From Octopus vulgaris (lineage: Eukaryota), in the NCBI GenBank assembly GCA_951406725.2, contig OX597838.1:45074001-45138000 (forward strand): a DNA stretch of 64,000 nucleotides, read 5' to 3'. Of this stretch, positions 1-64,000 are shown one piece after another; the first letter of the stretch is position 1; each line of letters begins with the position of its first letter. The notes beneath the pieces are model-generated. The model searched no databases, was not told the DNA's origin, and saw only the letters and a program-made list of their open reading frames with translations. The translations under genes and the position numbers were made by a program.

Positions 1-1198
1 GTTTGTCTCTGACATTGTCTCTGACATTGTCTCTGTCATTTCAAAGCAGATTGCAGAGACCAACCATTGTGTTTCGACTTCAAATGGTATGTTTTTTATT
101 TGGACTTTCGTGACCCTTTTGTTTAAATAGACTGGTATCATTACCAAGTCGTCCGAATGTAGCTCCAATGTGGAAAAACGTTTTGCTAAACTTTCGTTGA
201 GGAAACGTACTTGGACTGTACCAAATTTGTTTCCCCAACTGATATATTCCTTGGAGTCCCAGGCAGGACGAAGGCATTTTTCGATTTTTTCCTGCGGTGC
301 ATTTTCTGTTCTTCTTGTTTTTTTGTTTATTACTTTATAAATTATTGTTTTTTTTTGTGTTTTCCACGATGTGTTGTGGAATGTGAAGGTGCAATTTGTC
401 TCCTTCTTTGGAGAAGAGTGCCTTTGTGCGGTTTATCTCTTGTGTGGTGAATGTTACAATTGTTCTTTTTTGTTTTGTTACGTCCGCAAAATTCGTTTTG
501 AATTTGGCAGTAGAAGTGTTGATTGTGGCAGGGGAAGTCATGGTAGTGGTGTTGGTGTTGGCGGTATTAGCAGCAGAAGGCTTGGATGTAGCATTTGACG
601 TCGTAGTAGTGGTGTTGGTGTTGGCGGTGTTGTCTTTGCTAGGCGGCTTTGTGCCAATTTCGTTGTTGTTGTTGTTGGTGGTGATGGTGGTGGTGCTGGC
701 ATTCATGTTTTCGTTTGTATTCATTTTTGAAATCCCTTTCTCTGTCCCTTTATCGTCAACAAGTGGTGTGGGGAGTGAGGGGAAATCTAAGTTAATGTCT
801 TTGGTCGCGGCGATGGTGAATGCGACGTTAGTTTTGTTGTTGTTGTTGGTGGTGGTGGTGATGGTGGTGACAGCGGTGTTCACGCTGCGATGTTTAGCAG
901 CTAGTCGTAGCAATAGTGTTTTGCTACCGTTCAGCATGACTGGCGGGCTAGCCACGTGGTTTCTAGTTGCCATTTTCAAAATGAAAAATGGATAAAAAAC
1001 CCACGAAAGTTTTGAAAGTTTTTTTGTAATTTCGCCCATACAGGGGCGGAATTCTACGTGAATAATTCTCAGGTTTTTTAGTGAATGAACTTGCACAACG
1101 ATTAAAATAAAATATTTGACAACAAGGAGTTTTAAACATGTAAAAGTGGCCAACTTACGTGGAGCCGATATGACTAGCGTCCGTCCATTGTGGGAGGA
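1..1198 (-). mobile_element. 5' end (5'UTR + frameshifted ORF1) of Tx1/L1-group non-LTR retrotransposon, copy 1; continues off the window to the left
   Basis: Closely homologous to 7650-8714 (MATRNHVAS.. vs MATGNHVAS..; shared 5'UTR ending GACTAGCGTCCGTCCAT). ATG at 973. The 5' end abuts (GATA)n at about 1200. Confidence 0.85.
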
Positions 1199-1232
1199 GA
1201 CAGATAGATAGATAGATAGATAGATAGAAAGA

Positions 1233-2670
1233 TAACTTTCTTTTATTAGCCACACAGGGCTGAATACAGAGGGGACAAATACAAATGCAGAGCTTTTCTT
1301 TTCGAGGGTGGAAAAAATAAAAAAAAATGTAAGATTGCGATCAAAAGGGATCGAGAGGAGGAAAAAAAGGAAAAAAAAAGGAAATCGTGTATCACAGAAA
1401 TAATGATGTAAACATTGATATAACAAGATTGGGTTCATCCGTGGGAAGAAAAGCCTACAGAAAAGACCACGGGAAACCCCAGTCAGGGAGAAAATAACCA
1501 CATGAGATCAAAAATGCTCTCTTTCTTTCTTTTTTACGATCTACAGGATCATGCTCAAAATGGTTTCGTTACTAGCACGCACCATCTTTGCAACATTCAC
1601 CCATCTTTTTTTGAATCTTTCGCGAGACAAAACTTCCCTCTCCATTCTCACCTTCCTTTTCAAGTGGTACTTGAAAAAGTTGATGAGCGATTGGCCAGAG
1701 AGGTAAGTGTTTGTCTCTAATCCTTTCGCTCGAGTCCACCACACACATTCTTTCACCATGGCCACCAGTATGATGAAAACTGCCTTGCCTTCCCGGTTGA
1801 GGGAAGGGGGGGAGCAATTCTCACGATAGACTCGGCCGATAGGCGGATTCGTCCCACACGTGACAGCAGCCGTTCGGCATAAGCCCACAGGTCGGAAATG
1901 GTTGGACATTGCACGAGTGCGTGCAGAACGGTTTCGTCGCTCTGACCGCATCTTGGGCAAGTCGGTCCAGTGTGTCTGGAACCGTGTCTGTAGAGCTTAT
2001 CCCGAACAGGTAATGCTTCTCGATAGCACTGCCAGGCCAGGGATCTTTGGTGATTGTTCATAGGTTCCGGCCCGAAAGTTGTCCTGAACAGGCGGGTCAG
2101 GTGTTCCTCGTCGACGCCCAGACTCTGCCCGAGTTCGTCGTCGCACCTCCCCTCCACTAATCCTCTATAGAATGCCTTTGTTGTGATGGAGTCGCACAAG
2201 TTCGATCCCGAACGGCAGAGTTGCTTGAGAGCAACGCGACACTCGCGGTGCCATTCGCCTAGCCTCGGTCTCTGCTTGATCCATGACTGTAGTTCGTCCA
2301 AGGAGACGAGCTGCGGGAAAGCGCGCCGCACAAAAGGCGACCACCCCTGTTCACCGTTGTCTATGAAGCGCCGGAGATGTCGCAGTCTCAGCGCATGTCT
2401 GCGCATCATCAACCACGGCATGCCCAGCCCTCCATTTAGCGGGTGTTGGCAGCAAATGGATCGCCTAACCATCGGAACGTTTCCCTTCCACAAGAAGCGG
2501 AAGAGTATGCGTTCCAGTTTGGTGATGGTAGGGTCGGGACAAGGCACGACGGTCAGACGATACTCGATGACGGATGCGATGTACGCGTTCGCCACCTCCG
2601 CCCGACCTTTTAGGGATAGCTTTCTCTCAGTCCATTTCTGGGTGAGAGTAGCCACCCTAGTCGTTATCTC
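1233..2670 (-). mobile_element. 5'-truncated Tx1-like LINE, copy 2 (C-terminal ORF2 + 3'UTR)
   Basis: ORF 1753-2655 has RKLSLKGRAEVAN..., GGLGMP and the C-terminal zinc motif CPRCGQSDETVLHALVQC. The 3'UTR ends GGCTAATAAAAG directly into (TATC)n. (GATA)n flanks both sides. Confidence 0.9.
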
Positions 2671-3047
<377 letters not shown>

Positions 3048-3339
3048 TGTTTCTTTATTAGCCACACTGGGCTGCACACAAACGGGACAGATTACAAAGT
3101 AGAGCTTTTCTTTTGGGGGAGAAGAAAAAAGTGGGGTAGATTTTCGATCAAAAGGAATCGTAAAAGGAAAAAAAAAACAATAGGGATCGTGTATCACAGA
3201 CATGTCATGATGTAAAGTGTGAACGGGGAAGAAGATAGGTTTATCCGTGGAAACGAAAGCCTACGGAAAATACCACGGTAACCTCGGTCAATAATGTCAC
3301 ACATTTGTTTGCAAGTAAGCAACCCTCTGTTTTAAATTA

Positions 3340-6300
3340 GGATTATGCTCAAGGTGGCTTCGTCATTCATACGTGCCATCCTTGCTACATTCACCCATCT
3401 TTTTTTAAAACATTCACTAGACAAAACTTGCCTCTCTACTCTCACTTTCCTTTTCAAGTGATACTTGAAGAAGTTGATGAGAGATTAACCAGAGAGGAAA
3501 GTGTTTGTCTCTAATCCTTTCAGATGCGTCCACCAGATACAATTTTTCGCCATAGCCACAAGAATGATGAAAATATCTCTTCCTTCCAGTTTGAAAGAAG
3601 AAGGCGTGAAAATATTGACGATATACTCGGTTGATAAACCGACTCGTCCCACACGTGGCAGCAGTCGTTCGATATAAGCCCACAGGTCGGAAATTGTCGG
3701 ACACTGCAGGAGTGCGAGCAGAACGGTTTCGACGCTCTGACCGCATCTCGAGCAGGTCGGCCCCGAGTTTCTCGAGCCATGTCTGTAGAGCTTATCCCGA
3801 ACGGATAGCGCTTCTCGGTAGCACTGCCAGGCCAGGGATCTCTGGAAGTTGTCCATGGGCCCTGGCCCGAAAGTCGTCCCGAACAGGCGGGTCAGGTACT
3901 CCTCGTCGACGTCCAGGTTCGCGCCGAGCTCGTCGTCGTACCTTCCCTCCACTAAATCCCTTATAGAATGCTTTGGTTGTGTTGAAGTCGCACAAGGTCG
4001 ACCCGGGACGGCAGAGTTGCTTGAAAGCAACGCGACACTCTCGGTGCCATTCACCCTTCCTCGGCCTCTTTTTGATCCACGACTGCAGTTCGGTCATGGA
4101 GACGAATTTCGGGAATGCGTGCCTCACAAACGGCGACCACACCTGTTCACCGTCGTCTACGTAGAGCCAGAGATGTCGCAGTCTCAGCGCGTGTCTGCGC
4201 ATCAACAACCACGGCATGTCCAGCCCTCCTTTTAACGGGTGTTGACAGCAAATGGATCGCCTGACCATTGGGTCGCATCCTTTCCACAAGAATCGAAATA
4301 AAATGCGTTCTAGTTTGATGATGGTAGGGTCGGGACAAGGCACGACGGTCAGGCGGTAGTTGATGATTCACGCGATGTACGTGCTCGCCACCTCCACTCG
4401 ACCTTTTAGGGACAGTTTCTTCTCAGCCTATTGCCGGGCGAGAGTGACCACCCTACTCGTTATCTCGTTCCAGTTCTTTTCCATTTGGAGGTCTGGACCA
4501 AACCAGACTCCGAGCAACTCGACCAGACCGTCGGTCCAGTGTCCCACGACGGAGGCGCTGGTGGATGGCATGGGCTTGCTTCTCCAGGGGCCGAGCCGCA
4601 AGCCCACTGACTTTTCCCGGATGATTTTCGCTCCTGTCACCGCTTCGTAGTCTTCCAGTGTCCTACCGACCAGCTCGATGTGCTCGTGGCTTGATGACGA
4701 TGACGTCGTCCGCGTATGCAGAAACGCTCGTCTCGCATCCCAATGTCGCGGGACACCCCTCAGAGTTGGCAGCTTCCGCAATAATGACTCGAGAGTCAAT
4801 ACGTATAGAAGCGCCGAGAGGGGGCATCCCTGACGGACCGAACGTGCAATGTCGAAATGTCTCCATAGATGTCCATTTACGCGAATTCCCGAACGGATAC
4901 CTCTGTACAAAGCGGCTATCCAGCGGCGGAAGACGGGACCGAAGCCAGCCGCGCTGAGGACAGCCTCCAAGTTTCGATGGTCTACCCTATCGAAAGCTTT
5001 CGATTGATCCAAATTGATCAGGGCCCCATCCGTGCCAGGTTCCTCAACTATTCTGTCTATGATGTAGCGCATCAGATGGAGGTTGTCATGGATGCTCCGG
5101 CCCGGCACGGCGCATGTTTGCGCCTTGTCGACAAGTTTCTCGATGACAAGCGCCAACTTCTTGACTAACACCTTGGCCAAAATTTTCAAGTCTGCATTAA
5201 GCAGAGTGATGGGCCTAAAGTTATCTATTACATTTCCCTTGTTTAGATCTTTCTTTAGCAGTGTTACGGCTCCTCGGCTCACAAAACCGGGGATGCTCCC
5301 GTTATGCTGCCAGTAGCAGTACACCGCTGCCAAGACGTCTGCTAACAAGTCTGGCATACAATTGTAAAACTCGTAGGGCAGACCATCCAAACCCGGCGAT
5401 TTGTCCCTCGAGCATTCTGCCATCGCGTCCCGCACATCCGCCGTCGTGAGGGCACCTTCGCAGCGCCCTGCCTCTCTTGTCGAGAGTCGTGGTAGCCTGC
5501 GTAGGTAGGCACTGAATTCCACCCTACGTTCTTGCCCGCCACTCGTCCCCAACAGTCGGGCAAAATGCTGCCGAGAGGCCTCACACATTTTACTTGGCTC
5601 GAGTAATTCGCGCCCCTGTTCAGCTACCAGAGACCGAATGGTGGCTTTGTTGCCCTGTTGCGCCTCTGCCACCCGGGCCTCTCGAGCGATTCCAACACCT
5701 TCGTTCTTTAGAGCACGCATCCTAACTGTGACAACACATCCTTCGTGTTTGACGTAGAAGTGTTGGTCGAGTGCCAACCTCGCCGCCAAAACGTCGGATG
5801 CGATGCCGCTTCTAATTGCCTCTTCTAGCTTCTTAACTAGCTCACCCTCCACTCTGTTTCTATCTATGGCTAGTGCTTTTCTGTACCTAATCGCTTCTGC
5901 TTTCATTGCTCTCTTGAAGGCAAACCACCACTTACTAGTGTGCTAATCCGGTCTCTGAAAACCTGTCTATGTGTCTTACCTAAGTCTAGCGTACATGTCA
6001 CAAGTTTGTGATCCGTGTAATTGACTATGTGGAATTGTGGACATCCTATGCTATCTCTATCTACTGTCCCACACAGTATCCTATCTAGATACGATCTCGA
6101 CGACCCGATGCGGTTGCTCCATGTCCACATTGGCGCATTCGGGTGGTCGAGTTGGTACCTGGCAGACAGTTGAAAACGTCTGAGCTGGTCTCTGAGGCAT
6201 TTGCATCCCCGTCTATTCCTATCTCTGCCCACGTCGTCTACATGCGTGTCCAAGGTAGCATTCCAATCCCCCATTAAGGGTAAAGGACGAGACGTTCCCA

Positions 6301-6665
6301 GGAATACTTCTCGGCGTTGAAAGAGATCTGCCCGGCCTGTTAAAGGCGGTGTGTAGACTGATACGAGTCGAAAAGCGCACCCATTGCTGCCGTCGACATC
6401 CTGGACGACCAGTCTACCCTCTGGGTCTACGAACATTGTCTTTATTTTGAGATCCAGACTCTTGCGAAGAATTACCGCGGTGCCACTACCGCCCATTCTC
6501 GGCAGACGGGGGAATAAATGTTAAACTGTCCGCCAAACATGGTCTTTAGGGCCCGCGGATTGTGGATTCTGGTCTCACTTATGGCTATGATTTCTAACTT
6601 GTGTGACTTTATGTAATTTAAGAGGACCCCAAGCCACGCGCATTTGCACAACCAAGCTTGATCAT
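3340..6665 (-). pseudogene. Disrupted ORF2 (APE endonuclease - reverse transcriptase - zinc finger)
   Basis: Start MIKLGCANARGL at 6665. APE motifs GDWNA, SYLDRIL, TDHK. RT motifs NFRPITLLNADLKILAK, DQSKAFDRVDH, SVRQGCPLS and frameshifted SAYADD. C-terminal CSRCGQSVETVL. Confidence 0.92.
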
Positions 6666-6712
6666 AATCCTAGTGAATTAGAATACAAGCGAAAGGAATA
6701 GAGGGTTACTTA

Positions 6713-8498
6713 CTAATCGAAAGTTTTTGCTTTCTCCTCCTTTGGTTTGTCCTCGAGGAGATACAAGTAAAGTTTCTTTGTGAGGTATTTTTGGCATTTA
6801 CTAACCGCACTGGAGAAAATGCCTTTTAGTGTGTGGTGCTGACTTCTGAAGGTATGTAGTATTTTGATGTGATCCGGTGGTGTTGTGTATGGATGATTGT
6901 TTGTTTTTATGTCATCTTCTGTTATGTTTGTTTTTGATTTGATGTATTCTACCAAATTTATATTTTTGGTGTCTATAGCTGTGAGCATGTTTGCTGTAAC
7001 ATTTTTGTGGTGTTGGTGTGGCTGTTGTTTGTGGTGGGTTTTGAAATATCTTCGGGAGATGTATATCATCCCGCTTTGTTTGTATTTGCATTTAATTTGG
7101 TTGTTTTTCTGCTCTTTTTTTCCTTCCTTTACTGGCTTTTTGCCATTCCTCACTGGTTTCGTCTTCCGAGGAAATTTCTGAGGAATCAGAAAAGGGTAGA
7201 GGTATGTTGTAGGCTTCTATGGATGTCTGTGTAAGTGGTTTTGTTGTTGTTTTCGTTGCTGTTGGTTGTTGAGTGTTTGTGTGTGGTGTGTGCGGTATAG
7301 GGGATGGGGGTTCAGTTTTTTATATATTTTTATATATTTTTTTGTTTTTCTGTTCCTTTAGTTCTTGCTGTTGTTGGTGGTGTTGGTATTTTCTCAGGTA
7401 GTTTCTGAGATGTTGTATTATTTTTGATCGTTAATGGATTTGCTTGGTGTGGATAGTAGTGCTTTTCTTTCTCGGTGTATTTTGGCTGTGGCAGTGGTTG
7501 TTGTTGTTGCTCTTGTTGTGGTTGGACACTTCTTTTTCAAATGTGTTTCGCTCCCGCACAGATAGCAACGTGATCGTCTGCCCATTACCACTACATAGAG
7601 TTTGTAGCCTAGTTTTTCTGTTCTAAAACAGTGATTTCAAGAATGTTTGTCATTCAGATGGCAGAGACTAACCATTGTATTTCTACTTCAGGTGTTACAT
7701 TTTTTATTGTGACTTTCGTCACCCTCTGGCCTAAGTAAGTTGGTATCAACACCAAGTATGCAGATCCAATGTGGAAAATCGTTTCGCTAGATTTTCATTG
7801 TGGAAACTTACTTGGACAGTACAAAATTTATGCCACCAACTAACGTATTCCTTTGTATCCCATACAGGGCGAAGATATTTTTCGATTTTTTGCTGCGGTG
7901 CGCTTTCTGGTCGTCTTGTCTTCTTGTTGACAACTTTGTATATCATTGTTATTTTTGTGTGTGTTTTCCACGATGTGTTGTGGAATGTGGCGACGCAAAT
8001 TATCTCCTTCCTTTGTGAGAAGTGCCATTGCGTTGTTTATTTCTTGTGCGGTGAATTTTACGATTGTTCGCTTTTGTTTTATCGCTTCAGCGAAGTTTGT
8101 TTTATTTTGGAGAGGAATTAGTTGTAGCAGTTGAAGTCGTGGTAGTAGTGCTGGTGTTGGCGATGCTGTCTTCGGTGGGCGGCTTTCTGCTGATTTCGTT
8201 ATCGTTGTTGGTTGTGATGGTGGTGATACTGGCATTCATGTTTGCGTCTGTATTCGTTTGTTTTGAAACTTCTTTCATCGACAAGTGGTGTAGGGAGTGG
8301 GGGAAAATTTAAGTTAATATCTTTGGTGGCGGCGATGGGGAATGGTCTTGCGACGTATGTTTTGTTGTTGTTGGTGGTGATGGTGGTGACAGCGGTGTTC
8401 AAGCTGCGAGGCTTAGCAGCTAATGGCAGCGGTAGCGCTTCGCTACCGTTCCGCATGACTGGCGCGCTAGCCACGTGGTTTCCAGTCGCCATTTTCAA
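6713..8498 (-). pseudogene. Disrupted ORF1 (gag-like) with CX2CX4HX4C zinc knuckle
   Basis: The minus strand at about 7524-7567 reads C-Y-L-C-GSET-H-LKKE-C. Thr/Asn-rich N-terminus shared with copy 1. Several frameshifts. Confidence 0.85.
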
Positions 8499-8714
8499 AA
8501 TGAAAAATGGATAAAATAATAAACCACGAAAGTTTTGAAACTTTTGGTAATTTCGGTCATACAGAGGCGGAATTCTACGTGAATAATTCTCAGTTTTTTT
8601 AGTGAATTAACTTGCACAACGTTTAAAAACAAAATATTTTACAACAATGAGTTTTAAACATGTAAAAGTGGCCAACTTACGTGGAGCCCATTTGACTAGC
8701 GTCCGTCCATGCCG

Positions 8715-8801
<87 letters not shown>

Positions 8802-8824
8802 CAGGCAAACAGACAGACAGACAT

Positions 8825-8873
<49 letters not shown>

Positions 8874-8875
8874 CA
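8715..8875. repeat. (GATA)n microsatellite at the 5' junction of copy 3
   Basis: Direct reading. Confidence 0.98.
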
Positions 8876-9685
8876 TATATATGTACACACACACAGGAGT
8901 GACAAAGTAAAAGATCCCTAGGAACGCCAGCTGTATAAAAACCTAATACTAAATTCGTAAAGTGGCGATGTGGGCGATAGTAGACTAATGTAGCGATCCA
9001 ATAAAGTTCATTTAAAATTACAAAGATTTTCCAAATGAGTCCTGGAGAAAAGTCACAAGGAAGCAACACCCTAGTTATACAGAGAGAGAGAGAGGAAGAT
9101 AGAGAAGAAGGAGCGATAAAGAAAGAGAAAAAGAGAGTGAGGGTATTTTTTTCATATTTTATCATGTTTCTGCTTCTACTGCGATAGTAATTTCCATCTG
9201 TTTATTGTAAATATTTACTCATACTAGGAATGATCTCTTTATATTTCGGGTTTTTGATACAAGAGTTTTGCAGTGGTTGTGATTGAATACGAACTGTCCA
9301 TGTTCTGTTCTGCTGACTAATACTCAATCGAGTCGGTTAAGTGTAAGCCTTAAAGTGAAAACAAATAAATAAATACCGGATAATGTTCAAAGCAGAGGGA
9401 AATACTGCTTATATAAAAAATATATTAGGAAACAGTTTCTGCCATTAATCAGTAGGCTCCGACTTCACGTATGCATGGCAGGGTATTTCAGAAGATCGCT
9501 TTGCCAACATATGCTTTCGCTCGAGATAATAGAACAAGTGTTTCGTTCTATAATCTCAGGGACGACTAAGGCCCAGTTGCCCAGTCGGTGAATTTGCTAG
9601 ATAAGACATTGTATGGGAGCTCGTGGATACATTGATACGTACGTACTTATGTATGTATGTTTATATGTCTGTTTATATATATATT

Positions 9686-9722
<37 letters not shown>

Positions 9723-9823
9723 TTATGCATGTATGTACGTATATATATGTATATGCATATATATATGTGTGTGTGTGCATATATAGGCGCAGAACTCGTT
9801 GTGTGGTAAGTAGCTTGCTTACC

Positions 9824-11432
9824 CAGAATGCAACACTAGTTGGTCTGGACTGTTACAGTGAGCAGATGTGAGTTTCGGCTCCGCGAACAGAAAAAAAGAA
9901 CAAAGAAAAATTGTCAATCATGGCTCGCTATAACGAGCAAAATACTGGGTTCTCATCACCGTAACGGTGAATTGAGAATTCTTCTTGTGAATTCTAGTGG
10001 GCGTATCTCGTCAGAAAAATAAGAATAAGCCATTTGGATTACCTTTTTGGAGTATTATACAAAGGATTCCCTGTCTGTGCTATTTGTGAGGTTTTTCTTT
10101 TACTTTTCCCTTTTTCTATTTTTCTTTCCTTCTAAATTTTGGTTCATTCTTTTTATTACTTTAATTTCAGTTTCCTCCCCTTCTCTTTTATTTTGTTTTA
10201 TTTTTATTCGATTTAATTTTTTGGCAGACTGTCTGTTGAACTACTTTTGAACTGTTTTTTGACATGACAGAGAAGGAACTTAGAACGTACTTAGAACGTA
10301 TTCTAAAGTTCTTAATTTCATCACCATCTTCCCAAAACAAGTCATAAAAAATGAACTTGTCCTCTGTAAAATATATATCCCGTGGTGTCAAACATGCAAC
10401 CGTATGGTTGCTGTTTGACAACGGGGAAAAGGCTCGCCAGTTTGCGAGTCAGCCTTTAGAAGGCAAGGAAATTTTGTTTCTCCCGTCATATTGTGGAAGA
10501 AAATTAATACGAGCCTGGGTATGTGGGCTTCCCCCGGGCACCGAAGCGGATTGGAATGAAGATACCATCCGACGGGGACTGGGGGATGGCGGGATCTTAA
10601 ATGTAAATGTATTGCCGGCGGTCGATTGGGAAGAGTCAAAAGTCTCCGGACAAAGCGGAAGAGCTCCACTCTCCCGAAACCAGGAAGAAAAGAAAAAAAA
10701 GAAGGACGAAGAACGGGTCATCTCAGCGGGGAGATGATGTGCCGACTGCATGCCCCGAAGTTGTGCCACCCACGGTGGAAGAAACCGCCCCCACCCTTAA
10801 AGATGATCAATTAATTATCTTTTTCTACAAGGGCAGGGGGTGGAAAAATAGTAGAAGAGCATAAAGGAATAGTAGATATGCCCTTCATACGGGATCTCGA
10901 ATGGCCTCCGCAGATAGCTGTGGAGGTCATAAGGTTTCCTTTGTGGGAAAGGCTTAAAGGATTTGGGGAGGAGTGTCGCATATGGCCGGGTGGCCCTTAC
11001 ACGACTTACATGTCCTACTTGAGTGATTCATGGGAAATGGCGGGATACAGGAACTCAAGCGGCATTGAAGATAATGATGAATATATCGATGGATATATCG
11101 AAGAGTAGGAGGTGAAAGACCCTCGTTACAGAGTTTGAAACCTCACCTTATTGGACTATTTTGTAGTGGTTTATAACCTCAATTTTGTGTTTTAAGAAAG
11201 AAAAAAAATAGAGAAAATATGTTAAGAGGTTTTAGTGCCTCCTTCTTGTAAGAGGTTTGAAACCTTATATTGATTTAAAAAAAAAAAAGAAAGTATGTTT
11301 TCGAGAAAAATCCAATCGGTGGGTGTTGGGTTTCGTCTCTCATCTATTCATTATAATTCATTTTCATTCATTAATGTATTTGTCCAGCCCGCAAAGCTCT
11401 TTGTACTGTCTATATGACAAATTTATGAAATA
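9824..11432 (+). mobile_element. 1.6-kb non-autonomous Tx1-like element (degenerate ORF1 only) inserted into a SINE head
   Basis: 16-bp TSD AAGTAGCTTGCTTACC at 9808-9823 and 11433-11448. The peptide YISRGVKHATVWLLFDNGEKARQFAS resembles Tx1 ORF1 YVSWWHKFCTVQVSFHNENLAKRFST. The 3' end AAAGCTCTTTGTACTGTC...AATAAA resembles the Tx1 3'UTR. Confidence 0.75.
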
Positions 11433-11814
11433 AAGTAGCTTGCTTACCAACCGCATGGTTCCGAGTTGAGTCCCACTACGTAGCACCTTGGGCAAGTATC
11501 TTCTACTATAACCTCGGGCCGACCAAACCCTTGTGAGTGGAATTGGTAGACGGAAACTGAAAGAAGCCCGTCGTATATATATAATTGTGTGTGTGTATGT
11601 GTGTGTGTGTCTGTCTGTCTGTCCCTCCACCATCGCTTGACAACCGATGCTGGCATGTTTATGTCCCCGTTACTTGCGGTTCAGCAAAAGAGACCGATAG
11701 AATAAGTACTAGGCTAACAAAAAATAAGTCCTGGGGTCGATTTGTTCGACTAAAGGTGCTGCTCCAGCATGGCAGCAGTCAAATGACTGAAACAAGTAAA
11801 AAGAAGAGAAAAGA

Positions 11815-11815
<1 letters not shown>
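11433..11815 (+). mobile_element. tRNA-derived SINE family A (its first ~35 bp are at 9786-9823)
   Basis: Matches 31815-32220: B-box-like GGTTCCGAGTTGAGTCCC, internal TA/TG microsatellite, tail GGTGCTGCTCCAGCATGG..CAGTCAAATGACTGAAACAAG. Confidence 0.85.
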
Positions 11816-11862
<47 letters not shown>

Positions 11863-12914
11863 GTAAATATATACGTACACACACACACACATATATATAT
11901 ATATGTACTTATATACATATATACGTGTGGGGGGGCGTGTATACCCGTGTATTTGCATGCGTATGTGTGCATGATATATGTGTGTCTGTGTTTATGTTTG
12001 TGCTAACCACTACTGGACAACTGGTGCCGGTTTTTTTCCGTCCCCATAATATCAATGGTCCGACAAATGAGCCAAATAGAATAAGTACCAAACTTAAAAT
12101 GAAGAAATATACGGGTGCGGGAGCGATTTTTCTGACTAAACCCCTCATGGTGGTACTCCAATAGGGTCGCAGTCCAATGACTGAAACCGAAGTTTGGGTC
12201 CTTACCACGAAGCTATTGCAATACAAGTGTGTTTGAATCTGAACCGTCCGCTCTTTGCTTTGCTGACTCATATACCAACAGTTTTGGTGTAAAGTAAATC
12301 GTAATCTCGATAATCGGATAATGACTTTAGCATATGATCAATAATGTTTATAGTATGCATGCAAGACATAGACTATTTATAATTATTTGGCGCTATAATT
12401 ATATTAGTTCACGATTTATGTTTTTGATCTCATAAACGTTGAAAGGTAGAAAATATCGAATTTTAATCAATGACTTTTTTCTATTTAATACTTAGTGTTT
12501 TTGTTCTGTTTCTTTTTTTATAATTCTTTTTTTTTTTCTTTTTGGTTCTAAAGTGGATGAAAGCCCACCTTGATTTATTTCGATATTTTATGTCTGACTA
12601 TCATCTGATCTGATCTGATTGATTGATTGATAAATAGTGTGAGATTGATCATACCAATATATTATATTATTAAAACGACCAGATTTGATGGATTTGGAAT
12701 GAACGTTGTTTTGATTTATCGTTCTTCTTTTACTTGTTTCAGGCATTGGGTTGCAGCCAAGCTGGGACACCTACCTTCAAGGATTTATATCAAACACATC
12801 GGCCATAGTACTTATGTTTTTGTTTTCCATTTTAACTCAGGTACTTATGCCATCGGTTTCTTTTGCCGAACAGCTAAGTTGCGGGTATGTAAACAAACGA
12901 ACACTGGTTCTTAA

Positions 12915-13620
12915 GTGATGTAGAAGCTGTAGTGAGGTAGGAGACCATGTGTCTGAATGTCATCAAGATGATTGGCACGTATCTACGCTTGCTTTGTTCT
13001 TTCCTTATGAGATGGTGCGGTCTTGCTGGTAGACATTCGGCTTTTAGCAGTGTACCCTGTGTATGCAGGGCTTCCCAACTTTCTCCAAAATCTCTGTGTA
13101 GGCTGTCGTGCTGACTCTTTCTTAAGTCGTGTGAAAACAAGGGAGGAGGTACAACATTTGCGTCGTTGCTGATGGCTCCACAACAATCACAGTTGCTGGG
13201 AACTTGGTATACATGACCGCCAGAACCTCATTCGGGTCTCTGAATTGACCATCTATCGTTCCTTCACTTTACCGTTTGGTCTTGATTGAAGATCTCATCG
13301 AATAAAAACCAAGGCATCCCAATGGCTAGGTGTTTTAACTTGTTTAGCAAGAACCTCACACAGGTCGAGCGATTATCGGTTTCACATACAAAACTCGTAC
13401 ATAACTCTTGTGATGGTGCCTTTCGAAAACTTGAGGTCATTTGCAATGACTTTGAATGGATTTCATTGGCTTATTTCTTGGACTTGTTCTACAAAGTTAT
13501 GTGTTCAGATAGTATTAAAACAATGAATAAGCATGTTGCATTTAGCTACTAATGTTGGATCCGATGAGCAGCTTCTAACTGCTTTCGAATTTGATAACGA
13601 AGCAGTGGGTAACTTTCAGG
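12915..13620 (-). pseudogene. Highly degenerate RTE-like LINE ORF2 fragment
   Basis: Only remnant peptides resembling the RTE C-terminal region; many stops. Confidence 0.35.
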
Positions 13621-14961
13621 AAGCGATCTATCTCTGGGTCACTATGCTGTGCTTTTAACTCAAGCGCTTACAACGTGCCTTTTCATTGACTGAGACAACC
13701 TGGTGTCTGACATTATTTATCTGAAAAGTAAGGTAAAACAAAAGTAATTTAGCAGAAAATTAGAGCTCTTGAAAAAGGTGTTCTCAAAACACTGACGCTC
13801 ACTTCATAGGTGAATTAGTCGCAAAAAATTTGTTTTCATAGGTATTGAGAAAAGGATGTTTTGAGAGTGGTTATTTTAGATGTTCTTTGTCATTTTGAAT
13901 CAATATGTGTGTGTATGTGTGTATTTGTGTGTTTGTGTGTATTTGTGTGTTTGAGTGAAGTGAATTTTAAAACAAAGTACATATGAGAGATTTTTGTGAG
14001 GCTTCGTTAGAGGAACAAATAATAAAGTAGTGTTTTCTGAGATGCTTGATTTGACGATAGATCAAACGTTTTAATACCAGTAATTTTCGTCACACTAATA
14101 ATAATTGTTACTGTTGATAAAATTTCTGAAAAATTGACTCTTAAACAATCACCACCATACACTCGCGCACACGCAGTGAGTTAAAAACCAAACAACTTAA
14201 TGAGTTGTATAACTAAGCATGTATATAAGCAGCATAAAAGCTAACCGAAACCCCTGTCGATGAGTTAAAGCAACAATTTGACCTCCTTTGACCTGTCATC
14301 AAATCAACCATCTTAGAAAACACGTAATTATGTTTTCCTTTTTTTCATTTTTCTTCCTTCTGTAACCAAGCACTAAACACGCTTAAATATATATTTATAT
14401 ACACACATATATATATATATAAATATACAAATATGGTGGGTTCTATACGACGGGCTTCTTCCAGTTTCCGACTTACATATATTATTTGCATTTTGATAAT
14501 CCTTTCGGTGAATGGGCATTGACTACTGTAATCAGTGATAAACGTAATCCTTTAGATAGTATTAATATTCGCCTCCACCTATGTAACCTTGGTTACTAAA
14601 GTACATTTAACACGCATCCCCATCAGGCGTATTATGAGATGTGTGCAGTTTCTCACGTGCGTGAATGTGTTCGTGTGTGTGAGAGAGCTTTTTTCCAATG
14701 CAGAATCGTTTTGAAATGCATTTTCCCCTCTTATATCGATCTCCATTCTGAAGTAAGACTGCTTTCTACTCCATACGTAAATGTGTGTCGTGTTTACAGG
14801 AAGAATGTTTTCTAAATGAATAAAAAAAAAACAGCTTAATTTAATAAAACACGAGGAAAAAGGTAAGTTCACATTCTAACACATACGCTCACTCATTTAT
14901 ACATATTTCAAATTTATAACATTTATATATCTATATGTACACACACACGTATATATACATT

Positions 14962-15018
<57 letters not shown>

Positions 15019-15036
15019 GTATACTATGAACATATA

Positions 15037-15183
15037 GGTGCACGCGTGGCTGTGTGGTAAGAAACTTTTTTTTCCTAACCAGATGGTTCTGAGTTCAGTC
15101 CTACTGAGTGGCACCTTGGGCAGGTGTCTTCTACTATAGCATTGTGAGTGGATTTGGTAGACGGAAACTGAAAGAAGCACGTC

Positions 15184-15186
<3 letters not shown>
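15037..15186 (+). mobile_element. SINE family A, 5' half
   Basis: GGCTGTGTGGTAAG...GGCACCTTGGGCAGGTGTCTTCTACTATAG...GGATTTGGTAGACGGAAACTGAAAGAAG. Confidence 0.8.
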
Positions 15187-15227
<41 letters not shown>

Positions 15228-15909
15228 GTGTGTGTGTATATATATGTATATATATATATGTGTGTGTGTGTGTATGGAAAACAATTAAATTTTGGAAAAA
15301 TTAAAAGAAAAGTTTTTTTTCAAGAATATTTTCATAGTGTTCAAATACAAGTGTCATTTTCCTTCTGTCTGCTCGTATAATCGTGTATGCATACATGCAT
15401 GTATGCGCACATATACATGCACACAGAGACAAACAAACAAACATATACATATATATTTATAGAGTGAAATCGCAGCTCGCTGTAGAATAATCAATGGCAA
15501 TCCTGCTCATGTTTTCTTAGTGTGTGGCAACAATTCTACGATAGGACAATATCGCCTGAGTATTTCAATAATGTATTTTGTCTGTGTATATATGCCTTTA
15601 TGCTCCAGTGAGTCATTGTATTTATACAAAACTATTTTGAACATCGGCCTACACAGCAAATATTACATCAGCGGGTAGTCATGTAATAATACATGGAAAT
15701 AGTTTATGAAGAGTCGTTTACAAACTCTAATAATTCTATTGATAAGGGATTCTAATATAAGAATAGGGCTACCCAGTTGGTACTTTGGGGTTATCTCAGC
15801 CCCATCTCCCTACGTTTTATGAGAAATATCGGTACTTTTGGTCCAACTAAAAAAAAAAAGTTAAACAATGAAACCTCGTATTGAACCTGATAGTATTTTT
15901 TTATAACAT

Positions 15910-16255
15910 AAGGCGGCGAGCTGGCAGAAATGTTAGGACGCCGGGCGAAATACTTCGCAGTGTTTCGTCTGTTTTTACGTTCTAAGTTCAAGTTCCGCCG
16001 AAGTCGACATTGCCTTTCATCCTTTCGGGGTGGATAAATTAAATACCAGTTTTGTACTGGGTCGATCTAATCGATTGGCGCCCCCTCTCCAAAAATTTCG
16101 GATCTTGTACCTATAGTTGGCCTGCTCGCTTAGCCAGCGGGGTGGCGTCATTTGAAGGTTAAAACAAGGCGAAGCGCATTGTGACCAGCGATGTGTAACA
16201 ACATCTGATAGCCTGGTCGGTCACGGTGATCACGGTACCTATAATAGAATAGAAT
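15910..16255 (+). mobile_element. SINE family B with a nested 119-bp insertion (16116-16234)
   Basis: Head AGGCGGCGAGCTGGCAGAA is shared with 16932, 22638 and (minus) 28445-28658. The insert is flanked by TSD GTACCTATA. Confidence 0.75.
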
Positions 16256-16931
16256 GGTTTTATAAATCATACAAAACTGAAAATATTAATAAACACGAAA
16301 ACTGAAAGAAATTAAACATCTTACTGAATCTAATAACATTTTTATAACAAATCATTCCTCTTGAGGAGGCCAAACGTCAACAATGTGTTGAAGTATTGAA
16401 TCAAATGGATCTGACTCTTTTAATCCAATCTCTTGTCACATAAACTAAATTATTTAGTGAGGAGATAACCCAGTTTTTTAAAGGTAATTTTTTTATGGGT
16501 GTGAGATAACCAAAAAGTATCTGCTATTTTGTAGGGATATGTAAGTCGATCGTAACTGACTCTGTGAAGTCTTGATTTTGCTAAGTGGTTAGTGTAGCAT
16601 ACAAACACAGTGCATTATTTCTTCTGGATCATTACGTTCTGCGTTCAAATCTAGCAGATGACTACTCTGATTTTTATCGCTTCGTGTACAATAAAAATAA
16701 TTACCATTTAAGAACTGATATAGATTACGTCGACTTACTTTTTTCTTACACTCTTCAGGCCTCGTACTTATATTACAATTTTATTTTTTCCGGTTTGTTG
16801 CGTTCTGACATCAAATTCCTTACTTTTCATCGCTTTGGGTCAATAAAATAAAGTGCTAGCCCAGAACAGTAGATTTCGCAAAATTCTTAGTGCTTTAGAA
16901 AACCATCTGTTTGCAATATTTGTACAGATTA

Positions 16932-17150
16932 AGGCGGCGAGCTGACAAAATCGTTAACAATCCGTGAAACATTTTTAGTAGTATTTCGTCTGTCTTTACG
17001 TTCTGAGTTCACTTTCCACCGGGATCGACTTTGTCGTTCATCCTTCCAGAGTCAATAAAATAAGTACCAGTTGAGCACTGGGGTCGATATAATCCATTTA
17101 TCTCTTCATCTACATTCCTGAGTTTGTATCAAAATTTGAAATCAATATTT
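16932..17150 (+). mobile_element. SINE family B
   Basis: Homologous to the 15910 copy. Confidence 0.7.
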
Positions 17151-17976
17151 GAGCGTCATTTTTGCTTCTTATTCATCAAAAAGGGCCGATAAAATAAAAT
17201 GCCAGATCAAGAACACTGAATTAGCAGAATCTTTAGCTCGTTGAACAAACTATCTTGTGGTATTTGTTGCAGATCCTTACGTACTGAGTTCATCTGCGAC
17301 GTCACTGGTATCAAACCGTAGTGCCCTGTGCCATTGCTTTGAACAGCATTCGTGACGCGTGAGTACCAAGGATGTAATAGCTGGAGTGGCAAAGGGATGC
17401 TTCCATACAGCGGTAGTGCTTTATTAATCGACGACTACAAGAGGATGGAAGGTAAGCTGAACTTTGAGGGATTTGAACTCACCAAACAACGTACCAGAAT
17501 AAATAACGTAGTGCAATTTATTCGCCGCTCAAGCACTTCAAAATAATATTTCATCTATATTGGAAATGTTGACAGAGAATTTTGTTTTAACAGTTGTCAG
17601 ACTCACATACATATCAACATAACATCTTGTTTGGTAAACTAAGCTAAGCTATAATGCAGTGACTTCTGGAAAGAGAAGTAGTGTATAAAAAGAAATTAAC
17701 GATGGCTACCGAAACAACGGTGTTGGAGAGGAATTTTCCTTTCTTTTTACTTAGTAACTCCAATATACCAAGCTACATTTGCTTTCATTTACTTATGTAT
17801 GCAATTCTGATCCAGAAATGCTAATTGGGAAAATAATTCTTGTTCTTGCCTTCGGAACTTTCAGAGAGACTGGATGCTCTGGTATTGTAGTATCGCAAGA
17901 ATTTCACAGTTTACATAATTGGCTTTAGCAAACATGTGCTAGGCATTAAAACAGATGGAGAATTAAACACGGGCAT

Positions 17977-18015
<39 letters not shown>

Positions 18016-18267
18016 CTCTGTCTCTGTCTCTCTCTCTCTCTCTCCCCTCTGTCTCTTCCCCTCTCTCTCTATATATATATATATAGAGAGAGAGAGATAC
18101 AATTGATGAAGGAAACAGAAGATGGAATTGGCATTTTCCATCTCATTTGTGAATTATTATTATTTACTAATACTTCGGAATTTCTGAAACAGATCAGCCC
18201 AAACCGTGAACGAGCTTCACTCAACAAACTAGTTGATATATACTTATTAGTTCAAAAATAAAATATT

Positions 18268-18349
<82 letters not shown>

Positions 18350-19103
18350 GTATTATATGTAAAGCTATGATAATGTGAAGACGCCTGGTAGTCTTCCTTT
18401 CAACAACAATTCAGAAGTAACAGTTTAGATTGGTGAAACACGTATAACCTTCTACGTCACATTTCCTCCCCCAGAAACACGTATAACCTTCTACGTCACA
18501 TTTCCTCCATCCAGGACATAAAACTCTCTCCAGCACCTCAATATCAATGTATTGCACATAATTCACTCAAAGACATGACCTTCTTTATTCATTCCCTTTA
18601 ACACTGTCACGGTGACATTAATCCGTTGACATCCGAAGGATTTGAATGTAAACATCTGTCATTTCTCTCTTTAAACTTTTAATCTCAGCCGAAGAATTTC
18701 TAATCAGAGAAGTAGCAAAGCAACCCATGTTGGGGTACCGCCATAAGGGGTTTTAGTCAGACAAATCGACCCCCAATATATTTTCGCGGGCGGTTTTCAA
18801 CTTGTTAAACAATCATTCAACAAAGATGAAACAGTTTTTCTGTGCCTTTGCAGGCATCATGTGCTTCCATTCAGCACATACGACTTGAATTGAAGACTTT
18901 TTTGCATCGCAGTTGTTGTATGCCAATTGTTATGACGATACATTTTTGTTACACTATAATTGTATAGTAACAATTAAACATATAACGAAACAGGGTAACA
19001 ACATAAACTATCCAACAAACTCTCCACGAATTATACACGAATCAACAAACGGTATTCCGACAAACTACCAAAACGACAACTTACGACTTTCTGCGATTAA
19101 CAC

Positions 19104-19175
<72 letters not shown>

Positions 19176-19199
19176 GCTATCTATTGTCGTTCAATCAAG

Positions 19200-19560
19200 T
19201 CATATTCTCGCAGAGGGTGTCGTGACTCGCCACAACAACAGTCCTGGCAGCCCATCCAAAAGCTGAAATTCTTTGGCGGTGGTTGTTCATCTGTTGGGAT
19301 CATCATCGATAATGTTTTGAATGTGTTGCATGAATTGTGGTCTGCTTATATTATCCGAACGTTTAAAATGATGCTTGTCTGTGATATAGTTGAAAGATTC
19401 CCGCTCTTAATGTCATTCAAGCCTTGTACAGCAAATATCATGCAACAATTAGGAACTGGAAATTTCTAAATGGCCATCTCTGACATATTTGACAACAATG
19501 GCTGCCAGTCTTTTCATTTCTTGTGGTAGCATTTTGTCTGCTATGTGTGTGCACTGAAAG
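19200..19560 (-). pseudogene. Degenerate Tc1/mariner-type transposase N-terminal fragment
   Basis: The minus strand reads KHHFKRSDNISRPQFMQHIQNIIDDDPNR*TTTAKEFQL, resembling the HTH region (R-S-D..R-T-P-E-F...I-I-D-E-N-P..S-M-R..A) of mariner-like transposases. Confidence 0.45.
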
Positions 19561-20173
19561 GAATAACAACCTTTCATTTGGTTTGAAGAGAATAATATAC
19601 TGATAATTAAATACAGATCGCAACCTGTGTGTGTGTGTATAGGTATATACGTCTCTCCGAGATTTAAAGCATTTATCAGAAGATATCAAACGACAGCGCT
19701 CAGTTAAATATTTATTCTGAGTCAACTAAATGTCGATTAAAATGAAATCGTAGTATACAATATTGCACCAAATAGAAATTAATAGATGAGCTGCGTAAAA
19801 TACAAAAACAAAAAATATGGCGATGTATTTTCTGAAGGTTAACCAGTTGGACATAAGCCATCAAAGTTTTGTTTTTTTAAGTTATTGAGAGATAAACCAA
19901 CACATAAAACTATTATTGGTTGTTATAACATGGATATTGTCAGGAACTAAACAACCTTACTCATAACTACTAAACGACGAAGTTAATGGAACTTTATATA
20001 CAAAAATCCATATTGTTTTATAGATGTATAATGTGTGTGCATACACACACACACATATATATATATATGTAAATATATATATATGCATGTGTGTTTGTGT
20101 ATATATATCTGTATATATATATATATATATATATGTATATCTGTTTATATGTATATCTGTTTATATGTATATG

Positions 20174-20205
<32 letters not shown>

Positions 20206-21048
20206 TACATACACACACACACACACACATATTATACACTGTATCGGACAAACGATGATGGATTTTATATATATATATATGCATGTGTGTGTATATGTAG
20301 ATACACAAAATCATATACAGCCACGCACACATGAACACACACATAAATATATACATGTATGCATACATAGCATATATAATATATATATATATATATATAT
20401 AACATACACATACACACGTATATATATATATATATATATATATACATACACATACACACGTATATATATATACCTTTATATATATCCATATACATAAATA
20501 CATACATATATACATACAAAATATCATTTATAGTCTTTTATTCGAACAATGACAAATTCGTTTAACATGTTATTTTCGTTTAACATGTTATTTTCTTGCA
20601 CCAAAACATCTGCCATGAAATGGTTTGGCGCCAAAATGAGTTTTGCCCTAAAACAACCTTGACAAATGTCCAATCCTCAAACTGTTACAGAGAAACCCTA
20701 CAACCGCTTAAATATATCAATATATTTTTATCAATTTCAGGGCTATTTTGGCAACAGAGCTCAGGTAAAAATATTCCTAAAACTGGTCATATCAATTTCA
20801 AGTGAAATTGTGCACCAAACGCCAATAAGTCAGGTATAAATTTATCACTTTTCTTTATTTAAAATTAAAATTTTTTTTCTAATTGTGGCTCAAGGTGACC
20901 ATTTCTTTGATAAAGAAACTAGCTGTTGCCTAGAATTTATTTTATCGTTTCCATAGAGGTAAAAGGTAAATTTGATCAATGCAGAATGTGAACTCAGAAC
21001 AAAGAGTGCCAAAAGAAATGTTGTTAAGCACTAGGACCGATACGCTAT

Positions 21049-21275
21049 AGAGGAGAGGGTGCTGAAAAGTTCCTAGCTTTGGGTAAAAGGAATTAGAGGA
21101 GGATCAAATAATTATGATTTTTATCCAACATATTCCCCTCTCAGATTCATACACTTATTGCAGTGGCCCTTCAGTTTTTCTTAGTCCCTATAAAAAGAAC
21201 TCTGAAGTTTGGGCTTCCAAACAGACCTTTCATGATAGCCTTAAAGTCAGGAATTTGTCTACACACCCTCGTAGA
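21049..21275 (+). mobile_element. Mariner-like terminal fragment (TIR-containing end)
   Basis: GAGGGTGCTGAAAAGTTCC next to TA resembles mariner TIR starts. No partner end seen. Confidence 0.45.
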
Positions 21276-21429
21276 TTCTTCCACTTCACCGCCTTAACGG
21301 TACAGCTGACTTCCACAGGATTTGAACTCAAACTCAGAACATAAACATCCTAAAGAAATACAACAAAGTGTTAATTCTGATGCTCTAATGCTCACCGTCC
21401 TCTCTTATCTAAAAGCTATAATAATTTCA

Positions 21430-21900
21430 ATGTTTACTTAAACGACTTAAGATGACATATGTAGGTCTTCTGCCGTGATTTTGAAATCTTATAAGAAGAC
21501 TTTAATATATAAGACTGCAGATTTTTTGCAAGTATTCAGACAACGGAGAGTTTTTTAAAGACGTCATGAAATTATAAACTTCTTAAAATCCGACGACAGC
21601 AACTGAAATATGAACATTTACAAAAGTATTATCAAACAGATTTAAGAAGCCTTTGAAGTACGGGCATAGAGAAGACAAGATACCAAGAAAATAAAAAAAA
21701 AAACAAACGCTAAATCAGCGTAATGAGAAAAAATTGATTAGATCCTATCAATGAGAGAAAACTAAAATATTATGGACATTTAATTTGAAAACAAAATGGT
21801 TTCCAGAGATTATTTATAGAACGTAAGATGAAGGCTAAAAGAACTGCAAGCCAGTTATTCTTGATGGATAATATCAATAATTGGACCAAATGAGGGTTAA
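21430..21900 (+). pseudogene. Degenerate RTE-like LINE 3' fragment
   Basis: Remnant INERKLKYYGHL...FQRLFIERKMKAKR resembles the RTE ORF2 C-terminus. Confidence 0.45.
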
Positions 21901-21938
21901 CCGAGGCGTTGGCCTTTATTGAAAATATATTATATATA

Positions 21939-22380
21939 GGTGAAGGCGTAGGCGTGTGGTTAGAAGTTTGTTTCCCAACAACATCGTCTTGGGTTCCGTC
22001 TGACTGCGATGCTCCTTAGGTAAGTGCCACCTACTATAATGTCGAGCAGGCTGACCGATGTATTGCGAGTGGACTTGATGGACAGAAACTGAAAGAAGCA
22101 CATCGTACATATGCGTGTGTGTCTGTGTGTGTCTGTGCGTGCGTGTGTGCGTGCGTGAGTGCGTGCCTCTGTGTATGTGTGTGAGTATGTGTGCGCGTTT
22201 TTCCCTTTGCCTGAAAACCGATGTTGGTTTGTTAGAGGTTCGGTTAAAAGAAGCCCATAAAATAATTATCAAACTTTTTAGAAAAGTGCTGGGTACTGGG
22301 ATCGAATTGTTCGACTAAACCCTGCCAGGCCATTCCCCAGCAGGGCTGCAATCTAATGATTAAAAGAAGTAAAAGAAAAG
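21939..22380 (+). mobile_element. Diverged SINE family A
   Basis: Head, GAAACTGAAAGAAG core and tail recognisable. Confidence 0.6.
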
Positions 22381-23507
22381 TTAACTGATTAAAGAAATGG
22401 ATAACGAAAAGTATTAGCGTCCGAGAATAATGCCTTGCGGTACTTCTTCCTGCTCTGTACTTTCTGAGTTCAAAACTAACCGATGTCATATTTACTGATC
22501 ATCTTTTTGGTAGTGGTGATGACGAGAATATAGAGAATCAGAGAAGTGCTGAATTTGGAATAATCAACAGACTCACCGCCATCTTCATAAAATTTGTACC
22601 TTCGTGTTTAAATAAGAAGCAATATTATATACTTCATTAGCTGGCAGAATCGTTAGCGCGCCGGGTGAAATGTTTAGCGCTATTTCGTCTGTCTGTACGT
22701 TATAATTTCAAATTCCGCCGAGGTCGACTTTGTCTTTCATCATTTCAGGGCCGATAAAATAAGTGCCACTTGAACACCGGGGCCGATTTCAATGAGTTTC
22801 TGATTGGAAATAAAATCCCAACCCAATTGACTATATTACAAATTTACGTCTGTTGTCTTCTAAAAATTAACTTTCTTTTGGCTTAAGTATTTAGCTTTGT
22901 ATTAATATAACATATTCATATAAAATATTTTCAAAAGGTTAGTAGATAAGAAACCGAAAACAAATTCTGAAAAGCGTGGAATTGCTTTTCAGTATTTCAA
23001 TGGCCATACTCGGAGCTCCGAAATTAAACGTCCAGGGATAGGCATATCAGAAAATGGATTCATTGAGTGAGACATAATATATATTTATATATACATTTCT
23101 TCTTTTTGTCTGTTGCAAAGAACTTTCGGAGACAAGTCCTACCAGTTGAAAACTCTAACGCGTTGTGTGGTCATCGGGAGAGAATGAGCGCTGTTTCAGG
23201 GATTTCCTTTCGACAGCATTATTGTCCACCGTCTCTCCTCTTCCTACTTGAGATGAGACCCCGCTTGCTAGACTTTCCTCAATATTCTTCCAGCCATTGC
23301 TCATCACCACTTTCTAATCAAATCCAGTGGTTTGTCTTCTCCACTGTAATCTGGAATCCTTCATGGTGGTATTGGCTTCTCGCTGAGCTAGGCTCAGCAA
23401 ATACAACCATCGTCGCATAATGATTACAATGAATGCTTTACATCCAGCTTCAACAAATATACAAACAAGATTCTATTGTTTTTATTCTAAACGTTTTCAA
23501 GCATTAG

Positions 23508-23576
<69 letters not shown>

Positions 23577-23899
23577 CACATTTCGGCCTCACGAGATTTC
23601 GGATTTGTTTTTCATCTTGTCTCTGTTTTCACTTGTTTTTTTATTATTATTTATTTGTATCTTTTTATTTGTATTTTTGCAAAGAACATTGGCATAGATT
23701 CTTCTTCTCATCTTTAATTCAGTAAATTTATTCCTGCACGAACCCGGTTAATTACTTTCATTTTATACCTGATATCTCTTGTGTATGTTCTTGTATGTGC
23801 AAGTATAGGAAATTGCCTCATCCGTCTCTCTCTCTAACCAGATACATATGTGTGTTTAAGCATGTCAACGTCATCGTGTATCTTTGTGTGTGTGCGTGT

Positions 23900-23964
<65 letters not shown>

Positions 23965-24940
23965 CGTGTCTATGTGTAAATTTGGCTGAGGTGTTGTGTG
24001 ACGTCAAGGGCTCTTTACGAAAGAAGTCGTGGAAATAGTTTCCAAGGAATTTTAAATCCGTTGAAAACTTATTGGCCAACAATTGAGGTTAGAAAATAAT
24101 AAACGTTATGCACACACACATACACACACCACATAACCACATACATGGGCAGGCGCGCACACACACACACACGCGCACGTATACACAAACACACAAATGC
24201 ATACACATACTCCTGTATACGAACACGTAATGCGCCTATGATCGTGGAAGTGTAACTATGTGTATGTATAACAGAAACGAGGAGTATGTGTGAAGGTGCG
24301 TATTTGTGTATGAATGAAATACACAAATGTATTTGTAAAATACAAGATAGATACCAGATAAGTTCAGTATTTAAATTTAATTAAACACGTTTAATAGGCT
24401 TAGAGTATAAATGTAATGCCTTACGTATGTGTGGTCTGTTCAAATGTGTATTAAAGCTAGTGGGTGTGTATGTCATCATATGAGCGACTATGGTGATGAT
24501 GATGACGGTGATAGTGATGTTGTCAAAGTTCAATATCTCCTAAGAACAGAAACCAATAAAATATCTTTCTAAACAGTTCCGGCGTTTCAATCCTTTTAAG
24601 CTAGTTTTAATCTCATCCTGACCAATATATGACAATATAAACACATCACAGATTATAGTAATTTTAAATAAGGCAAAAAGTGATATTAGAGAGATGTCTA
24701 ACATTTCGGAGTTACAAACTTCGTCAGGGAGAGATGGGATGTCAATTGATGAGGCTGAATATATATTTGGGAATTAATAAATCAAGAATAAATAGTTAGA
24801 AATAATATGAGAAGCAAAAGTGTAAATTAAGATATGTGAAAAGGTAATCCAAAAGAAGGTTTGGACTTTTGAAGAACGATCAAGAAAATTGTTAAGATTA
24901 ACAGATTAAGAAAACTATATGTACCTTGGGTGTATTGCTG

Positions 24941-25014
<74 letters not shown>

Positions 25015-25446
25015 CGTGTGTGTGTGTGTTCGTGTGTGTGTGTAGTCGAAAGACACCTGTTCTTATGTCCTGTTATTATTTTTATTGTTGTTTTTATTGT
25101 ATTTATATTTGTGTAACTTTGTCCGTTTTTTCCGTCTTTGTTTTTGTATACATTCGCTGCTTTCTTCCAAGGAATCTAATGTTCTTAGCTTAGATTTTAC
25201 TTTGGACTGGCCAGATTGGAGCAATCTCAAGAATAATAATCCGAAATTGCGAGGATAATCTGGTGCTTGACTGAGGATAGAGGACTTTGAATGACCCGTC
25301 GTTGTTTTCTTTGTATCATCTTTCTGGATGTTTTGTTGGCCTTTTTGTATCACCTAGCTGCCCGGATGTTTTGCGTTCTTAGAGCGTGTGTATCGTTGGC
25401 GATTTTTTTCCTCCGTCTTCCCTTCCGTGGATCTTTCCTTTTCCTA

Positions 25447-25482
25447 TGTTTCTGACGAAGAGCTCCGCTCGAAACGTTAAAT
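25447..25482 (+). ncRNA. Minimal type I hammerhead ribozyme motif
   Basis: CTGACGA-A-GAGC-TCC-GCTC-GAAA-CGT. Family relatives at 33097-33131 (-) and 50698-50733 (+). Confidence 0.7.
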
Positions 25483-25674
25483 CATCCTTCCTTCTTTCAT
25501 TTCCTGAGCGTCCAATAACACTGTACTTGTTCCACGTCCTCGCGTTGTTGTGTTTTCTCTTTGTGTTTTCATGTTTGAAAAAAATTCTATCAATGGCCAG
25601 GTTAAATTTAAGAATTTATGAAGGCAAAAGAAAACATTTCTAATGCCAAAATATGCCGAAAATAGACACAACGT

Positions 25675-25713
<39 letters not shown>

Positions 25714-25851
25714 GGCGGTGCCTCAGCATGGCCACAGCACATTAGCTGAAACTGGGAAAAAAAAAAAAAAAAAAATCAAATATATATATATTACGGAGAT
25801 GTACTCGCATGGCAAGTAATTTGATCTGAGATCGTGTGCTGAAACGAAAAC

Positions 25852-26053
25852 AGCGTGGAAGGTGTTTGTAAGCCATTTAAGAAACACACAAAAGCCGTTC
25901 GATTCATTTCAACATTTAAGTTTAATTTGTCAAAATATTTTCTTCGCTAAAATCCGCGACCTGTTCACTGACAAAAATCAGCACGGATTTTTGTCAGTGA
26001 AGAGGTCACGGTCTTAAAGCGACGAAAATATTTTGACAAATTCCACGCTGCAA
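25852..26053. repeat. Foldback insertion with G3-C8-type HHR-like motif in both arms (25926-25975 -, 25990-26040 +)
   Basis: Same family as 45545-45795. One arm has GTGAACA, the other GTGAAGA. Confidence 0.7.
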
Positions 26054-26083
26054 TTGTTTATATATATATATATATATATATAT

Positions 26084-26600
26084 ACGTTTAAATATTTGTT
26101 GCGCAAGATTTTTTATGTGAAGTCGTGTGTTGAAACAGATATTGTTATATTTCGGAATGGTCATATTGCCAGTTTAGCCAATAAAAACACACGCACTATA
26201 TATTTGGTGTTATTTTGCTTCAGTGATATTTATTTTTTACATTAATCTTAATCATATTTCGGCCAGAGTTCTTTTTCGTCACACTTCTGTGACCGCATCA
26301 GTGGTCCTTTGTTTTCTTCTTTCGTATTTGTGTCTCCCCTTACTAACCGTCAGCCATTTTGTATTTCTATTGTATGTCTTCATTTGCGCATGCTTATATC
26401 TCTATGTGCGTCTATGTTTATTTAGTGTGTGTGGGGGGGATGCCTGTAATATTTGTATCTTCTGTTTATATACATTCATGTAATTTGTATTTTGTTTTTG
26501 TTGTTGTTGCTTTTGTTCTAATTTTGTTCATGTGTTTACATCCACCCATTATTATCATTACATATGCTTGTTTGTATGTATAACAACAATGTTAGTAATA
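26084..26600 (-). mobile_element. Solo 3' terminal repeat (pLTR) of the Penelope-like element, with HHR motif at 26261-26306
   Basis: Near-identical to 56905-57420 with the same outer end. Flanked by (TA)n. Confidence 0.88.
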
Positions 26601-27039
26601 TATATATACATATATATGTTTGTGTGTGTGTGTGTATACATACATACATTTGTGTGTGTGTGTGTTTATATGTATATGTATATGGAATCGAATTCAATGC
26701 CCCTGTGACAGGAAGGGCTTTCGTTATGTCCCCACAGGAGTAATTAAGAATGTTCAGGCCGGTGTCCAGAGAAATAACGCTCTCATAAACTGCGCTGTGT
26801 ATATGGATGCGTATACCTGATTTTCATGACCGGAAAATGAGCAGGAAAATCAGTGAGAAGTGGTGCGCACGCACCTTTTTAGAGCGTTGTGTTAGATTAC
26901 ATTGAATGGTAAATGATGTGAGGCATAGTCAGCGACTTGGATATTGACATTGATTCTTGACTCGTTGTCATCATGGCTACCAAGTATGGACATGTGATCA
27001 ACAACAATGTTAACGTTGGAAAGGCTGGGCATAAGTATA

Positions 27040-27211
27040 AGCGCAGACGTGGCGGGGTGGTAAGAAGGTTGCTTCTCAACCACACGTTTCTGGGTTCAAC
27101 CTCATTGCCTGGTACCTTGGGCAAGTATCTTCTACTATAGCTTCGGGTCGATTTGTGGGTGGATTTAGTAATGGAAAGCTAAAAGAAGCGCATCACATGT
27201 ATAAGTGTGTA

Positions 27212-27295
<84 letters not shown>

Positions 27296-27490
27296 TGTGT
27301 GTGTACGTCTTTGTGTTTGTGCCTGTCTCCCACCAATGCATGACAACCGGTGCTGGTGGGATCACGTTTCTGAACCTTAGCGTTTCGGAAAAAATGAGTA
27401 TTGGGGTCGATTCGTTCGACGAAAATACTTCATGGTGATGCTCCTGCATGGCCACAGTCTAATGACTGAAACAAGTAGAAGACAGACGAA
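27040..27490 (+). mobile_element. SINE family A (diverged)
   Basis: Head, internal (TG)n and tail CAGTCTAATGACTGAAACAAG. Confidence 0.7.
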
Positions 27491-27571
27491 AAAGATAAAA
27501 ATCCTAGTTCTTAAGACCATAAAATCAATCTATTCCAGAGATGTACAAAGACAAAGTGCCCAGAAGTGTGT

Positions 27572-27610
<39 letters not shown>

Positions 27611-28444
27611 TATTTTATGTAGATTTTTTTAATAATACGTATTAGTAAATTTTATAAATGTGTTTGCCGAGAATTTACATGACTTTACATTTAGACAAGA
27701 TGCTTCCTGTATGTTCGGGTTCTCGATCAAAAATAAAGATATGCTATTATCATTATTGTTTCCGTTACTTTTGTTCTTAGTAGCGAGGCGGGTGTATATT
27801 TATTTCTCTGAAATCTAATATATTTTCATGAGAAATTTTTTGTCGAAGCGTTAATCGTACTGCCTCACTTACATTTAGTCGACCAAGTTACAGGGAAGTC
27901 CCTTTTATAAAATGGAAGGTTAACAGCTACACTGACAAGCACCGTCTCACTGTCTCCTGACACACAACCGTCTCATAGTTGACTCTTGTCATGGGCTTTA
28001 CTGCCTGTAGATATCATTAACTGTTGCGCTATATGTGATGCTTCTCTCAGAAGCTACTTAATATAACTGTTTATAGGATGTTGGTGTATTCTGTTCCAAT
28101 CCGATTCTACAAAACCCATACGTTATGATTTAGCATTTCAAATGCTTTCATCTAGTTTTCTAAGATAAGGTGGAAATAGGAAATTTTGATTCATCGAACG
28201 AACTGATAGTGTTAATGGCATAAAACTTAGGTTGTTTCTTCGAATAAGTTAGAAATTTTAAATATTGTAAACTGACAAAAATGTTTTCCTTTAGCAAGCC
28301 ATTTCATAGAAATGTCATAGAAAGTTTGGATGGTTTTAAAAAGACTTTTATTGATTTCGCAGGGAATTAGAAACTTCGTTAGAACATGATATAATTCGTG
28401 TTTAACCTTGAAACTCGAAGTAAATAAAACTATAAATAACGGTT

Positions 28445-28658
28445 TCAAATGTTGGCATTAGGCCAGCAATTTCAGGAAGAGGATAAATTGAGTACATCGA
28501 TTCCAGAGTTCAATTTTATGACACGTATTTTACGGACATCGAAAAGATGAAAGCAACGTTGACCTCGGTGGAATTTGAACTCAGAACGTAGAGACGGACG
28601 AAATGCCGCTAAGCATTTTGTCCGGCGTGCTTAACAATTCTGCCAGCTTGCCGCCTTA
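28445..28658 (-). mobile_element. SINE family B
   Basis: Reverse complement of the 15910 head (CTGCCAGCTTGCCGCCTT at the right end). Confidence 0.7.
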
Positions 28659-30325
28659 AAAGTTATAAAGAATAGCGTGTAAAATGTTGGGCTAATAACC
28701 CTTTGGATAGAAAAAGTCGAAGGCTGCTCGTGGGAGTCGAATCCCAATATTTTACTCGCTATTATTGACAGCATTGTTTTCTTCCAATACTTTAGTTAAA
28801 AATGTATTATTTCATACCTAATCTGTTGACATTTCCTTAGTTTTTAATATATAGACTCCACTTAATTTTTTTCTCAATCAAGCCTAGTTTCATTTTATTC
28901 CTTTCGACAGTTAATTAGAATGCTTAATAGCTTTTGGCTCCTTTTCTGACAAACGTAAAACTATGACCTCCATATCTTCCTTCTGAGAATGTAAAACATC
29001 GAGTCTAAAAATGAAAATTTCATTATACTAATTTAAAATATTTAACCCTGAGCATAACATGGTTTAAGGTATAAGGATTTCAAAAAGAGACTTTAAGAAA
29101 TTGTCGGAGGAAAAGAAGACGATTAAAATGAAGAAATGAAAGAAAAATGGAATGAATATAAATTTGAAAGAAAACAAAAATAATTTAAATTCTTCAACCT
29201 GAGTTATACGAGGAGCAGATAAATCACTTTATTACAAGTGGAAACCTTGGTTTCGACGATGCTTTACTGCTTTTAGCTTACATTTTATTCAGCCAGGATA
29301 CGAAATATATTTTATTCTATGGAGTTTCTGATTGAATTTGTATATGCTGAGGCGTGTGAAGTCATGCACACTCAATTACACACACACATACACATACACA
29401 CACACACACATATATACACACATATATATATATACATATATATTTACACACACACAGCTGTATGAGCAGCAAGCAGTGTTTAGACATTAGCGAACTTCAT
29501 GTTAGTTAAAATGTTTGTGACATATTTCAACTTCTAAAAGGCAAATTCACTGCAGTTACCACAGAGGAAAAATCTCTTATTGTTAAAAGTGTAAAGACAC
29601 CATATCTGACCTGTGCTGCGCCCTGTCGGATTCCCAGAGATGTTTCTAGCTCTTTAGTCGATATCAATGGGAAATGCCGAAGAAAGGCAACTCTGGATAG
29701 ACTTAAAGCTGTAGCTTTAGCTAAAACACAGTCAACAACATTCTCTGAGTTAGGCCATTGTACCGACCAATTCAGAAGAAGATAGCGGAGTACCACCGAC
29801 AAACAGTGATTAGGCAGCGCACAGTTTGAAGAGAATTAGAGAGTTTGCTAAAGGGGTGAGTAAAAACATGTAATAGTACAAATATAAATAAATATAAAAC
29901 AACTAGTAATAATAATAGCTATCCCGATGGAGTGGGACATGATATGAATAAGAAGAGGTATGTAGTGAACGCTTGTATATCTAACAGTTTGAATAAAAAC
30001 AATAATTGAGGTAATTGTTATCAAGTTACCTACCTATGAATTTAATGAACTGAGCAGGGAATTTGGTACGATCGTTTCACGCTACATCATTTTATTAAAC
30101 ATTGTAAGTATTACAACAGTTTTAAAATGTTGAGCAATCATCAGCCATTTATAGAGATTTTCCATTTATACATATTTTCATATTAATTGATAACATTATA
30201 AAGAGGGTAGATATATAGACAGAGATGTCGATTTGAATGTTAACAACAATATGTATGGATAACACCATACATAATTCTGGTGCATCTAACTTAAGTACCA
30301 TATCCATTTCAATCATATATATATG

Positions 30326-31672
30326 AGGCTGCCTAACACAGCTCCTGCAACACTATGACTGGGTGTTGAAACAGCTACTAAATGGCTCAAATGTGGATGT
30401 AATATATCTCGACTTTGCAAAAGCCTTTGATAAGGTCGAGCATGGTATGATCTGTCACAAACTGCGTGGTCTCGGCATAGGCGGAAAACTTGGAGAATGG
30501 CTGTACAACTTCCTAAAAGACAGAAAACAGGCAGTTGTGAGCAATGGAGCCACCTCCAAGGAAACGCAAATAACAAGCGGTGTCCCACAGGGCACTGTCT
30601 TGGGGCCACTGATGTTCATAGTGGCCCTTTCAGACATGCCTTCAGTTGCTACGATGACCACCCTTGCTAGCTATGCAGATGACACAAAAGTCTCCCACGC
30701 AATACAAAACCCTGAAAATATTGCGCATCTGCAACATGAGCTGGACACAATATACAGGTGGGCTGAGGACAACAACATGCAGTTTAATGCAGGTAAGTTC
30801 CAGGCCCTGCGCTACTGGCACACAAAGGTAAACGACGTGCAGACTGGATACACTGGCCCAGGAAGAATTGCAATCCCTGAGTCAAAATCAGTGCGTAACC
30901 TGGGCATTGACATGAGCAATGATGCATCTTTCCAAGTGCATATTGCTAATCTGGTGATAAAATGCAGACGGCTAGCTGGATGGATTCTCCGAACTTTCAG
31001 AACAAGAGAAAAAGAGACGCTGATGGTCCTATGGAAAACTTTCGTCCTCAGCCGCTTGGACTACTGCTCCCAACTGTGGTCACCACACAATATAAAACTA
31101 ACAGCAAAACTTGAAGCAATTCAGAGAAGCTACACAAAGAAAATCGTCTCAATGCAAAATATCAGCTACTGGGAAAGACTGAAGGTATTAAACATCTTCT
31201 CCCTAGAGCGGAGGCGGGATAGATATGCGGTGATATACATCTGGAAAATCCTGGAGGGTCTTGTCCCAAACTTTGGCATTCAAAGTTACCCCAACCGCAG
31301 AACGGGGCGCCACTGTATGGTGCCAAGGATTCCAACATCACCATCAAAATACAGGTCCAGATACTGCAACAGCTTGGGTTTCAGAGGACCACAGCTCTTT
31401 AACATCATCCCTAAATGCCTGAGAGACTTACATGGTGTGGATGTGGGTTTCTTTAAAACTAAACTGGATCTCTTCTTGTCGGGAGTCCCATATGAACCTA
31501 CCTCACGACGAGAGACGCGGATGCGGGCAGCAGCATCGAACTCCCTTGTTGATCAAGTGCCACGTATCAGAGGTGGATTCACAAATTAGTGTAGCTCATT
31601 CAGCGGTGGTGCCCCAGCATGGCCGCGGCCTTCGGGCTAATACATTTTTAAGGATTTAAGGATTTTAAGGAT
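30326..31672 (+). mobile_element. 5'-truncated CR1-group LINE; RT C-terminal ORF 30363-31589 is open
   Basis: YLDFAKAFDKV, SGVPQGTVLGP, YADDTK, LERRR. 3' motif GGTGCCCCAGCATGGCC and a (TTAAGGA)n tail. Flanked by TA repeats. Confidence 0.93.
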
Positions 31673-31734
31673 ATATATACACATATATATATACATATAT
31701 ATACATATATATATATATACACATATATATATAC

Positions 31735-31777
<43 letters not shown>

Positions 31778-31814
31778 TATATACACATATATATACATAT
31801 ATATACATATATAT

Positions 31815-32219
31815 GTAGGAGTGGCTGTGTGGTAAGTAGCATGCTAACCAACCACATGGTTCCGGTTTCAGTCCCACTGCGTGGCATCTTGGGCAAGTGT
31901 CTTCTGCTATAGCCCCGGGCCGACCAATGCCTTGTGAGTGGATTTGGTAGACGGAAACTGAAAGAAGCCTGTCGTATATATGTATATATATGTATGTGTG
32001 TTTGTGTGTCTGTGTTTGTCCCCCTAGCATTGCTTGACAACCGATGCTGGTGTGTTTACGTCCCCGTTACTTAGCGGTTCGGCAAAAAAGAGACCGATAG
32101 AATAAGTACTGGGCTTACAAAGAATAAGTCCCGGGGTCGATTTGCTCGACTAAAGGCGGTGCTCCAGCATGGCCGCAGTCAAATGACTGAAACAAGTAAA
32201 AGAGTAAAAAGAGTAAAGA

Positions 32220-32221
<2 letters not shown>
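31815..32221 (+). mobile_element. Full-length SINE family A
   Basis: tRNA-like A/B boxes (TGGCTGTGTGG, GGTTTCAGTCCC), internal microsatellite, LINE-like tail, (TAAAAGAG)n end. Confidence 0.9.
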
Positions 32222-32257
<36 letters not shown>

Positions 32258-32264
<7 letters not shown>

Positions 32265-32475
32265 AATATGTTACATTACTCGATAGTCAAGATAAAACTC
32301 TGAGTTTCAGATGCCGAAGTGGGAATCCACGACATCTCTTCGGTTATCTGGCTATTTGAAAAACCTTTTTTTTCAAATAGCCAGATAACCGAAGAGATGT
32401 CGTGGATTCCCACTTCGGCATCTGAAACTCAGAGTTTTATCTTGACTATCGAGTAATGTAACATATTATTGTATA
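32258..32475. repeat. Perfect ~105-bp-arm palindrome carrying a U4C HHR-like motif (32383-32442 +, 32290-32349 -)
   Basis: AGATAA-CCGAAGA-GATGTCG..CGGCATC-T-GAAA-CTCAGAG-TT-TTATCT. Confidence 0.8.
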
Positions 32476-32542
32476 GATAAATTCCTCTATTTACATAATA
32501 TTGAGGTCTCTTTCTTTCTTTTGTTATCTTACCGTTTTACCA

Positions 32543-32597
<55 letters not shown>

Positions 32598-32619
32598 AAC
32601 ATATATATATGTATGTATA

Positions 32620-32998
32620 CTCTTACTCTTTACTCTTTTACTTGTTTCAGTCAATTGACTGCGGCCATGCTGGAGCACCGCCTTTAATAAGCCCAGTACT
32701 TATTCTATCGCTCTCTTTTGCCGAGCCGCTAAGTCACGGGGACATAAATACACCAGCATCGGTTGTCAAGCAATGCTAGGGAACAAATACAGACACACAA
32801 ACACACACACGCATATATATATATATACATATATACGACGGGCTTCTTTCAGTTTCCGTCTACCAAATCCACTCAGAAGGCTTTGGTCGGCCCGAGGCTA
32901 TAGTAGAAGACACTTGCCAAAGGTGCCACGCAGTGGGACTGAACCCGGAACCATGTGGTTGATAAACAAGCTACTTACGACACAGCCACTCCTGCGCC
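32620..32998 (-). mobile_element. SINE family A
   Basis: Reverse complement of 31815-32221 with an internal deletion. Confidence 0.88.
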
Positions 32999-33096
32999 TT
33001 GTGTATAATAAAAAAAAACGAAGAAAAACCACAAGAAAAAAATCAACGTGGTACATGCAAAGTATTAAAAGACGCTCGGGGAAGGAAAGAAAGGAA

Positions 33097-33131
33097 GTTT
33101 TACGTTTCGAGCAAAGATCTTCTTCAGAAAC
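33097..33131 (-). ncRNA. Minimal HHR motif (one stem II mismatch)
   Basis: GTTT-CTGAAGA-A-GATC-TTT-GCTC-GAAA-CG-TA-AAAC. Confidence 0.6.
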
Positions 33132-34242
33132 AGGAAACAGAGAAAAGACTAAGAGAAAAGGAAGACGAAGGAAAAAAATGGCCAACGATCCGCATGTATT
33201 TACATGCATATATTCACAGGTACGTTGGTATAGCTAAGTCTTCTTGCCTATCCCTCATTTGCCACTTAACAACCGATATTGGCTTGTTTACGACTTGTAA
33301 CGTAATAATCCGGCAAAAGAAACCGACAGAATAAGAACCAGACTGAAAAACAAGTACTAGATCGATTCGTTCGACTGGGACCTCGAAGTTTTACCCTTGC
33401 GTAGCTGCAGACCAATTTGCTGAAACTAGGGACAGGTAAAAGTTAAAAGTTGGAATTGTCTAAAATAAATTAGTGAAAATGAGCTTTTATGGTACATAAA
33501 TGTTTTTATACTTGGGTGCGGTGCGACGAAACAATTTTGACCTCCAAATCTAAAGGCGAGAATACTAAAAAGGAAAACAGAAATGAATGAAAGATATAGA
33601 GTTCACAGCGTTTAATTAACTAAATCGTTAAAATGCTGACAAATAAAAAAACTTGTCAGATACAATAAATAAGGTGTCTACCGTCAGTTCCAAGTTCAAA
33701 AATATATTTAAAAAAACACGAAAGAAAGAAATGGAAAAGATGGAATACACTTAATGATCGATGAGAATTTTCGAAACTGACAATTACTGAAATCTTGGTA
33801 AATCACACACAGACACGTATGTATAAACATGTCCCCACGTCCGTGCACGCAAGCACGAACACGCAACCATACAAAAAGATAATCTATTGCCCTACAGGTT
33901 CGAAAATGGCATTGAAAAATATGTTATTTGCATTTAGTTTATGTGTATTTTGAAGAGTTTTAGAAAAGAAAATCAAACTAGTTATCACAAATAGTGATAA
34001 CTCTTTGAAAAGAAAAGAAAAAAAGGAAAACGAAATGTGATGTTTGTGACGTTACTCTTCGTTTGCCTTTCGAACCACAGAATGAGAGAACCTTCGATTT
34101 AATCTAGCAGCAGCTCCAAATTTAACGTGTGTTTATATATGTGTGTGTGTGTGTGTGTGTGTCTGTCTGCATGGAAATGTATATGTATGTGTGTGTGTAT
34201 ATATATAGATGTATTTGTTGTTACATGTACATATAAATAATA

Positions 34243-34312
<70 letters not shown>

Positions 34313-34769
34313 TACATGTGTATATGCATGTTTGTGTGTTTGTTTGTATGTGTTTGCGTGTGCGTATATGAGTGTGTATGTCTGCCTGTGACTGTGCGAG
34401 GCATTTATGATAGAGTGTTGAATTGAAATTGTCGAGTGATTCCTTTGGGGAACATAAACCAAACACTATAAATGATTTGTGGGCCACGTCAACGTTTCTC
34501 ACATCCTAAAATCTTCTTGGCCCTATATATTAATAAATATTGAAACAAAAAAGACGAGGGAGAGATTCCTGTGAGCAAGACCGACTAGTTGTGAGTAGCT
34601 GCTAAATCGACCACACCGTCTTTGAATAGAGAAGGATATATTAATCAATGTGGGTCTTAATTACCCAAAAGACATAACATTTACATATTTGCATACCGGA
34701 TAAAATAGTTTTTAATCATTTGTTGAAACAAGAATGAACCGGAGCTTATACAAAGAGTGCATACACATG

Positions 34770-34940
34770 CGCAGGAGGGGCTGTGTGCTAAATAGCTTGC
34801 TTACCAAGCACATGGTTCCGGGTTCTGTCCCACTGCGTGCCATCTTGCGCAAGTGTATTCTACTATAACTTCGGGACGACCAAAGCCGTGTGAGTGGAAT
34901 TGGTAGATGGAAACTGTAAGAAGCTCGTCCTGTATATATT

Positions 34941-35019
<79 letters not shown>

Positions 35020-35245
35020 GTGTGTGTGTCTGTATGAGTCTATGGATGTGTGTTTGTCTGCCTGTGTTTGTTCACAAACATCGCTTCACAACCGACGGTA
35101 GTGTGTTGACGTCCCCGTAATGTAGTGGTTCGGCAAAAGAGACCGATAGAATAAGTACTAGGCTTACAAAGAATAAGTACTGGGGTCAACTAAAGGCGTT
35201 GCCCCAGCACGGCTGCAGTCAAATGACTGAAACAGATAAAAGAAT
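34770..35245 (+). mobile_element. SINE family A
   Basis: Homologous to 31815-32221. Confidence 0.85.
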
Positions 35246-35257
35246 ACATATGCATAC

Positions 35258-35302
<45 letters not shown>

Positions 35303-35304
35303 TG

Positions 35305-35411
<107 letters not shown>

Positions 35412-35432
35412 GTGTGTGTGTGTATGTGTGTG

Positions 35433-35755
35433 AGGGCGCGTGGCTTAGTGGTTAGGGCATCCGGCTCGTGATCGTAAGGTTGTAAGTCCGATTCCTAGCG
35501 ACGTGTTGTGTTCTTGAGCAAGACACTTTATTTCACGTTGCTCCAGTCTACTCAGCTGGCAAAAATGAGTAGTACCTGTATTTCAAAAAAGGGCCAGCCT
35601 TGTCTCACTTTCTGTCACACTGAATCTCCCCGAGTGCTACGTTAAGCGTACACGTGTCTCTGGAGTGCTCAGTCACTTGCACGTTAATTTCACGAGCAAG
35701 CTGTTCTGTTGATCGTATCAGCTGGGACCCTCGTCGTTGTAACCGACGGAGTGCT

Positions 35756-35757
<2 letters not shown>
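35433..35757 (+). mobile_element. tRNA-derived SINE family C
   Basis: Head GGCGCGTGGCTTAGTGGTTAGGG...CGATTCC. Relatives at 36385-36606 (-), 50855 (+), 54455-54670 (-), 61150-61460 (-). Confidence 0.75.
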
Positions 35758-35796
<39 letters not shown>

Positions 35797-35798
<2 letters not shown>

Positions 35799-36007
35799 TC
35801 TTATACTTGTTTCAGTCATTTGACTGTGGCCATGCTGGAGCACCGCCTTTAGACGAGCAAATCGACCCCAGGACTTATTCTTTGTAACCCCAGTACTTAT
35901 TCTATCGGTCTCTTTTGCCAAACCGCTAAGTTACGGAGACATAAACACACCAGCATCGGTTGTCAAGCAATGTTGGGGGGACAAACACAGACACGCAAAC
36001 ACACACA

Positions 36008-36067
<60 letters not shown>

Positions 36068-36375
36068 CAGGGCTTACATTACATACACATATATTAGAAT
36101 TTTCTCTGACTCCTCAGATTTTTGTATGCTGGACTACTGGTTTTAAATTGATATTAAAATTAATATTAATTTATCTCCCTCATTATTATTTATATATATA
36201 TATACATATATATATACGACAGGCTTCTTTCAGTTTCCGTTAACCAAATTCACTCACAAGGCATTGGTCAGCCCGGGGCTATAGCAGAAGACACTTTCCC
36301 AAGGTGCCACGCAGTGGGACTGAACCCGGAACCATGTGGTTGGTAAGCAAGCTACTTACCACACAGCCACTCCTG
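35797..36375 (-). mobile_element. SINE family A, interrupted within its internal (TA)n by a ~125-bp insert
   Basis: Tail at 35797, head at 36375, foreign sequence at 36063-36190. Confidence 0.8.
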
Positions 36376-36621
36376 CTGTATATGTCGCCCATGCATACCG
36401 GCCTCCCCTCTCAACGTCACCGATGTTGTCCAAGGGAAAGGCAAGGGCCGATACAGCTTGGCACTAGTGACGTCGCAACTCATTTCTACAGCTGAGTGAA
36501 ATAAAGTGTCTTGCTCAAGAACACAACACGCAGCCCGGTCCAGGATTCGAGCTCACAACCTCACGATCGTAAGCTCGACGCTCTAACCACTGAGCCACGC
36601 GCCTTCACTGTATATATATGT

Positions 36622-36702
<81 letters not shown>

Positions 36703-37253
36703 AATATATATACACAAATATATATACACAAATATATATACACAAATATCAACACACAAAAATATTTTTTCTTCTCCACTTCCTCCCTTATTTTTATTTT
36801 TATTTTTATTTTTATTTTTTTATTTTTTATTCTTTATATTTTTATTTATTCTTTATATTTTTTTATTTTATTTTTTATTTTTTGTTTTTATTTTATTTTA
36901 TTTTTTTTAATTTTTTAATTTTTTAATTTTTTATTTTTATTATTATTATTTTATTTTCCCTTTTCTCTTTTTGTCTCTCTCCCCTTCTCCAAACACACAG
37001 ACACACACACACACATACACACACAAACACACACACACGCACACAAAAACACACACAGACACACAGAGACACACACACACACACACCTCCACAGAATGAT
37101 CATAGAAAGTGTGACCCCAAATGACATTTGCCAGGCCAACCTATGCACAACACACACTCAGTGACATTGAAATGGACAGCCAAAGTTCTTATAAAACCAC
37201 AGGGGGTCCAGCAGACCAACGGAAATAACACTTCTTCACTCTCAGATATAAAT

Positions 37254-37331
<78 letters not shown>

Positions 37332-37568
37332 TTTCTCTCTGTCTCACTTCCTCCTCACCCACTACTACGAAACTATAAAAAGGTTCAAACTACCCACAAC
37401 TGATTTGATTTGAAAACCCACTAGAATGGGAGCAAGCGCTAATCCAAATGATATGATATATATGTAAAAAATGTAATATATAAATAAATATCTACAAATA
37501 TGAACCATCTGATCTGATTACCTCAATTTTTCTAATATATAATACCTGTACATCATCTCCAAACCTTC

Positions 37569-37733
<165 letters not shown>

Positions 37734-38039
37734 GGGGTTGTGTGATTGTGTATAGAGAGATGTATATTATTCAAAGAAATTCCAACTCTGCTTCTTATGT
37801 TTTATTTATATTCTTTATAATATTAATGAAGAATATAGTATATATAGTATAAATAATATATATATATATATAGTGTAAAATGAAATGAAGTATTGATTGT
37901 CTTATTGAATAGATGGAATATTGAATATCAAATATTAAGGGACTAGTATACTTTCTTGCACTTCAGCAGTCTTCAAGGTCCCATGTTATGACAGGAATGA
38001 CACACACTAACTAAACATAGTCACACATAGAGGTATACG

Positions 38040-38300
38040 CATGCGCAAATAAAGACATACAATAGGAATACAAAATACAAAATGGCTGACCGTTAGTAAG
38101 GAGAGACACACAAATAAGAAAGAAGAAAGCAAAGGGCCACTGATGAGGTCACAGAACTGTGACGAAAGAACTCTGGCCGAAATAAGAATAAGATTAATGT
38201 AAAAAATAAATAAAGCTGGAGCATTTTAACACCAATTATATAGTGCGTGTGTTTCTATCGGCTAAACTGGCAAAATGACCATTCCTAAATACAACAATAT
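38040..38300 (+). mobile_element. Diverged PLE pLTR fragment with a canonical HHR (38135-38178)
   Basis: GGCCA-CTGATGA-G-GTCACAG-AA-CTGTGAC-GAAA-GAAC-TC-TGGCC. Homologous to 60550-60800. Confidence 0.82.
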
Positions 38301-38728
38301 ATATGTGTATATATATATATATGAGGGGTTTCGTTCACTGCTGATCTAAACGGATAGTTAAGCTGCGTAAGTGCAATAACTGGTCATCGGTCAGGCTCCA
38401 AGTTCACACCTTAAGCTGCAGCTAGGGATTCGTTGTAGGCTTCCGAGTGAGCAGGTATATATTGGAGGAAAAGGATAGTAGAAACGAAGTCAAGATGAGT
38501 GTCTCAAGCCGTTTATCGTTGTCATTGCCTGTAACATATGATCATAATATGCTTGCATATGTATGCCCAGGGTTAAACATGGTTAATTACACCGGTTAAT
38601 TATCACTTAGACGATTATGCCAACCTCTAACTCTACTAGCCTATACATACATAATTGCATAAATACATATATATATACTTATATATGTATGTATATGTAA
38701 ATATATATGTATATAAATATGTATATAT

Positions 38729-39750
38729 ATCGTGACGTATTTTTGCCCTTTCAATATGGCTAACCCTTAAGGGTGGATGCTACTGTAGTTTTTAACCCCA
38801 GGAGGACACACTCCTCCAGCTGGCCATAGACACACTATCTGTGTCCTGTCAGTATTTGCAAAGGGAAGTCATCCTTCCCGTCTTCAACTTATGATACACA
38901 CGGACTCGAGTTTCGAGGTATTGACCTCTCGTCAGCGTGTGACAATCATAGTTGTCGCCGAGAATAAGATTTCCTTCACAAATACTTATACTTTTTCCAG
39001 CGTCCACTGTCGCTGTATATAACTCACTTTGATATTTATCATTGTTTGATTTCACTTTTTCAATATCAGCGACAGTGGACGCTGGAAAAAGTATAAGTAT
39101 TTGTGAAAGAAATCTTATTCTCGGCGACAACTATGATTGTCACACGCTGACGAGAGGTCAATACCTCGAAACTCGAGTCCGTGTGTATCATAAGTTGAAG
39201 ACGGGAAGGATGACTTCCCTTTGCAAATACTGACAGGACACAGAAAGTGTGTCTATGGCCAGCTGAAGGAGTGTGTCCTCCTGGGGCTAAAAACTACAGT
39301 AGCATCCACCCTTAAGGGTTAGCCATATTGAAATGGCAAAAATACGTCACGATGTGTTACCGCTACTGTATATAACTCACTTTGATATTTATCATTGTTT
39401 GATTTCACTTTTTCAATATCAGCGACAGTGGACGCTGGAAAAAGTATAAGTATTTGTGAAGGAAATCTTATTCTCGGCGACAACTATGATTGTCACACGC
39501 TGACGAGAGGTCAATACCTCGAAACTCGAGTCCGTGTGTATCATAAGTTGAAGACGGGAAGGATGACTTCCCTTTGCAAATACTGACAGGACACAGATAG
39601 TGTGTCTATGGCCAGCTGGAGGAGTGTGTCCTCCTGGGGCTAAAAACTACAGTAGCATCCACCCTTAAGGGTTAGCCATATTGAAATGGCAAAAATACGT
39701 CACGATGTGTTACCGCTATTGTATATAACTCACTTTGATATTTATCATTG
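38729..39750. mobile_element. Retrozyme-like array A: 353-bp unit, one inverted partial copy + about 2.1 tandem copies
   Basis: Units start at 39014, 39367 and 39720. Inverted arm 38729-39015. One HHR per unit. (TA)n flanks. Confidence 0.9.
39141..39185 (+). ncRNA. Type I hammerhead ribozyme (copies also at 39494-39538 + and 38897-38941 -)
   Basis: CACACG-CTGACGA-GAGG-TCAATA-CCTC-GAAA-CTCGAG-TC-CGTGTG: perfect stems I and II, palindromic stem III, GUC cleavage triplet. Confidence 0.93.
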
Positions 39751-39875
39751 TATGTATATATATATATAGAAATTCGGGGTGAGTACTTGATAATTATAAG
39801 CACCTGTGTAAACCGTTTGGTGGTGTAGGTGGTGGAGTAAATTGATCAAAATAAAAACATGATGCCAAGGATTCA

Positions 39876-39953
39876 GCGGTACATATGTTTCGGGCTTTTA
39901 TTAGACAGATTTATAACAATGCATAATGTATGTCTGTGGCCTTCTTCAGCCGC
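39876..39953 (-). ncRNA. Type I HHR in foldback insertion 39857-40060 (mirror copy 39967-40040 + lacks its stem I 5' strand)
   Basis: GCGG-CTGAAGA-AGGC..GCCC-GAAA-CATATG-TA-CCGC. Confidence 0.8.
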
Positions 39954-40058
39954 GCACAACAGCTTCCTGAAGAAGGCCACAGACATACATTATGCATTGT
40001 TATAAATCTGTCTAATAAAGGCCCGAAACATATGTACCGCTGAATCCTTGGCATCATG

Positions 40059-40122
<64 letters not shown>

Positions 40123-40126
40123 ATAG

Positions 40127-40158
<32 letters not shown>

Positions 40159-40223
40159 GATAGATAGATGGATAGATAGATAGATAGATAGATAGATACA
40201 TAGATTGATAGATAGATAGATAC

Positions 40224-40318
<95 letters not shown>

Positions 40319-40326
40319 GACAGAGA

Positions 40327-41130
40327 TATATGTTTCTTTATTAGCCACAGAGGGCTGCACACAGACAGGACAAATTACAATGTAGAGCTTTTCTTTTGGG
40401 GGTAAAAAAGGGGGTTTGGTTTTCGATCAAAAGGGATGGTAAAAGGAAAGAAAGAGGACAAAAAAAGGGGGGGATTAAAAAAAGAAAAAAAAGGGGAAAG
40501 GAAAAAAAATTGATCAATAGGGATCGTTATCATAGAAATGTCTCTTGCCGAGAGTCGTGGTAGGCTGTGCAGGTAGGCACTGAAGTTCACCCTGCGTTCA
40601 CGCTCGCCACTCGTCCCGTACAGTAGGGCAAAGTTCCGCTGAAACATCTCGCACATCTTGCTGGGCTCGAGCAATTCGCGCCCGTGTTCATCTACCAGAG
40701 ACCGAATGGTGACTTTGTTGCCCTGCTGCGCCTCCACCACCCGGGCCTCCCTCGCGGCTCCAACACCTTCCATCCTTAGGGCACGCATCCTAGCCCTGAC
40801 AGCACACCCTTCGTGTTTGGAGTTGAAGTGTTGGTCAAGGGCCAACCTCGCCGCCAAAACGTCGGATGTGATGCCGCTTCTTATTGCCTCTTCTAACTTC
40901 TTAACTAACTCACCCTCTACTCTATTTCTTTCTACGGCTAGTGCCTTGCTATATCTAATTGCTTCCGCTTTTACTGCTCTCTTGAGGGCGAACCACCATT
41001 TGTTGTTGACAATGGCTCCCGTTAAAGCCCTTTTTACTAACGTGTTGATTCTGTCTCTGAAAACCTGTCTGGATGGGAAAGATGCGTTCAGTTTCCAGTA
41101 ACCAGGACCCTGTCTATATGCCTTATCTAA
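40327..41130 (-). mobile_element. Internally deleted, 5'-truncated Tx1-like LINE, copy 4
   Basis: 3'UTR (40327-40540) fused to the post-APE region (GPGYWKLNAS..., ARLALDQHF, LPRLS). (GATA)n on both sides. Confidence 0.9.
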
Positions 41131-41149
41131 ATAGATAGATAGATAAATT

Positions 41150-41234
<85 letters not shown>

Positions 41235-42444
41235 TATACATTCTTAGGTTTTTTACACTACACCGAAACAAGTCGTACATTCTGAAAATATATTAAAGAG
41301 AGACCCGTTTTTTTTTTTAGTTTTTTGTTTATTTTTTGTTTAGTTTTTGTTTTATCACCATTTTTCCTCCCGAATAGAATGTAAATAAATTAAGGAAACG
41401 AAAACCAGTAATGTCTTTTATTAAATAATATCTCAAGTCACATTAATTTTGTTATGGTACTAATAATAAAATTCTGTAATTAAATTACAATAATTATATT
41501 TGTTTCCTAATTATTAGGACACATACAGGTTACAGTAGTTTTACTTCATGGTATGAAATTTTATGAGCGCCAAAGGCCCGTCCATAATTCGGCTTTTGTC
41601 ATGTAGGTCAGTTATGGTAAATCAATCTCCCACCTCCTTCATGAACAATGAGACTGTACTACTATTTCGTTTACCCGGACGAAACATTTACGTTTTCCTG
41701 AAGTCATGTAAGCATTCAGACAAGTTTGAAAGTCACAGTGTCTTCATTTCCTCCTCTTTGAACATTTTAGTGCGGTGGTTATAGGAGTACATAGTCCTCA
41801 ATACTCCACTGGTACATATTTTTATCGACCCCTGAGTTGACCGCCACAGAATTTGAACTTAGAATGTTAAGACGGACGAAATATCCCTGATCATTTTGTT
41901 GGGGTGTTAACGATTCTGTCAGCCAGTCTGTCTTCTCCTCATGGATTATAATAGTTAACGGGAAATATTTCTGTATGAACGAGTTGATAGCGTTACCCCA
42001 ACAAACCAGTCGAAATATTCCTGACCGACAGAAATGCATTATTTTCAGGGATAATTTCTTTATTGGACCCGTCTCCTATTGCATTATAATTTTAATTAAT
42101 TTTATTAATTTAGATTTGTTATTTGTCTTTTTGTCTTGACCAGAATTACTCCCCAAGATAATACATTTTCACGATGTTGTGATTGTAATTTCAACTAAAG
42201 TGTCATCCATCTCCACATCAACTCTGTTTCCACCCATATTACTTTCTTTCTGTCTGTAGCTCAAAGCGAAATGGAATCGTAGGGCAGTGATTTTAACACA
42301 CGACGTGTATTCAACATTTTACACAGTGGAATGGCACATTCCCCTCTAGGTCTGTATACATCCACTTTCTGCCAAGTGAAAAATAGAAATAAAAAGCGAA
42401 TCGATTCAAGTACATCATTTATAAATTCAGACAGGATGGAACCA

Positions 42445-42750
42445 AAGTTATTTGTTCCTTCTTCCTTCTCGAGCCACGTCTGACCCATAAGGACCGGTTT
42501 CCCGGTTTCCTTGGCGTATAGGTTCCGGGTTTCCTTGGCGTCCGCCCGTCGCAGGTGAGCTGCTAGATACAGGAGGAAAGAGTGAAAGTTGTGGCGCAAG
42601 TGTCAGCAGAAGTTCGCCATTACCTTCTGCTGGGGCCGCGTGGAGCTTAATTGTTTCGCTCATAAACACACACATCGCCCGGTATGAGATTCGAAACCGC
42701 GATCCCTCGACTGCGAGTCCGCTGTGCTAACCAATAGGCTATGCGCCTCC
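42445..42750 (-). mobile_element. tRNA-derived SINE family D
   Basis: Head GGAGGCGCATAGCCTATTGGTTAGCACAGCGGACTCGCAGTCG..GGTTTCGAATCTC. Same head as 51095. Confidence 0.75.
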
Positions 42751-43628
42751 ACAAAGTTATTTGAAGCAAGAACACACGCAGCCATATAACATTACGGAAA
42801 TTTGGGTTATTATTTAGGCTAGGTTGAGCGCCAGTGTAATGACCCCTCATTGGAGGATATCAAAGGGTTTTGATATTGTTGCTGACACTACATTTGCTGC
42901 TCGCGTTGATAAACATGTCGACTATAATTGAGCATTTCCATGACCAGAGCATGCAAAGTGTGACTACTCCTCCATATTTTTAAAGAAATTTTAGGGCTAC
43001 ACTATTTGATATTACCCTCCTTATTTTGTAATGCGCTACGATATGTGATTTAAAGGAGCTGTGGCTGCTGTTACAAGCTGTTGGAGCAAACATATATTGC
43101 TTGCCCGTTTCATTGGCCCATTTCTAACAATAGGAGTGAACATATCGAGTTCCCTGTCTTCTGGACTAGCTTTTAATGGTGGGAACACATTTTGTTCAAT
43201 TTTGAAGGACAGAAATGCCTTATGTGTAAGGTTTGAGGTCAACCAGGAGAAATAACGATATATACACGCATATATTTGTGCGTAAGTGTGTGTGTGTGTG
43301 TGTTTGTGTATGATTGTGTGATGTGTGTGTGTGTATGTGTGTGTAGCAGAGAAAGGAAGGAGAGGAATAACTAAAGAAATCTATTAAGTTTAGCACAAAT
43401 AAATTTAACCACTCAGAAGTTTGACTTTGTGTATAATTATGCATAATATAGATGCTGTTTAATTAACGAAGAGCCGTCAAAAGCGCAAATTTCGCGAAAT
43501 ATTTATGTGCTAACTTAATTTATGACGGTTTTATAAAACAGCCGGCCTAAGGGAATGAAGCTAAATAAGAATTCTCTGAGGAGCCTTAACAAACGAATTA
43601 GAATAAGGTGAAGAAAAAGGTCACACGC

Positions 43629-45543
<1,915 letters not shown>

Positions 45544-45689
45544 CAATTGCAGCGTGGAAGATGTTTGTAAGCCATTTAAGAAACACACAAAAGCCGTTCG
45601 ATTCACTTCAACATTTAAGTTTAATTTGTCAAAATATTTTCGTCGGTTTAAGACCGCGACCTGTTCACTGACAAAAATCCGTGCTGGAT

Positions 45690-45740
45690 TTTGTCAGTGA
45701 ACAGGTCGCGGTCTTAAACCGACGAAAATATTTTGACAAA
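45690..45740 (+). ncRNA. HHR-like motif with G3-C8 core (mirror at 45625-45675 -) in foldback 45545-45795
   Basis: TTTGTCA-GTGAACA-G-GTCG..CGAC-GAAA-ATAT-TT-TGACAAA. Confidence 0.7.
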
Positions 45741-45790
45741 TTAAACTTAAATGTTGAAGTGAATCGAACGGCTTTTGTGTGTTTCTTAAA

Positions 45791-45857
<67 letters not shown>

Positions 45858-46057
45858 GGTGAATGAATTATCCTATGTTTATCGTCAGCATGGAAAATTC
45901 GTTTAACCGAAACCTGGGTAGCAAATTCACGTCAGAAAACACGGTTGAAGCGACCTGTCAAGGGTAGAAACTCCGGGTTCATGTGTAGAAATTTATGTGT
46001 TGTATATGAATAAATGAAAGAATGGAGTCGAACGAAGATGTTAACTAAATTCCTTTA

Positions 46058-46139
46058 CTCTCGACACATGTTTCGAAGACAGCATATTTTCATTCTGAAG
46101 GAATAACGGGTGCATTATGCAATCTTCTCATCAGGAAAG
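46058..46139 (-). ncRNA. Type I HHR with long stem II
   Basis: CTTTC-CTGATGA-GAAGA..TCTTC-GAAA-CATGTG-TC-GAGAG. Confidence 0.78.
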
Positions 46140-46511
46140 AAAAGGAGCCTCTCTCAACAACAAGACAAACAAAAATTTCGATGATTGCCTACATGGTAAC
46201 CAAAGCGATAACCATTATCGCTTTGGTTACCATGTAGGCAATCATCGAAATTTTATATAACACAATGAGAAACGAAAACATAGACACAAACCCAAGGAAC
46301 TGGACATTTTTCTTATTGTTGTTTAAGAAAAATGTCCAGTTCCTTGGGTTTGTGTCTATGTTTTCGTTTCTCATTGTGTTCGACGTTTTTTTGGTGTCCT
46401 GTACTCATATATGCGTGTATATATACATGTAGAGGTAGGTACGTACATATATGTATATATATATATGCATATGTTTTATTTATTAATATTATATATATAT
46501 ATATATATTAT

Positions 46512-47480
46512 TATAATATAGGGTGAAATTAATTAATTTGGAATAATCACTAATTTCACCAAGTAGATTTCGGCATGTAAAAGCCCCATTCGAGGAAAGT
46601 TTAAGCAATACTAAGTAATTAAGGGTTTAGCAACGATTTGCCTCACCACACACCGAGTTTAGAAATAGCAGTCAAAGAGTTATAGCTATTCTTTCTACTA
46701 AAAGGGAGATCTCAGTAAAACCACAGCACTTAAAAGGCAAACGCAGGTAAGAGAGAAAGAAATGACGACAATCATACAATATTAAGTCACCTACGGATGA
46801 GATCTCCCTTTTAGTAGAAAGAATAGCTATAACTCTTTGACTGCTATTTCTAAACTCGGTGTGTGGTGAGGCAAATCGTTGCTAAACCCTTAATTACTAA
46901 GTATTACTTAAACTTTCCTCGAATGGGGCTTTTACATGCCGAAATCTACTTGGTGAAATTAATGATTATTCCAAATTAATTAATTTCACCCTATATTATT
47001 ACTGATAACCATATTTCATCCCAGTAAATGACCACAACATCTTGTCCTGGCAGCACGCTGGTGGGGGGGAGGGGTGACACAAACTTTCATTCACACTTTG
47101 AATTTGGTGATACTGGTAACGGCTTTAGCTCGCTCTGATACTATGAGTTGAGGTGATGTCTTCTAGTATCTCCAAATTTAATATGCAATTATTCATAATT
47201 GTAGAGTCCTACGCTGATGAGAAAAATAGTTGGGTAAGACATAATTATCTAATTCTTATGCTTTCCTAAAACTTAATTTCGAAACGTACGTCCGTAGGTG
47301 ACTTAATATTGTATGATTGTCGTCATTTCTTTCTCTCTTACCTGCGTTTGCCTTTTAAGTGCTGTGGTTTTACTGAGATCTCCCTTTTAGTAGAAAGAAT
47401 AGCTATAACTCTTTGACTGCTATTTCTAAACTCGGTGTGTGGTGAGGCAAATCGTTGCTAAACCCTTAATTACTTAGTAT
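46512..47480. mobile_element. Retrozyme/pLTR-like element C: 576-bp unit (about 1.2 tandem copies, +) preceded by an inverted 286-bp arm
   Basis: TGAGATCTCCC at 46798 and 47374. 46512-46797 is the reverse complement of unit sequence. Confidence 0.85.
47208..47298 (+). ncRNA. Type I HHR with long stem II
   Basis: CCTACG-CTGATGA-GAAA..TTTC-GAAA-CGTACG-TC-CGTAGG. Predicted cleavage after 47292. Confidence 0.88.
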
Positions 47481-48024
47481 ATATAATTATGTGTGTGTAT
47501 ATATCAAATACAAAATGGGACAAGAACGCAAAACATCCAGACAGCTAGGTGATACAAAAGGGGACAACAAAACACCCAGATAGACGATACAAAGAAAACA
47601 AGGACGGATCATTCGAAGTTTTCCCGATTATACACGCAATTTCGGCTGATTATTCTTGAGATTGCTCCAATCTGGCCAGCCCCAAGGAAAAACTAAGCTA
47701 AGAGCATTAGATTACTTGGAAGAAAGCAGCGAATGTATACAAAAACAAGGACGGAAAAACGGACAAAGTTACACAAATATAGATACAATGTATATATATA
47801 TACATTCATATATAAGGAAAACAGGTGTGAGAAATCCAATCTTTCACTGGCTCCAATGTTAAATACTCAATTTTGTAGAAAGAACCTTACAAATCGAACG
47901 GGTATATATTAAATTTATAAAGATGAACAGAAAATGGAGATATACAAGAGTCAATTCAAAAATTGAAATTTATGAACATAAATACTATATCATATTATAC
48001 TCTTATAATAATATGGTATAATAA

Positions 48025-48104
48025 TTTGCATACAGTTGTTTCGATGCTTACCCATAATAAAATTATAAAAATACATTGTAGGTAAGAATCTCCTCAGTGT
48101 AATT
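48025..48104 (-). ncRNA. Probable slightly decayed HHR
   Basis: CTGAGGA-GATTCTTACC..GGTAAGCATC-GAAA-CAACTG-TA. Stem I imperfect. Confidence 0.55.
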
Positions 48105-48644
48105 CTTTATATATGAGGGTTTACAGATTCATGAAAAAACTGAATTTAAATATATTTATAGTTTCAAGCATGAGCGTCAATTAAAAACTAAAACATGATG
48201 GAGAATAAAAAATGTACTAAGATAACGGTCATAAAATATATGCGTATGCTATTAAGTACTTTAAACTAAATATATGTTGGCGCATTAGTTTAATTTTTAA
48301 TACCAGGAACAACATTTTAAAAAATATTTTAAGAAAATATTTTTAGAAAACCATGGAGTAATAAGAATTATTCTTTTCATTCTTTCATATTATTAAAAAA
48401 TACACGTTATTATAATAATACGCTATTTATCTATGGGTAAATAGCAAAATGATATCTTTCAAATACCATATCATCTCTAGTTAAACGACAAATGATTTTA
48501 TAGATTACACTGTATTAATTATTTATTATAATCACAACTAAAAATTTAAATAAACGCTGATTTAACCAGTTATTCCCCCCACCCCAAAAGAAATTAACCA
48601 TAAGGACTTCATAAATGTGCTTTTGATAGTTACTTATATCCATG

Positions 48645-48693
<49 letters not shown>

Positions 48694-48759
48694 GAGAAAG
48701 TGATTTGGACAGATAGATAGAATGCTGTATATGTATATGAGTGTGAGTATGTGTGTACG

Positions 48760-48823
<64 letters not shown>

Positions 48824-49914
48824 TATGTATACATATATATACGTGCGTCTGTTTATATGTATATACATTCATGAGTGTACGCAAACACATATAAATACCT
48901 GCATATATATGATGTCTCTCAATTAAAAAAAGAGCGTCTTCTTGAATCCCGATTCAGTTCTTTCCCCTTGGTTATACAGTCAAAATGGAATTCATTCAAA
49001 ACACCTCCACACTTATGAAACTTATGGAATGTTCAAGAACAGAAATATATCGAAGTTAGTAGGTAATATAATGAAGACGAATTAGTTTCTCTGGTTATTT
49101 TAAAGTGGGTCCTTCATTTATTTATTTTCTTTCGTTTTTATGTTTTCATTTTATTGTAAAGATTCCTAGATCCATATCGATATCATGGAAATTTCTACAG
49201 TTAGCATACATATACATATATATATATATATATATATAAAGATAAAACTTAGAAATGGATGCGTGCGTTCCGTCATATAATAACAAATTAATAAATATAA
49301 CATATGCATATATACATACATATATGTACGTACCTACATTTATATGTATATATACATGCATATATGGGTACAGGACACCAAAAAACGCCGAACACAATGA
49401 GAAACGAAAACATAAACACAAAACCAAGGAAACGGACATTTTTCTTAAACAACGAAAAAATAGAGTACAAGACATACATCACAAGGAAAATTCCCCTTCT
49501 TCAGCCGCCTCTTTTTCATCTACTGCGCGTTTCAAAGGTAAAGTCGAGACACGACTTCGTTGAAACGGTCCTTCCCGCAAAAGCAGATTAAATAAAATTT
49601 GCGATTTTTTTGCAGAGGGGTAACAAAAACAGGACAGTAAAGACAGTACAAAATATAAACAGTAAAAGACAGGGCAAGGAGAATAACAGTAACACAAACA
49701 TTGAGAGCTGTTAAGCCAGAACGAAAGAAAAAATATTATGAGCGCTTTTGAGGACAGCAAGAGAGAGACAAGAAAGCCATCCACACTTGAAGGAAGCCAG
49801 GTCAGAAAGATAGTAGCAGACCTCTCCTCGCGGGTCAACGACGGGAGGGAGGAGGAGGAGCAAGAGAAAGGGAGAGAAAAAAAGGAATGGTTGTAGAGAA
49901 AACCAGAAAGAATG

Positions 49915-49951
<37 letters not shown>

Positions 49952-50503
49952 CAAGGTAGAAGAAAAGGAAACCAGAAAGAATGAAGGATTAGATAGATAT
50001 TAAAAATGCAAGAATAGCATTTCCATTCTGACTATTTTTCTCATCAGCACAGTATTTCTATATATTTTAAATTTGATAGCACTGAGAAAACCTGAACATA
50101 CCTATCTGATTCCAGTAACATCAGACAAATTATATCCATGACCTGTACCGCCGAATTCAAAACATGCGAATGAGGTCCCGCAACTCTCCCTAATTTCGAA
50201 ACGCGTACACAGTTAATCTAATGCCGGGTGAATTTCGTTGTTTTCTTTCTCTGCCTACGTGATATGTTTTTGAGCATATATTGTCTGGGAGTTGTTTCTT
50301 GCAGTAGAAGAAATAGCTAGTTATTTTTTTTTTGCTGCTATTTCTAAAGTTCGATGTGTGGTAAAGCAAATTCTTTTGCCTAACCCTAGGTTCGTGACGA
50401 ATGTCCTAAAATTTGAGCGACATGCGTGCTAATTTGTGGATTGCATAAACTACAATCACGTACACACACACACACACACACATCCTGCCTTATATATATA
50501 CAG

Positions 50504-50539
<36 letters not shown>

Positions 50540-50697
50540 TATATATGTGTGTGTGTGTAAATATACACACACATATCTCCTCTTGCAGTTTCCTGTCCTA
50601 GAAAGAGCTTTTTCTTCACCCATTCCCTTCCGGTCATTTCAAAATGTAACCACGTGTGTATCGTTGGCGATTTTCTTCCTCCGTCTTCCCTTCCTTC

Positions 50698-50733
50698 ATT
50701 TCTGAAGAACAGCTTTGCTCGAAACGTCGAATC
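50698..50733 (+). ncRNA. Minimal HHR motif of the 25447 family (stem II closing mismatch)
   Basis: ATTT-CTGAAGA-A-CAGC-TTT-GCTC-GAAA-CG-TC-GAAT. Confidence 0.55.
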
Positions 50734-50854
50734 CTCTTTCCTTCCTTTCCCGAGCGTCTAATAATACAGAACTTGTACCACGTCCTCGCGTTATTGCTTT
50801 TTCTTGTTTGTTCTTCCTTGTTTGGATTCATTATATATATTTGTGTGTGTATGT

Positions 50855-51390
50855 GGAGGCTCGTGGCTCACGGGTTAGGGTGTCAGCATCATGATCGTAA
50901 GTGGTTTCAATTCCTGGACCGGGCGACGCGTCGAGAAAAACTCTTCATTTCACGTTGCTCCACTCCACTCAGCTGGCAAAAATGAGTAACGCTGCGATGG
51001 ACTGGCGTCCTATCCAGCTGGGGAACACATATACCATTGAAACCGGAAAACCGGGCCCATGAACCTTGCTAGGCTTTAAAAGGGCGCATTTAGCTGGAGC
51101 GCAATGGCCCAGTGGTTAGCGCAGCGGACTCGCAGTCGGAGGATCGCGGTTTCGAATCTCAGACCGGGCGTTGTGTGTGTTTATTGAGCGAAAACACTTA
51201 AAGCTCCACGAGGCTCCGGCAGGGGATGGTGGCGACCCCTGTTGTTCTCTTTCACCCCAACTTTCTCTCACTCTCTCTTCATGTTTCTTGAGCAACACTG
51301 CGATGGAGTGGCGTCCTTTCCCGCTGGAGGGAAGACATACGCCACAGAAACCGGGCCCATGAGCCTGGCTAGGCTTGAAAAGGGCGCATA
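50855..51390 (+). mobile_element. Two tandem SINEs (family C head 50855-51090; family D head 51095-51390) sharing one 3' tail
   Basis: Both end CTGCGATGGA.TGGCGTCC...AAACCGGGCCCATGA.CCT.GCTAGGCTT.AAAAGGGCGCAT. Confidence 0.8.
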
Positions 51391-52293
51391 AGGGGATGTT
51401 TCTATACCCAGGATTCCTCTCGTTCCATCGGGTGCAGAAATTTTATTTAGAAGAGTGCAATTTCCTATTCGTATCAGCTTTGCAATGTCTATCAATAAAT
51501 CCCAGGGTCAGTCACTGTTTCTGGTAAGACTTCTCTTGGAAGAGTCGTGCTTCTCCCACGGGCAAGTCTATGTTGGCTGCTCTAGAGTGGGAAGCAAATA
51601 AAATCTATTTGCATTTTTTCCACAAGGGAAAACAAAGAATATTATTTACCAAGAGGTTTTGTTTGAATTACGACATCCTACGATGCGCTCCTCCAGTCTC
51701 CATTGCTCTTTGTGAATGGTGAAGATGGATACCATTCCGGCATAACCCTAAAGCTCGACCAACAAAGCAGTTTCTTGAATGGACTTCAACATCAAAGCTT
51801 ATTCTCCGATTACTCCCACCGACCACGCGGTAAGCCATGACATCTTTGTTCAAGTAACTCATTACTCCATATTCTCACGTGACTGCAGAGGCTCAGTTTA
51901 TTTTCCTTATTCTGCAGCCACACCAGCAATCCAATGTCAACCCTTCGTCTTCTGCAACATTGCAAAAGTTCCCTTTCCCGTTGCCGTATCCCATTGCAGC
52001 TCCTTTCCTAAATGTACTCATTTACGCACAGTATCTCCATTACATCTACATCCATTCAACTGTCAACCATACCACGGGTTCATCAATTGACAGCTTTTCA
52101 GAGCGTTCAAAAATCACATATCCTTTACCCCCAATTTTTATTGACAAGTTAGTTCCTGGAATCCTCCAAACGGACGCATGACATGTTGCTTGGTCGAATT
52201 AGCCCATCATTTACTCCACAAATGTTTTGTCCTCAATGCTGCACTTTCCTGTATCATATGTGCCAACATAACTGTAATATATATATTATTTAT

Positions 52294-52359
<66 letters not shown>

Positions 52360-52546
52360 ACACACGCACACACTCTTTGACGTTTGCTTTCCTGATTACT
52401 CATATGGGCAAAAGTTTCTGAAAAGGTAACGATAATAGTGTTAGGTATGAGTATGACATCAGTATATGCTAGGTTTCAAAACAATTGACTTAGTGCCTCC
52501 TGAGAAAAAGCAACTTAACCTTCATTGTAAAGTTTGCTTCCTCACC

Positions 52547-52592
<46 letters not shown>

Positions 52593-53188
52593 AACACTGT
52601 ATGAAGAATATTTGAACATTTGATGAATATTCTTGTGATGTAAACAAAATAGAATTCTCGCGCAGATGAGAACAAAACTTCTAAAGCAGATAGAAAAAAT
52701 CGAGGTATTTATTTGTTCGAACTGTAGAACGTCTGTCACGGTTACAGATGTGGGTTCAAATTTCATGTACATACTTCGGGTTTTATTCTGTCCAAAGACA
52801 TTTTTACCTCCAATATTTATGTCCTTTTATTTACAGCTTCACCCGGTTCGATTTTAATCACTCCAAAAATAGTTATATGCGCATATCCTTATGTATATAT
52901 GTATACACACGCGCGCACACAGACACACACATATATATATGCATACATATGCGTGTATGTGTGCGTGTGTGTTATGATTGATTGACCGATAGATATTGGT
53001 TCTCAGATGGGGGATGGTGAACAATTGTGGTGTCCTTCTGATATGAAGAAGCCAAGGTAGAAATGACGCTGCAGGCAGCATCGAATTCTTTCAAAATTGT
53101 TTGAGTAACACTTTTAACATATTAGAAACAGAGAAACAGATGGAGACTCAGACTCACACACACGCACACACGCATATTTATGCATATG

Positions 53189-53231
<43 letters not shown>

Positions 53232-53248
53232 ATATCTATCTATCTATA

Positions 53249-53347
<99 letters not shown>

Positions 53348-53885
53348 CTTAGAACTATACAGAGATATGAAATTTAAACCAATCTATTCTCTCTAACATA
53401 TTGAAACAATTTCTCTGTGTGCTGGAGAACAACCCATTGTTATACCTAATTGTTGCCTGCTTTCTGTCACAGAAAATTATAGGCTTTTTTCCTGTTATCC
53501 CTAAATAAATGTTCATAAAGCACACATACACAAAGACGCACACACAAATTCATATGTGTGTATGTGTGTAGATACATGCATATATATACATATATAACTA
53601 TGTATATTTATATACATGCATATATAACATAATTTCCTATATATCTATTAAGCAGGCCAATTAATGCTCATCGGTCGAATGTCCAAGGAAGTTGTGTGAT
53701 TCCATGCACCTCCGACGTTATTGGCCTTTAATACATAATGGACTTTCCACAACATAAACCATGGTTCATCAGAAATAACAATGAAGATGATGCTATTGAG
53801 TAACATCTTTCTGTTTTTTCTGTTTATAATCTATTTTGCATTTGGTCGAAATATATTCATTAAACCTATTTGAGATAATGTGCAT

Positions 53886-53917
<32 letters not shown>

Positions 53918-53986
53918 GCACACACACACACACGCACACACACACGCACAAACACACGCACACACACATATGTATGCATGTAAATA

Positions 53987-54078
<92 letters not shown>

Positions 54079-54390
54079 TATATATGTATTTATATTTTTA
54101 TACGAAGAGTTTCTTTCAGTTTCCGCCTACGAAATCCACTCGAGGTTTTGGTCGGCCCGAGGCTATAGCAAAATTCACTTGCCCAATTTATTTTGACAGA
54201 TACACATTCGAAATTGGTTTCATTTCATTGGTCCTTTCGACTAACGGTTTTTTCTAATCAATGGTGATAGGTTTATTGTGATAAATTTTGTTGTGATTTT
54301 GCAGCTTTAATAATAATACAGCATATTACTCTACCTCTGGTATTCGAGTACTATTTTTCCCACCTTGTTTCACATTTATGTGCTTACTCT

Positions 54391-54456
<66 letters not shown>

Positions 54457-54715
54457 ACTCTGTCGGAACATCTTGCTCAGGAAATCAACGTTCAAATGGA
54501 TCAGTACTCTACAGACATGTGTACTCTTAAAGTAGATCTAAGGGAGATTCAGCGTGACACAGAGTGTGATGAGGCCAGCTCTTTCAAGCATATGTACTAA
54601 TCATTTTTGCCAACTGAGTGAACTGCAACGTGAAATAAAATGTCTTGCTCAAGGACACAACGTGCCGCAGAAATCGAAATACATACATACGCACACACAT
54701 ACACACGCACACGCA

Positions 54716-54808
<93 letters not shown>

Positions 54809-55189
54809 GAAAAAAGGGATTGAAAACCCAGGAAAATACTTTTTAACCCCTTTGCATGTGTTAACCCTAACTAACCAAATTGACCAGAGAAAGTTGTTGC
54901 AATGCAGGTAGACCGTTAAATTGACTTTCACCACCTGGGCAGTTTGTAAATTCGAAGTTCATACAGTGAATAATTCAATATAAAGTTAGAGAGTGTAGAA
55001 GAGAATGTCAAACGAATGGTGGATACTCTTCAAGAGCTTTGCGTGCATTTGGAATACGACCTTCTTTTGGTGCCATGGACATACTTTAGGACATAGGCAA
55101 TCACCCTCTGCCACCATTCTCTGTTCTTTCTGTTCTGTAAAGTTTCCACTGCCACTGTTTAATACCTCTTTCTTCCAGCTTGCCCCTTA

Positions 55190-55950
55190 TGCTTGACATT
55201 TATAGCACCCTTCTCCTTTCCTTGCTTCTTTTTTCTTTAATCTCTCCGGTTATCGCTAATTTACCCTCCTTCTCCATGAAATGACTAAGAAATCTCAGTT
55301 GCATGGCGCTTATCACATGAAGCAGTTTTCTACTTACCTCAGCCCGAGCCATCTCTTTATCATTACACATGTTGTCTGTCCATGCTCTCCTCAATATTCT
55401 CCGTACGAACAAGATTTCACAGCACTCCAAACATACTCATTTCGATGTTACAGAATATACTTCACCTCCATATATAAACAAAGGGTTGATGTAACAGGTA
55501 GATATACGAATTTTGGTTCTGAAGTTCAGAGTACGGTTTCTCAAGATGATATACAATTTTGAGAATGCAAATTTTGTCAGTGTTATTTGTGTTTTGATCT
55601 TCGCACATCATGCATTCTCTGTGGTCAAATTTCCCAGGTAAGTTGAAGGATGATACCTGCTTAATAATTAGATTGTTCACTTTCAACATACTCTTTGGAC
55701 CTCCCTTCTTTGTCAACACCATACACTCTGTCTTGCAATTTAAGAACACACCCTTCCTCTGACTACTATATCCAGAACTCTCTGAAGTTTCTTTACCGAT
55801 TCTGCAAGTTAAACTCTGTCATCTGTATACCTTATATTTGTGATGTTTCTCTTTCCTAGCTTATGGCATTTTTCTTTCTCTAATTCTCTTATGATCAATT
55901 TGCTATGGTAATTTAAGAGATCTGGTGACATAACACATCCTTGTATTTCA
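55190..55950 (-). pseudogene. Degenerate RTE-clade LINE RT fragment
   Basis: QGCVMSPDLLN, NITNIRYTDD, LNCKTECMV, RRILRRAWTD, QLRFLSH, ITGEIKEKRSKERRR. Confidence 0.75.
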
Positions 55951-56868
55951 TAATTCTACGATTTAATAGTGATGTGTATTAATGGATCCATAGCTGATCG
56001 ACTTTGATTCGACACAGATCGAGAAATAAAACTACACTACGCTGCTTGAAACGGAGATCAGAGAATATTTTAAGGGATATATATACCCCTTCAAATATAT
56101 CCCTTATTGATGCATGGGTGGATGCTTAGAGAGATTTAAAATGAATGAATTAAAATCTAGAATGCAACAAAACGACTGCATTATCTCCATAAAGGCCCAA
56201 GATTATAGTAGAAGACACTTTCCCAAGGTATTGCAAAGAGAGATTGAACCCGATGATACGTAACTGCAAAGCGAACTTCTTAAGCGCCATTTTTTTCTTA
56301 CTCGCAACAAACATTTGAACTTCACTCTGTCAAAGATTTCTTGGCCTCAGTGTTGCGTCCGACAACATATTGCCTTCATTTTTCGAATGCCTACTTTTGC
56401 TTTCAATAGCCACTTGTATTGAGAATATATTAAAGCTACGGCAAGCGCCGAGGATTATAATTGCTTTATAGTTTAGACATTATATAAGTTTATGTTTTGG
56501 GTAAATTGATACAAACGATTATTAATATGAAATACAAACACACACACAAGCACCAACACATATTTACACGGACATACACACGCACAATATACAGGCACAT
56601 ATAGAAACACACACAAACACACACACACATAATGAGATTTGAGAAAGTATTGTTTCTTTTTTTGTTTTTGTATTTTTTCTAGATTTCCAAAACAGAAATA
56701 AATAATTGTTTAGATACAAAACTGAAATTTAGAATGACACTTCTTAAGGGCAGATACTTTCTGTTTTTCTCTCACCCACTTTCCCTATCTCCCATTCTCT
56801 CCCTCTCACTCTACTCTATACACGCAAACATATATGTCAGTGTACTTATGCATATGAATATATATATG

Positions 56869-56905
<37 letters not shown>

Positions 56906-57498
56906 GTTTAAATATTTGTTGTGCAAGATTTTTTATGTGAAGTCGTGTGTTGAAACAGATATTGTTATATTTCGGAATGGTCATTTTGCCAGTTTAGCCA
57001 ATAAAAACACACGCACTATATATTTGGTGTTATTTTGCTTCAGTGATATTTATTTTTTACATTAATCTTAATCTTATTTCGGCCAAAGTTCTTTCGTCAC
57101 ACTCCTGTGACCGCATCAGTGGTCCTTTGTTTTCTTCTCACTTACTTGTGTCTCTCCTTACTAACCGTCAGCCATTTTGTATTTCTATTGTATGTCTTCA
57201 TTTGCGCATGCTTATATCTCTATGTGCGTCTATGTTTATTTAGTGTGTGTGTGGGGGGGATGCCTGTAATATTTGTATCTTCTGGTTATATACATTCTTG
57301 TAATTTGTATTTTGTTTTTGTTGTTGTTGCTTTTGTTCTAATTTTATTCATGTATTTACATCCACCCATTATTATCATTACATATGCTTGTATGTATGTA
57401 TAACAACAATATTAGTAATAATAATAATAAATCTAATCGAGAAAAAAAAAAAAAAAAAGAATATACATATACATATATATATATATACATACATATAC

Positions 57499-57535
<37 letters not shown>

Positions 57536-57653
57536 TACACACATATATACACATATACATATACATATATATACACATATACATATATATAGATATTCAT
57601 TTCTATTTCTTTAATTACCTGTGTATTTATTATGTTTGCAGGATCCACTATTG

Positions 57654-59207
57654 TCATATGTTGTGGTGTGCGCTATTGCTCCATTCTAGTTTTCTATTCA
57701 GGCTAGGTTTATTTTCTATTATATGTGTAGCTTCTGTAATTTGTCTAATTGTTGCATCTGTTCTATGTGTGGACAATATCTTAATCTCTATGTTATTGAT
57801 TGATCCCCCGTGTTCTTGTTCGGCGTGTTGGTACAGAATCGATGAGCTTTTACCTTCCTTGAGTTGTCTCCAATGTTCATTCACCCGCTCACCAATGCTT
57901 CTTGCAGTTTCCCCTACGTATGTTACTGTCTTGTTACTGCATCGTCCCTCTATACATCTTATACTATAGACCACATTTCTGGCTTTACAGTTCGTTTGTG
58001 GGCTAAATCTACATACAGTGCAATAGTTATCCGTACAGAGAGTTCTACTAAAAGGATAGGTTCTACCAATTATAGATCTGATAGGGTTGCCTGGCTTTTC
58101 AACAACCTTAATTCTTAGTTTAAGTTTATCTAGGGTCCTTCTAAAGCGGTACGCTAGTTCACCTCCAGGGGTGGTGTCAACGAACATGACACTCTGGTAT
58201 TTATGGCTATCATACCAAGAGTTGGCCTTCCTTATTTTCTTTTTTGTCCTTTCTATAGTGTTCCATGACTTGTTCCTATAGAGTGGGCAAATCCCATTCC
58301 TATCATTACATAATATATTATCAAATTTCTTCATGGCTCCTTTGTATACTCTGATCCTTTCTTTATGGCTGTAACCTGAGAACTGCATGCGGTGAATGAA
58401 ATACTGTATGTGTCTCTTTAATTCTGTAGGCTCGCACATGCGTGACACATTTCTCATTATTCTGACGAGGTCTGCCATCAAAATATTGAATTTGGCATTG
58501 CTCGCAATGGCTGAGTTCCGGTGGATCAGGTATTTTGAGGCCATAGGTTTTGCATAGTATGAATGAAGGATTTGGGTTTTATTTTTCACAATTTCTAGCC
58601 AGAGTTCAGTGTCTAGTACTGGTAGTCTATGGTTGGGGTGTTTAGTGGGGTAGTCTATTGTGACCTTAATACTCTGGTGGATGGAGTTAGCTATTTGCTG
58701 GATGCTCTCTATAGTATTAGTTTCTATTACTATATCAACAGTACTTTCTTGTGGGGGTGCCTTTACTACTATATTGATATCATCAACATAGCGAGAGTAC
58801 ATGTTTACGAGTATGGATTTCTGCAGTAGGCATTCTTTAAGCCTTCTGTCCCACCATACCATGAAGAGGTTGGCCACATCACCAGCGATACTAACACCGA
58901 TGGCTGCCCCCTCGTCCTGGGCATATATTTTATTATTAAATTTAAATGTGTGGCCTTTTAGGGTAACTCTTATACTAGCTCCTAGTGCATGTGCGATCAT
59001 TTTCTTTACCTGATGGACATTTGCGGGGCTCCGTATGGCTCTGGTCCATCCGCGCCATCTTTCTATATGTGTCTTCCTAGCCATAGAAGTAATTGTAGGC
59101 GGTCTACCTCTTAAACATCTACTGGGGCAGAAACTACTAAGATTATGTTTATCTAAGTATTCACTATTATATGTCAGTCTAAGTAGGAGGCCCAGTTCTT
59201 CATTCAT
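57654..59207 (-). CDS. 5'-truncated PLE polyprotein: reverse transcriptase + Cys-rich linker + C-terminal GIY-YIG endonuclease
   Basis: [81 protein letters not shown]. No stops over about 515 codons. Confidence 0.9.
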
Positions 59208-59221
59208 ACTATGCAAAACCT

Positions 59222-60112
59222 ATGGCCTCAAAATACCTGATCCACCGGAACTCAGCCATTGCGAGCAATGCCAAATTCAATATTTTGATGGCAGACCTCG
59301 TCAGAATAATGAGAAATGTGTCACGCATGTGCGAGCCTACAGAATTAAAGAGACACATACAGTATTTCATTCACCGCATGCAGTTCTCAGGTTACAGCCA
59401 TAAAGAAAGGATCAGAGTATACAAAGGAGCCATGAAGAAATTTGATAATATATTATGTAATGATAGGAATGGGATTTGCCCACTCTATAGGAACAAGTCA
59501 TGGAACACTATAGAAAGGACAAAAAAGAAAATAAGGAAGGCCAACTCTTGGTATGATAGCCATAAATACCAGAGTGTCATGTTCGTTGACACCACCCCTG
59601 GAGGTGAACTAGCGTACCGCTTTAGAAGGACCCTAGATAAACTTAAACTAAGAATTAAGGTTGTTGAAAAGCCAGGCAACCCTATCAGATCTATAATTGG
59701 TAGAAACTATCCTTTTAGTAGAACTCTCTGTACGGATAACTATTGCACTGTATGTAGATTTAGCCCACAAACGAACTGTAAAGCCAGAAATGTGGTCTAT
59801 AGTATAAGATGTATAGAGGGACGATGCAGTAACAAGACAGTAACATACGTAGGGGAAACTGCAAGAAGCATTGGTGAGCGGGTGAATGAACATTGGAGAC
59901 AACTCAAGGAAGGTAAAAGCTCATCGATTCTGTACCAACACGCCGAACAAGAACACGGGGGATCAATCAATAACATAGAGATTAAGATATTGTCCACACA
60001 TAGAACAGATGCAACAATTAGACAAATTACAGAAGCTACACATATAATAGAAAATAAACCTAGCCTGAATAGAAAACTAGAATGGAGCAATAGCGCACAC
60101 CACAACATATGA
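59222..60112 (+). CDS. Second, more truncated copy of the PLE ORF (RT thumb + GIY-YIG)
   Basis: Matches the left arm except for one residue that I could find (GRTYP vs GRNYP). Confidence 0.88.
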   Translation: MASKYLIHRNSAIASNAKFNILMADLVRIMRNVSRMCEPTELKRHIQYFIHRMQFSGYSHKERIRVYKGAMKKFDNILCNDRNGICPLYRNKSWNTIERTKKKIRKANSWYDSHKYQSVMFVDTTPGGELAYRFRRTLDKLKLRIKVVEKPGNPIRSIIGRNYPFSRTLCTDNYCTVCRFSPQTNCKARNVVYSIRCIEGRCSNKTVTYVGETARSIGERVNEHWRQLKEGKSSSILYQHAEQEHGGSINNIEIKILSTHRTDATIRQITEATHIIENKPSLNRKLEWSNSAHHNI

Positions 60113-60635
60113 CAATAGTGGATCCTGCAAACATAATAAATACACAGGTAATTAAAGAAATAGAAATGAATATCTATATATATGTATATGTGTATATATA
60201 TGTATATGTATATGTGTATATATGTGTGTATATATGTATATATATATATATATGTATATGTATATGTATGTATATATATATATGTATATGTATATTCTTT
60301 TTTTTTTTTTTTTTTTTTATAGATTATATTTATTATTATTATTACTAATATTGTTGTTATACATACATACAAGCATATGTAATGATAATAATGGGTGGAT
60401 GTAAACACATGAATAAAATTAGAACAAAAGCAACAACAACAAAAACAAAATACAAATTACAAGAATGTATATAACCAGAAGATACAAATATTACAGGCAT
60501 CCCCCCCACACACACACTAAATAAACATAGACGCACATAGAGATATAAGCATGCGCAAATGAAGACATACAATAGAAATACAAAATGGCTGACGGTTAGT
60601 AAGGAGAGACACAAGTAAGTGAGAAGAAAACAAAG

Positions 60636-60679
60636 GACCACTGATGCGGTCACAGGAGTGTGACGAAAGAACTTTGGCC
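60636..60679 (+). ncRNA. pLTR HHR motif with A9C core change (copies 57081-57124 -, 26261-26306 -)
   Basis: GACCA-CTGATGC-G-GTCACA-GGAG-TGTGAC-GAAA-GAAC-TT-TGGCC. Confidence 0.65.
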
Positions 60680-60793
60680 GAAATAAGATTAAGATTAATG
60701 TAAAAAATAAATATCACTGAAGCAAAATAACACCAAATATATAGTGCGTGTGTTTTTATTGGCTAAACTGGCAATATGACCATTCCGAAATAT

Positions 60794-60841
<48 letters not shown>

Positions 60842-61021
60842 GTGTTCTATAAACATACATATGTATAAATATATATGTTTGTTTGTGTGTCTATAAACAT
60901 AAATATATGTGTATGTATATATATACATACACATATATGTATGTTTAAAGAAACACAAACAAACATATATATATATATATACACACACACATATATACAT
61001 ACCCACACATACACATATATT

Positions 61022-61062
<41 letters not shown>

Positions 61063-61102
61063 GTAAATATAAATATCAATATATATATATATATACACAC
61101 AA

Positions 61103-61133
<31 letters not shown>

Positions 61134-61474
61134 CATACGCACACAGACACACTGGTGCTAAGTTGGTTCATACGATGTGGCTTCCAGTTCGTTTGATCAA
61201 GGGAACGGTGTCCTGTTAAACTGACGTGCAAATGGCTGACCATTCGACAAACTTCCATACCCCCATACCCTTAATATTATAGTTCCCAGGGTGCCACAGC
61301 CGGATAGGATGTGATAAAGCTGGGCCTTTGAAATACTACTGATTTAGTTAGGTAAGTGCTGCACTGGACCAGCATGAAGTAAAATTTCTCGCTCCACACA
61401 ACATCGAACTCACAACCTGATAGTCAGAAGCCCAATTTCCTAACCACTAAGCCAAGCACAGTCAGTATATTTAA

Positions 61475-61543
<69 letters not shown>

Positions 61544-61581
61544 AGTCTCTCTCTCTCTCTCTCTCTCCATATATATATATA

Positions 61582-63696
61582 TTGATTGATTCTAGTTTCA
61601 GCTTATGAGCTGTGGCCATGCTGGGGCACCGCCATTTGGTGTTGCTACTTGGTTTCACTTCATGGAGGCTTTCTAGCAACTGCTATTTGGTGCATGAGAG
61701 AGTTCGATGCAGCTGCCCTCATCTGCCCCTCCTGCCGTGAAGTTGGTTCATCTGGGACACCTGACAGGAAGAGATCCAGCTTCATTTTAAAGACATCTGT
61801 ATCCACCCCATGCAGGTCTCTCAGGTTCTTCGGGAGGATATTGAAGAGCTGTGGGCCTCGGAAGCCCAGGCTATCACAGAATCTTGTCCTACATCTTGAT
61901 GGCAGGTTTGGAGTCCTAGGCACCACGCAGTGGCGCCCAGTTCTGGCATTTGCGTAACTCTCGATGCCAAAGTTCAGGACACTTCCCTCCAGGATCTTCC
62001 AGATGTATATTATGGCATATCTTTCCCGCCTACGCTCCAGGGAATATAATTTTAATCTCTTGAGTCTTTCCCAGTAGCTTACATTCTGCATAGAGGCTAT
62101 CTTCTTTGTGTAGCTTCGTTGGATCGCCTCAAGTTCTGTGATCAACTTGACACTGGATGGTGACCATAGCTGAGAGCAATAGTCAAAGTGGCTTAGGACA
62201 AGTGTCTTCCAGAGGACCATCATGGTTTCTTGTTCTCTTGTTCTAAAGGTTCTAAGAATCCATCCAGCCAGCCGTCTACATTTCATTGTCAGTTTAGCAA
62301 CATGTACATGAAAGGTCGCGTCATCACTCATGTGAATACCCAGGTCACGCACTGATTGTGCCTCTGGGATTGCAATCCCTCCGGGTCCAGTGTATTCATT
62401 GGGTATTGCATTCAGTTTTGCATGCTGATAGTATAAAGCTTGAAACTTTCCAGCATTGAACTGCATGCTATTCTTTTCAGCCCACTTGTATATTTCGTCC
62501 AGCTCACATTGCAGGTGTTTAGTGTCCTCAGGGTTCTGTATTGCCTGTGAAACTTTTGTATCATCTGCATAACTTGTGATCGTGGCTCTCTGCGTGGCTG
62601 AGGGCATGTCTGAGAGGGCCATTATGAACAGTAGTGGTCCCAGAACAGTGCCCTGCGGAACACCGCTCACTATTTGTGTGTTAATGGAGGTGGCCCCATT
62701 GGCTACTACCACCTGACTTCTATCCTTCAGAAAGTCATGAAGCCATTCTCCCAGTTTTCCAACTATGTTGAGATCACGCAGTTTGTGACATATCATTCCA
62801 TGATCGACTTTATCAAAGGCCTTTGCAAAGTCGAGATATATCACTTCCACATTTGAGTGGTTGAGCAGCCGTTTCAGCACCCAGTCATAGTGTTGTAGGA
62901 GCTGAGTTAAACAGCTTCTCCCTGGTCGGAAACCATGTTGGGTGTCGGGCAGCAAGTCATTCTCTTCAAGGAAGGTGATCAGCTTCCTTCTGACTATTCG
63001 TTCCATGACCTTGCTGATGTGTGAGGTCAGAGAGATAGGTCTATAGTTCTTGGCTTCCGCTCTGCTACCTCCTTTATGAATGGGGCATATTTTACCTTCC
63101 TTCAGTTTTCCTGGAAGTTTGCCAGCTGCAAGGAAGCTCTGAAAGAGGAACTGCAGTGGTCTTGCTAGGACTCTCTTACATGCTTTTAGGAGGATTGCCG
63201 GGAATCCATCGGGGCCAGTAGCTGAGTCTGTTTTCATTTCATCTATAGCCTTGGTTACATCGTCTTCCTTTATATCGATGTAATCTATCGTCGCCGCCTC
63301 TGATTTTATATCTGCAGTGGTAAAAAAGTCAGTTGGATTGATGATTTGGAGATGCCCAAGGGGTGGAGTGAAAACACTCTTGAATTGCTCATTCAGTATT
63401 TCACTTACCCTCATTGGTTTTCCTGTAAGTGTGCCATCCTTTTCGAGGAGTGGCCCTATTCTACAGTGCACTGTAGCTGTTTCTTTGGCATACCTGTAGA
63501 AAGCTCTGGGGTTAGATTTTATGTTTTCTATAGCCCAGGCTTCTTTGTCTGCTCTTTCTTTTTCATGGGAGAGTTGTAGACATTTTTCGATTTCCAACAG
63601 TTTTATTTTTAGGCGGGACTTTTCACTGCTTTCAATCTGTTTGTTTAGGCGATTTGAAAATTTCGTACGCCGTCTCATTAAAATTTTCCTCTCTCT

Positions 63697-63698
<2 letters not shown>
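61582..63698 (-). mobile_element. 5'-truncated CR1-group LINE with an uninterrupted 672-aa RT ORF (61660-63678)
   Basis: ATGPDG, NYRPISLTS, QHGFRPGRSC, YLDFAKAFDKVDH, SGVPQGTVLGPLLF, YADDTK, LERRRERY. 3' GGCGGTGCCCCAGCATGGCC. (TA)n on both sides. Same family as 30326-31672. Confidence 0.95.
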
Positions 63699-63733
<35 letters not shown>

Positions 63734-63899
63734 TAGTTATCACCATACTAATATGGCAGTCTATAAATATAAGACTAAAGCTGTCGCTGATTAGCCCCAA
63801 GAGGCCATCGCCTCTAGCTAGCTATATGACACACGAAGCTGCATCTATTACAACCTTCGAACAGGGGAGGTCAGCCGCTTCACCTTGCTAGTCAGACAT

Positions 63900-63940
63900 C
63901 TGCAGACACGTTTCAGGGTTGTTGCCCTTTATCAATGCAG
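63900..63940 (-). ncRNA. Type I HHR with U3-A8 core, inside a repeat related to arrays A and B (63732-64000)
   Basis: CTGCA-TTGATAA-AGGG-CAACAA-CCCT-GAAA-CGTG-TC-TGCAG. Downstream TTGGGGCTAA and TCCCCTGTTCG echo array A/B motifs. Confidence 0.75.
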
Positions 63941-64000
63941 CGTAGTCAGACCCAGCATGTGTCGCTACTGACCGTCTCTGTTCGAAGATTTTATTTACCT

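Follow-up and report, generated by a model that had tools for sequence, protein, structure and literature searches.

A G3-C8 core pair in the hammerhead motif of a Penelope-type fold-back repeat from Octopus vulgaris

The window – the whole 64,000-nucleotide stretch analysed here, positions 45,074,001 to 45,138,000 of the contig – consists of animal DNA in which microsatellites and retroelements are abundant. Within it lies a short fold-back insertion (element A), whose parts are listed in Table 1 together with those of a second copy (element B) and of a longer Penelope-like element (PLE) from the same window. The two arms of element A, of 104 nt each, are 100% complementary around the junction between them. 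Since complementarity is complete over this length, the arms are the product of a single duplication event and not two observations: the preliminary description was correct in placing the core GTGAACA in both arms, but the two occurrences count as one. Read contigs placed on the left arm show many opposite-strand joints in the junction region (45676-45686), and the loose contig ends before 45547 are heterogeneous in three of the four runs shown.

Table 1. Coordinates of element A, its plus-strand hammerhead and related elements (positions are those of the window).
Feature	Position	Strand	Remarks
Element A, short Penelope-type repeat	45544..45792	.	head-to-head fold-back insertion; flanks are (TA)n/(TG)n runs
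Tail	45544..45572	-	29-base extension confined to one arm; element's 3' end
Left arm with hammerhead	45573..45676	-	G3 45668, C8 45663, G12 45641, U17 45632
Fold-back junction	45677..45688	.	12 bases; sequence identical to junction of element B
Minimal type I hammerhead	45690..45740	+	
Stem I, TTTGTCA/TGACAAA	45690-45696/45734-45740	+	7 pairs
Core GTGAACA (GUGAACA in RNA)	45697-45703	+	G3 45697, C8 45702, A9 45703
Extra G	45704	+	between A9 and G10.1
Stem II, GTCG/CGAC	45705-45723	+	private C·C mismatch at 45709/45719
GAAA	45724-45727	+	
Stem III, AATATT	45727-45732	+	palindromic; U17 at 45733
Right-arm 3' flank	45741..45792	+	tail absent; ends in (TA)n
Element B, second fold-back copy	25851..26056	.	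91% to element A
B left arm	25924..25976	-	core GTGAACA, G3-C8 (G3 25968); C11.1 changed to A, stem II broken, loop II changed
B right arm	25989..26042	+	core GTGAAGA (25997), G3·G8 mismatch; internal deletion precedes tail
Penelope-like element, RT and GIY-YIG domains	about 56905-60797		outward-pointing head-to-head arms, tail on one arm, TA repeats at both ends

Read outward, each arm of element A presents the same order of parts: stem I, GTGAACA, the extra G, stem II, GAAA, AATATT, U17 and the 3' side of stem I. The minus-strand hammerhead mirrors that of the plus strand, with its core G3 at 45668 and C8 at 45663. The arrangement – a three-way junction with stems I and II and with stem I open – is of type I, and the full topology previously proposed (a 7-bp stem I, stem II GTCG/CGAC, GAAA, a palindrome and the core GTGAACA) was recovered in both arms. 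U4, G5, A6, A9, G12, A13, A14, A15.1, U16.1 and H17 are all present, as is the G10.1-C11.1 pair; the core departs from the consensus only at C3/G8, which reads G3/C8 with the Watson-Crick pair retained. As had been pointed out, such a core is missed by CUGANGA patterns. None of 400 dinucleotide-shuffled windows contained a motif of this kind, and the 54-nt arm folds with a z-score of -3.1. The palindromic minimal stem III and the extra G at 9/10.1 are, in addition, marks of minimal PLE hammerheads.

Perfect inverted arms of 104 bases would also be expected of a MITE-like foldback DNA element in which the likeness to a hammerhead arose by chance. The Rfam hammerhead models give no match to element A at E values up to 10, as such an account would have it; the same models, however, are equally blind to the canonical-core PLE hammerhead at 38140. 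Chance resemblance sits poorly with the shuffled windows (0/400), and a foldback DNA element with the one-sided tail and with arm lengths and partners that differ among copies; we regard this origin as very improbable. A microRNA reading of 45641-45724 was rejected: its Rfam scores fall far under the gathering thresholds and are explained by the palindrome. Other near-perfect fold-back repeats lie at 32235-32497, 46172-46254 and 46259-46380, the first of which exceeds the Rfam threshold for mir-9 on both strands, probably also as an effect of its palindrome.

The insertion architecture of element A is of PLE type. Published marks of PLE insertion are an inverted 5'-truncated copy, a one-sided tail of ~30-40 bases and a microsatellite target (10.1101/2021.04.23.441226). 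Element A has, in miniature, the build of the PLE at about 56905-60797, whose protein shares 98% identity with one from Octopus vulgaris: TA runs flank element A, and only the left arm bears a tail. Hammerheads of the two elements have a common skeleton: CA before the core, the extra G, stem II GTC/GAC and GAAA-N4-UH-TG. Rather than a separate RNA gene, the element A hammerhead is best read as the terminal part of an inserted Penelope-like retroelement. The preliminary description had overlooked this Penelope context, but its identification of a hammerhead holds by topology and by the remaining core positions.

The PLE at about 56905-60797 was considered as direct parent of the element A family and rejected, there being no DNA similarity outside the ribozyme skeleton; for the same reason the parent is placed outside the window, and no RT plus GIY-YIG ORF linked to the family occurs within its 64 kb. 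Nor does the window hold tandem head-to-tail units of the family, a trait of non-LTR retrozymes. Searches of viral contigs, metagenome contigs and prokaryote genomes for family copies gave none, with two, three and one unrelated matches, respectively. Two arrays resembling retrozymes, each partly inverted and with canonical type I hammerheads, are found at 43737-45479 and 38729-39754 (periods 359 and 353), the former directly adjoining element A across a TA/TG run. At about 47208-47275 (+), within another inverted element (46513-47480), a canonical CUGAUGA hammerhead was noted by eye; its stem III is palindromic and its stem II region, of ~60 bases, unusually long.

If G3-C8 is a property of the family, then it should recur in independent arms. 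Four are at hand (element A, the two arms of element B and one in an X4 contig from outside the window), and G3 is present in four of the four and C8 in three. The X4 core, GTGACCA, has G3-C8 and differs at position 7. The preliminary description had reported GTGAACA from one arm of the second locus: the core with G3 at 25968 is indeed there, but C11.1 of this arm is A, and the omitted plus-strand arm reads GTGAAGA at 25997. To call the swap a family trait, as was then done, is likely correct but was overstated, given one arm with G3·G8. The latter could represent a real subfamily.

The family as a whole was approached at the level of reads, using contigs from four runs with four organism labels (of 24 runs listed) that were placed on the left arm of element A. 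Matching contigs numbered 11978, 5849, 8508 and 3601 per run. With thousands in every run, the family is very abundant, contig numbers and depth not being copy numbers. Two classes of 5' flank recur in all four runs, at 45676 and 45686, one of which may reach into a longer parent element. At 45646, between 98.5 and 99.2% of the summed contig depth differs from element A so as to give a fifth stem II pair: the majority of the family has a stem II of five pairs, and the mismatch is private to element A.

Where the read contigs could resolve it, the family retains the fold (stems, G12-A15.1 and palindrome). Across 45625-45640 – U17, the palindrome, A13-A15.1 and the 3' side of stem I – a single variant reaches 2% or more, and it preserves a U-G wobble; in the contig table for the four runs the palindrome (45633-45638) has no variant at or above 2%. 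Large family variants are located in loop II and in the 3' flank. Over 45593-45657, non-CpG variants of at least 2% affect one of the 24 structured positions and eight of the 41 that are unstructured (p 0.08), and structure-breaking variants affect none of the 24 (p 0.02), in Fisher comparisons for which the position classes and the range were chosen post hoc and which exclude CpG transitions as well as the change private to element A at 45646. On the ribozyme strand G12, at a CpG site, has decayed in 0.6-2.8%, compared to 3.0-6.1% for the three other listed CpG guanosines. The variant table has no row at 45668 (position 3) or 45663 (position 8), and this is not taken to show invariance: the two positions are respectively 22 and 27 bases from the stretch end and possibly in a blind zone, which spans at least 15 bases (45561 is unlisted, though it differs in element B and in the loose ends) and at most about 33. 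On the count of independent arms, G3-C8 is quite likely the majority state of the family.

Positions 3 and 8 form a known core pair, and the claim that swaps at this pair rescue activity agrees with published tests. Of the double mutants in this region that a full pairwise scan covered, none but the G-C swap rescued activity (PMC9901934); in a PLE hammerhead either single change (C3G or G8C) abolishes cutting, which the double mutant C3G/G8C partly restores (PMC11167929). On the strength of these two rescues the element A family sequence could cut after U17.

A contrary history is one of spread from an inactive founder. C3G would have come first and inactivated the ribozyme, and PLE copying would simply have continued, cutting being unnecessary for it, with C8 appearing later, unselected, in one lineage that happened to be successful; youth of the family, or a role of the structure in protein binding, would account for survival of the fold. 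The G3·G8 arm at 25997 is what such a history would leave behind. Mutation of the hammerhead was without effect on PLE insertion in vitro, so that cutting is dispensable there (PMC11167929), and Naiad PLEs have no hammerheads (10.1101/2021.04.23.441226). Those 5' loose ends with the best support fall upstream of the ribozyme, implying that the copies concerned derive from uncut RNA. In another PLE family, moreover, the core CUGAUGC (A9C) is carried on either strand by the element at about 56905-60797 (near 57120(-) and 60640(+)) and by a detached fragment near 26290(-), while a related copy at 38140(+) has the canonical core: since a departure from consensus is there common to two separate loci, sharing between loci does not imply selection. 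Against spread from a dead founder stand the avoidance of structured positions by subfamily variants and the reduced decay of G12. The exact second transversion needed to restore the pair is also unlikely to arise by drift: the crude chance of two core changes falling on positions 3 and 8 as G and C is about 1 in 495, with no correction for multiple families. We consider this history, in its entirety, unlikely, yet a serious competitor.

Folding predictions concern the monomer and the locus separately. In the predicted monomer ensemble G3 pairs with U17 at a probability of 0.84, and this pairing would close the core. It resembles the inhibitory C3-G17 pairing discussed in PMC3884650, where it is also said, as data not shown, that G3-C8 does better without C17. 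Read-through RNA of element A is predicted to form a single hairpin of 104 pairs (-186 kcal/mol) in which the probability of stem I is essentially zero; the locus itself therefore probably does not cut, and would be a passive copy. Because the two ribozymes of element A occupy opposite strands no cis dimer is possible at the locus, and the PLE tandem that a cis dimer would require was not seen for the family in the window. Any selection is best read as having acted on a parent lineage or a tandem master, and not on the locus of element A.

Weak activity of the monomer is the rule among minimal PLE hammerheads, which are poor cutters and need a dimer with paired palindromes (Cervera and de la Pena 2014, PMC4209133). 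The minimal type I PLE hammerheads of that study have in common with element A the open stem I, the extra nucleotide at 9/10.1, G10.1-C11.1, the tiny palindromic stem III, a frequent U17, dispersed high-copy families and opposite-strand pairs; the extra base is G in element A, but A, C or U in their consensus. Among the 56 representative PLE hammerheads of Fig. S3 (our count) G3-C8 is found in none, U3-A8 in two and U3-G8 in one, the underlying searches having favoured canonical cores. U17 occurs in 24 of the 56, and an oyster example has UUU; the UUU triplet, earlier called atypical, is thus unremarkable among these elements. Schistosoma mansoni carries a U3-A8 PLE hammerhead family with about 1,300 matches (PMC4209133). 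Natural U3-A8 core variants were published before (Perreault et al. 2011, PMC3088659); they and element A are both instances of natural covariation at the 3-8 pair, but U3-A8 takes two transitions and G3-C8 two transversions.

In the Poseidon PLE of Anolis (Frangieh et al. 2024, PMC11167929) the 3' tail follows the hammerhead, as it does in element A, and G3-C8, there a laboratory mutant, is here the natural sequence. Activity of the Poseidon hammerhead depends on the element's own protein, whereas no ORF in the window is linked to the element A family. Animal non-LTR retrozymes (PMC7229834; 10.64898/2026.07.22.740005) are likewise non-coding, of type I and proposed to derive from PLEs, but they are tandem, and the retrozyme cores in the window are canonical. 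Natural U3-A8 and engineered G3-C8 are both on record. A natural G3-C8 hammerhead, as in element A, was not found in print; the literature searched, of which coverage was incomplete (key papers beyond it could report one), yielded engineered cases only. None is mentioned in the available parts of PMC11014351, PMC8495972, PMC6155905, PMC7229834, PMC10085705 or PMC6765202, and hammerheads are not mentioned in those of a paper on Octopus vulgaris repeats (PMC13282606).

A comparison with phage sequences used one narrow pattern (stem II GTC/GAC) and counted the matches that pass a topology filter. C3-G8 passed in 115 of 129 cases among the matches listed, U3-A8 in 6 of 67, G3·G8 in 0 of 29 and G3-C8 in 1 of 13, the last being weak and probably due to chance. 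This suggests that G3-C8 is rare within the narrow pattern, and has no bearing on other architectures.

Together these data are consistent with the following account. The family would be the hammerhead-bearing end of a PLE family, or a short non-autonomous derivative of one, of which many copies were put into TA repeats, presumably by PLE reverse transcriptase and endonuclease. In the parent lineage the C3-G8 pair would have been replaced by G3-C8, and the fold kept thereafter. Like other minimal PLE hammerheads the ribozyme would be a weak cutter after U17, probably dependent on the element's protein or on a second copy, with which it would build stem III through the AATATT palindrome. That a weakly active G3-C8 swap has been kept in a PLE-derived hammerhead family is the reading towards which we lean. 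The stronger version of this reading is doubtful: that throughout the high-copy Penelope-derived family, in several octopus-type samples, G3-C8 is fixed, a non-C base is kept at position 17 – C17, it is proposed, would lock the core by pairing with G3 – and the RNA cuts as a dimer or with protein. Fixation of G3-C8 would mean that a valley of two transversions had been crossed.

A retained swap need not have been selected if a single mutational event supplied it. From stem I through the core the sequence is almost palindromic about position 3 (TGTCA-G-TGAACA), and fold-back events are plentiful in this region of the genome; a template switch or micro-inversion would turn the C at the centre into G, and stem I could serve as template for C8. 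A clean single switch, however, predicts a core one base shorter than that seen, an inversion accounts for G3 only, and the arms of the near-palindrome measure just 3-5 bases. Such a by-product seems improbable.

Replacement of the 3-8 pair across a family, followed by its retention, would if true amount to selection on the geometry of the active site. Element A would then belong to an animal ribozyme family in which G3-C8 occurs naturally, and would provide direct evidence of catalytic selection on PLE hammerheads, the role of which in endonuclease-bearing PLEs has been called unclear (10.1101/2021.04.23.441226); censuses based on CUGANGA would, moreover, overlook whole high-copy families. 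Since the copies number thousands, a tree can tell which of the two changes came first (via G3·G8 or C3·C8). If instead the family mixes G8 and C8, such elements spread without a working ribozyme.

Other departures at position 3 were noted. A hammerhead-like motif with U3-A8 (TTGATAA; 63895-63947, minus strand, position 3 at 63935, stem I of five pairs) precedes a LINE-type RT frame by ~200 bases. In six viral contigs (L217, L221, L223, L231, L235 and L240) GTGATGA recurs together with a stem II and GAAAC; the G at position 3 appears there to close the preceding hairpin, and the motif is possibly a relative of the hammerhead that lacks C3.
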